The position numbers and the translations under genes were made by a program. The notes below the pieces were generated by a model. That model was given only the letters and a program-made list of their open reading frames with translations, had not been told where the DNA came from and ran no database searches. A stretch of DNA of 32,000 nucleotides. Origin: Polynucleobacter sp. AP-Reno-20A-A9 (GTDB lineage Bacteria; Pseudomonadota; Gammaproteobacteria; Burkholderiales; Burkholderiaceae). Of this stretch, positions 1 through 32,000 are shown in pieces. Positions within the stretch are counted from its first letter, which is position 1; every line of letters starts with the position of its first letter. Where the stretch lies: NCBI RefSeq assembly GCF_018882085.1, contig NZ_JACVPB010000015.1:6418-38417 (forward strand), given 5' to 3'.

Positions 1-281
1 TTGAAAAAGCCATTAGAACTTCAAGTCCATCAGTTTATCTACAAGTATCTAAAGATCGGCTAGCTAACTTGCAAGCTGAGTTTGATGATGCAAAAGAGAT
101 GGGCGAATCAACCGTTGATCTTGAAGAAAAACTCATCAAGGCTAATAAAGAAGTGCGCATCATGGCCAGGAGAGTGCAAACCTCACCCGGTTTACCGGAG
201 AAGGCGGTCGAAATTGCGCCAACAACATCAAGCGGTAAAGCCAAAATGGCTAATGACCCTAGAGAAATATTGAATCATTAA
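1..281 (+). CDS. 3' end of a hypothetical protein whose start lies upstream of the window
   Basis: Frame 3 is open from the window edge (EKAIRTSSPSVYLQVSKDRLANLQAEFDD...) to the stop at 279..281. No motif I recognise. Confidence 0.3.
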   Translation, partial: EKAIRTSSPSVYLQVSKDRLANLQAEFDDAKEMGESTVDLEEKLIKANKEVRIMARRVQTSPGLPEKAVEIAPTTSSGKAKMANDPREILNH

Positions 282-291
282 GAAAGTACCA

Positions 292-1044
292 ATGAAAAAA
301 ATCCTTGTAGCCTCGCTACTTACAATTTCAGCTCTGGCATTTGCAGCGCCGCCAACCGCATTTACCTTTGTGGCGCCAGCATCGGTTGCTGTTGCGCCAG
401 CATTAACCAACTTGCTTGGCGTAGTTAATGCATTTAAAGCCGTAGGAACAGCGTTTGCTTTGGCTGATCCCGTAGCAACTGGCTTATTGGATCAAGCTGC
501 CATCAATTTAACTCTCTCTGTTGATATTAAAAATATCGATACCTTGGCCATAAACTCTCCAGCCTATAACAGTACTACTGGGCAAATTACCTGGGTCAAT
601 AACTTTGCGACTTCAGTTGCGTCCTCAAATGCTTGGGTTCAAACTGATACGGCTGACTATGATGCAAAAGCGAAGTTATTTCGTGATGCTGGTGGTGCAT
701 ACGCAGTTACTGCAATCATGACTGGTGGATCGGGCGTTAATCATTTGCTGTCAGCCATTGATGGCACAACACGAATGGTTAATGGCGCCAGTTATATTCC
801 CGATAGCTCATTTAATACCCTAGTTACTAGCTTTAATACGGGCGCAACAGTTAGTCAAAAAATAGCTGACCTGGGAACTGCAGCAACTGCCTTGACCGCT
901 ATTCAAGCGCAAGGGTCTGCCATGGATATTGCTGGGGCGGTAGCCGTTACCACTTTAAATACTTTAGTTCTGCCTGCTGCTGGCAAGAATTCCGCATCGT
1001 ATAGCACCCTTAACTCTTTGCTGCTATACAACGCTTTACAGTAA
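292..1044 (+). CDS. secreted hypothetical protein
   Basis: 250-aa ORF. The N-terminus MKKILVASLLTISALAFA/AP looks like a Sec signal peptide with an AxA site. The mature part is Ala/Thr/Asn-rich with no recognisable domain. Confidence 0.55.
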   Translation: MKKILVASLLTISALAFAAPPTAFTFVAPASVAVAPALTNLLGVVNAFKAVGTAFALADPVATGLLDQAAINLTLSVDIKNIDTLAINSPAYNSTTGQITWVNNFATSVASSNAWVQTDTADYDAKAKLFRDAGGAYAVTAIMTGGSGVNHLLSAIDGTTRMVNGASYIPDSSFNTLVTSFNTGATVSQKIADLGTAATALTAIQAQGSAMDIAGAVAVTTLNTLVLPAAGKNSASYSTLNSLLLYNALQ

Positions 1045-1153
1045 ACAGCGATTGTTCATAAAGGTCAGCTATGGGTCGGAAACTGTCCAATGGGGTGCGC
1101 TAGACCCAGATGCCTCAAATCGGCCAACTGCAGACTCAAATAGATCCTTACAT

Positions 1154-1543
1154 TTAAGACTTTTTGTTTACTGCGTCCACAATCTCTCTGGCTTGGTTGG
1201 ATAAACGTACTGCCTCAGCCGCAGAATCAGCCGCCATCCTTGATGCCGCTGCGGCCTCGGTAGACGCTTTTAACAATGACTCCTCTGCTTGGTGGGCAAC
1301 CGCTGCTGAAGCTGCCGCCGCAGCCGAAGCCGCTGCCGACTCTACAGCTGCCAAAGCCGCTGCAACTGCTGCTGTGACTGCTGTTTCAACAACCTTGTGC
1401 AATGCTGGATTTTGTGAGGCTTCTTTTGCGGCCATCATGGCATTCATTGCGGCTATTCGAAATTGCTCGGTCGATTTAGCTGCGCGTTTGGCAGCTTCAG
1501 ATGACTGAAGGGTTAGTTCATTTAGTGATGACAGGGCAACCAA
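1154..1543 (-). CDS. Ala-rich coiled-coil hypothetical protein (possibly 1154..1642 interrupted by an in-frame TAG)
   Basis: 129-aa ORF whose only own start is TTG. The same frame continues upstream through TAG (1595..1597) to an ATG at 1642..1640. Low-complexity Ala-rich sequence. Confidence 0.35.
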   Translation of the reverse strand: MVALSSLNELTLQSSEAAKRAAKSTEQFRIAAMNAMMAAKEASQNPALHKVVETAVTAAVAAALAAVESAAASAAAAASAAVAHQAEESLLKASTEAAAASRMAADSAAEAVRLSNQAREIVDAVNKKS

Positions 1544-1656
1544 ATAGCTTTTACTAACACCCTTATAGGTATTGCGTAGATCTTCTAAATCAGCCTACAT
1601 TTCTGCTAGTTTTTTATAGACTAGCTCGAGTTCTTGACTCATTATTTATTTCCTTA

Positions 1657-3369
1657 TTGATGTTATGTGTCAACAATACTCCCTTAAGAGTGCCAATAGG
1701 AAGTATTCAAAAATGTTCTGAAGCGGTGCATAAACCAATAAATATTCAACAGAATAAGTATTCACGTCAAATTCAGGCGTATTCTGAGTGGATGAAGGAT
1801 ATAGGTCGAGCAACAAAATCAAACGGTAGCAGCCGACAGAGACTATCTGACTTATTAAGGTCGGTTGATGAACTAAATGCGTCTATCAAATCAGAGAAAA
1901 GAAAGCTGGTTGAAATTGCATCGCCACTAGACCTAATGGAGTTGCGGGCTGAAAAGGCTGAGAAAGCTGCAAAAGCTGGTGACGTTGCGCTTGAAGCTTT
2001 AAAAATCCTACAAAAAAATAGTCTGGAAATTATCAGGGCTGGTGACATTGCTATGGCCGCCTTGCGCGCTACTATCAGGGAGAATGACGCTGATGCTGCT
2101 GAGAAACAAATGGCGCTTGAGGAGCTTGCCAAAGTTATTGAGAAAAATACCGTCAGCCTAAAAGCATCGGCATTGGCATTTAGTGCAGTAAATGAGTTGG
2201 CTTTCCATGATGAGTTAACGGGCCTGCCAAATAGAAGATTGCTAAATGATCGGCTATGGCAAATTATTGCCAACAACAAACGTTGGGATAGTTATAGCGC
2301 CGCTATTTTTATAGATTTAGACAAGTTTAAGCTCCTTAATGATGAATTTGGACATGAGGCAGGTGATGAACTTTTAATAGCAGTTGGAAAACGATTGCAA
2401 CACTGTGTGCGCGAAACAGATACGGTTGCCCGTTATGGTGGCGATGAGTTTGTAATCTTGTTAAGCAGACTGAATGGCAATCTAGTAGAAGCTAGGGCTG
2501 AAGCTGAAGAGGTCGCAAATAAAATACTTGCTAGCATGGCTGCGCCTTATAAAGTTCATGTTCATCAGAATCATGATCCAGTTGCGGTAATTGATTATCA
2601 ATGTTTTGGCAGCATTGGTGTTGCTATGTTTGGCGGTGATGACACTGAGGGAAATAGCATTCTTGATTGGGCTGATGAGGCTATGTATTGGGCTAAAAGT
2701 GAGGGTGGAAAGACGGTACGCATTTACGATGCCAAAAACTCTACAGAACAAACCTTAATAGGGCTTTATGAATTAGCAACTCACAATGATATTGAGACGG
2801 CTAATCATGGAATAAGGACGCGGCAATACGTCAAGACGTTAGCCAATAGAGCCAAGGACATGAACCTGTTCCCCGGAGAGCTTACCAACCAAATTATTGA
2901 GCGCTTGTTTAAAACCACCCAACTTCACGATATTGGTAAAACCAAGATACCGTATGCAATTATTCATAAGAAGGAGAAGTTAACGCCAGAAGAGTGGGTT
3001 GAGATGAAAAAGCACACTACTTATGGCGCAGACATTCTACGGGCTGCCAAGAAGCAAAACACTAGCTTGAGCGACTTTCTTAATACCGCAATAGATGTGG
3101 CAGAGGCGCATCATGAGCGCTGGGACGGAACAGGATACCCAAAAGGTTTAGCCAAGGATGACATTCCTTTAGCGGGACGACTTATGGCAATTGCCGACGT
3201 TTATGACGCCTTAGTCAGTAAGCGAAGTTATAAAAACGCATGGACTCATAAGGATGCGGTTAACGAGATTGTGTCCAAAGTCGGCACTCAATTTGACCCC
3301 CTTTTAGTAGAGGCATTCAAATTGGAAGAAGATCACTTCAATTTAATAGCTGAGAATGCAAAAGACTAA
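1657..3369 (+). CDS. GGDEF diguanylate cyclase / HD-GYP phosphodiesterase hybrid protein
   Basis: An RxxD I-site (RETD) lies five residues before an intact GGDEF (RYGGDEFVILL). Downstream HDIGK and HHERWDGTGYP are HD-GYP hallmarks. The N-terminal ~190 aa is Ala/Glu/Lys coiled coil with no recognisable sensor domain. The start is ambiguous: TTG 1657, ATG 1660 or ATG 1792. Confidence 0.85.
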   Translation: MMLCVNNTPLRVPIGSIQKCSEAVHKPINIQQNKYSRQIQAYSEWMKDIGRATKSNGSSRQRLSDLLRSVDELNASIKSEKRKLVEIASPLDLMELRAEKAEKAAKAGDVALEALKILQKNSLEIIRAGDIAMAALRATIRENDADAAEKQMALEELAKVIEKNTVSLKASALAFSAVNELAFHDELTGLPNRRLLNDRLWQIIANNKRWDSYSAAIFIDLDKFKLLNDEFGHEAGDELLIAVGKRLQHCVRETDTVARYGGDEFVILLSRLNGNLVEARAEAEEVANKILASMAAPYKVHVHQNHDPVAVIDYQCFGSIGVAMFGGDDTEGNSILDWADEAMYWAKSEGGKTVRIYDAKNSTEQTLIGLYELATHNDIETANHGIRTRQYVKTLANRAKDMNLFPGELTNQIIERLFKTTQLHDIGKTKIPYAIIHKKEKLTPEEWVEMKKHTTYGADILRAAKKQNTSLSDFLNTAIDVAEAHHERWDGTGYPKGLAKDDIPLAGRLMAIADVYDALVSKRSYKNAWTHKDAVNEIVSKVGTQFDPLLVEAFKLEEDHFNLIAENAKD

Positions 3370-3429
3370 AAAGACGTAATACAAATCAATGATCAGCCTG
3401 AAAATAAGATTAATGCTTATGAGCAGCAC

Positions 3430-3813
3430 TTGCTAGATAGAGTGGTGGCGTTAAGGCATGAAGTCGATAACCTAAGCCACGCTTATGTGATAGTCAATGA
3501 GCGATTTAATAAACTATCTTCACATGCTCATTTGGCTACCACCGCCTCGCTTCAAGAGGCAATTAACGCTGAAGAGTTAGCAAGACTTTGTCTTGTGGCT
3601 TGCAAAAATGCTCACAATGCCGCGCTTGTGCTTGACGATCCAGTCCTTATAGAGCTTACGGGGCTGATGGTGGTAGATCAATTCGCGAAAACCGTATTGC
3701 AGATTGCTGACCGTGGATACGTATTTTCTTCTGGAAAAATTACCCTAGAAGGTAATGCAGTAGATCTACTGCAATCAGAGGAAATGATTAGCGAGTACTT
3801 GGGAGAGGGTTAA
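3430..3813 (+). pseudogene. decayed C-terminal remnant of a LivF/UrtE-type ABC transporter ATPase
   Basis: There is no ATG, only TTG 3430. It is in the same frame as the preceding ORF, separated only by that ORF's TAA. The C-terminus MVVDQFAKTVLQIADRGYVFSSGKITLEGNAVDLLQSEEMISEYLGEG matches the conserved LivF-type tail (..VEQNA...ADRGYVLE.G.i...G....L.....v...YLGG). LVLDDP and SLQEAI occupy the Walker B and signature positions but are degenerate. The Walker A half is absent. Confidence 0.55.
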
Positions 3814-4235
3814 TCTGTTTTAACAAAGGTTAAGATGCTGCGCTGTAGACCTTTATCTGCCCAATTGGGCATGATGCGCCAAGTAGTCAAAACGCGAAGG
3901 CGGTCATCTTGAATTTCAAATTGACGTCTTTGCTCTGTATTCACCCAATCAGGCTTCCAGGCAACCTGAACGCTCGTGATCCATTCATTACCTTCTATGC
4001 GGTAGGTGCCTGCGTAGGATACTAGGCTGTTTAATAATTCCGCGCTATCTTCGCTGCTTGAGGCTGGCTTTCGACCCTCACCAGTTAATGTCACCATGAC
4101 ATGGTTATTTTCAGTGATGCAGATGAATCCAGTTGGTTTCTGTCCTAGGGGATAAAAAAACTCGCCCGTTTCTTGTATTTCTACTTCGTAGGAAAATAAT
4201 TTCCATATTCCTATAAGTGCTTGATTGCTTTTCAT
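3810..4235 (-). CDS. lipocalin-like domain protein
   Basis: 141 aa. The N-terminal LIGIWKLFSYEVE...PLGQKPTGFICITENNHVMVTL fits the G.W.L.s.e....g....P.G..p.G.l.Y pattern of bacterial lipocalin-like domain proteins. Its stop overlaps the convergent remnant's stop (TTAA at 3810..3813). Confidence 0.55.
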   Translation of the reverse strand: MKSNQALIGIWKLFSYEVEIQETGEFFYPLGQKPTGFICITENNHVMVTLTGEGRKPASSSEDSAELLNSLVSYAGTYRIEGNEWITSVQVAWKPDWVNTEQRRQFEIQDDRLRVLTTWRIMPNWADKGLQRSILTFVKTD

Positions 4236-4240
4236 GAGGC

Positions 4241-5011
4241 TTATTTTCGCATTTCTGCTTGAAAGATTTCAAGGGCTTTTGACTTGATCTGAATGAACTC
4301 AGGATGGCTTACTGCTTCAGGCAAGCGTGGTTTTGGCATATCAAAATATAAAAGAGAGGCAATCGCCGTTGGTCTTCTTGTGAGAAGGAGAATCTCATCG
4401 GCTAGAAAGACCGCATCTTCAAGATCATGAGAGACGATCATCATTGTTGTGCCAGTGGTAATGTTCGCCTCTTGCAGCTTTTCTCTGATGAAGAGTGTCA
4501 TTTCAAAGTCTAAGGCTGAGAATGGCTCATCTAGGAAGAGTATCTCTGGCTTAGGTGCTAAGGCTCGCATAATTGATATGGTTTGCTGTTGTCCACCAGA
4601 AAGCTCATAAGGGTATAGATCCAGATTGAATCGTATTTCAAATAGCTGAACCAATTCCTCGACGCGAGCAGTTACTTTAGCCTCGCTCATTCCAGTGCGC
4701 CTTAGCGGATAGGCTATGTTGTCGCGGGAGCTCATCCATGGAAATAGAGCGTCTCTGTAGTTTTGAAAGACATACCCAATCTTAGTATCTTTTAAATCTT
4801 TTCCATCAAACAAGACCTGACCAGAGTCATAGGGCATTAGCCCTGCGATCATATTAATAAGAGTAGATTTTCCGCAACCATTTGGCCCAAATATAGAAAT
4901 AATCTTTCCATACGGAATTTCAAAGTTAAAGTCTTTGTAAAGAGTCGCGCCGCCAAACTCTTTGCATAAGTTCCGAATAGTGACGTGCGTGCGTGGCGGG
5001 TTTTGGCTCAT
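4241..5011 (-). CDS. ABC transporter ATP-binding protein (NitT/TauT nitrate/sulfonate/taurine-like family)
   Basis: Walker A GPNGCGKST, signature LSGGQQQ, Walker B ILFLDEPFSALD and H-loop SHD. ATGA overlap with the upstream permease at 5008..5011. Confidence 0.9.
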   Translation of the reverse strand: MSQNPPRTHVTIRNLCKEFGGATLYKDFNFEIPYGKIISIFGPNGCGKSTLINMIAGLMPYDSGQVLFDGKDLKDTKIGYVFQNYRDALFPWMSSRDNIAYPLRRTGMSEAKVTARVEELVQLFEIRFNLDLYPYELSGGQQQTISIMRALAPKPEILFLDEPFSALDFEMTLFIREKLQEANITTGTTMMIVSHDLEDAVFLADEILLLTRRPTAIASLLYFDMPKPRLPEAVSHPEFIQIKSKALEIFQAEMRK

Positions 5012-5781
5012 GCTTTTCCGCTCCAGTGAACTAACTTCGATTCAGTTGCGATAAAGATCAAATTAAGCGCGTAACCAAGTGCACCGGTAATAAGTATTGA
5101 GCTATACATATCTTTGATATTAAATACTTGCTGAGCATCAATAATTCGGTGCCCTAGACCTGCTTCAGACCCAATGAACATCTCGGCAACAATTACTATA
5201 ACCAGCGCTAGGGATACACCAGTCCTAAGCCCTACAAAGGTTTGAGGCAGGCTTTCCATTAGGAGTACGTCTTTAAAAATATGGAAGTTACTGATGCCCA
5301 TAGTCTTGGCTGCCATTACCCGGGTTTTCTTGGCATTCATTACGCCATAGGCGCTATTAAAGAGAATCACAAGCACGGCTGCAAAGGCGGCGATCGCAAT
5401 TTTATTAATATCAGTAATACCAAAGATCAGCATAAACAACGGAATCAGTGCCGAAGATGGTGTTGATCTGAAAAAATCAATTAAAAATTCAACACTTCTG
5501 TAGGCTGGGACTGAGCTACCTAAAATGACGCCAAGAGGAACTCCGATTACGCAGGCAATTAGAAATGCGTAGAAAGTACGAAGTACAGTCGCCCAAAGAT
5601 CCTTAAAAATTGCCCCCGTAACAAATAGGTGGCCCATGTATTCAAAGGTTGCATTCGGAGCAGGCAGTAACGTTGGTGAAACCCACTTCGCCGAGAGCGT
5701 TAGCGACCAGAGTAGATAAAGCAAGACCGGCCCAATAAAGGGAAGCACCATGAATAGGTGCTTGCGATGATTCAAATTCAT
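5008..5781 (-). CDS. ABC transporter permease (NitT/TauT family)
   Basis: 257 aa and multi-span hydrophobic. Typical binding-protein-dependent inner-membrane component, sitting between the binding-protein and ATPase genes. Confidence 0.85.
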   Translation of the reverse strand: MNLNHRKHLFMVLPFIGPVLLYLLWSLTLSAKWVSPTLLPAPNATFEYMGHLFVTGAIFKDLWATVLRTFYAFLIACVIGVPLGVILGSSVPAYRSVEFLIDFFRSTPSSALIPLFMLIFGITDINKIAIAAFAAVLVILFNSAYGVMNAKKTRVMAAKTMGISNFHIFKDVLLMESLPQTFVGLRTGVSLALVIVIVAEMFIGSEAGLGHRIIDAQQVFNIKDMYSSILITGALGYALNLIFIATESKLVHWSGKA

Positions 5782-5783
5782 TA

Positions 5784-6779
5784 TTAGGACTGCTTGTAGA
5801 TAAGTGTTAGTGCCGATATGGGTTTTTCAAAAACTTTACGCTCGGTAAATACATCAAATAGTCGTTGCAATGCTTTTACATCAGCAGCTTTCACTTCGTT
5901 ATATTGGATGTATCCGCTAATTGGTACCTCTTTGGCTAAATCGCCGTCAATCGCTGTGTAGTCTTTTAGATATTGATTGGCAGCCATACCTTCTTTGCGA
6001 ACATACTCAACGCCCCCTGCATACCCTTTAATAAATCCATTAATTAAGTCCGCTTTTTCTTTTAGCGTCTTAGAGGTGAGTGCAGCTGCGCCGCCTATCC
6101 AAGGAAGGTTATCGCCTAAAACATATTTTGATACCACTCCTGCGCCAATTGAGCGTGAGATTTTTTGTTGTTTTCCAATGACTGCAGTTGGCTCTAGTAC
6201 ATAGGCCCCATCAATTTGACCGGCTACTAAGGCCGGTAGGATTTGGGCAATAGGCAACTCAATGACTTGAGCATTGGTCGCTCCCGCGCCTGCTAGTACT
6301 GCCTTAGCGAGGGTGACATTATTGATTCCGGGACCACAGGCAACTTTTTTCCCGGCAAGCTCAGAAATCCCCTTAATACTGGAGTTAATTGGAACGATAA
6401 CCTGGTCCAAGATATATTTTTCGTTTGCGTAGTTCATGCAAGTAAATTTGATTGAACCGGGTGACTGAGCATCAGCTAAGGCAAGCGCTGTAATGGCTAC
6501 TCCATTTGCGCAACCATCAATCCTGCCAGCGATCATAGCTTCTACTACCTGATTTGGGCTTGCAAACTTCACGGCCTCTACATTTACTCCTGCTTGTTTG
6601 AAGAGACCACGATCAACGGCAGCATAAAAAGGTAGGCCGGCTGCAATGGGCCAATACCCAATCAATAACTTCTTTTCTTCTGCTTTTGCGCTGAGGCCGA
6701 TAGATCCCATCGCTAAAGCAAGACTAGATTTGAGGCCGAGTACCAGTGTGTCGCGCCTAGAGAATTTTTTTGAGTTCAT
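5784..6779 (-). CDS. ABC transporter substrate-binding protein (NMT1/THI5-like), Tat-type signal
   Basis: 331 aa. The N-terminus MNSKKFSRRDTLVLGLKSSLALAMGSIGLSAKA carries a twin-arginine motif. It lies 2 nt from the permease gene. Confidence 0.85.
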   Translation of the reverse strand: MNSKKFSRRDTLVLGLKSSLALAMGSIGLSAKAEEKKLLIGYWPIAAGLPFYAAVDRGLFKQAGVNVEAVKFASPNQVVEAMIAGRIDGCANGVAITALALADAQSPGSIKFTCMNYANEKYILDQVIVPINSSIKGISELAGKKVACGPGINNVTLAKAVLAGAGATNAQVIELPIAQILPALVAGQIDGAYVLEPTAVIGKQQKISRSIGAGVVSKYVLGDNLPWIGGAAALTSKTLKEKADLINGFIKGYAGGVEYVRKEGMAANQYLKDYTAIDGDLAKEVPISGYIQYNEVKAADVKALQRLFDVFTERKVFEKPISALTLIYKQS

Positions 6780-6846
6780 GCATCCATTCCTTTAAGTAAT
6801 GTATGCATCCTAAGGCTATCTTATAGGTATTAACGATTACTATTCT

Positions 6847-8025
6847 TCATGTTGGTGCATAGATTTCACCTAAAAGTGACATGTCCATATTTTGCTTGGC
6901 TAGGATGGATACCCCAAATGGTGCATCTTGAATGGTAAGCAAGGGCAGTGTTACTTGTGGGAGGCCGCATAGGCCAGCGATACAAAGTAATTGAAAACTA
7001 TTTTTTCTAAAGTCATCAAATTCTTTTGCGCTTGAGTCCAAGCGTGGCGCTATATCAAAAACGGTGGGAAGTATTAGATAAGTATTTTCAGAAAGCAGTT
7101 GAGCCATCTTGGCAGTGACTTTTTCTCGGTCAGAGCGAGCTTTAATTTTTTGATTCTCAGTGATGGAGCGCGCAGCCTCAAAGCGATCTTTTACTCCAGG
7201 CCCCATCTCGCTGAGATGTTCGGATGCCCAATTACCATGCTGTTCCCAGATTTCTCCAGCTTGAATAATTCTAAATGTCTCTGCCCAATCTTTGAGCTCG
7301 CAGTTGCCGATCTCAACCGTAGGAATTTGAGCTCTTCCCAGTCGGAGTGAGATAGCTTCTTGCGCCTGTTTGCTAAGGCTGGGGGGTAATAAGTCAAATG
7401 CCTCTTTTAAGAAAAAGTAGGATGCGCTGGCGTTTCTTGTCCGAGTTTCATTAAAAAGAACTTCTCCCACCTTCAAGAGGATTTCTGGATCTCGTGCAAA
7501 CCAACCTAAAGTATCGAAACTTTTTGCTAGTGGACGAGCTCTCTCAAGGCTAATACGCCCATGTGTAGGGCGGAAACCATATATACCGCAGAAGCTAGCC
7601 GGAGCTCTAACAGAACCCCCAGTATCTGAGCCTATAGCAAAGTCAACTAGCTTAGCAGCAACTGCAGATGCTGATCCGCTAGAAGATCCTCCTGGAACTC
7701 TGTTGGGGGCGGCAGTATTTAAGGGTGTACCGTAATGCGCATTCATTCCTAGAATGCTATAGGTTAGTTCGTCAGTATGAGTCTTCCCAACTAATGACGC
7801 GCCAGCATCTACAAGGCTTGAGATAAATGTAGCCGTCTCAGTAGGAATGGGATGGGAGTTCAGCCAGGCAGGACTCCCAAATGCTGTTGGTATATTAGCG
7901 ATGTCAAAAATATCCTTTACCCCAAAGGTTAAATCTTTTAGCGGGCCTGATTTTGTCGAGAGTATCTCTATCGGAGCATCTACACAAAAGGCTCGGGCTG
8001 TATCGCGTTCAAAAATTGTGGGCAT
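6847..8025 (-). CDS. amidase-signature family hydrolase
   Basis: 392 aa with KDIFDI (catalytic Lys context) and GGSSSGSASAV...GSDTGGSVRAPASFCG, the amidase signature. First gene of the minus-strand module. Confidence 0.85.
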   Translation of the reverse strand: MPTIFERDTARAFCVDAPIEILSTKSGPLKDLTFGVKDIFDIANIPTAFGSPAWLNSHPIPTETATFISSLVDAGASLVGKTHTDELTYSILGMNAHYGTPLNTAAPNRVPGGSSSGSASAVAAKLVDFAIGSDTGGSVRAPASFCGIYGFRPTHGRISLERARPLAKSFDTLGWFARDPEILLKVGEVLFNETRTRNASASYFFLKEAFDLLPPSLSKQAQEAISLRLGRAQIPTVEIGNCELKDWAETFRIIQAGEIWEQHGNWASEHLSEMGPGVKDRFEAARSITENQKIKARSDREKVTAKMAQLLSENTYLILPTVFDIAPRLDSSAKEFDDFRKNSFQLLCIAGLCGLPQVTLPLLTIQDAPFGVSILAKQNMDMSLLGEIYAPT

Positions 8026-8072
8026 AATGGACCAATAAGTAAGTGATTGAATTTATCTTAGGAGTGTATGGC

Positions 8073-8888
8073 ATGTGGAAAAATTTTTCCAAAGAGAATT
8101 TAGATAAGGCTTACAACAATTCTTTAGCCGTTGCTAATAGCGCAGAGATCGTGCGGTCATGGGTTCAGTCTAGTATCTCGGCCAAGGAAAAACTACCTGG
8201 GGATTGTGATATTTCTTACGGGGATACAAAATTTCAAGCTTTCGATTTTTTCTCCGCGGGAGACAATGCTCCCGTTATCGTATTTCTGCATGGCGGGTTT
8301 TGGCAGATGCGGTCTAAGGATGACTTTACTTTCGTTGCTCCTCCATTGGTTCAGGCGGGTTTTAGCGTGGCAATGCTCGGGTATCGTTTGGCGCCCTATG
8401 CCAATATGCATGAAATTGTTCGGGATGTAAGAGATGGCCTAAAAGCAATTGGCGTTTACATGAATAAGAATCAGATGGTTCCTCAAGGTCTATGGCTAAT
8501 AGGCTGGTCTGCGGGTGCCCATCTCATATCAATGGTTCAGGATGAAGAGTGCGTCCTAGGGGGCACTGCAATTAGTGGCATTTACGATTTAGAGCCAATG
8601 AGGCATTGCTATATCAATGAAAAACTAGCGCTGGATGAAGGCACTTCATTAAAGAATTCACCAATTCTGCTTCAGCAAAATACCTCCAAGCCCCTAGATA
8701 TCTTTGTAGGTGGCTCTGAATTGCCAGAGATGCAAAGGCAGTCGGTTGATTTTTCTGTCTATAGAAATTCAACTGAGGCGGAGGGCAGTTTTAAAACCAT
8801 CCCCGAAAAAAATCACTACACAATACTAGATGAACTGACGGATAAAAATGGAGAGATATTTAAAGTTTTAGTCAGTCGTTTAATTTAA
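8073..8888 (+). CDS. alpha/beta hydrolase (esterase/arylformamidase-like)
   Basis: HGGFW oxyanion motif and GWSAGAHL nucleophile elbow. The start is moved to ATG 8073, which lies 8 nt after AGGAG (8060..8064), instead of the ORF-track 8043. Confidence 0.75.
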   Translation: MWKNFSKENLDKAYNNSLAVANSAEIVRSWVQSSISAKEKLPGDCDISYGDTKFQAFDFFSAGDNAPVIVFLHGGFWQMRSKDDFTFVAPPLVQAGFSVAMLGYRLAPYANMHEIVRDVRDGLKAIGVYMNKNQMVPQGLWLIGWSAGAHLISMVQDEECVLGGTAISGIYDLEPMRHCYINEKLALDEGTSLKNSPILLQQNTSKPLDIFVGGSELPEMQRQSVDFSVYRNSTEAEGSFKTIPEKNHYTILDELTDKNGEIFKVLVSRLI

Positions 8889-8900
8889 TTATTAATCATT

Positions 8901-8938
8901 CAAATAAAAAAACTACCTAAGGGTAGTTTTTTTATTTG
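8901..8938. terminator. bidirectional Rho-independent terminator
   Basis: 17-bp perfect inverted repeat CAAATAAAAAAACTACC / GGTAGTTTTTTTATTTG around a 4-nt loop. There are A/T runs on both sides, and it lies directly after the hydrolase stop. Confidence 0.6.
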
Positions 8939-9088
8939 AACTAAGTAGTGTACTGATAGTGCGCACCACATTGATGAATGCTGCACTTTTATCGATGATT
9001 GCGCACTAAATTAATGCAGCTACATTCACTAGTGATGGGAGCTTATGTAAGTATCAACCCCAATAAAAATATTTCATGGAGATTGATA

Positions 9089-9877
9089 GTGAGTATTCCT
9101 GTAGTGCAACTTTCATTAGATTCAATACACAAGTCATTTTCTAGTAAAGATGGCCCAGTTCCAGTTCTTAATGGACTTACATTTGATGTGATGGAGCAAG
9201 ATTTTTTAAGCATCATTGGGCCGAGTGGGTGTGGAAAGTCAACTATTTTTAATATCATTGCCGGGCTCCTCGAGGCTGATAACGGAAATATGATCTATAG
9301 AGGCAGCAAAATTCAAAGCCTCAGAGGTAAGGTTGGTTACATGATGCAAAAAGACCTTCTGTTCCCATGGCGCACGGTTCTTGAGAATGTCATGCTTGGA
9401 TTGCGGGTTCGGGGCGAGGATGATGCTAATGGGGTTGAGAAGGCAAGGGACTACCTCAACACCTTTGGGTTATCCGGTTTTGAAAAATCCTACCCTCAGA
9501 CTCTTTCGGGGGGGATGCGTCAGCGCGTTGCACTGATCCGTACTCTTTTAATGGATCCCGACATCCTATTGCTTGATGAGCCATTTTCGGCCCTGGATTA
9601 TCAAACTAGACTCTACCTTGAGAGTGTTCTGCTAGATGCTGTAGCAAAGTTTAAAAAGACGGTCATCTTAGTTACCCATGATATTGATGAGGCTGTAGCC
9701 TTATCTAAGCGAGTTGTTGCGCTAAGCGGTAGACCTACAGTAGTTAAAAATGTGCATCAAATTGATATTGAGCGCTCATCTCCAATCGAAGCTAGATCAC
9801 ACAAAAATTTTGGTGAATATTTTCATCTACTTTGCTCTGAATTGGATATTCAAACCAGAAAGGATGAATTGGCATGA
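9089..9877 (+). CDS. ABC transporter ATP-binding protein (NitT/TauT family)
   Basis: Walker A GPSGCGKST, signature LSGGMRQR, Walker B ILLLDEPFSALD. The likely start is GTG 9089, 7 nt after GGAG (9078..9081). The ORF-track start at 8999 adds an implausible 30-aa leader. Confidence 0.85.
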   Translation: MSIPVVQLSLDSIHKSFSSKDGPVPVLNGLTFDVMEQDFLSIIGPSGCGKSTIFNIIAGLLEADNGNMIYRGSKIQSLRGKVGYMMQKDLLFPWRTVLENVMLGLRVRGEDDANGVEKARDYLNTFGLSGFEKSYPQTLSGGMRQRVALIRTLLMDPDILLLDEPFSALDYQTRLYLESVLLDAVAKFKKTVILVTHDIDEAVALSKRVVALSGRPTVVKNVHQIDIERSSPIEARSHKNFGEYFHLLCSELDIQTRKDELA

Positions 9878-10689
9878 GCCGCGAAAAGAAAACAATGAGC
9901 CAAATGCTCGATACAAGCTTTGGAAAGTCACTTATTCAGATTTTATCGGTTGTAATTTTTTTCGCTATTTGGCAAATCCTCGCGGAATTTGGATTCATCT
10001 CGGAATTTCTAGTTGGAACTCCTTTTGGGATATGGAAAAGATTCATTGCGAGCGTGATGGATTACTCCATCTTTATTGATACGGGGTATACGCTTTGGGA
10101 GGCTTTATTGGGCTTTGTGATTGGTACGCTTGTTGGTACTAGTATTGGGTTACTCCTTTGGTACTCAAAATGGGTTTCCCAGATTGTGGAGCCATTCATT
10201 GTTGCTATTAATAGCGTTCCAAAAATTGCATTAGCTCCCATTATTTTGCTTTGGTTTGGAACAGGTCTGGGTGCTAAGGTCGTATTGGTTGTCTCTATGA
10301 CAGCAATTATTGCTCTCATTGCAGCACATCAGGCAACTAAAGAAGCCGATAAGGATTTGCAATCATTGCTGTATTCCATGGGCGCTGACCGCAAACAAAT
10401 ATTTCGTCAAGTGGTTGTCCCTTCTTCAATGCCGGCGATTGTTTCCAACTTTCGCATCAATGTAGGCTTTGGATTAGTTGGCGCAGTTGTGGGTGAATTC
10501 ATTTCATCAAAAGCTGGTTTAGGACACATGATTTACAACGCCTCAAGCTTATATGAGCTCAATTCTGTTTGGGTTGGGTTATTCATGTTGATGATTGTTG
10601 GTTTCTTTCTGTATCACGGCATTGATTCGCTGGAGCGCTTCTTGTTCCCATGGCGCAATGATTCTGGACGCACACAAATTCGGATGTAA
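9874..10689 (+). CDS. ABC transporter permease (NitT/TauT family)
   Basis: 271-aa multi-span membrane protein. ATGA overlap with the ATPase gene at 9874..9877. Confidence 0.85.
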   Translation: MSREKKTMSQMLDTSFGKSLIQILSVVIFFAIWQILAEFGFISEFLVGTPFGIWKRFIASVMDYSIFIDTGYTLWEALLGFVIGTLVGTSIGLLLWYSKWVSQIVEPFIVAINSVPKIALAPIILLWFGTGLGAKVVLVVSMTAIIALIAAHQATKEADKDLQSLLYSMGADRKQIFRQVVVPSSMPAIVSNFRINVGFGLVGAVVGEFISSKAGLGHMIYNASSLYELNSVWVGLFMLMIVGFFLYHGIDSLERFLFPWRNDSGRTQIRM

Positions 10690-10717
10690 TTTTTTATTAA
10701 TCTCACGGAGGTTTTTC

Positions 10718-11689
10718 ATGAAATCGATTTACAAAAAGCTACAAGTAACAGTTGCTGCATTAGCTATTGCTGGCATGTCGTTTAGCGCTACCGCAGAAGT
10801 AAAGACAGTCACTATTTCTCAGGCATTTCAGTCAATGTTGTATCTACCCCTTTATGTCGCAATTGATAAAGGCTTCTTTAAAGACCAGGGCTTAAGTGTG
10901 ATTAAAGAAACCGCTGGATCTCCTACCGCGGCTTTATCTTCGGTACTTTCAGGAAGTTCGCAGTTTTCAATTCATGGTCCAGAATGGACTGCTATTGCCG
11001 CTTCTAAGGGCGCCAATGTTGGCATTATTAGTAATGCTGTTAACGGCGCTGCTGTATGGATTGCAACAGCTCCTGATGTGAAATTTATGAATGTTAAGGA
11101 CATCAAGGGCCAAAAAGTTGTTACTGGTTTAATGCCAACGACAAGCACCTCTTTGTTCCTTAAGTTGCTTAAGGAAAATGGCATGAGTGATAAAGATATC
11201 GATATGATCCAGGTTCCTCTGGGCACAGAACCTGCGGCGCTATTGGGTGGTCAGGCAAAGGTTGCGGTGCTGTACGAGCCGGGCCTTGATCAAGTAGCGA
11301 TCAAAGGAATGAAGGTTGTTTTAGGCTTCCCGAAAACTTATGGTGCTTACGCTTTCTCATCCATTACTGCAATGAAGACGGTTGATCCAGTATCAGCTCA
11401 GAGAATGGTGAACGGTATGGAGGTTGCGCTTCGTTATATGGCTAAAGATCCCAAGGGAGCTATTGAGGTTGCCAAAAAAGAGTTTCCAACGCTTGATCCT
11501 CAAGTTGTTGAAAATGCGGTAACTCGCATGATGAGTGAAAACGTATTCCCTAAGAGCGTTCAAATCACTCCTGCGGCACTCAAAATTTCAATGGATACAC
11601 AAATTGCTTTAGGTAATTTAAAAGAGCAACCTGTCTTTGAAAACTTTATTAACGAAACCTATATTCAAAACGCTTTGAAATTGAAGTAA
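10718..11689 (+). CDS. ABC transporter substrate-binding protein (NMT1/THI5-like), Sec signal
   Basis: The start is moved to ATG 10718, after GGAGG (10708..10712). The N-terminus MKSIYKKLQVTVAALAIAGMSFSATA is a Sec signal peptide. Confidence 0.85.
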   Translation: MKSIYKKLQVTVAALAIAGMSFSATAEVKTVTISQAFQSMLYLPLYVAIDKGFFKDQGLSVIKETAGSPTAALSSVLSGSSQFSIHGPEWTAIAASKGANVGIISNAVNGAAVWIATAPDVKFMNVKDIKGQKVVTGLMPTTSTSLFLKLLKENGMSDKDIDMIQVPLGTEPAALLGGQAKVAVLYEPGLDQVAIKGMKVVLGFPKTYGAYAFSSITAMKTVDPVSAQRMVNGMEVALRYMAKDPKGAIEVAKKEFPTLDPQVVENAVTRMMSENVFPKSVQITPAALKISMDTQIALGNLKEQPVFENFINETYIQNALKLK

Positions 11690-11752
11690 TCGCTATTATT
11701 AATCCACTTGGGGCGTATTTTTACGCCCCATTTCTTTGAATAAATAAAACAT

Positions 11753-13054
11753 ATGAAAAATACAATTGGACTGACTGAGGCTTGTAACTTAATTTCTGCC
11801 GATGAATTAAAGCCTATAGATTTTTTGCGGGCCTGTTTTGATAGGGCAAATGAAGTGGAGCCCGTTCTTAAGGCCTTTGTTTCAAGAGCCTCATTAGATT
11901 CTATGACCAAGCAGATAAAGGCAGGCCCGCTCTCAGGAATTCCAATTGCCGTTAAAGATATTATTAATACTGTTGATCTTCCAACGACTAATGGGTCACC
12001 CATTTATAAAGATAAGACTCCCGCCGAAGACGCTACGATTGTTAAAAAAATTCGCAGTCTTGGCGGCGTAATATTTGGTAAATCAGTAACGACCGAGTTT
12101 GCTTGGCGTAATCCAGGCCCAACAACAAATCCAGTTAATGCTGAATATACCCCTGGAGGATCCTCTAGTGGTTCAGCGGCATCGGTTGGCGCAGGGATAG
12201 TGCCATTAGCGCTGGGATCGCAAACGCAAGGCTCAATTATTAGGCCGGCAGCATATTGTGGGGTAGTTGGTTATAAGGCGAGTTACGGTGCAGTTTCTAA
12301 GCTTGGTGCTCACGCCTTGTCCTACTCGCTAGACCATATTGGGTTTTTCACGCGGTCGGTTGACGATATGGCTTTTGCTTTTAATAATTTAAAAAATAGT
12401 GATTCATTTGATCCTGAATTAATCGTTATTCCAGATTTGGTCTTTGGCGCAACAAAAGAGTTGCCTATGCTGGACAAGCCAAAGATTGCATTGCTAGAGA
12501 CACCGCTGGACCATATGATGTCTGATGATCAGAAGCAGGCATTAAATTTAGCTGTCCAGAAACTCGAAGAATCAGGCGCTATCGTTCAGAAGTTATCTTT
12601 GCCCCAAGAGTACTGGGACGCGATCCAAGCAATGAATCTTATTTTGGAGTCAGAGGCTGCAGAAATACATGCGCATCATACTGAGCATGTGAATGATTCA
12701 CTTAGCGTTCATATTCAAGAGTTGGTTACAAGGGGTCTAAAGCATAACGCTCCTGCTTATGTTGCCGCAAAGTTCTTACAAAAAAATCTACGTAATTCTA
12801 TCGCCACTTACTTTGATAGCTTTGATGCATTTTTAATGGCCCCGGCAAGTGGAGAGGCTCCTAAGAGTCAGGCATCTACTGGGGATCCAATCTTCTGTGC
12901 CCTCTGGAGCTTTTTGGGAACCCCTTCTATTACGATTCCTGCTGGTAAGTCAAAGAATGGTTTGCCACTAGGCATTCAGCTTATTGGAAACTATAGATGT
13001 GATGCTAAGTTACTAAGTGTAGCTAAGTTTTCTGAGTCCGCTCTAGCGAAGTAA
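11753..13054 (+). CDS. amidase-signature family hydrolase
   Basis: 433 aa with AVKDII and GGSSSGSAASV...GSQTQGSIIRPAAYCG, the amidase signature. Confidence 0.85.
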   Translation: MKNTIGLTEACNLISADELKPIDFLRACFDRANEVEPVLKAFVSRASLDSMTKQIKAGPLSGIPIAVKDIINTVDLPTTNGSPIYKDKTPAEDATIVKKIRSLGGVIFGKSVTTEFAWRNPGPTTNPVNAEYTPGGSSSGSAASVGAGIVPLALGSQTQGSIIRPAAYCGVVGYKASYGAVSKLGAHALSYSLDHIGFFTRSVDDMAFAFNNLKNSDSFDPELIVIPDLVFGATKELPMLDKPKIALLETPLDHMMSDDQKQALNLAVQKLEESGAIVQKLSLPQEYWDAIQAMNLILESEAAEIHAHHTEHVNDSLSVHIQELVTRGLKHNAPAYVAAKFLQKNLRNSIATYFDSFDAFLMAPASGEAPKSQASTGDPIFCALWSFLGTPSITIPAGKSKNGLPLGIQLIGNYRCDAKLLSVAKFSESALAK

Positions 13055-13106
13055 TCTTTACATGTCCCATCCTCTGAAGTTCTTGTTACTCTTTGTGGGG
13101 TGAGGC

Positions 13107-13925
13107 ATGTCAATCGGTGATATAGCTTGGTTGATGCTAGGTGGAAGCCTATCTGGATTTTTAGCTGGCCTACTGGGAATTGGGGGTGGAGTAATTTTAG
13201 TTCCACTAATGATTCTGATATTTGGCCGTTTAGGCTTTAATGAAAATGTTCTGATGCATATGGCAATTGCTACAGGTATGGCTAGCGTGTTATTTACTAC
13301 TTCCTCGGCCGTAATAGCTCATCAGAAGCGTCGTAATATTAACTGGAAACTAGTTATTTCCTTATCTCCTGGTCTTGTCTTGGGGGCTGTAATTGGCGGC
13401 GGAAAATTTTTTGATGCCATTAATGGAGCTTGGCTATCGCTAGGATTTTCTATTTTTATGCTTTACTCATCCACCCAAATGATTCTGAATAGGTCCCCTC
13501 ATGCTGCACGAGGTTTACCTGGAGCCTTTGGGCTCTTTGCTTTTGGTGTGTTGACGGGCGTGATCGCTAGTCTATTAGGTGCGGGCGGCGCTTTTATTAC
13601 GGTCCCATTTATGATTTGGTGCAATATCAAACCCCATAATGCAATGGCAAATTCCTCGGGCTTAGGTTTTCCAATCGCTGCATCATCTACATTGGGTTAT
13701 ATCTATGGAGGTTGGGGTAATTCATCTTTACCTGAGTACTCTCTTGGCTATGTGTATGTACCCGCTTTATTGTGCATTGTTATTACGAGCATTCTTGCTG
13801 CACCGCTCGGGGCAAGAGTAGTAAATAAATTAGAGGCGCCTAGATTAAAACGTATTTTTGGATGCACTCTTTTTCTAGTTGCATTATTCATGCTCAATGA
13901 AAGCAGAAAAGCGTTTGGGTATTAA
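13107..13925 (+). CDS. TauE/SafE (TSUP, DUF81) family anion exporter
   Basis: 272 aa with about 8 hydrophobic spans. The repeated LLGIGGG / LLGAGGA motifs are typical of TSUP permeases. Confidence 0.8.
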   Translation: MSIGDIAWLMLGGSLSGFLAGLLGIGGGVILVPLMILIFGRLGFNENVLMHMAIATGMASVLFTTSSAVIAHQKRRNINWKLVISLSPGLVLGAVIGGGKFFDAINGAWLSLGFSIFMLYSSTQMILNRSPHAARGLPGAFGLFAFGVLTGVIASLLGAGGAFITVPFMIWCNIKPHNAMANSSGLGFPIAASSTLGYIYGGWGNSSLPEYSLGYVYVPALLCIVITSILAAPLGARVVNKLEAPRLKRIFGCTLFLVALFMLNESRKAFGY

Positions 13926-13960
13926 AAAAAGGGCTCTTGATTGCTTGCGTCTCTAAAAGA

Positions 13961-13985
13961 AAAAGCCACCCGAAGGTGGCTTTTG
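13961..13985. terminator. bidirectional Rho-independent terminator
   Basis: AAAAGCCACC-cgaa-GGTGGCTTTT hairpin with an A run upstream and a T run downstream. It serves the TauE gene on + and the tRNA-Lys remnant on -. Confidence 0.65.
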
Positions 13986-13991
13986 TATAAC

Positions 13992-14036
13992 TGGTGGGTC
14001 GGGCGAGATTCGAACTCGCGACCAACGGATTAAAAG
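13992..14036 (-). repeat. tRNA-Lys(UUU) 3' fragment (45 nt), distal att repeat of island A
   Basis: The minus strand reads CTTTTAATCCGTTGGTCGCGAGTTCGAATCTCGCCCGACCCACCA. That is the anticodon loop CUUUUAA, variable loop, T-arm GCGAG/TTCGAAT/CTCGC, acceptor 3' strand and CCA. It is identical to 20557..20601. No D-arm or acceptor 5' strand precedes it. Confidence 0.85.
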
Positions 14037-14268
14037 ACGCTTGCTTGACCGTCTTTCACTATGTAAATCAAACACATAATGCGTGCCGTCAATGTTGTGT
14101 GCTGTTTTTGTGCTTGTGTGTAATGCTGTTTCTACGCTTTTAAGTTGCGTAAATGTGTATCTACCTGCGCATACCATTTGCGCATAGCCTCTCATCCCCA
14201 CACCACTCGGTTTTGTTTTTACACATATTTCACGCATAAACCACTGTTTTTTGCGTGTTTTTACGCAT

Positions 14269-14472
14269 TCAAGGTTTGAGTGCGTTTGTCCGACGCTGTT
14301 GTTCCTTGCGTTTGCGTTCATTGTCACGCTGTTGTCGTTGCCGTTCTCGTTCCTGTTGTAGTCGTTGCCTGTCACGCTCAACACTTTGCTGTAGTCCGTG
14401 TATGCGTGCTTGCGCTGGATTGAGTGGGGGTTTTGGTTTGATAGGGCGGAGGGTGATTTCGTATATGCGCAT
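14269..14472 (-). CDS. hypothetical Arg/Gln/Glu-rich small protein
   Basis: MRIYEITLRPIKPKPP...QRLQQERERQRQQRDNERKRKEQQRR. Low complexity, no clear RBS. It is last in a same-strand string of small ORFs. Confidence 0.25.
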   Translation of the reverse strand: MRIYEITLRPIKPKPPLNPAQARIHGLQQSVERDRQRLQQERERQRQQRDNERKRKEQQRRTNALKP

Positions 14473-14558
14473 ACTGTATTTAACAGCGACCAAACAATAT
14501 CACTCACCCCCACATTATTCACGCATACCCCCACCCATACTTTCGCACACCCTATACT

Positions 14559-14708
14559 TTAGTTTGACACTTCTGTGTAACTCAGCACATTACCCTCGCC
14601 GTATTGCGCCTCACCCAAGCGTTTTGCGAGATAGTCGTTTTCAGCATACACCAGCGTGTTTGCTGTTTGTGTTTGACTAATGCGCACCCACAGTCTGTAT
14701 TGTTTCAT
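14559..14708 (-). CDS. hypothetical 49-aa protein (not in the ORF track)
   Basis: My translation is MKQYRLWVRISQTQTANTLVYAENDYLAKRLGEAQYGEGNVLSYTEVSN. Its ATG overlaps the TGA of the upstream gene as ATGA (14705..14708), which suggests translational coupling. Confidence 0.4.
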   Translation of the reverse strand: MKQYRLWVRISQTQTANTLVYAENDYLAKRLGEAQYGEGNVLSYTEVSN

Positions 14709-15145
14709 TTTGTAAATCCTTCACGCAGTTTAGTTGCCGCATTTTCAATCGCTGTATCTAACTCGCCAGCACTTACAGCCGTTTTAATCACATCCAAAAC
14801 TTTCACTAAATCTTTTTCAGTGCCAACTTCTACAGCAAACTTGCCTTTGCCCAGCTCCAACACTTTGCTACCGTAGCGCACACTGATTGCCAGTTTGCCG
14901 TTGTCTGTAACAAACCACCAAGGTTTTACACACACATCGGTTTCCACTTGTTTGCGTGCGCCTGTATCAATATCAGCAACACTGCGGAACTTTTTGACGC
15001 TAAAACTTGTGCCAGTTTGTTGCGCCCGTGCTAACTCTGTTTGTTGCCAGATGCGTTTAATCAACTTATTCCTGCGCTGTAGCACTTGCGGGATTTGTGT
15101 CGGTTTCTTTGCGTCTGTTAGCTTTAGTGTGTTTAAGTTGCTCAT
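14705..15145 (-). CDS. hypothetical 146-aa protein
   Basis: Start taken at MSNLNTLKL (ATG 15145), 8 nt after AAAGGA. It contains ...VCVKPWWFVTDNGKLAISVRYGSKVLELGKGK.... I have a vague recollection of a similar island-borne DUF family but cannot verify it. Confidence 0.6.
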   Translation of the reverse strand: MSNLNTLKLTDAKKPTQIPQVLQRRNKLIKRIWQQTELARAQQTGTSFSVKKFRSVADIDTGARKQVETDVCVKPWWFVTDNGKLAISVRYGSKVLELGKGKFAVEVGTEKDLVKVLDVIKTAVSAGELDTAIENAATKLREGFTK

Positions 15146-15309
15146 TTGTGTATCCTTTTCTGTTGTGTGTTTTAGCAACTGTAGTTTCGGTATTACCAAA
15201 CTCGCAACCTCTTTTTGCCTTCAAATCTTTTTTGTCCAAAATCACACAAATCCACCTAATATTGCGTCAGATTTTGTTACATATTGTTTGGTCGTTACTA
15301 AATAAATGT

Positions 15310-15654
15310 ATGAACGATATTACTTACAACATACAAAGACGAGAGAAGCGTGACACCGAACTTGCTGACGCTTGGTTGCGTGGCATAGGTGTAGATGTAG
15401 GCAGTTTTGGAACAACTAAACCGAACTTACTCAAAGCGCAACAGACAGCTACTAAACTGCTAACTGAACATATTGGTGTTTTGGACAAATCTACTAAACG
15501 CTTTATTGAGTATTTCCAGTCACGCTACAGTTGCGTTAAAAAGCGCAAACACATTACGGACGGCGATTGTTTCCGTATTCTCAATCTACACAGTCGCATA
15601 TTGCGCGGTGAGTATCGCAGTAACAGGCGCAAACGCAGAACAACACAGGCATAA
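15310..15654 (+). CDS. hypothetical 114-aa basic protein
   Basis: Internal ATG of the 185-aa ORF (MNDITYNIQRREKRD...), with an Arg/Lys-rich C-terminus. No clear RBS. Divergent from the 146-aa gene. Confidence 0.35.
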   Translation: MNDITYNIQRREKRDTELADAWLRGIGVDVGSFGTTKPNLLKAQQTATKLLTEHIGVLDKSTKRFIEYFQSRYSCVKKRKHITDGDCFRILNLHSRILRGEYRSNRRKRRTTQA

Positions 15655-16516
15655 ATCAGGCACATTCAAAACGCAGATAAACACTGCGCTAACAAAGGTA
15701 AAAACTCCACTTGTAATATAACGGCTAATGAGGTGGAACTTGCGACACATACACTGTAGAGTTGTGTCGCACATAAGTTGATGCCGAAGTTTTAATACAA
15801 ACGCAAATCAATGCCGCAGTAGTTTGGAAGTTTCAATACATCAGTCTTCCATATTAAAAAACTTTCTACAGTGCGTGTGACAGTCTTTTTACCGTCACGC
15901 ACAGCGCAACGACTAATAGCGACAGATTCGTCTCCGCTATAGCCGTTGCGTGATCTAATCATTCTCCGTCAATCAAACAGCACCAAAAGCAACTGCGTTG
16001 CTTTCGGCTTTCTTCTATTATGTTTATATGTGTTGTGAAGAGATAAATGTGTGAGCGCAAGCGATACACAAGCGAACTGCGTTCGCTTTCACCCTACCAG
16101 TTAGATATAAATCACCAGCACCACAGATCTTGAGCACCTAAAAAAACTGCGCAACTAAAAATACAGGGCTACGAACTGATTTTGGGTAGCACTACGCAAC
16201 AGCACATCAAATCCGTCTTGTAAGCGCAGATTATCGGTATTCGTAGAGCGCAGTAGCAGATTGACACACACGCACGCTGTAGCGTGTTTTAACAAGTCTT
16301 GTCGTTCAAACTGCGCTCTGTAGTCTAAATGCCACATTCATCACGCATTTTTGCGGTAAATACACGACCAAAGAGAAGTTACAAAGTCACAACACCACGA
16401 CGCAACCAGTTGTTTTTTAACAGATTGCGCCACTTACACAGCACAAAACTGTTTCGGTTGCTCATTTGCTACCAAAGAACACATACTTATTACGCACATA
16501 TTATTAGGAGAACGCA
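15655..16516. other. 860-bp ORF-poor, hairpin-dense non-coding region (candidate ncRNA, oriT, or recombinase substrate)
   Basis: Stem-loops at 15741..15771 (9 bp), 15871..15902, 15905..15950 (two-tier), 15986..16004 and 16070..16088 (twin 8-bp stems with an identical TGC loop). ACTGCG occurs five times on one strand. Direct repeats ATGCCG...GAAGTTT(T/C)AATACA are at 15781..15800 and 15811..15840. Confidence 0.5.
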
Positions 16517-17104
16517 ATGGCACAGGCAAAATCACTGACGCAACAAGATATCGACAAAGTTTTAACTTACATCGCATCAAACACGAACGCTACACGCAAC
16601 AGGGCGATGTTTTTGCTTACGGTGCTGGCTGGGCTTCGCGTCTCGGAAGTTGCGCAACTGACACTGGGTGATGTGCGCAATAGTGACGGCACTGTTAAAT
16701 CCCAAGTGTTTCTAAGTAGCGATCGTGTAAAACACGGACACGCACGCACCGTGTTTATCAGCACACACTTACAGCAGGAACTTGCCACATACCTTGCTAC
16801 ACGCACAGCGTTTGATGACACATTTCCGTTGTTTAACACGCTACGAGGCGCGCGGAAGGCATTTACTGCTTCCACACTCACCCAGCACTTTCACTATCTG
16901 TATCGTCGTGCGTTAGTGTTCGGTGCCAGCTCACATTCAGGCAGACGCACATTTTTGACCACTTTGAGTAACTCGGGCATCAGCGTGTTTGTTTTAGCAA
17001 GTTTGGCGGGGCACAAGAACATCGCTACAACTCAAAGGTATGTTACCGTAAACGACGATCAAAAGCGCAGGGCAGTAGATTGCTTTAGCTTACAAGTTGC
17101 TTAA
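16517..17104 (+). CDS. small tyrosine recombinase (FimB/FimE-sized, 195 aa)
   Basis: AGGAG lies 7 nt before the ATG. Catalytic positions are readable: GLRVSE (Arg), HSGRRTF (His-x-x-Arg), GHKNIATTQRY (His...Tyr). There is no arm-binding N-terminal domain. Confidence 0.8.
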   Translation: MAQAKSLTQQDIDKVLTYIASNTNATRNRAMFLLTVLAGLRVSEVAQLTLGDVRNSDGTVKSQVFLSSDRVKHGHARTVFISTHLQQELATYLATRTAFDDTFPLFNTLRGARKAFTASTLTQHFHYLYRRALVFGASSHSGRRTFLTTLSNSGISVFVLASLAGHKNIATTQRYVTVNDDQKRRAVDCFSLQVA

Positions 17105-18087
17105 TCTCGCTCGCCGTAGATAAACTCACGCAACTTATTCATCTTGCTCTTTAGCGTGTCTTTCTGTTCCTGTGTTTGTGCTGGCTGTTTTGGTATTTCG
17201 GGCAACACATACGCTATGTCGCACGCTACAACTAATAGCATCATCAGCACGCTTTCTTCACGCTTTAGTCGTTTGGACAGTTTTGGTTTGCCACTGCTTT
17301 GCGCAAAATGACTTTTACTACCACGCACTCTCGGTATTGCGTCAGCATCTATTCCAACTGTTCTGTCGTAACCTTTGTCAAAATCCACATCTCTGTCCAT
17401 CCACGCATCTAATCTCGCACGCATATCCGCACCGTAGTCACCACGCTCTACACATCCATACTGTTCTTCTAAATATTCCAGCGCTTCTTCATACAGTTTT
17501 TCTGCTTGTCTTGATACTTTTGTGCGTGTCGTTGTTGTTCCTGCGTTCGTGCCAGCCATTTTCTCGTATCTGCCATTCATCAAGTCTGCTTTATTGAGCT
17601 TCTTGTTGTATGTCTTTAGGAACTCTGGCATTTCGTCATATAGTATTTCTTCACTGTGTCGTATTTCTTCCAGCGTCGTTTCGTAGCTACTGTATTCACT
17701 CTCGCTCAAAATACTGCGTAGACGAGTAGTTCGCACGCTCATACCATCCAGTATGTCGTTCATCAGCACATTTATTTTGTGTAGTTTGACTGTTTGTGCG
17801 TCGTCTATTTGCTCGAGACCGAACGCACTTGTGTTGTATGTATGTTCTGGTTTCGCATCTACATAGTCGCTTTCAGCAAACTCCACGACACCACCGACTA
17901 CATTATCGTGTCCTTGTGTGTGCCGAACACGCCCCTGATATAGCAGTGCTGGTATGTGATAGTTTTCATACGCAATGTCATCAATGCGTTTAGCAACACG
18001 GGTCAGCGTTTCCCGTGTTGCTTCTTGTATCGCTACTGCGTCTAACTTACGAGCTTTTTTTCTTCGCTGTGCTTTTGCGTGTTCCAC
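17101..18087 (-). CDS. hypothetical 328-aa protein
   Basis: Long ORF with a basic N-terminus (AKAQRRKKARK) and an acidic middle, no motif I recognise. Its stop overlaps the convergent recombinase stop (TTAA 17101..17104). Confidence 0.6.
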   Translation of the reverse strand: MEHAKAQRRKKARKLDAVAIQEATRETLTRVAKRIDDIAYENYHIPALLYQGRVRHTQGHDNVVGGVVEFAESDYVDAKPEHTYNTSAFGLEQIDDAQTVKLHKINVLMNDILDGMSVRTTRLRSILSESEYSSYETTLEEIRHSEEILYDEMPEFLKTYNKKLNKADLMNGRYEKMAGTNAGTTTTRTKVSRQAEKLYEEALEYLEEQYGCVERGDYGADMRARLDAWMDRDVDFDKGYDRTVGIDADAIPRVRGSKSHFAQSSGKPKLSKRLKREESVLMMLLVVACDIAYVLPEIPKQPAQTQEQKDTLKSKMNKLREFIYGERD

Positions 18088-18283
18088 TACTTTTAGTAGC
18101 TTTTGCCTTGAACACCCCGCGCAGTTTAGTTTGTGTAAAACCGTGTAACTTGATTAGTGCTTTAACAGTTTCTAAATCTTCTGCTTCAGCATCCTTCTTC
18201 AGTTTCTCAATCTCCGCATCTTCTGTTTTGCGTTTGTCGTAGATTTCTTTTAGACGCTGACTTGCTGTTAGTGTTTCACTCAT
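18047..18283 (-). CDS. truncated H-NS-like protein (N-terminal oligomerisation part and linker only)
   Basis: Start at MSETLTASQ, 4 nt after AAAGGAGAA. The coiled-coil N-terminus, then ..VKALIKLHGFTQTKL.. and a basic linker, resemble the H-NS dimerisation and linker architecture. The C-terminal DNA-binding motif (TW.GRG) is absent. Confidence 0.4.
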   Translation of the reverse strand: MSETLTASQRLKEIYDKRKTEDAEIEKLKKDAEAEDLETVKALIKLHGFTQTKLRGVFKAKATKSSGTRKSTAKKKSS

Positions 18284-18315
18284 TGTTTTCTCCTTTAAAT
18301 GTATCAATTTCTAAA

Positions 18316-18951
18316 TTAAATCTTCTTTAATTTATTGCGTTGAATTAAATCAATTAAAACGCTTATTGAAAGCGCTAAGAATATTGAGAGCGCTATTCCA
18401 CCGCCTAATATTTTATTGAGTTGACCACTGTATTTCAGTGTAGTTGTTTCTGTTTCACCAATTTGTTTGGATTCTGTTGATGTTGATGCCGTATCAATTA
18501 AACTTACCACTTGTTTATTATCTTGTTTAACCGCAGTCAATAACTTGATGAATTCTTTACGCTTCTCACTTAATATCTTCTTGTGCGCATTTATTATTTC
18601 ATCCACCATATTTCTTACATTAGTTTTTGATTCGTCGATAGATACATTTTTGGACGAAACTTGAACAACTCGAGTATTTTTTATTGGATTAATTGTTGCG
18701 TTTTTGGTGTAGATATATTTCATCTGATCTACAGGCTCAATCACTTGCTGCCCATTAAAGTAAAAACGCTCACCAACAAGAATATTCGCAGTGCTTTCAT
18801 ACAGCGTAGGTCTTGTAAACGCAAACACCAGCACCATTAGTGTGAGTGTAGAAAATATAAGAATGATTGTTTTATATTGACGATTTAAAAAATTCCAAAC
18901 ATCAACAATACTTAATTCATCTTCGCTATCAATTTCTGGACGCATATTCAT
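18316..18951 (-). CDS. mini Wzz-like polysaccharide co-polymerase (chain-length determinant) family protein
   Basis: Start at ATG 18951, 7 nt after GGAG. DELSIVDVWNFLNRQYKTIILIF...TRPTLYESTANILV matches the Wzz N-terminal motif plus TM1. The C-terminal LGGGIALSIFLALSISVLIDLI is TM2. The periplasmic part is only about 150 aa. The gene is markedly AT-rich. Confidence 0.55.
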   Translation of the reverse strand: MNMRPEIDSEDELSIVDVWNFLNRQYKTIILIFSTLTLMVLVFAFTRPTLYESTANILVGERFYFNGQQVIEPVDQMKYIYTKNATINPIKNTRVVQVSSKNVSIDESKTNVRNMVDEIINAHKKILSEKRKEFIKLLTAVKQDNKQVVSLIDTASTSTESKQIGETETTTLKYSGQLNKILGGGIALSIFLALSISVLIDLIQRNKLKKI

Positions 18952-19091
18952 AGCGAACTCCAATCTATCAATTCATAAAGAATGTATGAAATTACAGATA
19001 AGGAAAGGAGTGTGAGAAATATTACAAATAACAGCGCAGGCTTTGTGAATCGTATTTCGCGGCGAGTTAATCCACTGTTACCTAAAGTGTC

Positions 19092-19104
19092 GGGGGGGGG
19101 GGGG
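19092..19104. repeat. G13 (C13 on the coding strand) homopolymer tract
   Basis: Counted directly as 13 consecutive G. It is intergenic, 83 nt after the integrase stop and 141 nt upstream of the Wzz-like ATG. Confidence 0.95.
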
Positions 19105-19186
19105 ACTTTACAATCATATTTTTTCCATAATTTTTAAAAATAATAGCACTATTTTCTAAATTTTAAAAATATTATCTCCGTTCAGT

Positions 19187-20455
19187 TTAAGCTAACCTAT
19201 CCGCCGCCATTGTTGCTGTCAGCTTGCTGTAGTGCTGTTCAATCATTAGTGCGCTATTTCCCATCTGTTTCGCAAGCGTGTGTATGTCGGTGCCATTCTC
19301 TAACAGTTCCAGCGTCGCATAAGTATGTCGCAAACTGTATAGCGTGCGTGTTTCATTCTGCGCATTCTTTAACAGTCCGCAGTCACGCATTAGTCGTCTA
19401 AATGTTCCGCCGAAGTCTGGCGGTTGATAGTTGTTGCTGAACCTAAACACTTTATGCTTTATGCGTGACACAAATATGTCATTAAACGCAACACTGTTGA
19501 TGTCTGTTTGTCGTGCGTGTAACCGTTTTAACGCATCCAACACATTGTGTTTCGCTATCAGCCAGCGTCCGCCTGTTTTTCCACTTACCCATATACGCAC
19601 ATAGCGCACATCTTTATCTGTGTGCCACTCAATATTGTTCCAACATATATTCATCGCTTCTGTGCCGTGTCGTATTCCTGTATATAGCAACACTTCGACA
19701 TAATCACGCACTAACGGTCTTATCTGTTTTTCAACTTGTGACACTCCACCGTTCTGCCAAGTTTTCATATACTCCAACAAGTAGTCAATCTCGTTTCTGC
19801 TAAACGCAGGTCGTGGTTTGCTTTTCTCACCTAATGTCGTTAGTTTCGGTATTGTTGCGTTCGCACTCAACCAGCCACGCACTACAGCAACGCTTATCAG
19901 CTTATTCCACGCACTTGCGAAGTTGTTGAGTGTTGATGCTTTCGGCGTTCTGTTCATCTGCCTGTTTCTCCACATCTCAAAATCAATCACATCTTTGTGC
20001 GTTATGTCTTCCATTCGTGTTTCGGCGAAGTAGGGCAGGAAGTATTTTTCAATACAAGTGATGTAGTCGTTGTAACTTGTTCTGCCGTTGCGCAAGTCAA
20101 TCTGCTGTTGTAATTCTTTCAGCGTTTCGTGCGCTATTTGTGCGAAGCTGTGTGTTGTGTGTGTTAAACCCAGTCGTTGTCTAAACCGTGCTTCGTCATA
20201 CATTTCGCACGCAACACGCACGGCGTTTTCTACACTTGCTTTGCGTGTGCTAACACGATGCCAAGTTCCGTCTGCTAACTTGTAACGACATTGATACAGT
20301 GGTGATGTTTTTCTGCGGTATATAACAACTTCACCGTCACGCAAGTAAATCACTGTCGGAACAGTTGTAGCGTGTGACGCAACTATCTTGCTTGTTTCAG
20401 TGGGAGAGGTGTTTTCTGCTGTGTGTATTAGTTTTAGATGTGTGAGATTTTTCAC
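19187..20455 (-). CDS. tyrosine integrase of island A
   Basis: 422 aa. TGIRHGTEA (Arg), LYSLRHTYAT (His-x-x-Arg) and MIEQHYSKL (Tyr). It lies immediately 3' of the tRNA-Lys fragment and in the same orientation. Confidence 0.9.
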   Translation of the reverse strand: MKNLTHLKLIHTAENTSPTETSKIVASHATTVPTVIYLRDGEVVIYRRKTSPLYQCRYKLADGTWHRVSTRKASVENAVRVACEMYDEARFRQRLGLTHTTHSFAQIAHETLKELQQQIDLRNGRTSYNDYITCIEKYFLPYFAETRMEDITHKDVIDFEMWRNRQMNRTPKASTLNNFASAWNKLISVAVVRGWLSANATIPKLTTLGEKSKPRPAFSRNEIDYLLEYMKTWQNGGVSQVEKQIRPLVRDYVEVLLYTGIRHGTEAMNICWNNIEWHTDKDVRYVRIWVSGKTGGRWLIAKHNVLDALKRLHARQTDINSVAFNDIFVSRIKHKVFRFSNNYQPPDFGGTFRRLMRDCGLLKNAQNETRTLYSLRHTYATLELLENGTDIHTLAKQMGNSALMIEQHYSKLTATMAADRLA

Positions 20456-20556
20456 AGCACTAAACTAAACAGCGTGGAACAAATGTGCGCACTGTGGCGC
20501 ATTGTGCTGAACTGCTGACGCAAAACGCAAGTGTAAGTTTGCGCTATGTAAAACGA

Positions 20557-20606
20557 TGGTGGGTCGGGCGAGATTCGAACTCGCGACCAACGGATTAAAA
20601 GTCCGC
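20557..20606 (-). pseudogene. 5'-truncated tRNA-Lys(UUU), 50 nt, proximal att repeat of island A
   Basis: It has the same 45 nt as 13992..14036, plus GCGGA, which completes the anticodon stem against TCCGT. The sequence beyond has no D-arm or GGGTCGG acceptor strand. Confidence 0.8.
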
Positions 20607-20768
20607 AAAACAGATTATTTATTGGTGTTGATTGGCGTAGATAAGTCATTGTTATATCAATATAAATCAATAAATACAGTGCTTACAGGGCTATCTTCAA
20701 TATTCCTCTAAATTCCTTTAAATAGATATAAAATCAATACATGACCAATACATGGGAAAATTGAGGTT

Positions 20769-22073
20769 ATGGCTACCAACAAAATAGGCTTTACCGCACC
20801 GAAAATAAGCGCTTTGGAGTGTGAACCGGGCAAGTCGCAGACAATCTATTGGGATAGCAAAACGCCTAGCCTTGGGGTGCGTATCACGCCCACAGGCAAC
20901 AAAGCCTTTATTTTCCAAACATGGTTTAACAATACAAACCTACGCATGACTATTGGCGATGTGAATTCTTGGGCTATTGATAAAGCCCAATCCGAAGCAA
21001 GGCGCTTAAAGGTGCTGACTGACCAAGGAATAGACCCTAGAGAACAAAAAGCCGATTTAAAAGCTAAAACCATGGCGCGAAAGCTAAAAGGTATTCAAGG
21101 GCTGGAAGTCTGGAAGGATTACATCGCAGACCGCAAAGACCAATGGGGTAAACGGCATTTATTCGACCATGACGATATGGTTAAAGCTGGTGGTGGCAAA
21201 TTCACTAGAGGATTGCGACCTGGACAACCAAAGACTAGGCAACCCGGCATTCTTGTTAGCTTGCTATCACTACCAATTAACGAAATAACTAGGGATAAGG
21301 TAGCACTATGGCTAAAGAAGGAAGTCCTAAAAAGACCTACCCGCGCTCGGTTAGCTTTATCACTACTTAAAGCCTTCATTACTTGGGCAAGTGACCAACC
21401 CAAATATAAGGCGCTAGTTGATGTAAGTGCTTGTGACCGATTAACCAGGGAATTGCCAAGTAAGCAAGCCAAAGATGATTGTTTGCAGAAAGAGCAATTA
21501 AGCCTTTGGTTTGAAGGCGTTAGGCAAATCAATAACCCGGTAATTAGTTATTACCTTCAAATCTTGTTATTGACCGGTGCAAGGCGTAATGAGTTGTCCA
21601 CCCTAAAGTGGGTAGATGTTGATACCCAATGGCATACCGCTTTAATTAGGGATAAGGTTGAAGGCAGTCGAAAAATACCGCTTACGCCCTATGTTGAATT
21701 ACTACTTAACAACCTAAAAAGGGTGAATAAGTATGTATTCGCAAGCCCTACGGCTAAAAGTAAACATATAACTGAACCACGCATAGCCCATAAGCAAGCT
21801 ATGGAAGCTATGGGATTGCCACCGCTAACCTTGCAAGGGTTAAGAAGGTCATTCGGAACATTGGCAGAGTGGACAGAATGCCCGGCTGGCATTAGCGCCC
21901 AAATAATGGGACATAAGCCTTCCGCATTGGTGGAAAAGCATTACCGGAAGCGTCCAATTGATTTACTACGTCAATGGCACTCGAAGATTGAAAAATTTAT
22001 TCTTGATGAAGCAGGCATACCGCAACCAAAAGATGGCGCTAAGCGTTTGCGCGTTGTAAATGCGGACACTTGA
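20769..22073 (+). CDS. P4-type tyrosine integrase with DUF4102-like arm-binding N-terminus
   Basis: 434 aa. The N-terminus ...KISALECEPGKSQTIYWDSKTPSLGVRITPTGNKAFIFQ is typical of DUF4102 integrases. TGARRNEL (Arg) and IMGHKPSALVEKHY (His...Tyr) are present. The His-x-x-Arg box reads QGLRR, so the first His is Gln. Confidence 0.9.
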   Translation: MATNKIGFTAPKISALECEPGKSQTIYWDSKTPSLGVRITPTGNKAFIFQTWFNNTNLRMTIGDVNSWAIDKAQSEARRLKVLTDQGIDPREQKADLKAKTMARKLKGIQGLEVWKDYIADRKDQWGKRHLFDHDDMVKAGGGKFTRGLRPGQPKTRQPGILVSLLSLPINEITRDKVALWLKKEVLKRPTRARLALSLLKAFITWASDQPKYKALVDVSACDRLTRELPSKQAKDDCLQKEQLSLWFEGVRQINNPVISYYLQILLLTGARRNELSTLKWVDVDTQWHTALIRDKVEGSRKIPLTPYVELLLNNLKRVNKYVFASPTAKSKHITEPRIAHKQAMEAMGLPPLTLQGLRRSFGTLAEWTECPAGISAQIMGHKPSALVEKHYRKRPIDLLRQWHSKIEKFILDEAGIPQPKDGAKRLRVVNADT

Positions 22074-22361
22074 CGAGGAATTCTGAGTTACGCTAATATG
22101 CTCTCTAGCAGGAGTTTTAAAAGGGTTAGGTCTAAATTATTCAGTTGACACATTGGTTGGCTGGCTAAATTGAAGTTAATTAAGCAAAAATATCCCAGCA
22201 AGGCGTCGTTTCCTTGTAGACCAAGTTAAAGGCACATAGCCAACGCAGTATCTGAAGAAGATATGACTATTAGCAAAGACTAATAAGCACTATCCCTAGT
22301 GCGTGTTGCTCCCACGAAAAGGTTAGCGATTCACAGATGTTTGTGATTTTTTAGTTCTTTT

Positions 22362-22628
22362 ATGTACGGAGTTCACATGAATCTCAAAGAAAATAGTAAA
22401 GAAGCTTCTGAGTGGCCTATTCCATCAGGGCTGTCAATGCTTGCTGGTAATCGCGATGCTATTACCACTGCTGAATTTGCAAAGGCAATAAGTGGCAGTC
22501 AACAAACCCTCCGAAAAAATTACTGCTTGACTGGAAATGCCTATGGCATCAAACCGATCAAGATTGGTAACCGTTTGTTGTGGCCTGTTGAAAAGATAGC
22601 TCTCTTGATAAGTCGGGGGTCAATATGA
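22362..22628 (+). CDS. excisionase/AlpA-like helix-turn-helix protein
   Basis: ITTAEFAKAISGSQQTLRKN...IKPIKIGNRLLWPVEKIALLI resembles the MerR-superfamily excisionase HTH pattern (..s..Ty.l...g..p..kiG.r.rw....i..w). The start may be ATG 22377, after GGAG. ATGA overlap with the next gene. Confidence 0.5.
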   Translation: MYGVHMNLKENSKEASEWPIPSGLSMLAGNRDAITTAEFAKAISGSQQTLRKNYCLTGNAYGIKPIKIGNRLLWPVEKIALLISRGSI

Positions 22629-23146
22629 GTAAGCAGAAATTCATAAAGGATCCCCTTGGACAACATATAAGACTCTATGCAGTAATTTACAACTCAGTAG
22701 CTTGGAGATGTCTATCCCCCTCAGCAAAAGCCTTATGGTGCGATTTAAGGGTACAGATCGGCTCTTCAAATAATGGAACGGCTTCTACTGCCCTCGGAAT
22801 ACTAGCCCATTACAACTGGTCTTCTAGACATACTGTTATGCGAGCACGCGATGAGTTGATTGCTCTAGGGTTAATTGAATTAACAAGACAGGGCGGTATT
22901 TGCAGTGGAGGCAAGAGCCCTAATCTTTATCGGTTCACAGATTTAGAAATGTATGACATTCCAAAAAAGGGATTAATCGCTAAAAAAGCAGACCATCTTT
23001 ATAAGAAGATTCAGACGCATACCGAAGCAAAGAAAATCCTTGAAGATCTTAGGACTGAGAAAAAAAGTAAGGTGAAGAGTTTGCCCTTAGTAAGTGCTGT
23101 AACGATACTTAGGGACCAGAAACTAAGTGAACTTTCTGTCCATTGA
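22625..23146 (+). CDS. winged-helix DNA-binding protein (replication/regulatory-like)
   Basis: 173 aa. ...SRHTVMRARDELIALGLIELTRQGG... looks like a wHTH recognition helix plus wing. Translationally coupled to the upstream HTH gene. Confidence 0.45.
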   Translation: MSKQKFIKDPLGQHIRLYAVIYNSVAWRCLSPSAKALWCDLRVQIGSSNNGTASTALGILAHYNWSSRHTVMRARDELIALGLIELTRQGGICSGGKSPNLYRFTDLEMYDIPKKGLIAKKADHLYKKIQTHTEAKKILEDLRTEKKSKVKSLPLVSAVTILRDQKLSELSVH

Positions 23147-23235
23147 CTGGGATTGGGTAGACCAATTATGCACTTAGTAATTTTTTAATAACTAGGATTT
23201 ATTCCATCTAATCAATTAGATAAAGGTGATATTAA

Positions 23236-23367
23236 ATGAGTACCAATAAACCATGTGCTTGTAGCAAAAGAGCACTCCTTAATATAACTACCATCCCCAC
23301 TAGAGCTTTTGAGAGCTTTATAAGCCATCTTATCCTGCAAATTATTATCAAAGGAGATCGGTCATGA
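23236..23367 (+). CDS. hypothetical 43-aa protein (not in the ORF track)
   Basis: My translation is MSTNKPCACSKRALLNITTIPTRAFESFISHLILQIIIKGDRS. AAGGTG lies 7 nt upstream. Its TGA overlaps the next ATG as ATGA (23364..23367). Confidence 0.35.
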   Translation: MSTNKPCACSKRALLNITTIPTRAFESFISHLILQIIIKGDRS

Positions 23368-23687
23368 CAGCAAATGTTCAATGGGAAAAGTTTAAGAAGG
23401 AAGATCCACCTTCCGAGGGGGCATTTCCGGATGAGGATGAAATTAAAGCGTCTGAATTAGCCTTTGAGGCTGATATGGAACTGCTTTACACCTTACTGGA
23501 ATCTGATGAAAGATTAAGGGTTTCCTATGAGGAAATTAAGCGTTTAAACCATCGTAATGCTCAACTGACAATCAGCATGCATGGATTAATGAACGATAAA
23601 AATTTCTGCATAAAGCAAATTAAGCAACTTCAGAGAGAAATTGATCGATTCAAAAAGATGCAGCGAATGAATCTCGTAAAACCCTAG
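23364..23687 (+). CDS. hypothetical 107-aa acidic/coiled-coil protein
   Basis: AAAGGAGA RBS 6 nt upstream. No motif recognised. Confidence 0.5.
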   Translation: MTANVQWEKFKKEDPPSEGAFPDEDEIKASELAFEADMELLYTLLESDERLRVSYEEIKRLNHRNAQLTISMHGLMNDKNFCIKQIKQLQREIDRFKKMQRMNLVKP

Positions 23688-23723
23688 GCTATCTACTTTA
23701 GAAGAATTTAGAGGACATTAGAA

Positions 23724-24095
23724 ATGACAATGGGATATAAGACTGGAGGGAGGCAGTTAGGCACCCCCAATAAAGCCTCGAATGACTTAAGGAAGGCTAT
23801 TACTGCATTAATAGATGGGAATATAGACAAGCTGTCTGAATGGCTTGATACAGTCGCTTCTGGCGTCCGTAAGGTTGATCTTGAGACGGGGAAACAAACA
23901 CACGAATATCTGGTGCGTCCCAACCCTGCTAAAGCTTTTGATATGTTTATGTCAGCAGTTGAATACGCCATTCCTAAATTAGCTCGGACTGAAATTGTTG
24001 AGGAAGCCATTGACTCGGGAGAAGCAAATGAGAGGGCTCAGGTATTCTCTGATTTGATTGATGTATTGAAAAGAAAACGCCAAGAAGAGATCTAA
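23724..24095 (+). CDS. hypothetical 123-aa phage-like protein
   Basis: The N-terminal GGRQLGTPNK motif and ...EYAIPKLARTE... resemble small prophage proteins I recall (GGRPKG.pNK ... PKLaR.E). Unverified. Confidence 0.45.
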   Translation: MTMGYKTGGRQLGTPNKASNDLRKAITALIDGNIDKLSEWLDTVASGVRKVDLETGKQTHEYLVRPNPAKAFDMFMSAVEYAIPKLARTEIVEEAIDSGEANERAQVFSDLIDVLKRKRQEEI

Positions 24096-24096
24096 C

Positions 24097-24768
24097 TTGA
24101 AGTTACCATTCAAAGAAACCCCGCTAAAGCTGATTAGGAGTGCTTTGGTAGTCACATCCCTACTAATCTTCGGGGTTCTCTTGTATATCTTCGTCCTGAC
24201 AAATTACTTTCACTCTATCAATTATGGCAAGGGTACTCTTTATTACAACTTCAATAAAGGTGGGGAATGTAGTCTAGAAATAGATGGCAAGATCAACGGC
24301 TCTCTTGAGGATGCTTTTCATGACATTCTTAAGAAATCGGGGCAGTACGACTGTAAGTCTTATCAGCTATCCTTGAACTCAGGCGGCGGCAATATGGCTA
24401 TTGCTATGAGATTAGGGGACATCATAAAGTCCAAGGATATGACAACTATTGTCTTAGATAAATGCAAATCCTCTTGTATGTACCTTTTTATTTCAGGGAA
24501 AACAAGAATTGCATCAAAGTACTCAGTCCTGGGTATGCATCAGCCTGCTGACGTAGATACTGGGGTATGCATAACGCCTATAAGCATTCCTAAGAATAAT
24601 CCCGACTACTTCAAAGGTCTTCAGCAGTACGTAGACGCAAGGCTTGGACACAAGGCCGGTGAGTTCTACACAAACAAAGATAATTTAGCGAGCTGTAAAG
24701 AAATGCTTCAGATCGATAACGAAGAGTTTCAAAGAAATGGGATCATCAAGACATTAACTGATGATTAA
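24097..24768 (+). CDS. membrane-anchored ClpP-fold (S14/S49-like) serine peptidase
   Basis: TTG start one nt after the upstream stop. The N-terminal TM helix is SALVVTSLLIFGVLLYIFVL. LNSGGGNMAIAMRLGDII...DKCKSSCMYLFISG...LGMHQP...TNKDNL aligns by eye with E. coli ClpP INSPGGVITAGMSIYDTM...GQAASMGAFLLTAG...VMIHQP...TERDRFL. This places Ser, His and Asp at the catalytic positions. Confidence 0.6.
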   Translation: MKLPFKETPLKLIRSALVVTSLLIFGVLLYIFVLTNYFHSINYGKGTLYYNFNKGGECSLEIDGKINGSLEDAFHDILKKSGQYDCKSYQLSLNSGGGNMAIAMRLGDIIKSKDMTTIVLDKCKSSCMYLFISGKTRIASKYSVLGMHQPADVDTGVCITPISIPKNNPDYFKGLQQYVDARLGHKAGEFYTNKDNLASCKEMLQIDNEEFQRNGIIKTLTDD

Positions 24769-24776
24769 ATTTCACC

Positions 24777-24825
24777 CCATACTAATCAGATTAGTATGGG
24801 TTTACCCTTACTAATCTGATTAGTA
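24777..24825. repeat. two tandem near-identical palindromes between convergent genes (terminator and/or operator)
   Basis: CCATACTAATC-A-GATTAGTATGG (24777..24799) and TACTAATC-T-GATTAGTA (24809..24825). Confidence 0.7.
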
Positions 24826-24828
24826 TTG

Positions 24829-25239
24829 TCACGCTGAATAAGGGTTCTCTCTACCACGGCCATTAAAGATATCGGCATCAGAAATGTCTTTGCACATTTT
24901 CAGAATCGACGTTGACCAGCCTTGACTACGACCTTCCCCTGTCATTACGGCTTCTACAGTAATGCTAAACCAATCTTCAATTAACTGATTTGCCTTATCA
25001 ATTTCTTGTTCAGGCATCGACTGGCGAAGGAAACTTGGAATCTCTTCTGCAAAAGACTCGCCCAATATGACTGCAATGCTAGCCCACTTGTAGGCTTCAA
25101 CTCGACGATTGGGGTAGTCATCCGATCCTATAATCCGTGCCGCTAGAAAGTATTGAAAACTACTATGCCCATATTGGGCAAGACGATGGAATCGCTCCCA
25201 ATCAGGATGGTTTTCATTGAACAATTGATGCTCCAGCAT
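24829..25239 (-). CDS. hypothetical 136-aa protein, possibly one Sel1/TPR-like repeat
   Basis: ...AQYGHSSFQYFLAARIIGSDDYPNRRVEAYKWASIAVILG... loosely resembles a Sel1 repeat. Downstream of, and co-oriented with, the XRE gene. Confidence 0.45.
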   Translation of the reverse strand: MLEHQLFNENHPDWERFHRLAQYGHSSFQYFLAARIIGSDDYPNRRVEAYKWASIAVILGESFAEEIPSFLRQSMPEQEIDKANQLIEDWFSITVEAVMTGEGRSQGWSTSILKMCKDISDADIFNGRGRENPYSA

Positions 25240-25308
25240 GTAAATGCTAACTATTAGTTATAGGTCTGCAGCAGTTTAACTTAAGCCAACACCTGGTTAG
25301 AGTTTGTC

Positions 25309-25593
25309 TTAATTTCCCATTAAATCTTCGGTGGCATCAACCAGCACACCGGGTCTAATTTCAAGGGCTTGGACAAGACGCAAAATTAGCACCAGATTGG
25401 GTAGGTGCTCACCCCTTTCGATCTTTCCCATATGGGAACGCTCAACGGATGCCATAGAGCTCAAGCCCTCTTGAGATATTCCCATCTCAAGTCTTCGTGC
25501 CCTCACAACAGCTCCAAAAGCGATAGCAGGCTTTGGCTCGTAGGATATTGATCCCTTTGGACGGCCAGGACTGATTTTGCGATTCTTTTCCAT
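25309..25593 (-). CDS. XRE-family helix-turn-helix transcriptional regulator
   Basis: FGAVVRARRLEMGISQEGLSSMASVERSHMGKIERGEHLPNLVLILRLVQAL is a classic Cro/C1 HTH. Start taken at ATG 25593; the ORF track uses TTG 25599. Confidence 0.8.
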   Translation of the reverse strand: MEKNRKISPGRPKGSISYEPKPAIAFGAVVRARRLEMGISQEGLSSMASVERSHMGKIERGEHLPNLVLILRLVQALEIRPGVLVDATEDLMGN

Positions 25594-25610
25594 TGACAAA
25601 AGAATCGCAA
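25577..25610. promoter_or_regulatory. perfect 13-bp inverted repeat straddling the XRE start codon (candidate autoregulatory operator)
   Basis: TTGCGATTCTTTT (25577..25589), an 8-nt spacer, then AAAAGAATCGCAA (25598..25610). It is centred on the ATG in the divergent XRE / 184-aa intergenic region. Confidence 0.6.
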
Positions 25611-25677
25611 GGTTGGAGACTAATAACCACGTTAAATTTAACTAGCCATCATTATATGAAAGAGCTACTCATCAACT

Positions 25678-26232
25678 ATGGCAATAGATAAGAGGTTTTT
25701 AGATTTCGAGATTTACTTAAATACTGCAAATACTGCTAGATACAGTCGAAAAATTGCTCGAGAGCTAGAGCGCGTCCGAGAAGAGTTAGAAACACTTCGT
25801 AAAGGTAAAGATCAATCTATCTCTGTATTGGAAGGCAGGTCTGCAACTCATTCCTCCCCCAATACAGAATTAGATTTAAAAACTCGCTTAGAGATTAAGC
25901 ATAGCGTTAAAGAGGAGATGGGGAATTTCGAATTAATCTACCAACGTCGACAAGAGCTAAAAAAACATGAGGTTAAGCTAAGAAACGCTTTTTACGCTGA
26001 TGCTTATAAAGAAGCGACAAAAGAATACAAATCAATTGGTAATGATTGGGAAATCCATAAACTTGCTGAGAAAAAAGCAACGAAGGTTACAGAAGATACT
26101 CAAAGCCTATTTCGTGAAGCACGGTCTAAGCAACTTAATGCCTCTGCTGGTGATCAGATGCTACGTAGTGCTTACGACACAGCGATGTTGAAGTTAGATA
26201 AATTACATAAACCAAAATCTAGCGAAGATTAA
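25678..26232 (+). CDS. hypothetical 184-aa Lys/Glu-rich coiled-coil protein
   Basis: Divergent from the XRE gene. No motif recognised. Confidence 0.5.
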   Translation: MAIDKRFLDFEIYLNTANTARYSRKIARELERVREELETLRKGKDQSISVLEGRSATHSSPNTELDLKTRLEIKHSVKEEMGNFELIYQRRQELKKHEVKLRNAFYADAYKEATKEYKSIGNDWEIHKLAEKKATKVTEDTQSLFREARSKQLNASAGDQMLRSAYDTAMLKLDKLHKPKSSED

Positions 26233-26256
26233 AGATGATAAAGACTGCATAGTTAA

Positions 26257-26397
26257 ATGCTACACATAATTTTTTTAACAGCCGTACTAGGAATTATTGG
26301 CTTATTAATGTATTTTTTATCTGCTGGTATGTTGTTAGGCTTTATTAGATTCTTTGAATTTTGTAAAAAATATCAAATCACAGCCGCTGTTTTTTAA
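26257..26397 (+). CDS. hypothetical 46-aa hydrophobic peptide (not in the ORF track)
   Basis: My translation is MLHIIFLTAVLGIIGLLMYFLSAGMLLGFIRFFEFCKKYQITAAVF. One or two TM spans and no clear RBS. Confidence 0.25.
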   Translation: MLHIIFLTAVLGIIGLLMYFLSAGMLLGFIRFFEFCKKYQITAAVF

Positions 26398-26546
26398 AAG
26401 CATATTCATCAGTTATTGAGTAATTGATAGTCACCCATCTAGATCTGATAAAAAATCTTTCCTAATACCAGCTATATTGACCTGTCCTGGGATTTTCAGA
26501 CCAAAAGCTTTTAGAGATAATGACTCCTTCAACCTAAGGAGCAGGT

Positions 26547-26810
26547 ATGAAGAGAGCACGGTTTTCAGACGAACAGATTGTTCGGATATTGCAAGAGGCA
26601 GATCGTAGTCCGATTGCAGAAGTTGCTAAGCGCCACGGGGTCAGCGAACCCTCGATTTACAGCTGGCGTAAGAAGTTTGGCGATCTAGGTACGGATGATG
26701 TCAAACGCTTAAAGCAACTCGAGCAAGAGAACGGCCGTCTAAAGAAGATCTTGGCAGAGCGCGATCTCGAGATTGAAGTGATGAAGGAGATTGCCGTAAA
26801 AAAGTGGTGA
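26547..26810 (+). CDS. IS3-family transposase OrfA (HTH)
   Basis: MKRARFSDEQIVRILQEAD...SIYSWRKKFG...leucine-zipper-like LKQLEQENGRLKKILAERDLEIEVMK. GGAG RBS. Confidence 0.9.
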   Translation: MKRARFSDEQIVRILQEADRSPIAEVAKRHGVSEPSIYSWRKKFGDLGTDDVKRLKQLEQENGRLKKILAERDLEIEVMKEIAVKKW

Positions 26811-27658
26811 GCGTGCAAGATCGATTGGAGCAGGCCCGCTATGCAGTTGGGCGGGGCATCTCCCAAAGACGTGCTTGTACGCTGCTAAGTGTTGCTAGAT
26901 CTGGCTTAGATTACCAGTGCAAGATGGCTGTTAAAGATCAGCCTATCGTGGCTGCCATGCGCCAGTATTCCGAGCAATATCCTCGCTATGGTGCCAGACG
27001 GATTCGGATCTTTTTAAGGCGGGATGGTCTTGTTCTGGGTCGCGATCGGACGGCGCGCATCTGGGCTGGAGCTGGCCTACAGGTGCCCGCTAAAAGGACA
27101 CGCAAGCGTTACCGTAGTCAAAATCGACAACCGCATGTAGCAACTGGGCCCAATGAGGTTTGGGCTTACGACTTTGTCTTTGATGCTTGTGCCAACGGGC
27201 AAAAGCTCAAGTGCTTAACCCTGATAGACGAGTTCACCAAAGAGAGTCTGCGCATTGATGTGGCTGGCTCAATTAAAGGCAAACGAGTAGTACAGGTTTT
27301 AGAAGAAGTGATTGCGCAGCGTGGTTGCCCCAAGGTTCTTCGCAGTGACAACGGTCCAGAGTTTGTGAGTACCATCTTATTGGAATGGGCGGTAGAGCGA
27401 GGTTTGCACAACTTACATATCGAGCCAGGTAAACCTTGGCAAAATGGCACTAATGAGAGCTTTAATGGTAAGTTTAGAGACGAGTGCTTAGCCATGAACT
27501 GGTTTCATAGTAGAGTGCATGCCAAGGTAATTATTGAGCAATGGCGTAGGCACTACAATTTAATCAGGCCACACTCAAGTTTGGATTATCAAACCCCAAC
27601 AGAGTTTGTCGCTGGATGGCAAAAGGAATTAATAACGGGAGCCAGAGTTTCTAGATGA
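26804..27658 (+). CDS. IS3-family transposase OrfB (DDE integrase core), expressed as OrfAB by -1 frameshift
   Basis: The -1 frame relative to orfA begins at the slippery heptamer. Motifs are ...WAYDFVF..., ...LRSDNGPEF... and ...ESFNGKFRDE..., the DD(35)E context of the IS3 family. Confidence 0.9.
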   Translation: MVSVQDRLEQARYAVGRGISQRRACTLLSVARSGLDYQCKMAVKDQPIVAAMRQYSEQYPRYGARRIRIFLRRDGLVLGRDRTARIWAGAGLQVPAKRTRKRYRSQNRQPHVATGPNEVWAYDFVFDACANGQKLKCLTLIDEFTKESLRIDVAGSIKGKRVVQVLEEVIAQRGCPKVLRSDNGPEFVSTILLEWAVERGLHNLHIEPGKPWQNGTNESFNGKFRDECLAMNWFHSRVHAKVIIEQWRRHYNLIRPHSSLDYQTPTEFVAGWQKELITGARVSR

Positions 27659-27832
27659 AATTGGTCCGATAAAACCAGACAGGTCACTTTTATGGCTTAG
27701 CTGGGTTAAGCGACATTAATCTCGGATCTCCCCATCAAGAAGCACCCCTCAAAAGGACAAATCAATATGGCATCCATGTGTCAGTCGATGTCGTTTAAAA
27801 CGGCAGAACCTATAAGCCCCTAAAATCAGCCA

Positions 27833-28399
27833 ATGAAATGGTTTTTAACGCTTGCCTTAGCCTTCTTTCTCTCCCCGAGCTTTGCTCAAGATAATGCCGA
27901 TCCTTTTGATGTGCAGGTGAACGTGAGTCGTGTCGATGGTCAATTTCATGTTCAAGCAAGTTACTCTGTACCAATGAATATCTGTAGTGCCTATACATTC
28001 ATAACTGACTATGAGGGCTCTAAAAATATCCCAGGAATAGTTGAAGCAAAGATTATTTCAAGGTTAGGCAATAAAGTACGCGTGTACAGAGTAGTTGAAG
28101 AGCAAATTCTCTTTTTTTCTATTGAGATGAAATCGACAGTGGAATATACGGAGCTCCCAAATAAATCTCTAACTTTTGAGCAAATCAGTGGCGATACTAG
28201 ATCTTACAAAGGTACTTGGAAGCTATTAGAGGAAAAAGATAAAACAGTTTTTAAGTATGACTCTCAAATCGAGCCAAACTCATTTATTCCTTTAGCCATC
28301 GTTGAATATTTTATAAAAAACAGTATGCGAGGACGATTTGAATCGATGGCACAAAGAGCCAGTCAATATAAGCCTATTGAAGCTGTGGCCTGCAAATAG
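27833..28399 (+). CDS. secreted SRPBCC (START/polyketide-cyclase-like) family protein
   Basis: Signal peptide MKWFLTLALAFFLSPSFA/QD. The body, with ...YKGTWKLLEEKDKTVFKYDSQIEP...FIKNSMRGRFESMAQRA, fits the SRPBCC fold pattern. Confidence 0.6.
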   Translation: MKWFLTLALAFFLSPSFAQDNADPFDVQVNVSRVDGQFHVQASYSVPMNICSAYTFITDYEGSKNIPGIVEAKIISRLGNKVRVYRVVEEQILFFSIEMKSTVEYTELPNKSLTFEQISGDTRSYKGTWKLLEEKDKTVFKYDSQIEPNSFIPLAIVEYFIKNSMRGRFESMAQRASQYKPIEAVACK

Positions 28400-28476
28400 C
28401 AATTGCCTTTCTGGGTGCACTATCGTAACCAGCGTGGCCAACTAAAGCTTTAGTCTTGGCGCGGGTTTATGTCCCA

Positions 28477-28540
28477 GGCCCTTGTTCGATTCCGCCCCGG
28501 GCAACCAAGAGACACCAAAACTACCTCCGGGTAGTTTTTC
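28477..28540 (+). repeat. tRNA-3'-end-like repeat plus terminator hairpin, copy A
   Basis: GGCCCTTGTTCGATTCCGCCCCGGGCAACCAAGAGACACCAAAACTACC-tccg-GGTAGTTTTTC. It has a T-loop-like TTCGATT and ends in ACCA. The hairpin is at 28517..28538. Confidence 0.6.
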
Positions 28541-28929
28541 TTTACCATCAATAGCCTCTTATGGATTAGTGGGGGCCTGTTTGGGTTTTAGGGTTCGGCG
28601 CTATAGGGTAGCCAATACTATTTAACGAGGGGAGGAAAAAGGGCTGTGCGGATGCTGCGACTCCTCTCTGAGGCACTAAGAATCGCAATATCCCACTTGT
28701 TGGGCTATTTTTTAAAACATGGCAGGTTTAAAGGCCATTTGTCTCAGATATACCCATCTATAAATGTCCTTTCAAAGGGCTAATTAAATAGACATCGCTG
28801 TGTCAGTCGTCGGTCCATTTAAGCGACGCTCAGCTAGGGTAATTGCTAAGAGCAAGCATAAGTTACGCTTGGTTATTGCCATTAAAGTGAAGAGTGATTT
28901 GTAGTTTATAAAAATAAATTGGAGACAAA

Positions 28930-29886
28930 ATGAGGCTAATCCAGATTCTAGTTGCGGCATTGCTCGCTATCAACTTTTCAAATGTAATGGCAGAAAAAAA
29001 TAACTCTAGTAGCGTACAAAGCGCTGAACACTGGATTCAAAACGGAGATATCAAGATATATGTTTGGGAAAAGTTTGCTGGTAGTCCGAAAAATAAACCG
29101 GTGATTGTTTTGGCTCACGGCTCTGCTACAGCCGGCAAGGAATCCTTTGATTTGCGAGTTCCAAGTAAGCCAGACATTAGCCTAATGGATGTGTTGGCCA
29201 AACAAGGCTTCGATGTATTTGCTTTAGACATTAGAGGCTTTGGAAGATCTACCCATCCAGAGCAACATTTCACTACAGAGGACGCCGCCAGCGATCTAAA
29301 CGCAACCGTTGATTTTGTAATCAAATCCAGAAATGTTCCTAAGGTAGGCTTATTGGGCTGGTCATATGGGACTCAGTATGGCGGTTTATTTGTAATGGCG
29401 CATCCAGAAAAGGTGGATCGTTATGTTTCTTACGCGCAGATGGGTATCGATAGTATCGATATTGGCAAGCGCAGAGCCAATCTAAAAACATATCAAGATA
29501 AGGTTTACATTCAAATTCCTGAGGCAGGATGGCACGGCAGGTTCTACTCACTTACGCCTAAAGAAGACAACTTCCCAGAGGTTGTAGATGCCTACGCCAA
29601 GAGTGCCGCGGCGATTGAAGTAAATACTGCAACTAGCCCTCAACTCGATTTAGTTACTAAATTGCCAATGCTCAATCCAACTCAAATCACTGTGCCTACC
29701 ATGATTATTCATGGCCAATACGACGATGTGGCTGATACCAAGCAATTAATGCCCTTCTTTGAGCAATTGCCTAACGCCAATAAGCGATATGTAGTTGTTC
29801 CTAATGCTGGGCATATGATGATGTATCAAAAGGGGTATAGCATATTCCAGCAAGCAGTCTCTGATTATTTCAAGGAACATTTCTAG
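28930..29886 (+). CDS. secreted alpha/beta hydrolase
   Basis: GGAG RBS. Signal peptide MRLIQILVAALLAINFSNVMA. HGS oxyanion region, GWSYG nucleophile elbow, and a C-terminal GHMMM His region. Confidence 0.8.
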   Translation: MRLIQILVAALLAINFSNVMAEKNNSSSVQSAEHWIQNGDIKIYVWEKFAGSPKNKPVIVLAHGSATAGKESFDLRVPSKPDISLMDVLAKQGFDVFALDIRGFGRSTHPEQHFTTEDAASDLNATVDFVIKSRNVPKVGLLGWSYGTQYGGLFVMAHPEKVDRYVSYAQMGIDSIDIGKRRANLKTYQDKVYIQIPEAGWHGRFYSLTPKEDNFPEVVDAYAKSAAAIEVNTATSPQLDLVTKLPMLNPTQITVPTMIIHGQYDDVADTKQLMPFFEQLPNANKRYVVVPNAGHMMMYQKGYSIFQQAVSDYFKEHF

Positions 29887-29974
29887 GATTTAATATCCGC
29901 AACCTTGGTAAATCCTATCCTAGACCAATAAAAGTCTATGAAGTATTAACAAATAAAAAAATGGGAGATATGTG

Positions 29975-31027
29975 ATGTTATTTAGAATCATTGCTTTAAT
30001 TGGGTTAACTTGCTCTATTGCCTTTGCGCACGCAGAAATTATTAAGGTCGATGACTATATCGAGGGTGCTGACCCAGGTGTAAAACTATTCGTTAGGAAT
30101 AAGTTTGCTGAGCCCAAGATCAAGGCAACTAATAACAACGTAGTACTTTTCATTCATGGTGCTACTTTTCCATCAACCCCCGATTTTGATTTGCAATTCC
30201 AGGATTATTCGTGGGCCGATTGGATGGTAAAGCATGGCTATATTGTTTATATGTTTGATAAGCGCAACTATGGATTCTCTAGCAGAGAAAAGGCTATGGA
30301 TGAGCCTGCTGGTAATAATCGTCCAGTGACTCGGTCGTATCTCGCAATTAGGGACATCAATTCGGTTGTAGATTTCATTCGCAAAAAAGAGGGCGTCGAA
30401 AAGATTGATTTAATTGGATGGTCTTGGGGGGCAACAACTGCCGGTTTCTATACATCATTAGATAGTGAGAAGGTGAATAAATTAGTACTTTATGCACCGG
30501 CGTACGCATATCAAAACCATACCAATCTTGGCGCAGGAAGTGGATTGCAAAATAAACGTAAGCCAGATGAGTTCAACTACGCTTTGGGGGCCTATCGTTT
30601 TGGTTCTAAGGCGGCAAACGATTCTAGATGGGATGGCGAGATACCGCTTGAGGATAAAAATAGCATTCGAGATCCTGCTGTTCGTGATGCCTTTGCAATT
30701 GAAGCTCTTAAAACAGACCCAACTAGCGAAAGTAGGAATCCGCCAAGCTTAAGGGCTCCTAATGGCGTTCTTGAGGATAGTTTTATGCAGGCCACCGGCA
30801 GACCAATTTGGAATGCTTCCTCAATCTATGTACCAACATTAGTGATTGCTGGCGAATTTGATACGTGGTCATTTCCTCAAGATCGTGCGATGGTGATGCG
30901 TGACTTAACAAATGCGCCTTATAAAAAGAGTGTGCAAATTAAGAATTCAAGTCACTTTATGCTCTTCGAAAAAACTCGTTTTGAGTTCTTTAATGAGATA
31001 AATGATTTCTTAAAATCAAAAAACTAA
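29975..31027 (+). CDS. secreted alpha/beta hydrolase (paralogue-like of the preceding gene)
   Basis: ATG 29975 lies 6 nt after GGGAGA. Signal peptide MLFRIIALIGLTCSIAFA. HGAT, GWSWGA nucleophile elbow, and a C-terminal SSHFM His region. Confidence 0.8.
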   Translation: MLFRIIALIGLTCSIAFAHAEIIKVDDYIEGADPGVKLFVRNKFAEPKIKATNNNVVLFIHGATFPSTPDFDLQFQDYSWADWMVKHGYIVYMFDKRNYGFSSREKAMDEPAGNNRPVTRSYLAIRDINSVVDFIRKKEGVEKIDLIGWSWGATTAGFYTSLDSEKVNKLVLYAPAYAYQNHTNLGAGSGLQNKRKPDEFNYALGAYRFGSKAANDSRWDGEIPLEDKNSIRDPAVRDAFAIEALKTDPTSESRNPPSLRAPNGVLEDSFMQATGRPIWNASSIYVPTLVIAGEFDTWSFPQDRAMVMRDLTNAPYKKSVQIKNSSHFMLFEKTRFEFFNEINDFLKSKN

Positions 31028-31049
31028 TTCAATTTAGGGCCTACATCGT

Positions 31050-31114
31050 GGGCTTTGGTCTTGTTCCGCCCCGGGCCACTAAGAAACACCAAAACCACCC
31101 TCGGGTGGTTTTTC
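31050..31114 (+). repeat. tRNA-3'-end-like repeat plus terminator hairpin, copy B
   Basis: GGGCTTTGGTCTTGTTCCGCCCCGGGCCACTAAGAAACACCAAAACCACC-ctcg-GGTGGTTTTTCG. It aligns with copy A with a 4-nt gap in the T-loop-like part. Confidence 0.55.
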
Positions 31115-31207
31115 GTTTGGACTGACAAATGAGATTCCGTTGTAGTGAGGTCAAAAAATGCCCGTATAAAACTGCGGGCATAGATGCTTAATGCGAGAAA
31201 GCTGTTC

Positions 31208-31348
31208 TTAATTCGAGCAGGCTTGATTTAGATAAGCAATCATCCCATCTTTAGTAAAGCCAATTTTTCCTACATCTAATGTTGATGCGCTAACGACACC
31301 CACAAACAATCCAATAACAAACCCGACAACTAAATGTTTTATCCCCAT
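31208..31348 (-). CDS. hypothetical 46-aa small membrane protein (not in the ORF track)
   Basis: My translation is MGIKHLVVGFVIGLFVGVVSASTLDVGKIGFTKDGMIAYLNQACSN. A GGGAGAAG RBS lies just upstream of the ATG. Confidence 0.35.
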   Translation of the reverse strand: MGIKHLVVGFVIGLFVGVVSASTLDVGKIGFTKDGMIAYLNQACSN

Positions 31349-31555
31349 TTTCTTCTCCCACAATTATGTTTTCACCCGTAAACCAATACTCTGCTGGTAC
31401 GTTTTAAAAAAACTTGTCCTAAGTCAATTTTCTAGGTGAGAGTGGGTAATACTTTAGTTCTAGTTATGATTTTTAGTGCTAAAAAACGCTATGAGGATCT
31501 CTATCATTGCGGTGTATTTAAGAATTTTTATATCAACTAAGAATTGGAAATCTTT

Positions 31556-31620
31556 GGGCCCTAGTCGATTTCACCCCGTTTACCAAGAAACATCAAAACC
31601 ATCTTCTGTCATTTTTTTTA
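31556..31620 (+). repeat. tRNA-3'-end-like repeat, degenerate copy C
   Basis: GGGCCCTAGTCGATTTCACCCCGTTTACCAAGAAACATCAAAACCATC...TTTTTTTT aligns with copies A and B, but the hairpin has decayed. Confidence 0.4.
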
Positions 31621-31938
31621 CCGCCATTGGTCTCTCATGGGTCGACAGCTGCCATACAGTCTTTAATTTATGTGTTATCTATTAATCAACGCAGCAAAAC
31701 GTAATTCCTGCGGAAAAATGAAAAGATACTTTTCTCTGCAAGGGTGCCTTTCCTTTCATTATTGTATGTATCAGGATTATTTGACGTAATAAAGACCTAA
31801 AAGATTGGGTCAGCTGGGTATTTCAGCGATCGTGACCGCCTGTTTCAGATTCAGCGTGACCGGCAAGGCTCTAGGGTAATCCCCCCACAGGTTAACTGAT
31901 CTCAGAGGTAGAATTTTCTCAATAAGAGGAGTTCTACA

Positions 31939-32000
31939 TGAAGCGTTCTAAATTTACCGACAGCCAGATCATGGATGCCCTAAAGCGGGTTGATGCTGGC
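31939..32000 (+). CDS. IS3-family transposase OrfA, 5' end (runs off the window)
   Basis: AAGAGGAG RBS, then MKRSKFTDSQIMDALKRVDAG, the characteristic IS3-family OrfA N-terminus. A TGACC-type left end may lie at 31833 or 31857, but I cannot fix it. Confidence 0.7.

Follow-up and report, generated by a model that had tools for sequence, protein, structure and literature searches.

Genomic Context of the Element

The element described here is the noncoding core of a 6.5-kb island, which occupies positions 14037−20556 of the window (the whole 32,000-nt stretch of DNA that was analyzed) in a Polynucleobacter-like genome. The island is flanked on both sides by 45-nt tRNA-Lys repeats and carries a DUF6641 gene, ORF-X, the element, a gene for a small tyrosine recombinase, and a full-length integrase of its own (Table 1). 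The terminator belonging to tRNA-Lys lies next to the repeat at 13992−14036, following it on the minus strand, and ARAGORN reports no whole tRNA at that copy. We found no conjugation genes and no replication initiator gene within the island, and no close DNA relatives were found in plasmids. One match in IMG/VR, L089, carries the full-length element as captured by model R1 (see below); it was rejected as a phage and is the same island.

Table 1. Features of the island and of the element, in window coordinates
Feature	Position	Strand	Evidence or remark
att repeat (island end), 3′ half of tRNA-Lys(UUU), 45 nt	13992−14036	−	perfect direct repeat with 20557−20601
DUF6641 protein gene, divergent from ORF-X; constant left neighbor of the module	14705−15145	−	Pfam PF20346, E 1.4e-12
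ORF-X, small basic all-alpha protein, ~115 aa	15307−15654	+	tblastn: 20 loci, directly upstream of the element
5′ domain, helices P1−P7	15669−15967	+	model R1 and covariation
P1	15672−76/15684−88	+	
P2, invariant 20-nt loop TTGTAATATRACGGCTAATGA	15706−11/15732−37	+	
P3	15738−49/15763−78	+	
Pseudoknot PK1, P3 loop CTGTAGA (15754−60) with TCTACAG (15865−71), adjoining P4	15754−15871	+	
P4	15787−93/15858−64	+	
P4a	15795−98/15819−22	+	
P5	15825−30/15846−51	+	
P6	15871−77/15896−902	+	
P7, two tiers	15905−11/15944−50 and 15916−21/15935−40	+	
Optional terminator-like hairpin AAAGCAAC-TGC-GTTGCTTT, then conserved TTCGGC	15986−16004	+	terminator scan
P8, stem GTGT/ACAC; loop GAGCGCAAGCGA at 16053−16064, matching GAGCR-N0-4-AGCGA	16049−16069	+	
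P9, AAGCGAAC-TGC-GTTCGCTT, last element of the 5′ module	16070−16088	+	
Variable spacer and cargo hot spot	16089−16190	+	insertions in relatives
3′ module: conserved sequence blocks and recombinase leader, to the GGAG ribosome-binding site	16191−16516	+	
195-aa tyrosine recombinase, catalytic domain only	16517−17104	+	PF00589 residues 6−180, E 1.8e-24
Island's own full-length integrase, adjoining the second att repeat	19187−20455	−	PF00589 and SAM-like N-terminal domain
Second att repeat, likewise 3′ half of tRNA-Lys, 45 nt	20557−20601	−	direct repeat

The neighbors of the element recur in other loci. Downstream, 28 loci have an integrase homologue, which is on the opposite strand in 27 of them; identity is 40−63% in 15 loci, with more distant or partial matches in the remainder. 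Tandem islands are common. In 42 loci a DUF6641 homologue is encoded on the opposite strand 1.0−2.9 kb upstream (mostly 1.0−1.8 kb), two further loci have a copy downstream only, and all upstream neighbors, counted as 44, keep a single orientation. The AF2 model of the DUF6641 protein (pLDDT 75.6) has no fold match in the PDB; PHROGs returns only a family of unknown function, PADLOC returns nothing, and there is no phage match. ORF-X ends 5−30 nt ahead of helix P1, or overlaps it, in 19 loci, and this tight junction suggests that ORF-X and the element are cotranscribed. The ORF-X protein has no Pfam or PDB match, profile searches included, and its AF2 core (pLDDT ~90) matches no fold; it was rejected as an MpsB-like core-binding domain and is not an evident MpsB analogue because no such fold is seen.

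A Conserved Noncoding Element Abuts the Recombinase Gene

An element of ~850 nt abuts the gene for a 190−195-aa recombinase, on the same strand, in ~65 loci that extend down to 49% recombinase identity, and every copy has a single fixed orientation relative to that gene. A module 95% identical to that of the window is present in Polynucleobacter sp. UK-Gri1-W3 (locus L001). It is a conserved noncoding element of freshwater bacteria that always lies just upstream of a minimal tyrosine recombinase. There is no conserved ORF in it: among 19 full-length relatives, the longest ORFs vary in strand and position, and in three of them no ORF exceeds 49 aa. Against Rfam 15, the window has no match that reaches the gathering score, and relaxing the limit to E ≤ 10 brings only three chance-level matches. 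A promoter scan of the plus strand from 14600 to 17400 finds no sigma-70-type promoter.

The initial annotation had drawn attention to dense local structure in this region, and all the stems that it named are present where it placed them. The 9-bp stem at 15741−15749/15763−15771 can be read directly from the sequence, as can the bulged stem GTGCGTG-TG-AC/GT-CACGCAC at 15871−15902, the two-tier stem CGCAACG/CGTTGCG and ATAGCG/CGCTAT that forms P7, and the twin hairpins, now the optional hairpin and P9. The direct repeats ATGCCG..GAAGTTT(T/C)AATACA likewise lie within 15781−15840, their first copy being specific to the lineage of the window. ACTGCG occurs on the plus strand at 15683, 15992, 16076, 16146, and 16310, as had been claimed, and two further copies, at 15815 and 16249, are on the minus strand. 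In the window as a whole there are 25 copies, compared with 13.0 ± 3.9 after shuffling, and seven of the 25 lie inside these 860 nt. The copies of (A)ACTGCG are thus real, but relatives do not keep them as a reiterated motif. The covarying 3′ arm of P1 accounts for one copy, and two are hairpin loops at which relatives read TGC, GCA, or other letters.

These repeats bear on one of the roles proposed at the outset, an iteron array, here taken together with a replication origin of the excised island. The direct repeats at 15781−15840 and the repeated ACTGCG in the window would speak for such an array, but neither is conserved in relatives, the island has no replication initiator gene, and what is conserved consists of stems and loops rather than spaced direct repeats; we find this role scarcely credible. 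A complementarity between 15854−79 and 16267−92 was also considered as a conserved pairing and rejected; it is specific to the window because relatives show no covariation there.

The 5′ Module Is a Covarying, Pseudoknotted Fold

The first ~420 nt of the element (15669−16090) contain at least 10 helices and a pseudoknot. Model R1 finds the 5′ domain at full length, on the plus strand and upstream of the recombinase, in 25 loci and in L089. The initial annotation had proposed a covariation analysis as a check, and the stems are indeed kept by compensatory changes across relatives, with RNAalifold reporting such a change in 31 of 44 pairs. In the model-fitted alignment, double-sided changes occur in 53 of 64 pairs, 82.1% of cells are paired as opposed to 65.0% in shuffles, and the covariation of 0.389 compares with 0.150 for shuffled alignments (none of 500 as high) and falls to ≤0.095 when the partners are slid. 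PK1, which is outside the covariance model, is 99.3% paired with double changes in all six counted pairs. Three loops of 15−20 nt in the module are invariant. About half of the full-length relatives have the optional hairpin; in the others it is deleted. A de novo helix scan that allowed shifts of ±3 was discarded as overpermissive.

The strand that folds can be read from the mismatches. Across 46 well-supported pairs, G-U or U-G occurs 75 times and A-C or C-A 11 times, and G-U appears at one pair in 16 of 27 sequences; therefore, it is the recombinase-sense strand that folds. Covariation and G-T wobble could equally be maintained by folded single-stranded DNA. On either strand, the 424-nt 5′ part in the window folds better than its shuffles do, with z of −2.85 on the plus strand and −4.39 on the minus strand.

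It is conceivable that the element has no RNA function and that the plus strand folds as single-stranded DNA, for instance as the oriT strand that is transferred, as a site of single-strand initiation, or as a folded recombination substrate of the attC type, with the recombinase working on DNA hairpins. The match of P8 and P9 to hairpin units of a DNA oriT (see below) is consistent with this, as are the two-tier, attC-like form of P7 with its variable tip, the at least equally good folding of the minus strand in the window, and the lack of a predicted promoter. We nevertheless consider a purely DNA role distinctly unlikely, given the frequent G-U pairs and the combination of a 7-bp loop-to-distal pseudoknot with three invariant 15−20-nt loops, which is typical of RNA and which, to the best of our knowledge, has no precedent in oriT or attC sites. 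The tight junction with the ORF-X stop also speaks against it, as does size: the known minimal oriTs of the MobK/SGI1 class are 125−186 bp (PMC6414798, PMC8152469), whereas the region here is 420−850 bp.

Hairpins P8 and P9 Precede a Cargo Hot Spot

The motif in the P8 loop, GAGCR-N0-4-AGCGA, lies on the plus strand upstream of the recombinase start in ~36 of ~86 loci, distant ones included. Its distance to that start is 430−640 nt in most loci, 190−370 nt in two distant loci, and 840−1630 nt in five loci that bear insertions. The motif is absent upstream of the 35−47% identical plasmid homologues from Azospirillum, Legionella, and Piscirickettsia and of a 30% identical MobK homologue from Polaromonas. 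P9 is 96.8% paired across 26 loci, with double changes in four of its six pairs, and was recovered as well by a de novo scan distinct from the discarded one. Together, the two conserved hairpins upstream of the recombinase gene, with the repeat unit of the pIGRK oriT present in P8, form a candidate oriT-type site.

Insertions of 390−1280 nt are found in relatives just after P9. They hold complete ORFs on either strand (236 aa, minus, in L034; 254 aa, plus, in L074; 135 aa, minus, in L040; 317 aa, plus, in L067). L034 has two P8−P9 units that link two different 5′ blocks, an arrangement like that of a cointegrate.

This arrangement raises an explanation in which the locus encodes an RNA−protein recombinase unrelated to conjugation, the large RNA binding the enzyme that lacks a core-binding domain and supplying DNA recognition or assembly for site-specific recombination; the reactions may include capture of cargo at P9, resolution of multimers or tandem arrays, and control of excision. 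The fold, its folding strand and invariant loops, the obligate linkage of an RNA-like element to a recombinase, the single hot spot for cargo after P9, the doubled unit of L034, and the frequency of tandem islands would all suit such an enzyme. Its loops are the same in all islands, and so are not programmable guides, the island of the window has no second P8−P9 copy that could serve as a partner, and the motif shared with pIGRK points to an oriT-type site instead. On this evidence we judge a recombinase divorced from transfer unlikely.

Beyond the spacer, the 3′ module is found by nhmmer in almost every locus, down to 49−52% recombinase identity, and is the part common to the most distant relatives. 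Its structure is modest. P11 is 65% paired against a shuffle maximum of 61%, P13 does no better than shuffles, and a long helix, P10, was set aside, being found in a subset of loci only. The last ~330 nt are kept mainly as primary sequence and resemble a leader or promoter. The word GCTAAATA stands at three fixed positions; it was rejected as a −10 promoter box for its poor match.

These properties might be accommodated if all 850 nt were a cis-regulatory leader, a structured 5′ UTR or intercistronic region through which translation of the recombinase mRNA, or its stability, is controlled. Conservation is unbroken as far as the GGAG ribosome-binding site, no part is shared more widely than the proximal 3′ block, and element and gene share a strand. 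In L034, L040, and L018, cargo on the opposite strand lies between the 5′ module and the gene, so that there the 5′ module cannot belong to a single leader. Moreover, no Rfam riboswitch or leader matches, and structural support is weakest beside the gene. We give the idea of one long leader only a small chance of being correct.

A Recombinase Reduced to Its Catalytic Domain

The 195-aa protein has no core-binding or arm-binding domain, and 26 relatives all keep its residues R41, K72, H140, R143, H166, and Y175. The family, which lacks a core-binding domain, is widespread, with >5,500 relatives in metagenomes; a single scan gave >560 loci. The best PDB relatives, XerA, XerC, and XerD, match through their C-terminal domains only, and the Xer models, which align over their C-terminal half only, score far below their cutoffs (XerA, 79 bits against 220; XerC, 65 against 335; XerD, 60 against 330). 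An identity as a XerC, XerD, or XerA resolvase was rejected, with scores below all cutoffs and no two-domain protein.

Aligned with MobK, one of the atypical relaxases, the protein is collinear throughout residues 7−181, Y175 corresponding to Y179, with an hhalign E of 0.012. In BLASTP, MobK matches over 62 aa at E 2e-4, TcpM at 0.02, and MpsA at 1.7. By these scores, the recombinase is not specifically similar to MobK, TcpM, or MpsA. Homology to MpsA or TcpM was rejected; the MpsA match is nonsignificant, and MpsA belongs to another Pfam family (PF12835).

The initial annotation had called the protein a FimB/FimE-sized minimal tyrosine recombinase. The size and domain content hold, but scored membership of the Fim family does not. 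FimB/FimE invertases are also tyrosine recombinases of ~200 aa, and residues 5−179 align with NF007370, but at 41 bits (E 1.5e-10) against a cutoff of 221; NF007371 gives 19.5 against 222. Among the suggested roles was a switch that the recombinase inverts or excises, in effect a fim-like one, and this size, the weak NF007370 match, the recurring GCTAAATA word, and a 24-nt inverted repeat (14477−14500/15281−15304) around the DUF6641 gene are what it can draw on. Fim systems have an invertible segment with inverted repeats, whereas no conserved inverted repeats delimit the 860-nt region, and every copy of the element and every upstream DUF6641 gene has one orientation. Repeats bound by protein on duplex DNA would, moreover, not be expected to covary as these stems do. 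We regard such a switch as very improbable. An invertible DUF6641 segment was considered separately and rejected, as few loci have its inverted repeat and none shows the segment turned around.

A Possible RNA-Assisted Mobilization Module

Two of the four roles listed initially, a large structured ncRNA and an oriT or single-stranded DNA site, fit the data, while the switch and the iteron array do not. The first agrees with the covarying pairs, the pseudoknot, the predominance of G-U over A-C, and the long invariant loops, and the Rfam scan that had been suggested alongside it matched no family; the second agrees with an att-bounded island that has an integrase and with the pIGRK oriT unit in P8. 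Our leading reading, which we hold tentatively, joins the two: the locus may be a mobilization module similar to those of MobK and SGI1, in which a hairpin oriT-type site is combined with a large RNA cofactor.

In this proposal, the 5′ module would be made as a structured RNA of ~420 nt from the recombinase-sense strand, most likely as a 3′ extension of the ORF-X transcript. The 3′ module (~16190−16516), past the cargo-tolerant spacer, would be the promoter or leader of the recombinase. The recombinase would act in the manner of the atypical relaxases MobK and MpsA, recognizing and cutting the GAGCR-N-AGCGA that the P8−P9 hairpins present, which would be a recombination site or one of oriT type. 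As a cofactor or scaffold, the large RNA would take the place of the missing DNA-binding domain; the SGI1 RNA between a small ORF and mpsA, needed for mobilization, is a precedent. Excision and integration would fall to the island's own integrase. The conservation, the fold and its strand, the island setting, the shared motif, and the cargo hot spot are shown by the sequences; transcription of the 5′ module, nicking, mobilization, and the part played by the RNA are predictions. Several observations weigh against the proposal: the lack of a predicted sigma-70-type promoter on the plus strand, the low similarity of the recombinase to known atypical relaxases, the failure of model R1 to match SGI1, pIGRK, or pCW3, the absence of the motif upstream of the plasmid homologues and the Polaromonas MobK homologue named above, the lack of conjugation genes in the island, the possibility that a DNA single strand maintains the covariation, and the absence of a core-binding-type fold in ORF-X.

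A bolder form of this proposal, which we regard as possible but doubtful, is that P1−P9 constitute a new class of large (~420 nt) pseudoknotted RNA that is the obligate partner of such recombinases and stands in for a DNA-binding domain, the outcome being an RNA-dependent tyrosine recombinase or relaxase by which small islands move and cargo genes are captured beside P9. The question at stake is how a lone catalytic domain finds and cuts DNA, where SGI1 alone hints at RNA; recombinase-like relaxases are reportedly the commonest relaxases in bacterial chromosomes. Because hundreds of natural variants always carry the fold, the motif shared with a proven oriT, and the enzyme gene together, the question becomes directly testable. 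If true, abundant freshwater bacteria would harbor an uncatalogued class of large RNA, and the spread and cargo pickup of very small islands (~6.5 kb) would be explained. Should the RNA role fail, a conserved oriT-type site of an unstudied recombinase family would still have been mapped.

Comparison with Known Systems

Integrons, too, have a hot spot for cargo genes close to a tyrosine recombinase, and attC is a two-tier hairpin with a variable tip on one folding strand, comparable to P7. The gene order and orientation of integrons differ from those of this module, and the integron-integrase models score low (TIGR02249, 28.9 bits against 265; NF011946, 15.9 against 435). Integron identity was rejected; the ORFs inserted in L034, L074, L040, and L018 lack a repeated terminal hairpin.

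OLE, GOLLD, ROOL, HEARO/omega RNA, and the IS110 bridge RNA are large structured bacterial ncRNAs whose function is unknown or linked to a partner. The element resembles them in its several hundred nucleotides, many covarying helices, pseudoknot, and invariant loops, and in being encoded in a mobile element beside an enzyme that acts on DNA. It differs in that the partner here is a tyrosine recombinase and in having no Rfam 15 match. The conserved loops are constant across insertion sites and nothing points to a programmable guide; guides of that kind are excluded because the loops are identical in all islands.

Among the MOB_M relaxases, 96% lie near an integrase (bioRxiv 10.64898/2026.01.13.699239). 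The present recombinase also lies near an integrase, in a genomic island with att repeats, and it too is a catalytic domain alone with the R-K-H-R-H/Y residues; BLASTP against MobK, TcpM, and MpsA shows no specific relatedness to a proven member.

In SGI1, whose mobilization module comprises oriT, sgm-sRNA, and MpsA/MpsB, mpsA is preceded by a promoter, a small ORF, and a 650−700-nt primary RNA that is indispensable for transfer (PMC9299015, PMC6414798). SGI1 has an MpsB, whereas no MpsB-like protein was found here, and MpsA, at 321 aa, has no significant similarity to our recombinase (the mpsA sequence was taken from one Salmonella record). The SGI1 oriT is GC-rich, and the GAGCR-N-AGCGA motif is absent from that region; a search for this oriT in E. 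coli genomes gave no match. Model R1 has no matches in SGI1, pIGRK, or pCW3; for the mob region of SGI1 (L087), this holds up to a limit of E ≤ 10. The likeness is one of layout: both islands are integrated, each with its own integrase, and in both a small ORF is followed by ~0.7 kb, RNA in SGI1, that reaches up to a recombinase-like gene without a core-binding domain.

The pIGRK oriT of Klebsiella has been mapped experimentally and is the substrate of MobK (PMC8152469). pIGRK is a 2.3-kb plasmid, whereas the element here lies in an integrated island; pIGRK has a G-rich tract and a 186-bp minimal oriT and nothing like P1−P7. Similarity between MobK and the present recombinase is at the level of recombinases in general, and relaxase activity, demonstrated for MobK, is putative for our protein. 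The GAGCR-N-AGCGA unit occurs three times in hairpin loops of the pIGRK oriT, and in pIGRK relatives that are 85% and 74% identical, as opposed to the one unit here, in P8. Like the 195-aa recombinase, MobK consists of a PF00589 catalytic domain only, and both have a long hairpin-rich noncoding region directly upstream on the same strand. In one pIGRK relative (L096), a gene has been inserted between the oriT region and mobK, comparable to the cargo that follows P9.

Conservation of the Non-coding Region

The initial annotation described 15655-16516 as a hairpin-dense, non-coding stretch directly 5' of a minimal tyrosine recombinase (TR), and direct reading of 15400-17300 bore out each of its stems, its near-twin hairpins, and its direct repeats (see the table). 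The region is indeed non-coding, as the longest ORFs vary in strand and position among 19 full-length relatives, three of which have no ORF longer than 49 aa. The downstream gene encodes a TR made up of the catalytic domain alone: PF00589 spans residues 6-180 of the 195 (E 1.8e-24), and all six catalytic residues are invariant across 26 relatives. With 5,543 proteins at E <= 1e-10, most of them 190 aa long, TR belongs to a very large family. On the alphaproteobacterial megaplasmid pAB510d of Azospirillum sp. B510 (locus L092), a 47% identical homologue at 434862-435434 lies 12.8 kb from a gene for a 32% identical DUF6641 protein (421698-422090).

When 5 genome and 80 metagenome loci were compared by iterated nhmmer, essentially all those whose upstream DNA was long enough had a homologue of the 860-nt region; this homologue invariably lies on the + strand and ends at the TR start, down to 49% TR identity. 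In L002, a separate copy of the proximal block accompanies the second TR (52% identical). A Fim-like switch, for which the size of the recombinase had spoken, appears very improbable next to this constant orientation. The five + strand copies of ACTGCG are present as described, and two more lie on the - strand; the region thus holds 7 of the window's 25 copies (13.0 +/- 3.9 in shuffles). Even with this repetition, iterons or a replication origin are barely credible to us beside the fold described below.

Features of the window
Feature	Position	Strand	Remark
45-nt direct repeat, first copy	13992-14036		
Inverted repeat, left arm	14477-14500		
DUF6641 gene		-	within island
Inverted repeat, right arm	15281-15304		
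ORF-X	~15307-15654	+	small ORF in island
ACTGCG	15683, 15992, 16076, 16146, 16310	+	
P2 loop part	15720-15728		GACGGCTA
9-bp stem	15741-49/15763-71		
Pseudoknot	15754-60/15865-71		P3 loop, distal strand
Direct repeats	within 15781-15840		
Bulged stem	15871-15902		
Two-tier stem	15905-15950		
P7 5' strand	15909-15917		
P7 3' strand	15938-15946		TAGCCGTC
Near-twin hairpins	15986-16004, 16070-16088		
P8	16049-52/16066-69	+	after P7
P9	16070-77/16081-88	+	after P8
3' module	~16190-16516		
Word GCTAAATA	16355-16363		in 3' module
TR gene	16517-17104	+	island
Cargo gene 1 (orphan)	17101-18087	-	328 aa
Cargo gene 2 (orphan)	18316-18963	-	215 aa
Full-length integrase	19187-20455	-	island
45-nt direct repeat, second copy	20557-20601		
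P4-type integrase	20769-22073	+	

Structure of the 5' Module

Compensatory changes in the 5' module (15669-16090) are visible already in a four-way alignment, and RNAalifold with 20 sequences gives 44 pairs, 31 of which show double changes. P1-P7 with their sub-helices, ten helices in all, were read together with a pseudoknot before the covariance model R1 was built. R1 matches L089 (IMG/VR) and 25 full-length loci, the latter with 113-253 bits; every match is on the + strand and 5' of a TR. In the alignment of these matches, on which the covariation statistics were computed, 82.1% of the cells are paired (65.0% in shuffles) and 53 of the 64 pairs have changes on both sides. The covariation score of 0.389 (0.150 in shuffles) was reached by none of 500 shuffles, and the control with partners slid by 1-3 columns gave 0.095 or less. 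The pseudoknot is 99.3% paired, with double changes in all six counted pairs, and because it was left out of R1 it played no part in fitting the alignment. R1 registers P4 and P6 poorly (~50-66% paired), and these two helices are counted as read by eye only. Three loops are nearly invariant, namely those of P2 (20 nt, TTGTAATATRACGGCTAATGA), P4a, and P5. The RNA-like fold belongs to no Rfam family, and our literature search turned up no publication on this fold or on DUF6641.

Part of the invariant P2 loop has the same sequence as the P7 5' strand, so that pairing with the invariant P7 3' strand is possible and may constitute an alternative pairing or switch. Taken as DNA, the P2 loop and both P7 strands would read as three copies of one site.

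Over 46 well-supported pairs, G-U/U-G outnumber A-C/C-A by 75 to 11, which identifies the TR-sense strand as the one that folds; the folding energy of the window sequence alone does not distinguish the strands (z = -2.85 for + and -4.39 for -). G-U pairs are frequent (at a single pair, in up to 16 of 27 sequences), and this, the loop-to-distal pseudoknot, and the long invariant loops favor an RNA. In 19 loci the ORF-X stop codon lies 5-30 nt before P1 or overlaps it, leaving no room for a separate promoter, which suggests that ORF-X and the 5' module would be co-transcribed. Against RNA, a simple scan found no sigma-70 promoter on the + strand, and P8 and P9 resemble DNA-site units. A fold purely of single-stranded DNA would accommodate both, yet we consider it unlikely given the points in favor of RNA.

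Hairpins P8 and P9 and the pIGRK oriT Motif

P9 is 96.8% paired (26 loci), with double changes in four of six pairs, and most of its sequence is kept, as AAGCGAAC/GTTCGCTT; the loop of P8 is GAGCGCAAGCGA. The motif GAGCR-N0-4-AGCGA is found on the + strand 5' of the TR start in ~36 of ~86 loci, including distant relatives without P1-P7. It lies 430-640 nt from the start in most of these; two distant loci have it closer, at 190-370 nt, and five that carry insertions have it farther away, at 840-1630 nt. The collected loci (576 kb) contain 49 forward and 11 reverse copies. Plasmid pIGRK has three copies 5' of mobK (1074, 1130, and 1192), all on the mobK strand and all in an inverted-repeat loop. 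This region is the experimentally mapped oriT, which MobK binds and nicks via Y179, and its AGCGA words were remarked on by the authors (PMC8152469). MobK relatives that are 85% and 74% identical keep the hairpin-presented unit, and one carries GAGCGACAGCGA, the loop of L004 and L030. The motif is absent 5' of the 35-47% identical plasmid homologues from Azospirillum (pAB510d), Legionella, and Piscirickettsia, and 5' of a 30% identical Polaromonas MobK homologue. An RNA-assisted recombinase unconnected to conjugation would fit the RNA-like features, and seems to us somewhat unlikely in view of the unit shared with a mapped oriT.

P1-P7 are missing from about half of the family, in which another conserved block of ~110 nt ("type B") stands before P8-P9 (L016, L034 at 2369-2720, L040, L043, L063, L066, L068, L077, and L082). 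L034 has both kinds of block in tandem, with one P8-P9 unit behind each.

Spacer, Cargo, and 3' Module

Directly after P9, relatives have inserted segments of 390-1280 nt, which contain complete ORFs in either direction (- strand, 236 aa in L034 and 135 aa in L040; + strand, 254 aa in L074 and 317 aa in L067), so that continuity of P1-P9 with the 3' part in a single molecule cannot be obligatory. The variable spacer of L010 contains a tandem repeat, (GGCTAATGGTTAAT)n, at ~1400-1560. Conservation in the 3' module is mainly as sequence blocks: P11 is 65% paired (shuffle maximum 61%) and degenerate in the window, P10 occurs in a subset of loci only, and P13 pairs no better than shuffles. We read this module as the TR promoter or leader. 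For the region as a whole, a cis-acting leader would suit its constant place before TR, and is quite unlikely considering the inserted ORFs.

The word GCTAAATA recurs in many loci at ~-170 to the recombinase start, at ~-1200 (before ORF-X), and as an inverted copy at ~-1850 to -2050, past DUF6641. It could be an operator or other protein site; as a -10 box it fits poorly.

Island and Gene Neighborhood

The genomes nearest to the window are Polynucleobacter. Perfect 45-nt direct repeats, both corresponding to tRNA-Lys(UUU) from its anticodon loop through CCA (the 3' half), delimit a 6.5-kb island. Between them lie the DUF6641 gene, ORF-X, the non-coding region, TR, the two orphan cargo genes, and the full-length integrase. 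The 32-kb window contains no intact tRNA gene, and since neither repeat is a whole one, the island is one unit of a tandem array; with a P4-type integrase (Arm-DNA-binding domain) beginning directly after the second repeat, islands seem to be stacked in tandem at tRNA-Lys. L002 has a second module (12161-12595) a few kb downstream of the first, with a recombinase preceded by a leader of its own, and additional DUF6641 genes are present in the downstream copies of L016 and L056, so such islands often occur in arrays. The two cargo proteins match no significant Pfam, NCBIfam, PHROGs, or PADLOC family. Six other loci encode a relative of the 328-aa protein 3' of the recombinase; the match spans most of the length in four of them and ~65 aa only in two.

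The gene order is seen again in many loci. DUF6641 (- strand) lies 1.0-2.9 kb 5' of TR, mostly 1.0-1.8 kb, in 42 loci, and as a downstream copy alone in two more; ORF-X (+ strand) is upstream of TR in 20; and a homologous integrase is downstream in 28, on the opposite strand in 27. The 95% identity between the window and L001 (Polynucleobacter sp. UK-Gri1-W3) is restricted to 14166-17105, its right limit coinciding with the TR stop codon, which indicates that this module is exchanged as a unit. Beyond the stop, the cargo genes and integrase show just 30% identity or no relationship.

A 24-nt inverted repeat (88% complementary) is found on both sides of the DUF6641 gene, its right arm overlapping a conserved DNA block, TGGTCGTTACTAAATAAATGTATG, just 5' of the start codon of ORF-X, which has no Shine-Dalgarno sequence. 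Similar pairs are present in L030, L034, and L066, and not in most loci.

Comparison with Known Systems

The region is a structured element, conserved and strand-specific, that consists of two parts, is linked to a TR lacking a core-binding domain, and lies within a small integrative island. It contains the repeat unit found in a proven recombinase-type oriT, and a cargo hot spot adjoins it. Our preferred, still tentative, reading is a mobilization module like those of MobK and SGI1, in which TR would cut at P8-P9 and the large RNA would act as a cofactor. Like TR, MobK has PF00589 as its only domain; the alignment of the two proteins is collinear over residues 7-181, and their similarity is generic only (BLASTP E 2e-4 over 62 aa; hhalign E 0.012). 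In the pIGRK relative L096, too, a gene separates the oriT region from mobK. Neither MpsA of SGI1 (PF12835) nor TcpM has significant similarity to TR, and R1 found no match in SGI1, pIGRK, or pCW3. In SGI1, mpsA is preceded by a promoter, by the small ORF S022, which is dispensable, and by a primary RNA of 650-700 nt, the 3' part of which is essential for transfer (PMC9299015). This layout matches the order of ORF-X, RNA-like element, and TR. The two readings, RNA and DNA, are compatible: as in SGI1, a DNA site (P8-P9) can overlap with an RNA that covers P1-P9 or P1-P7.
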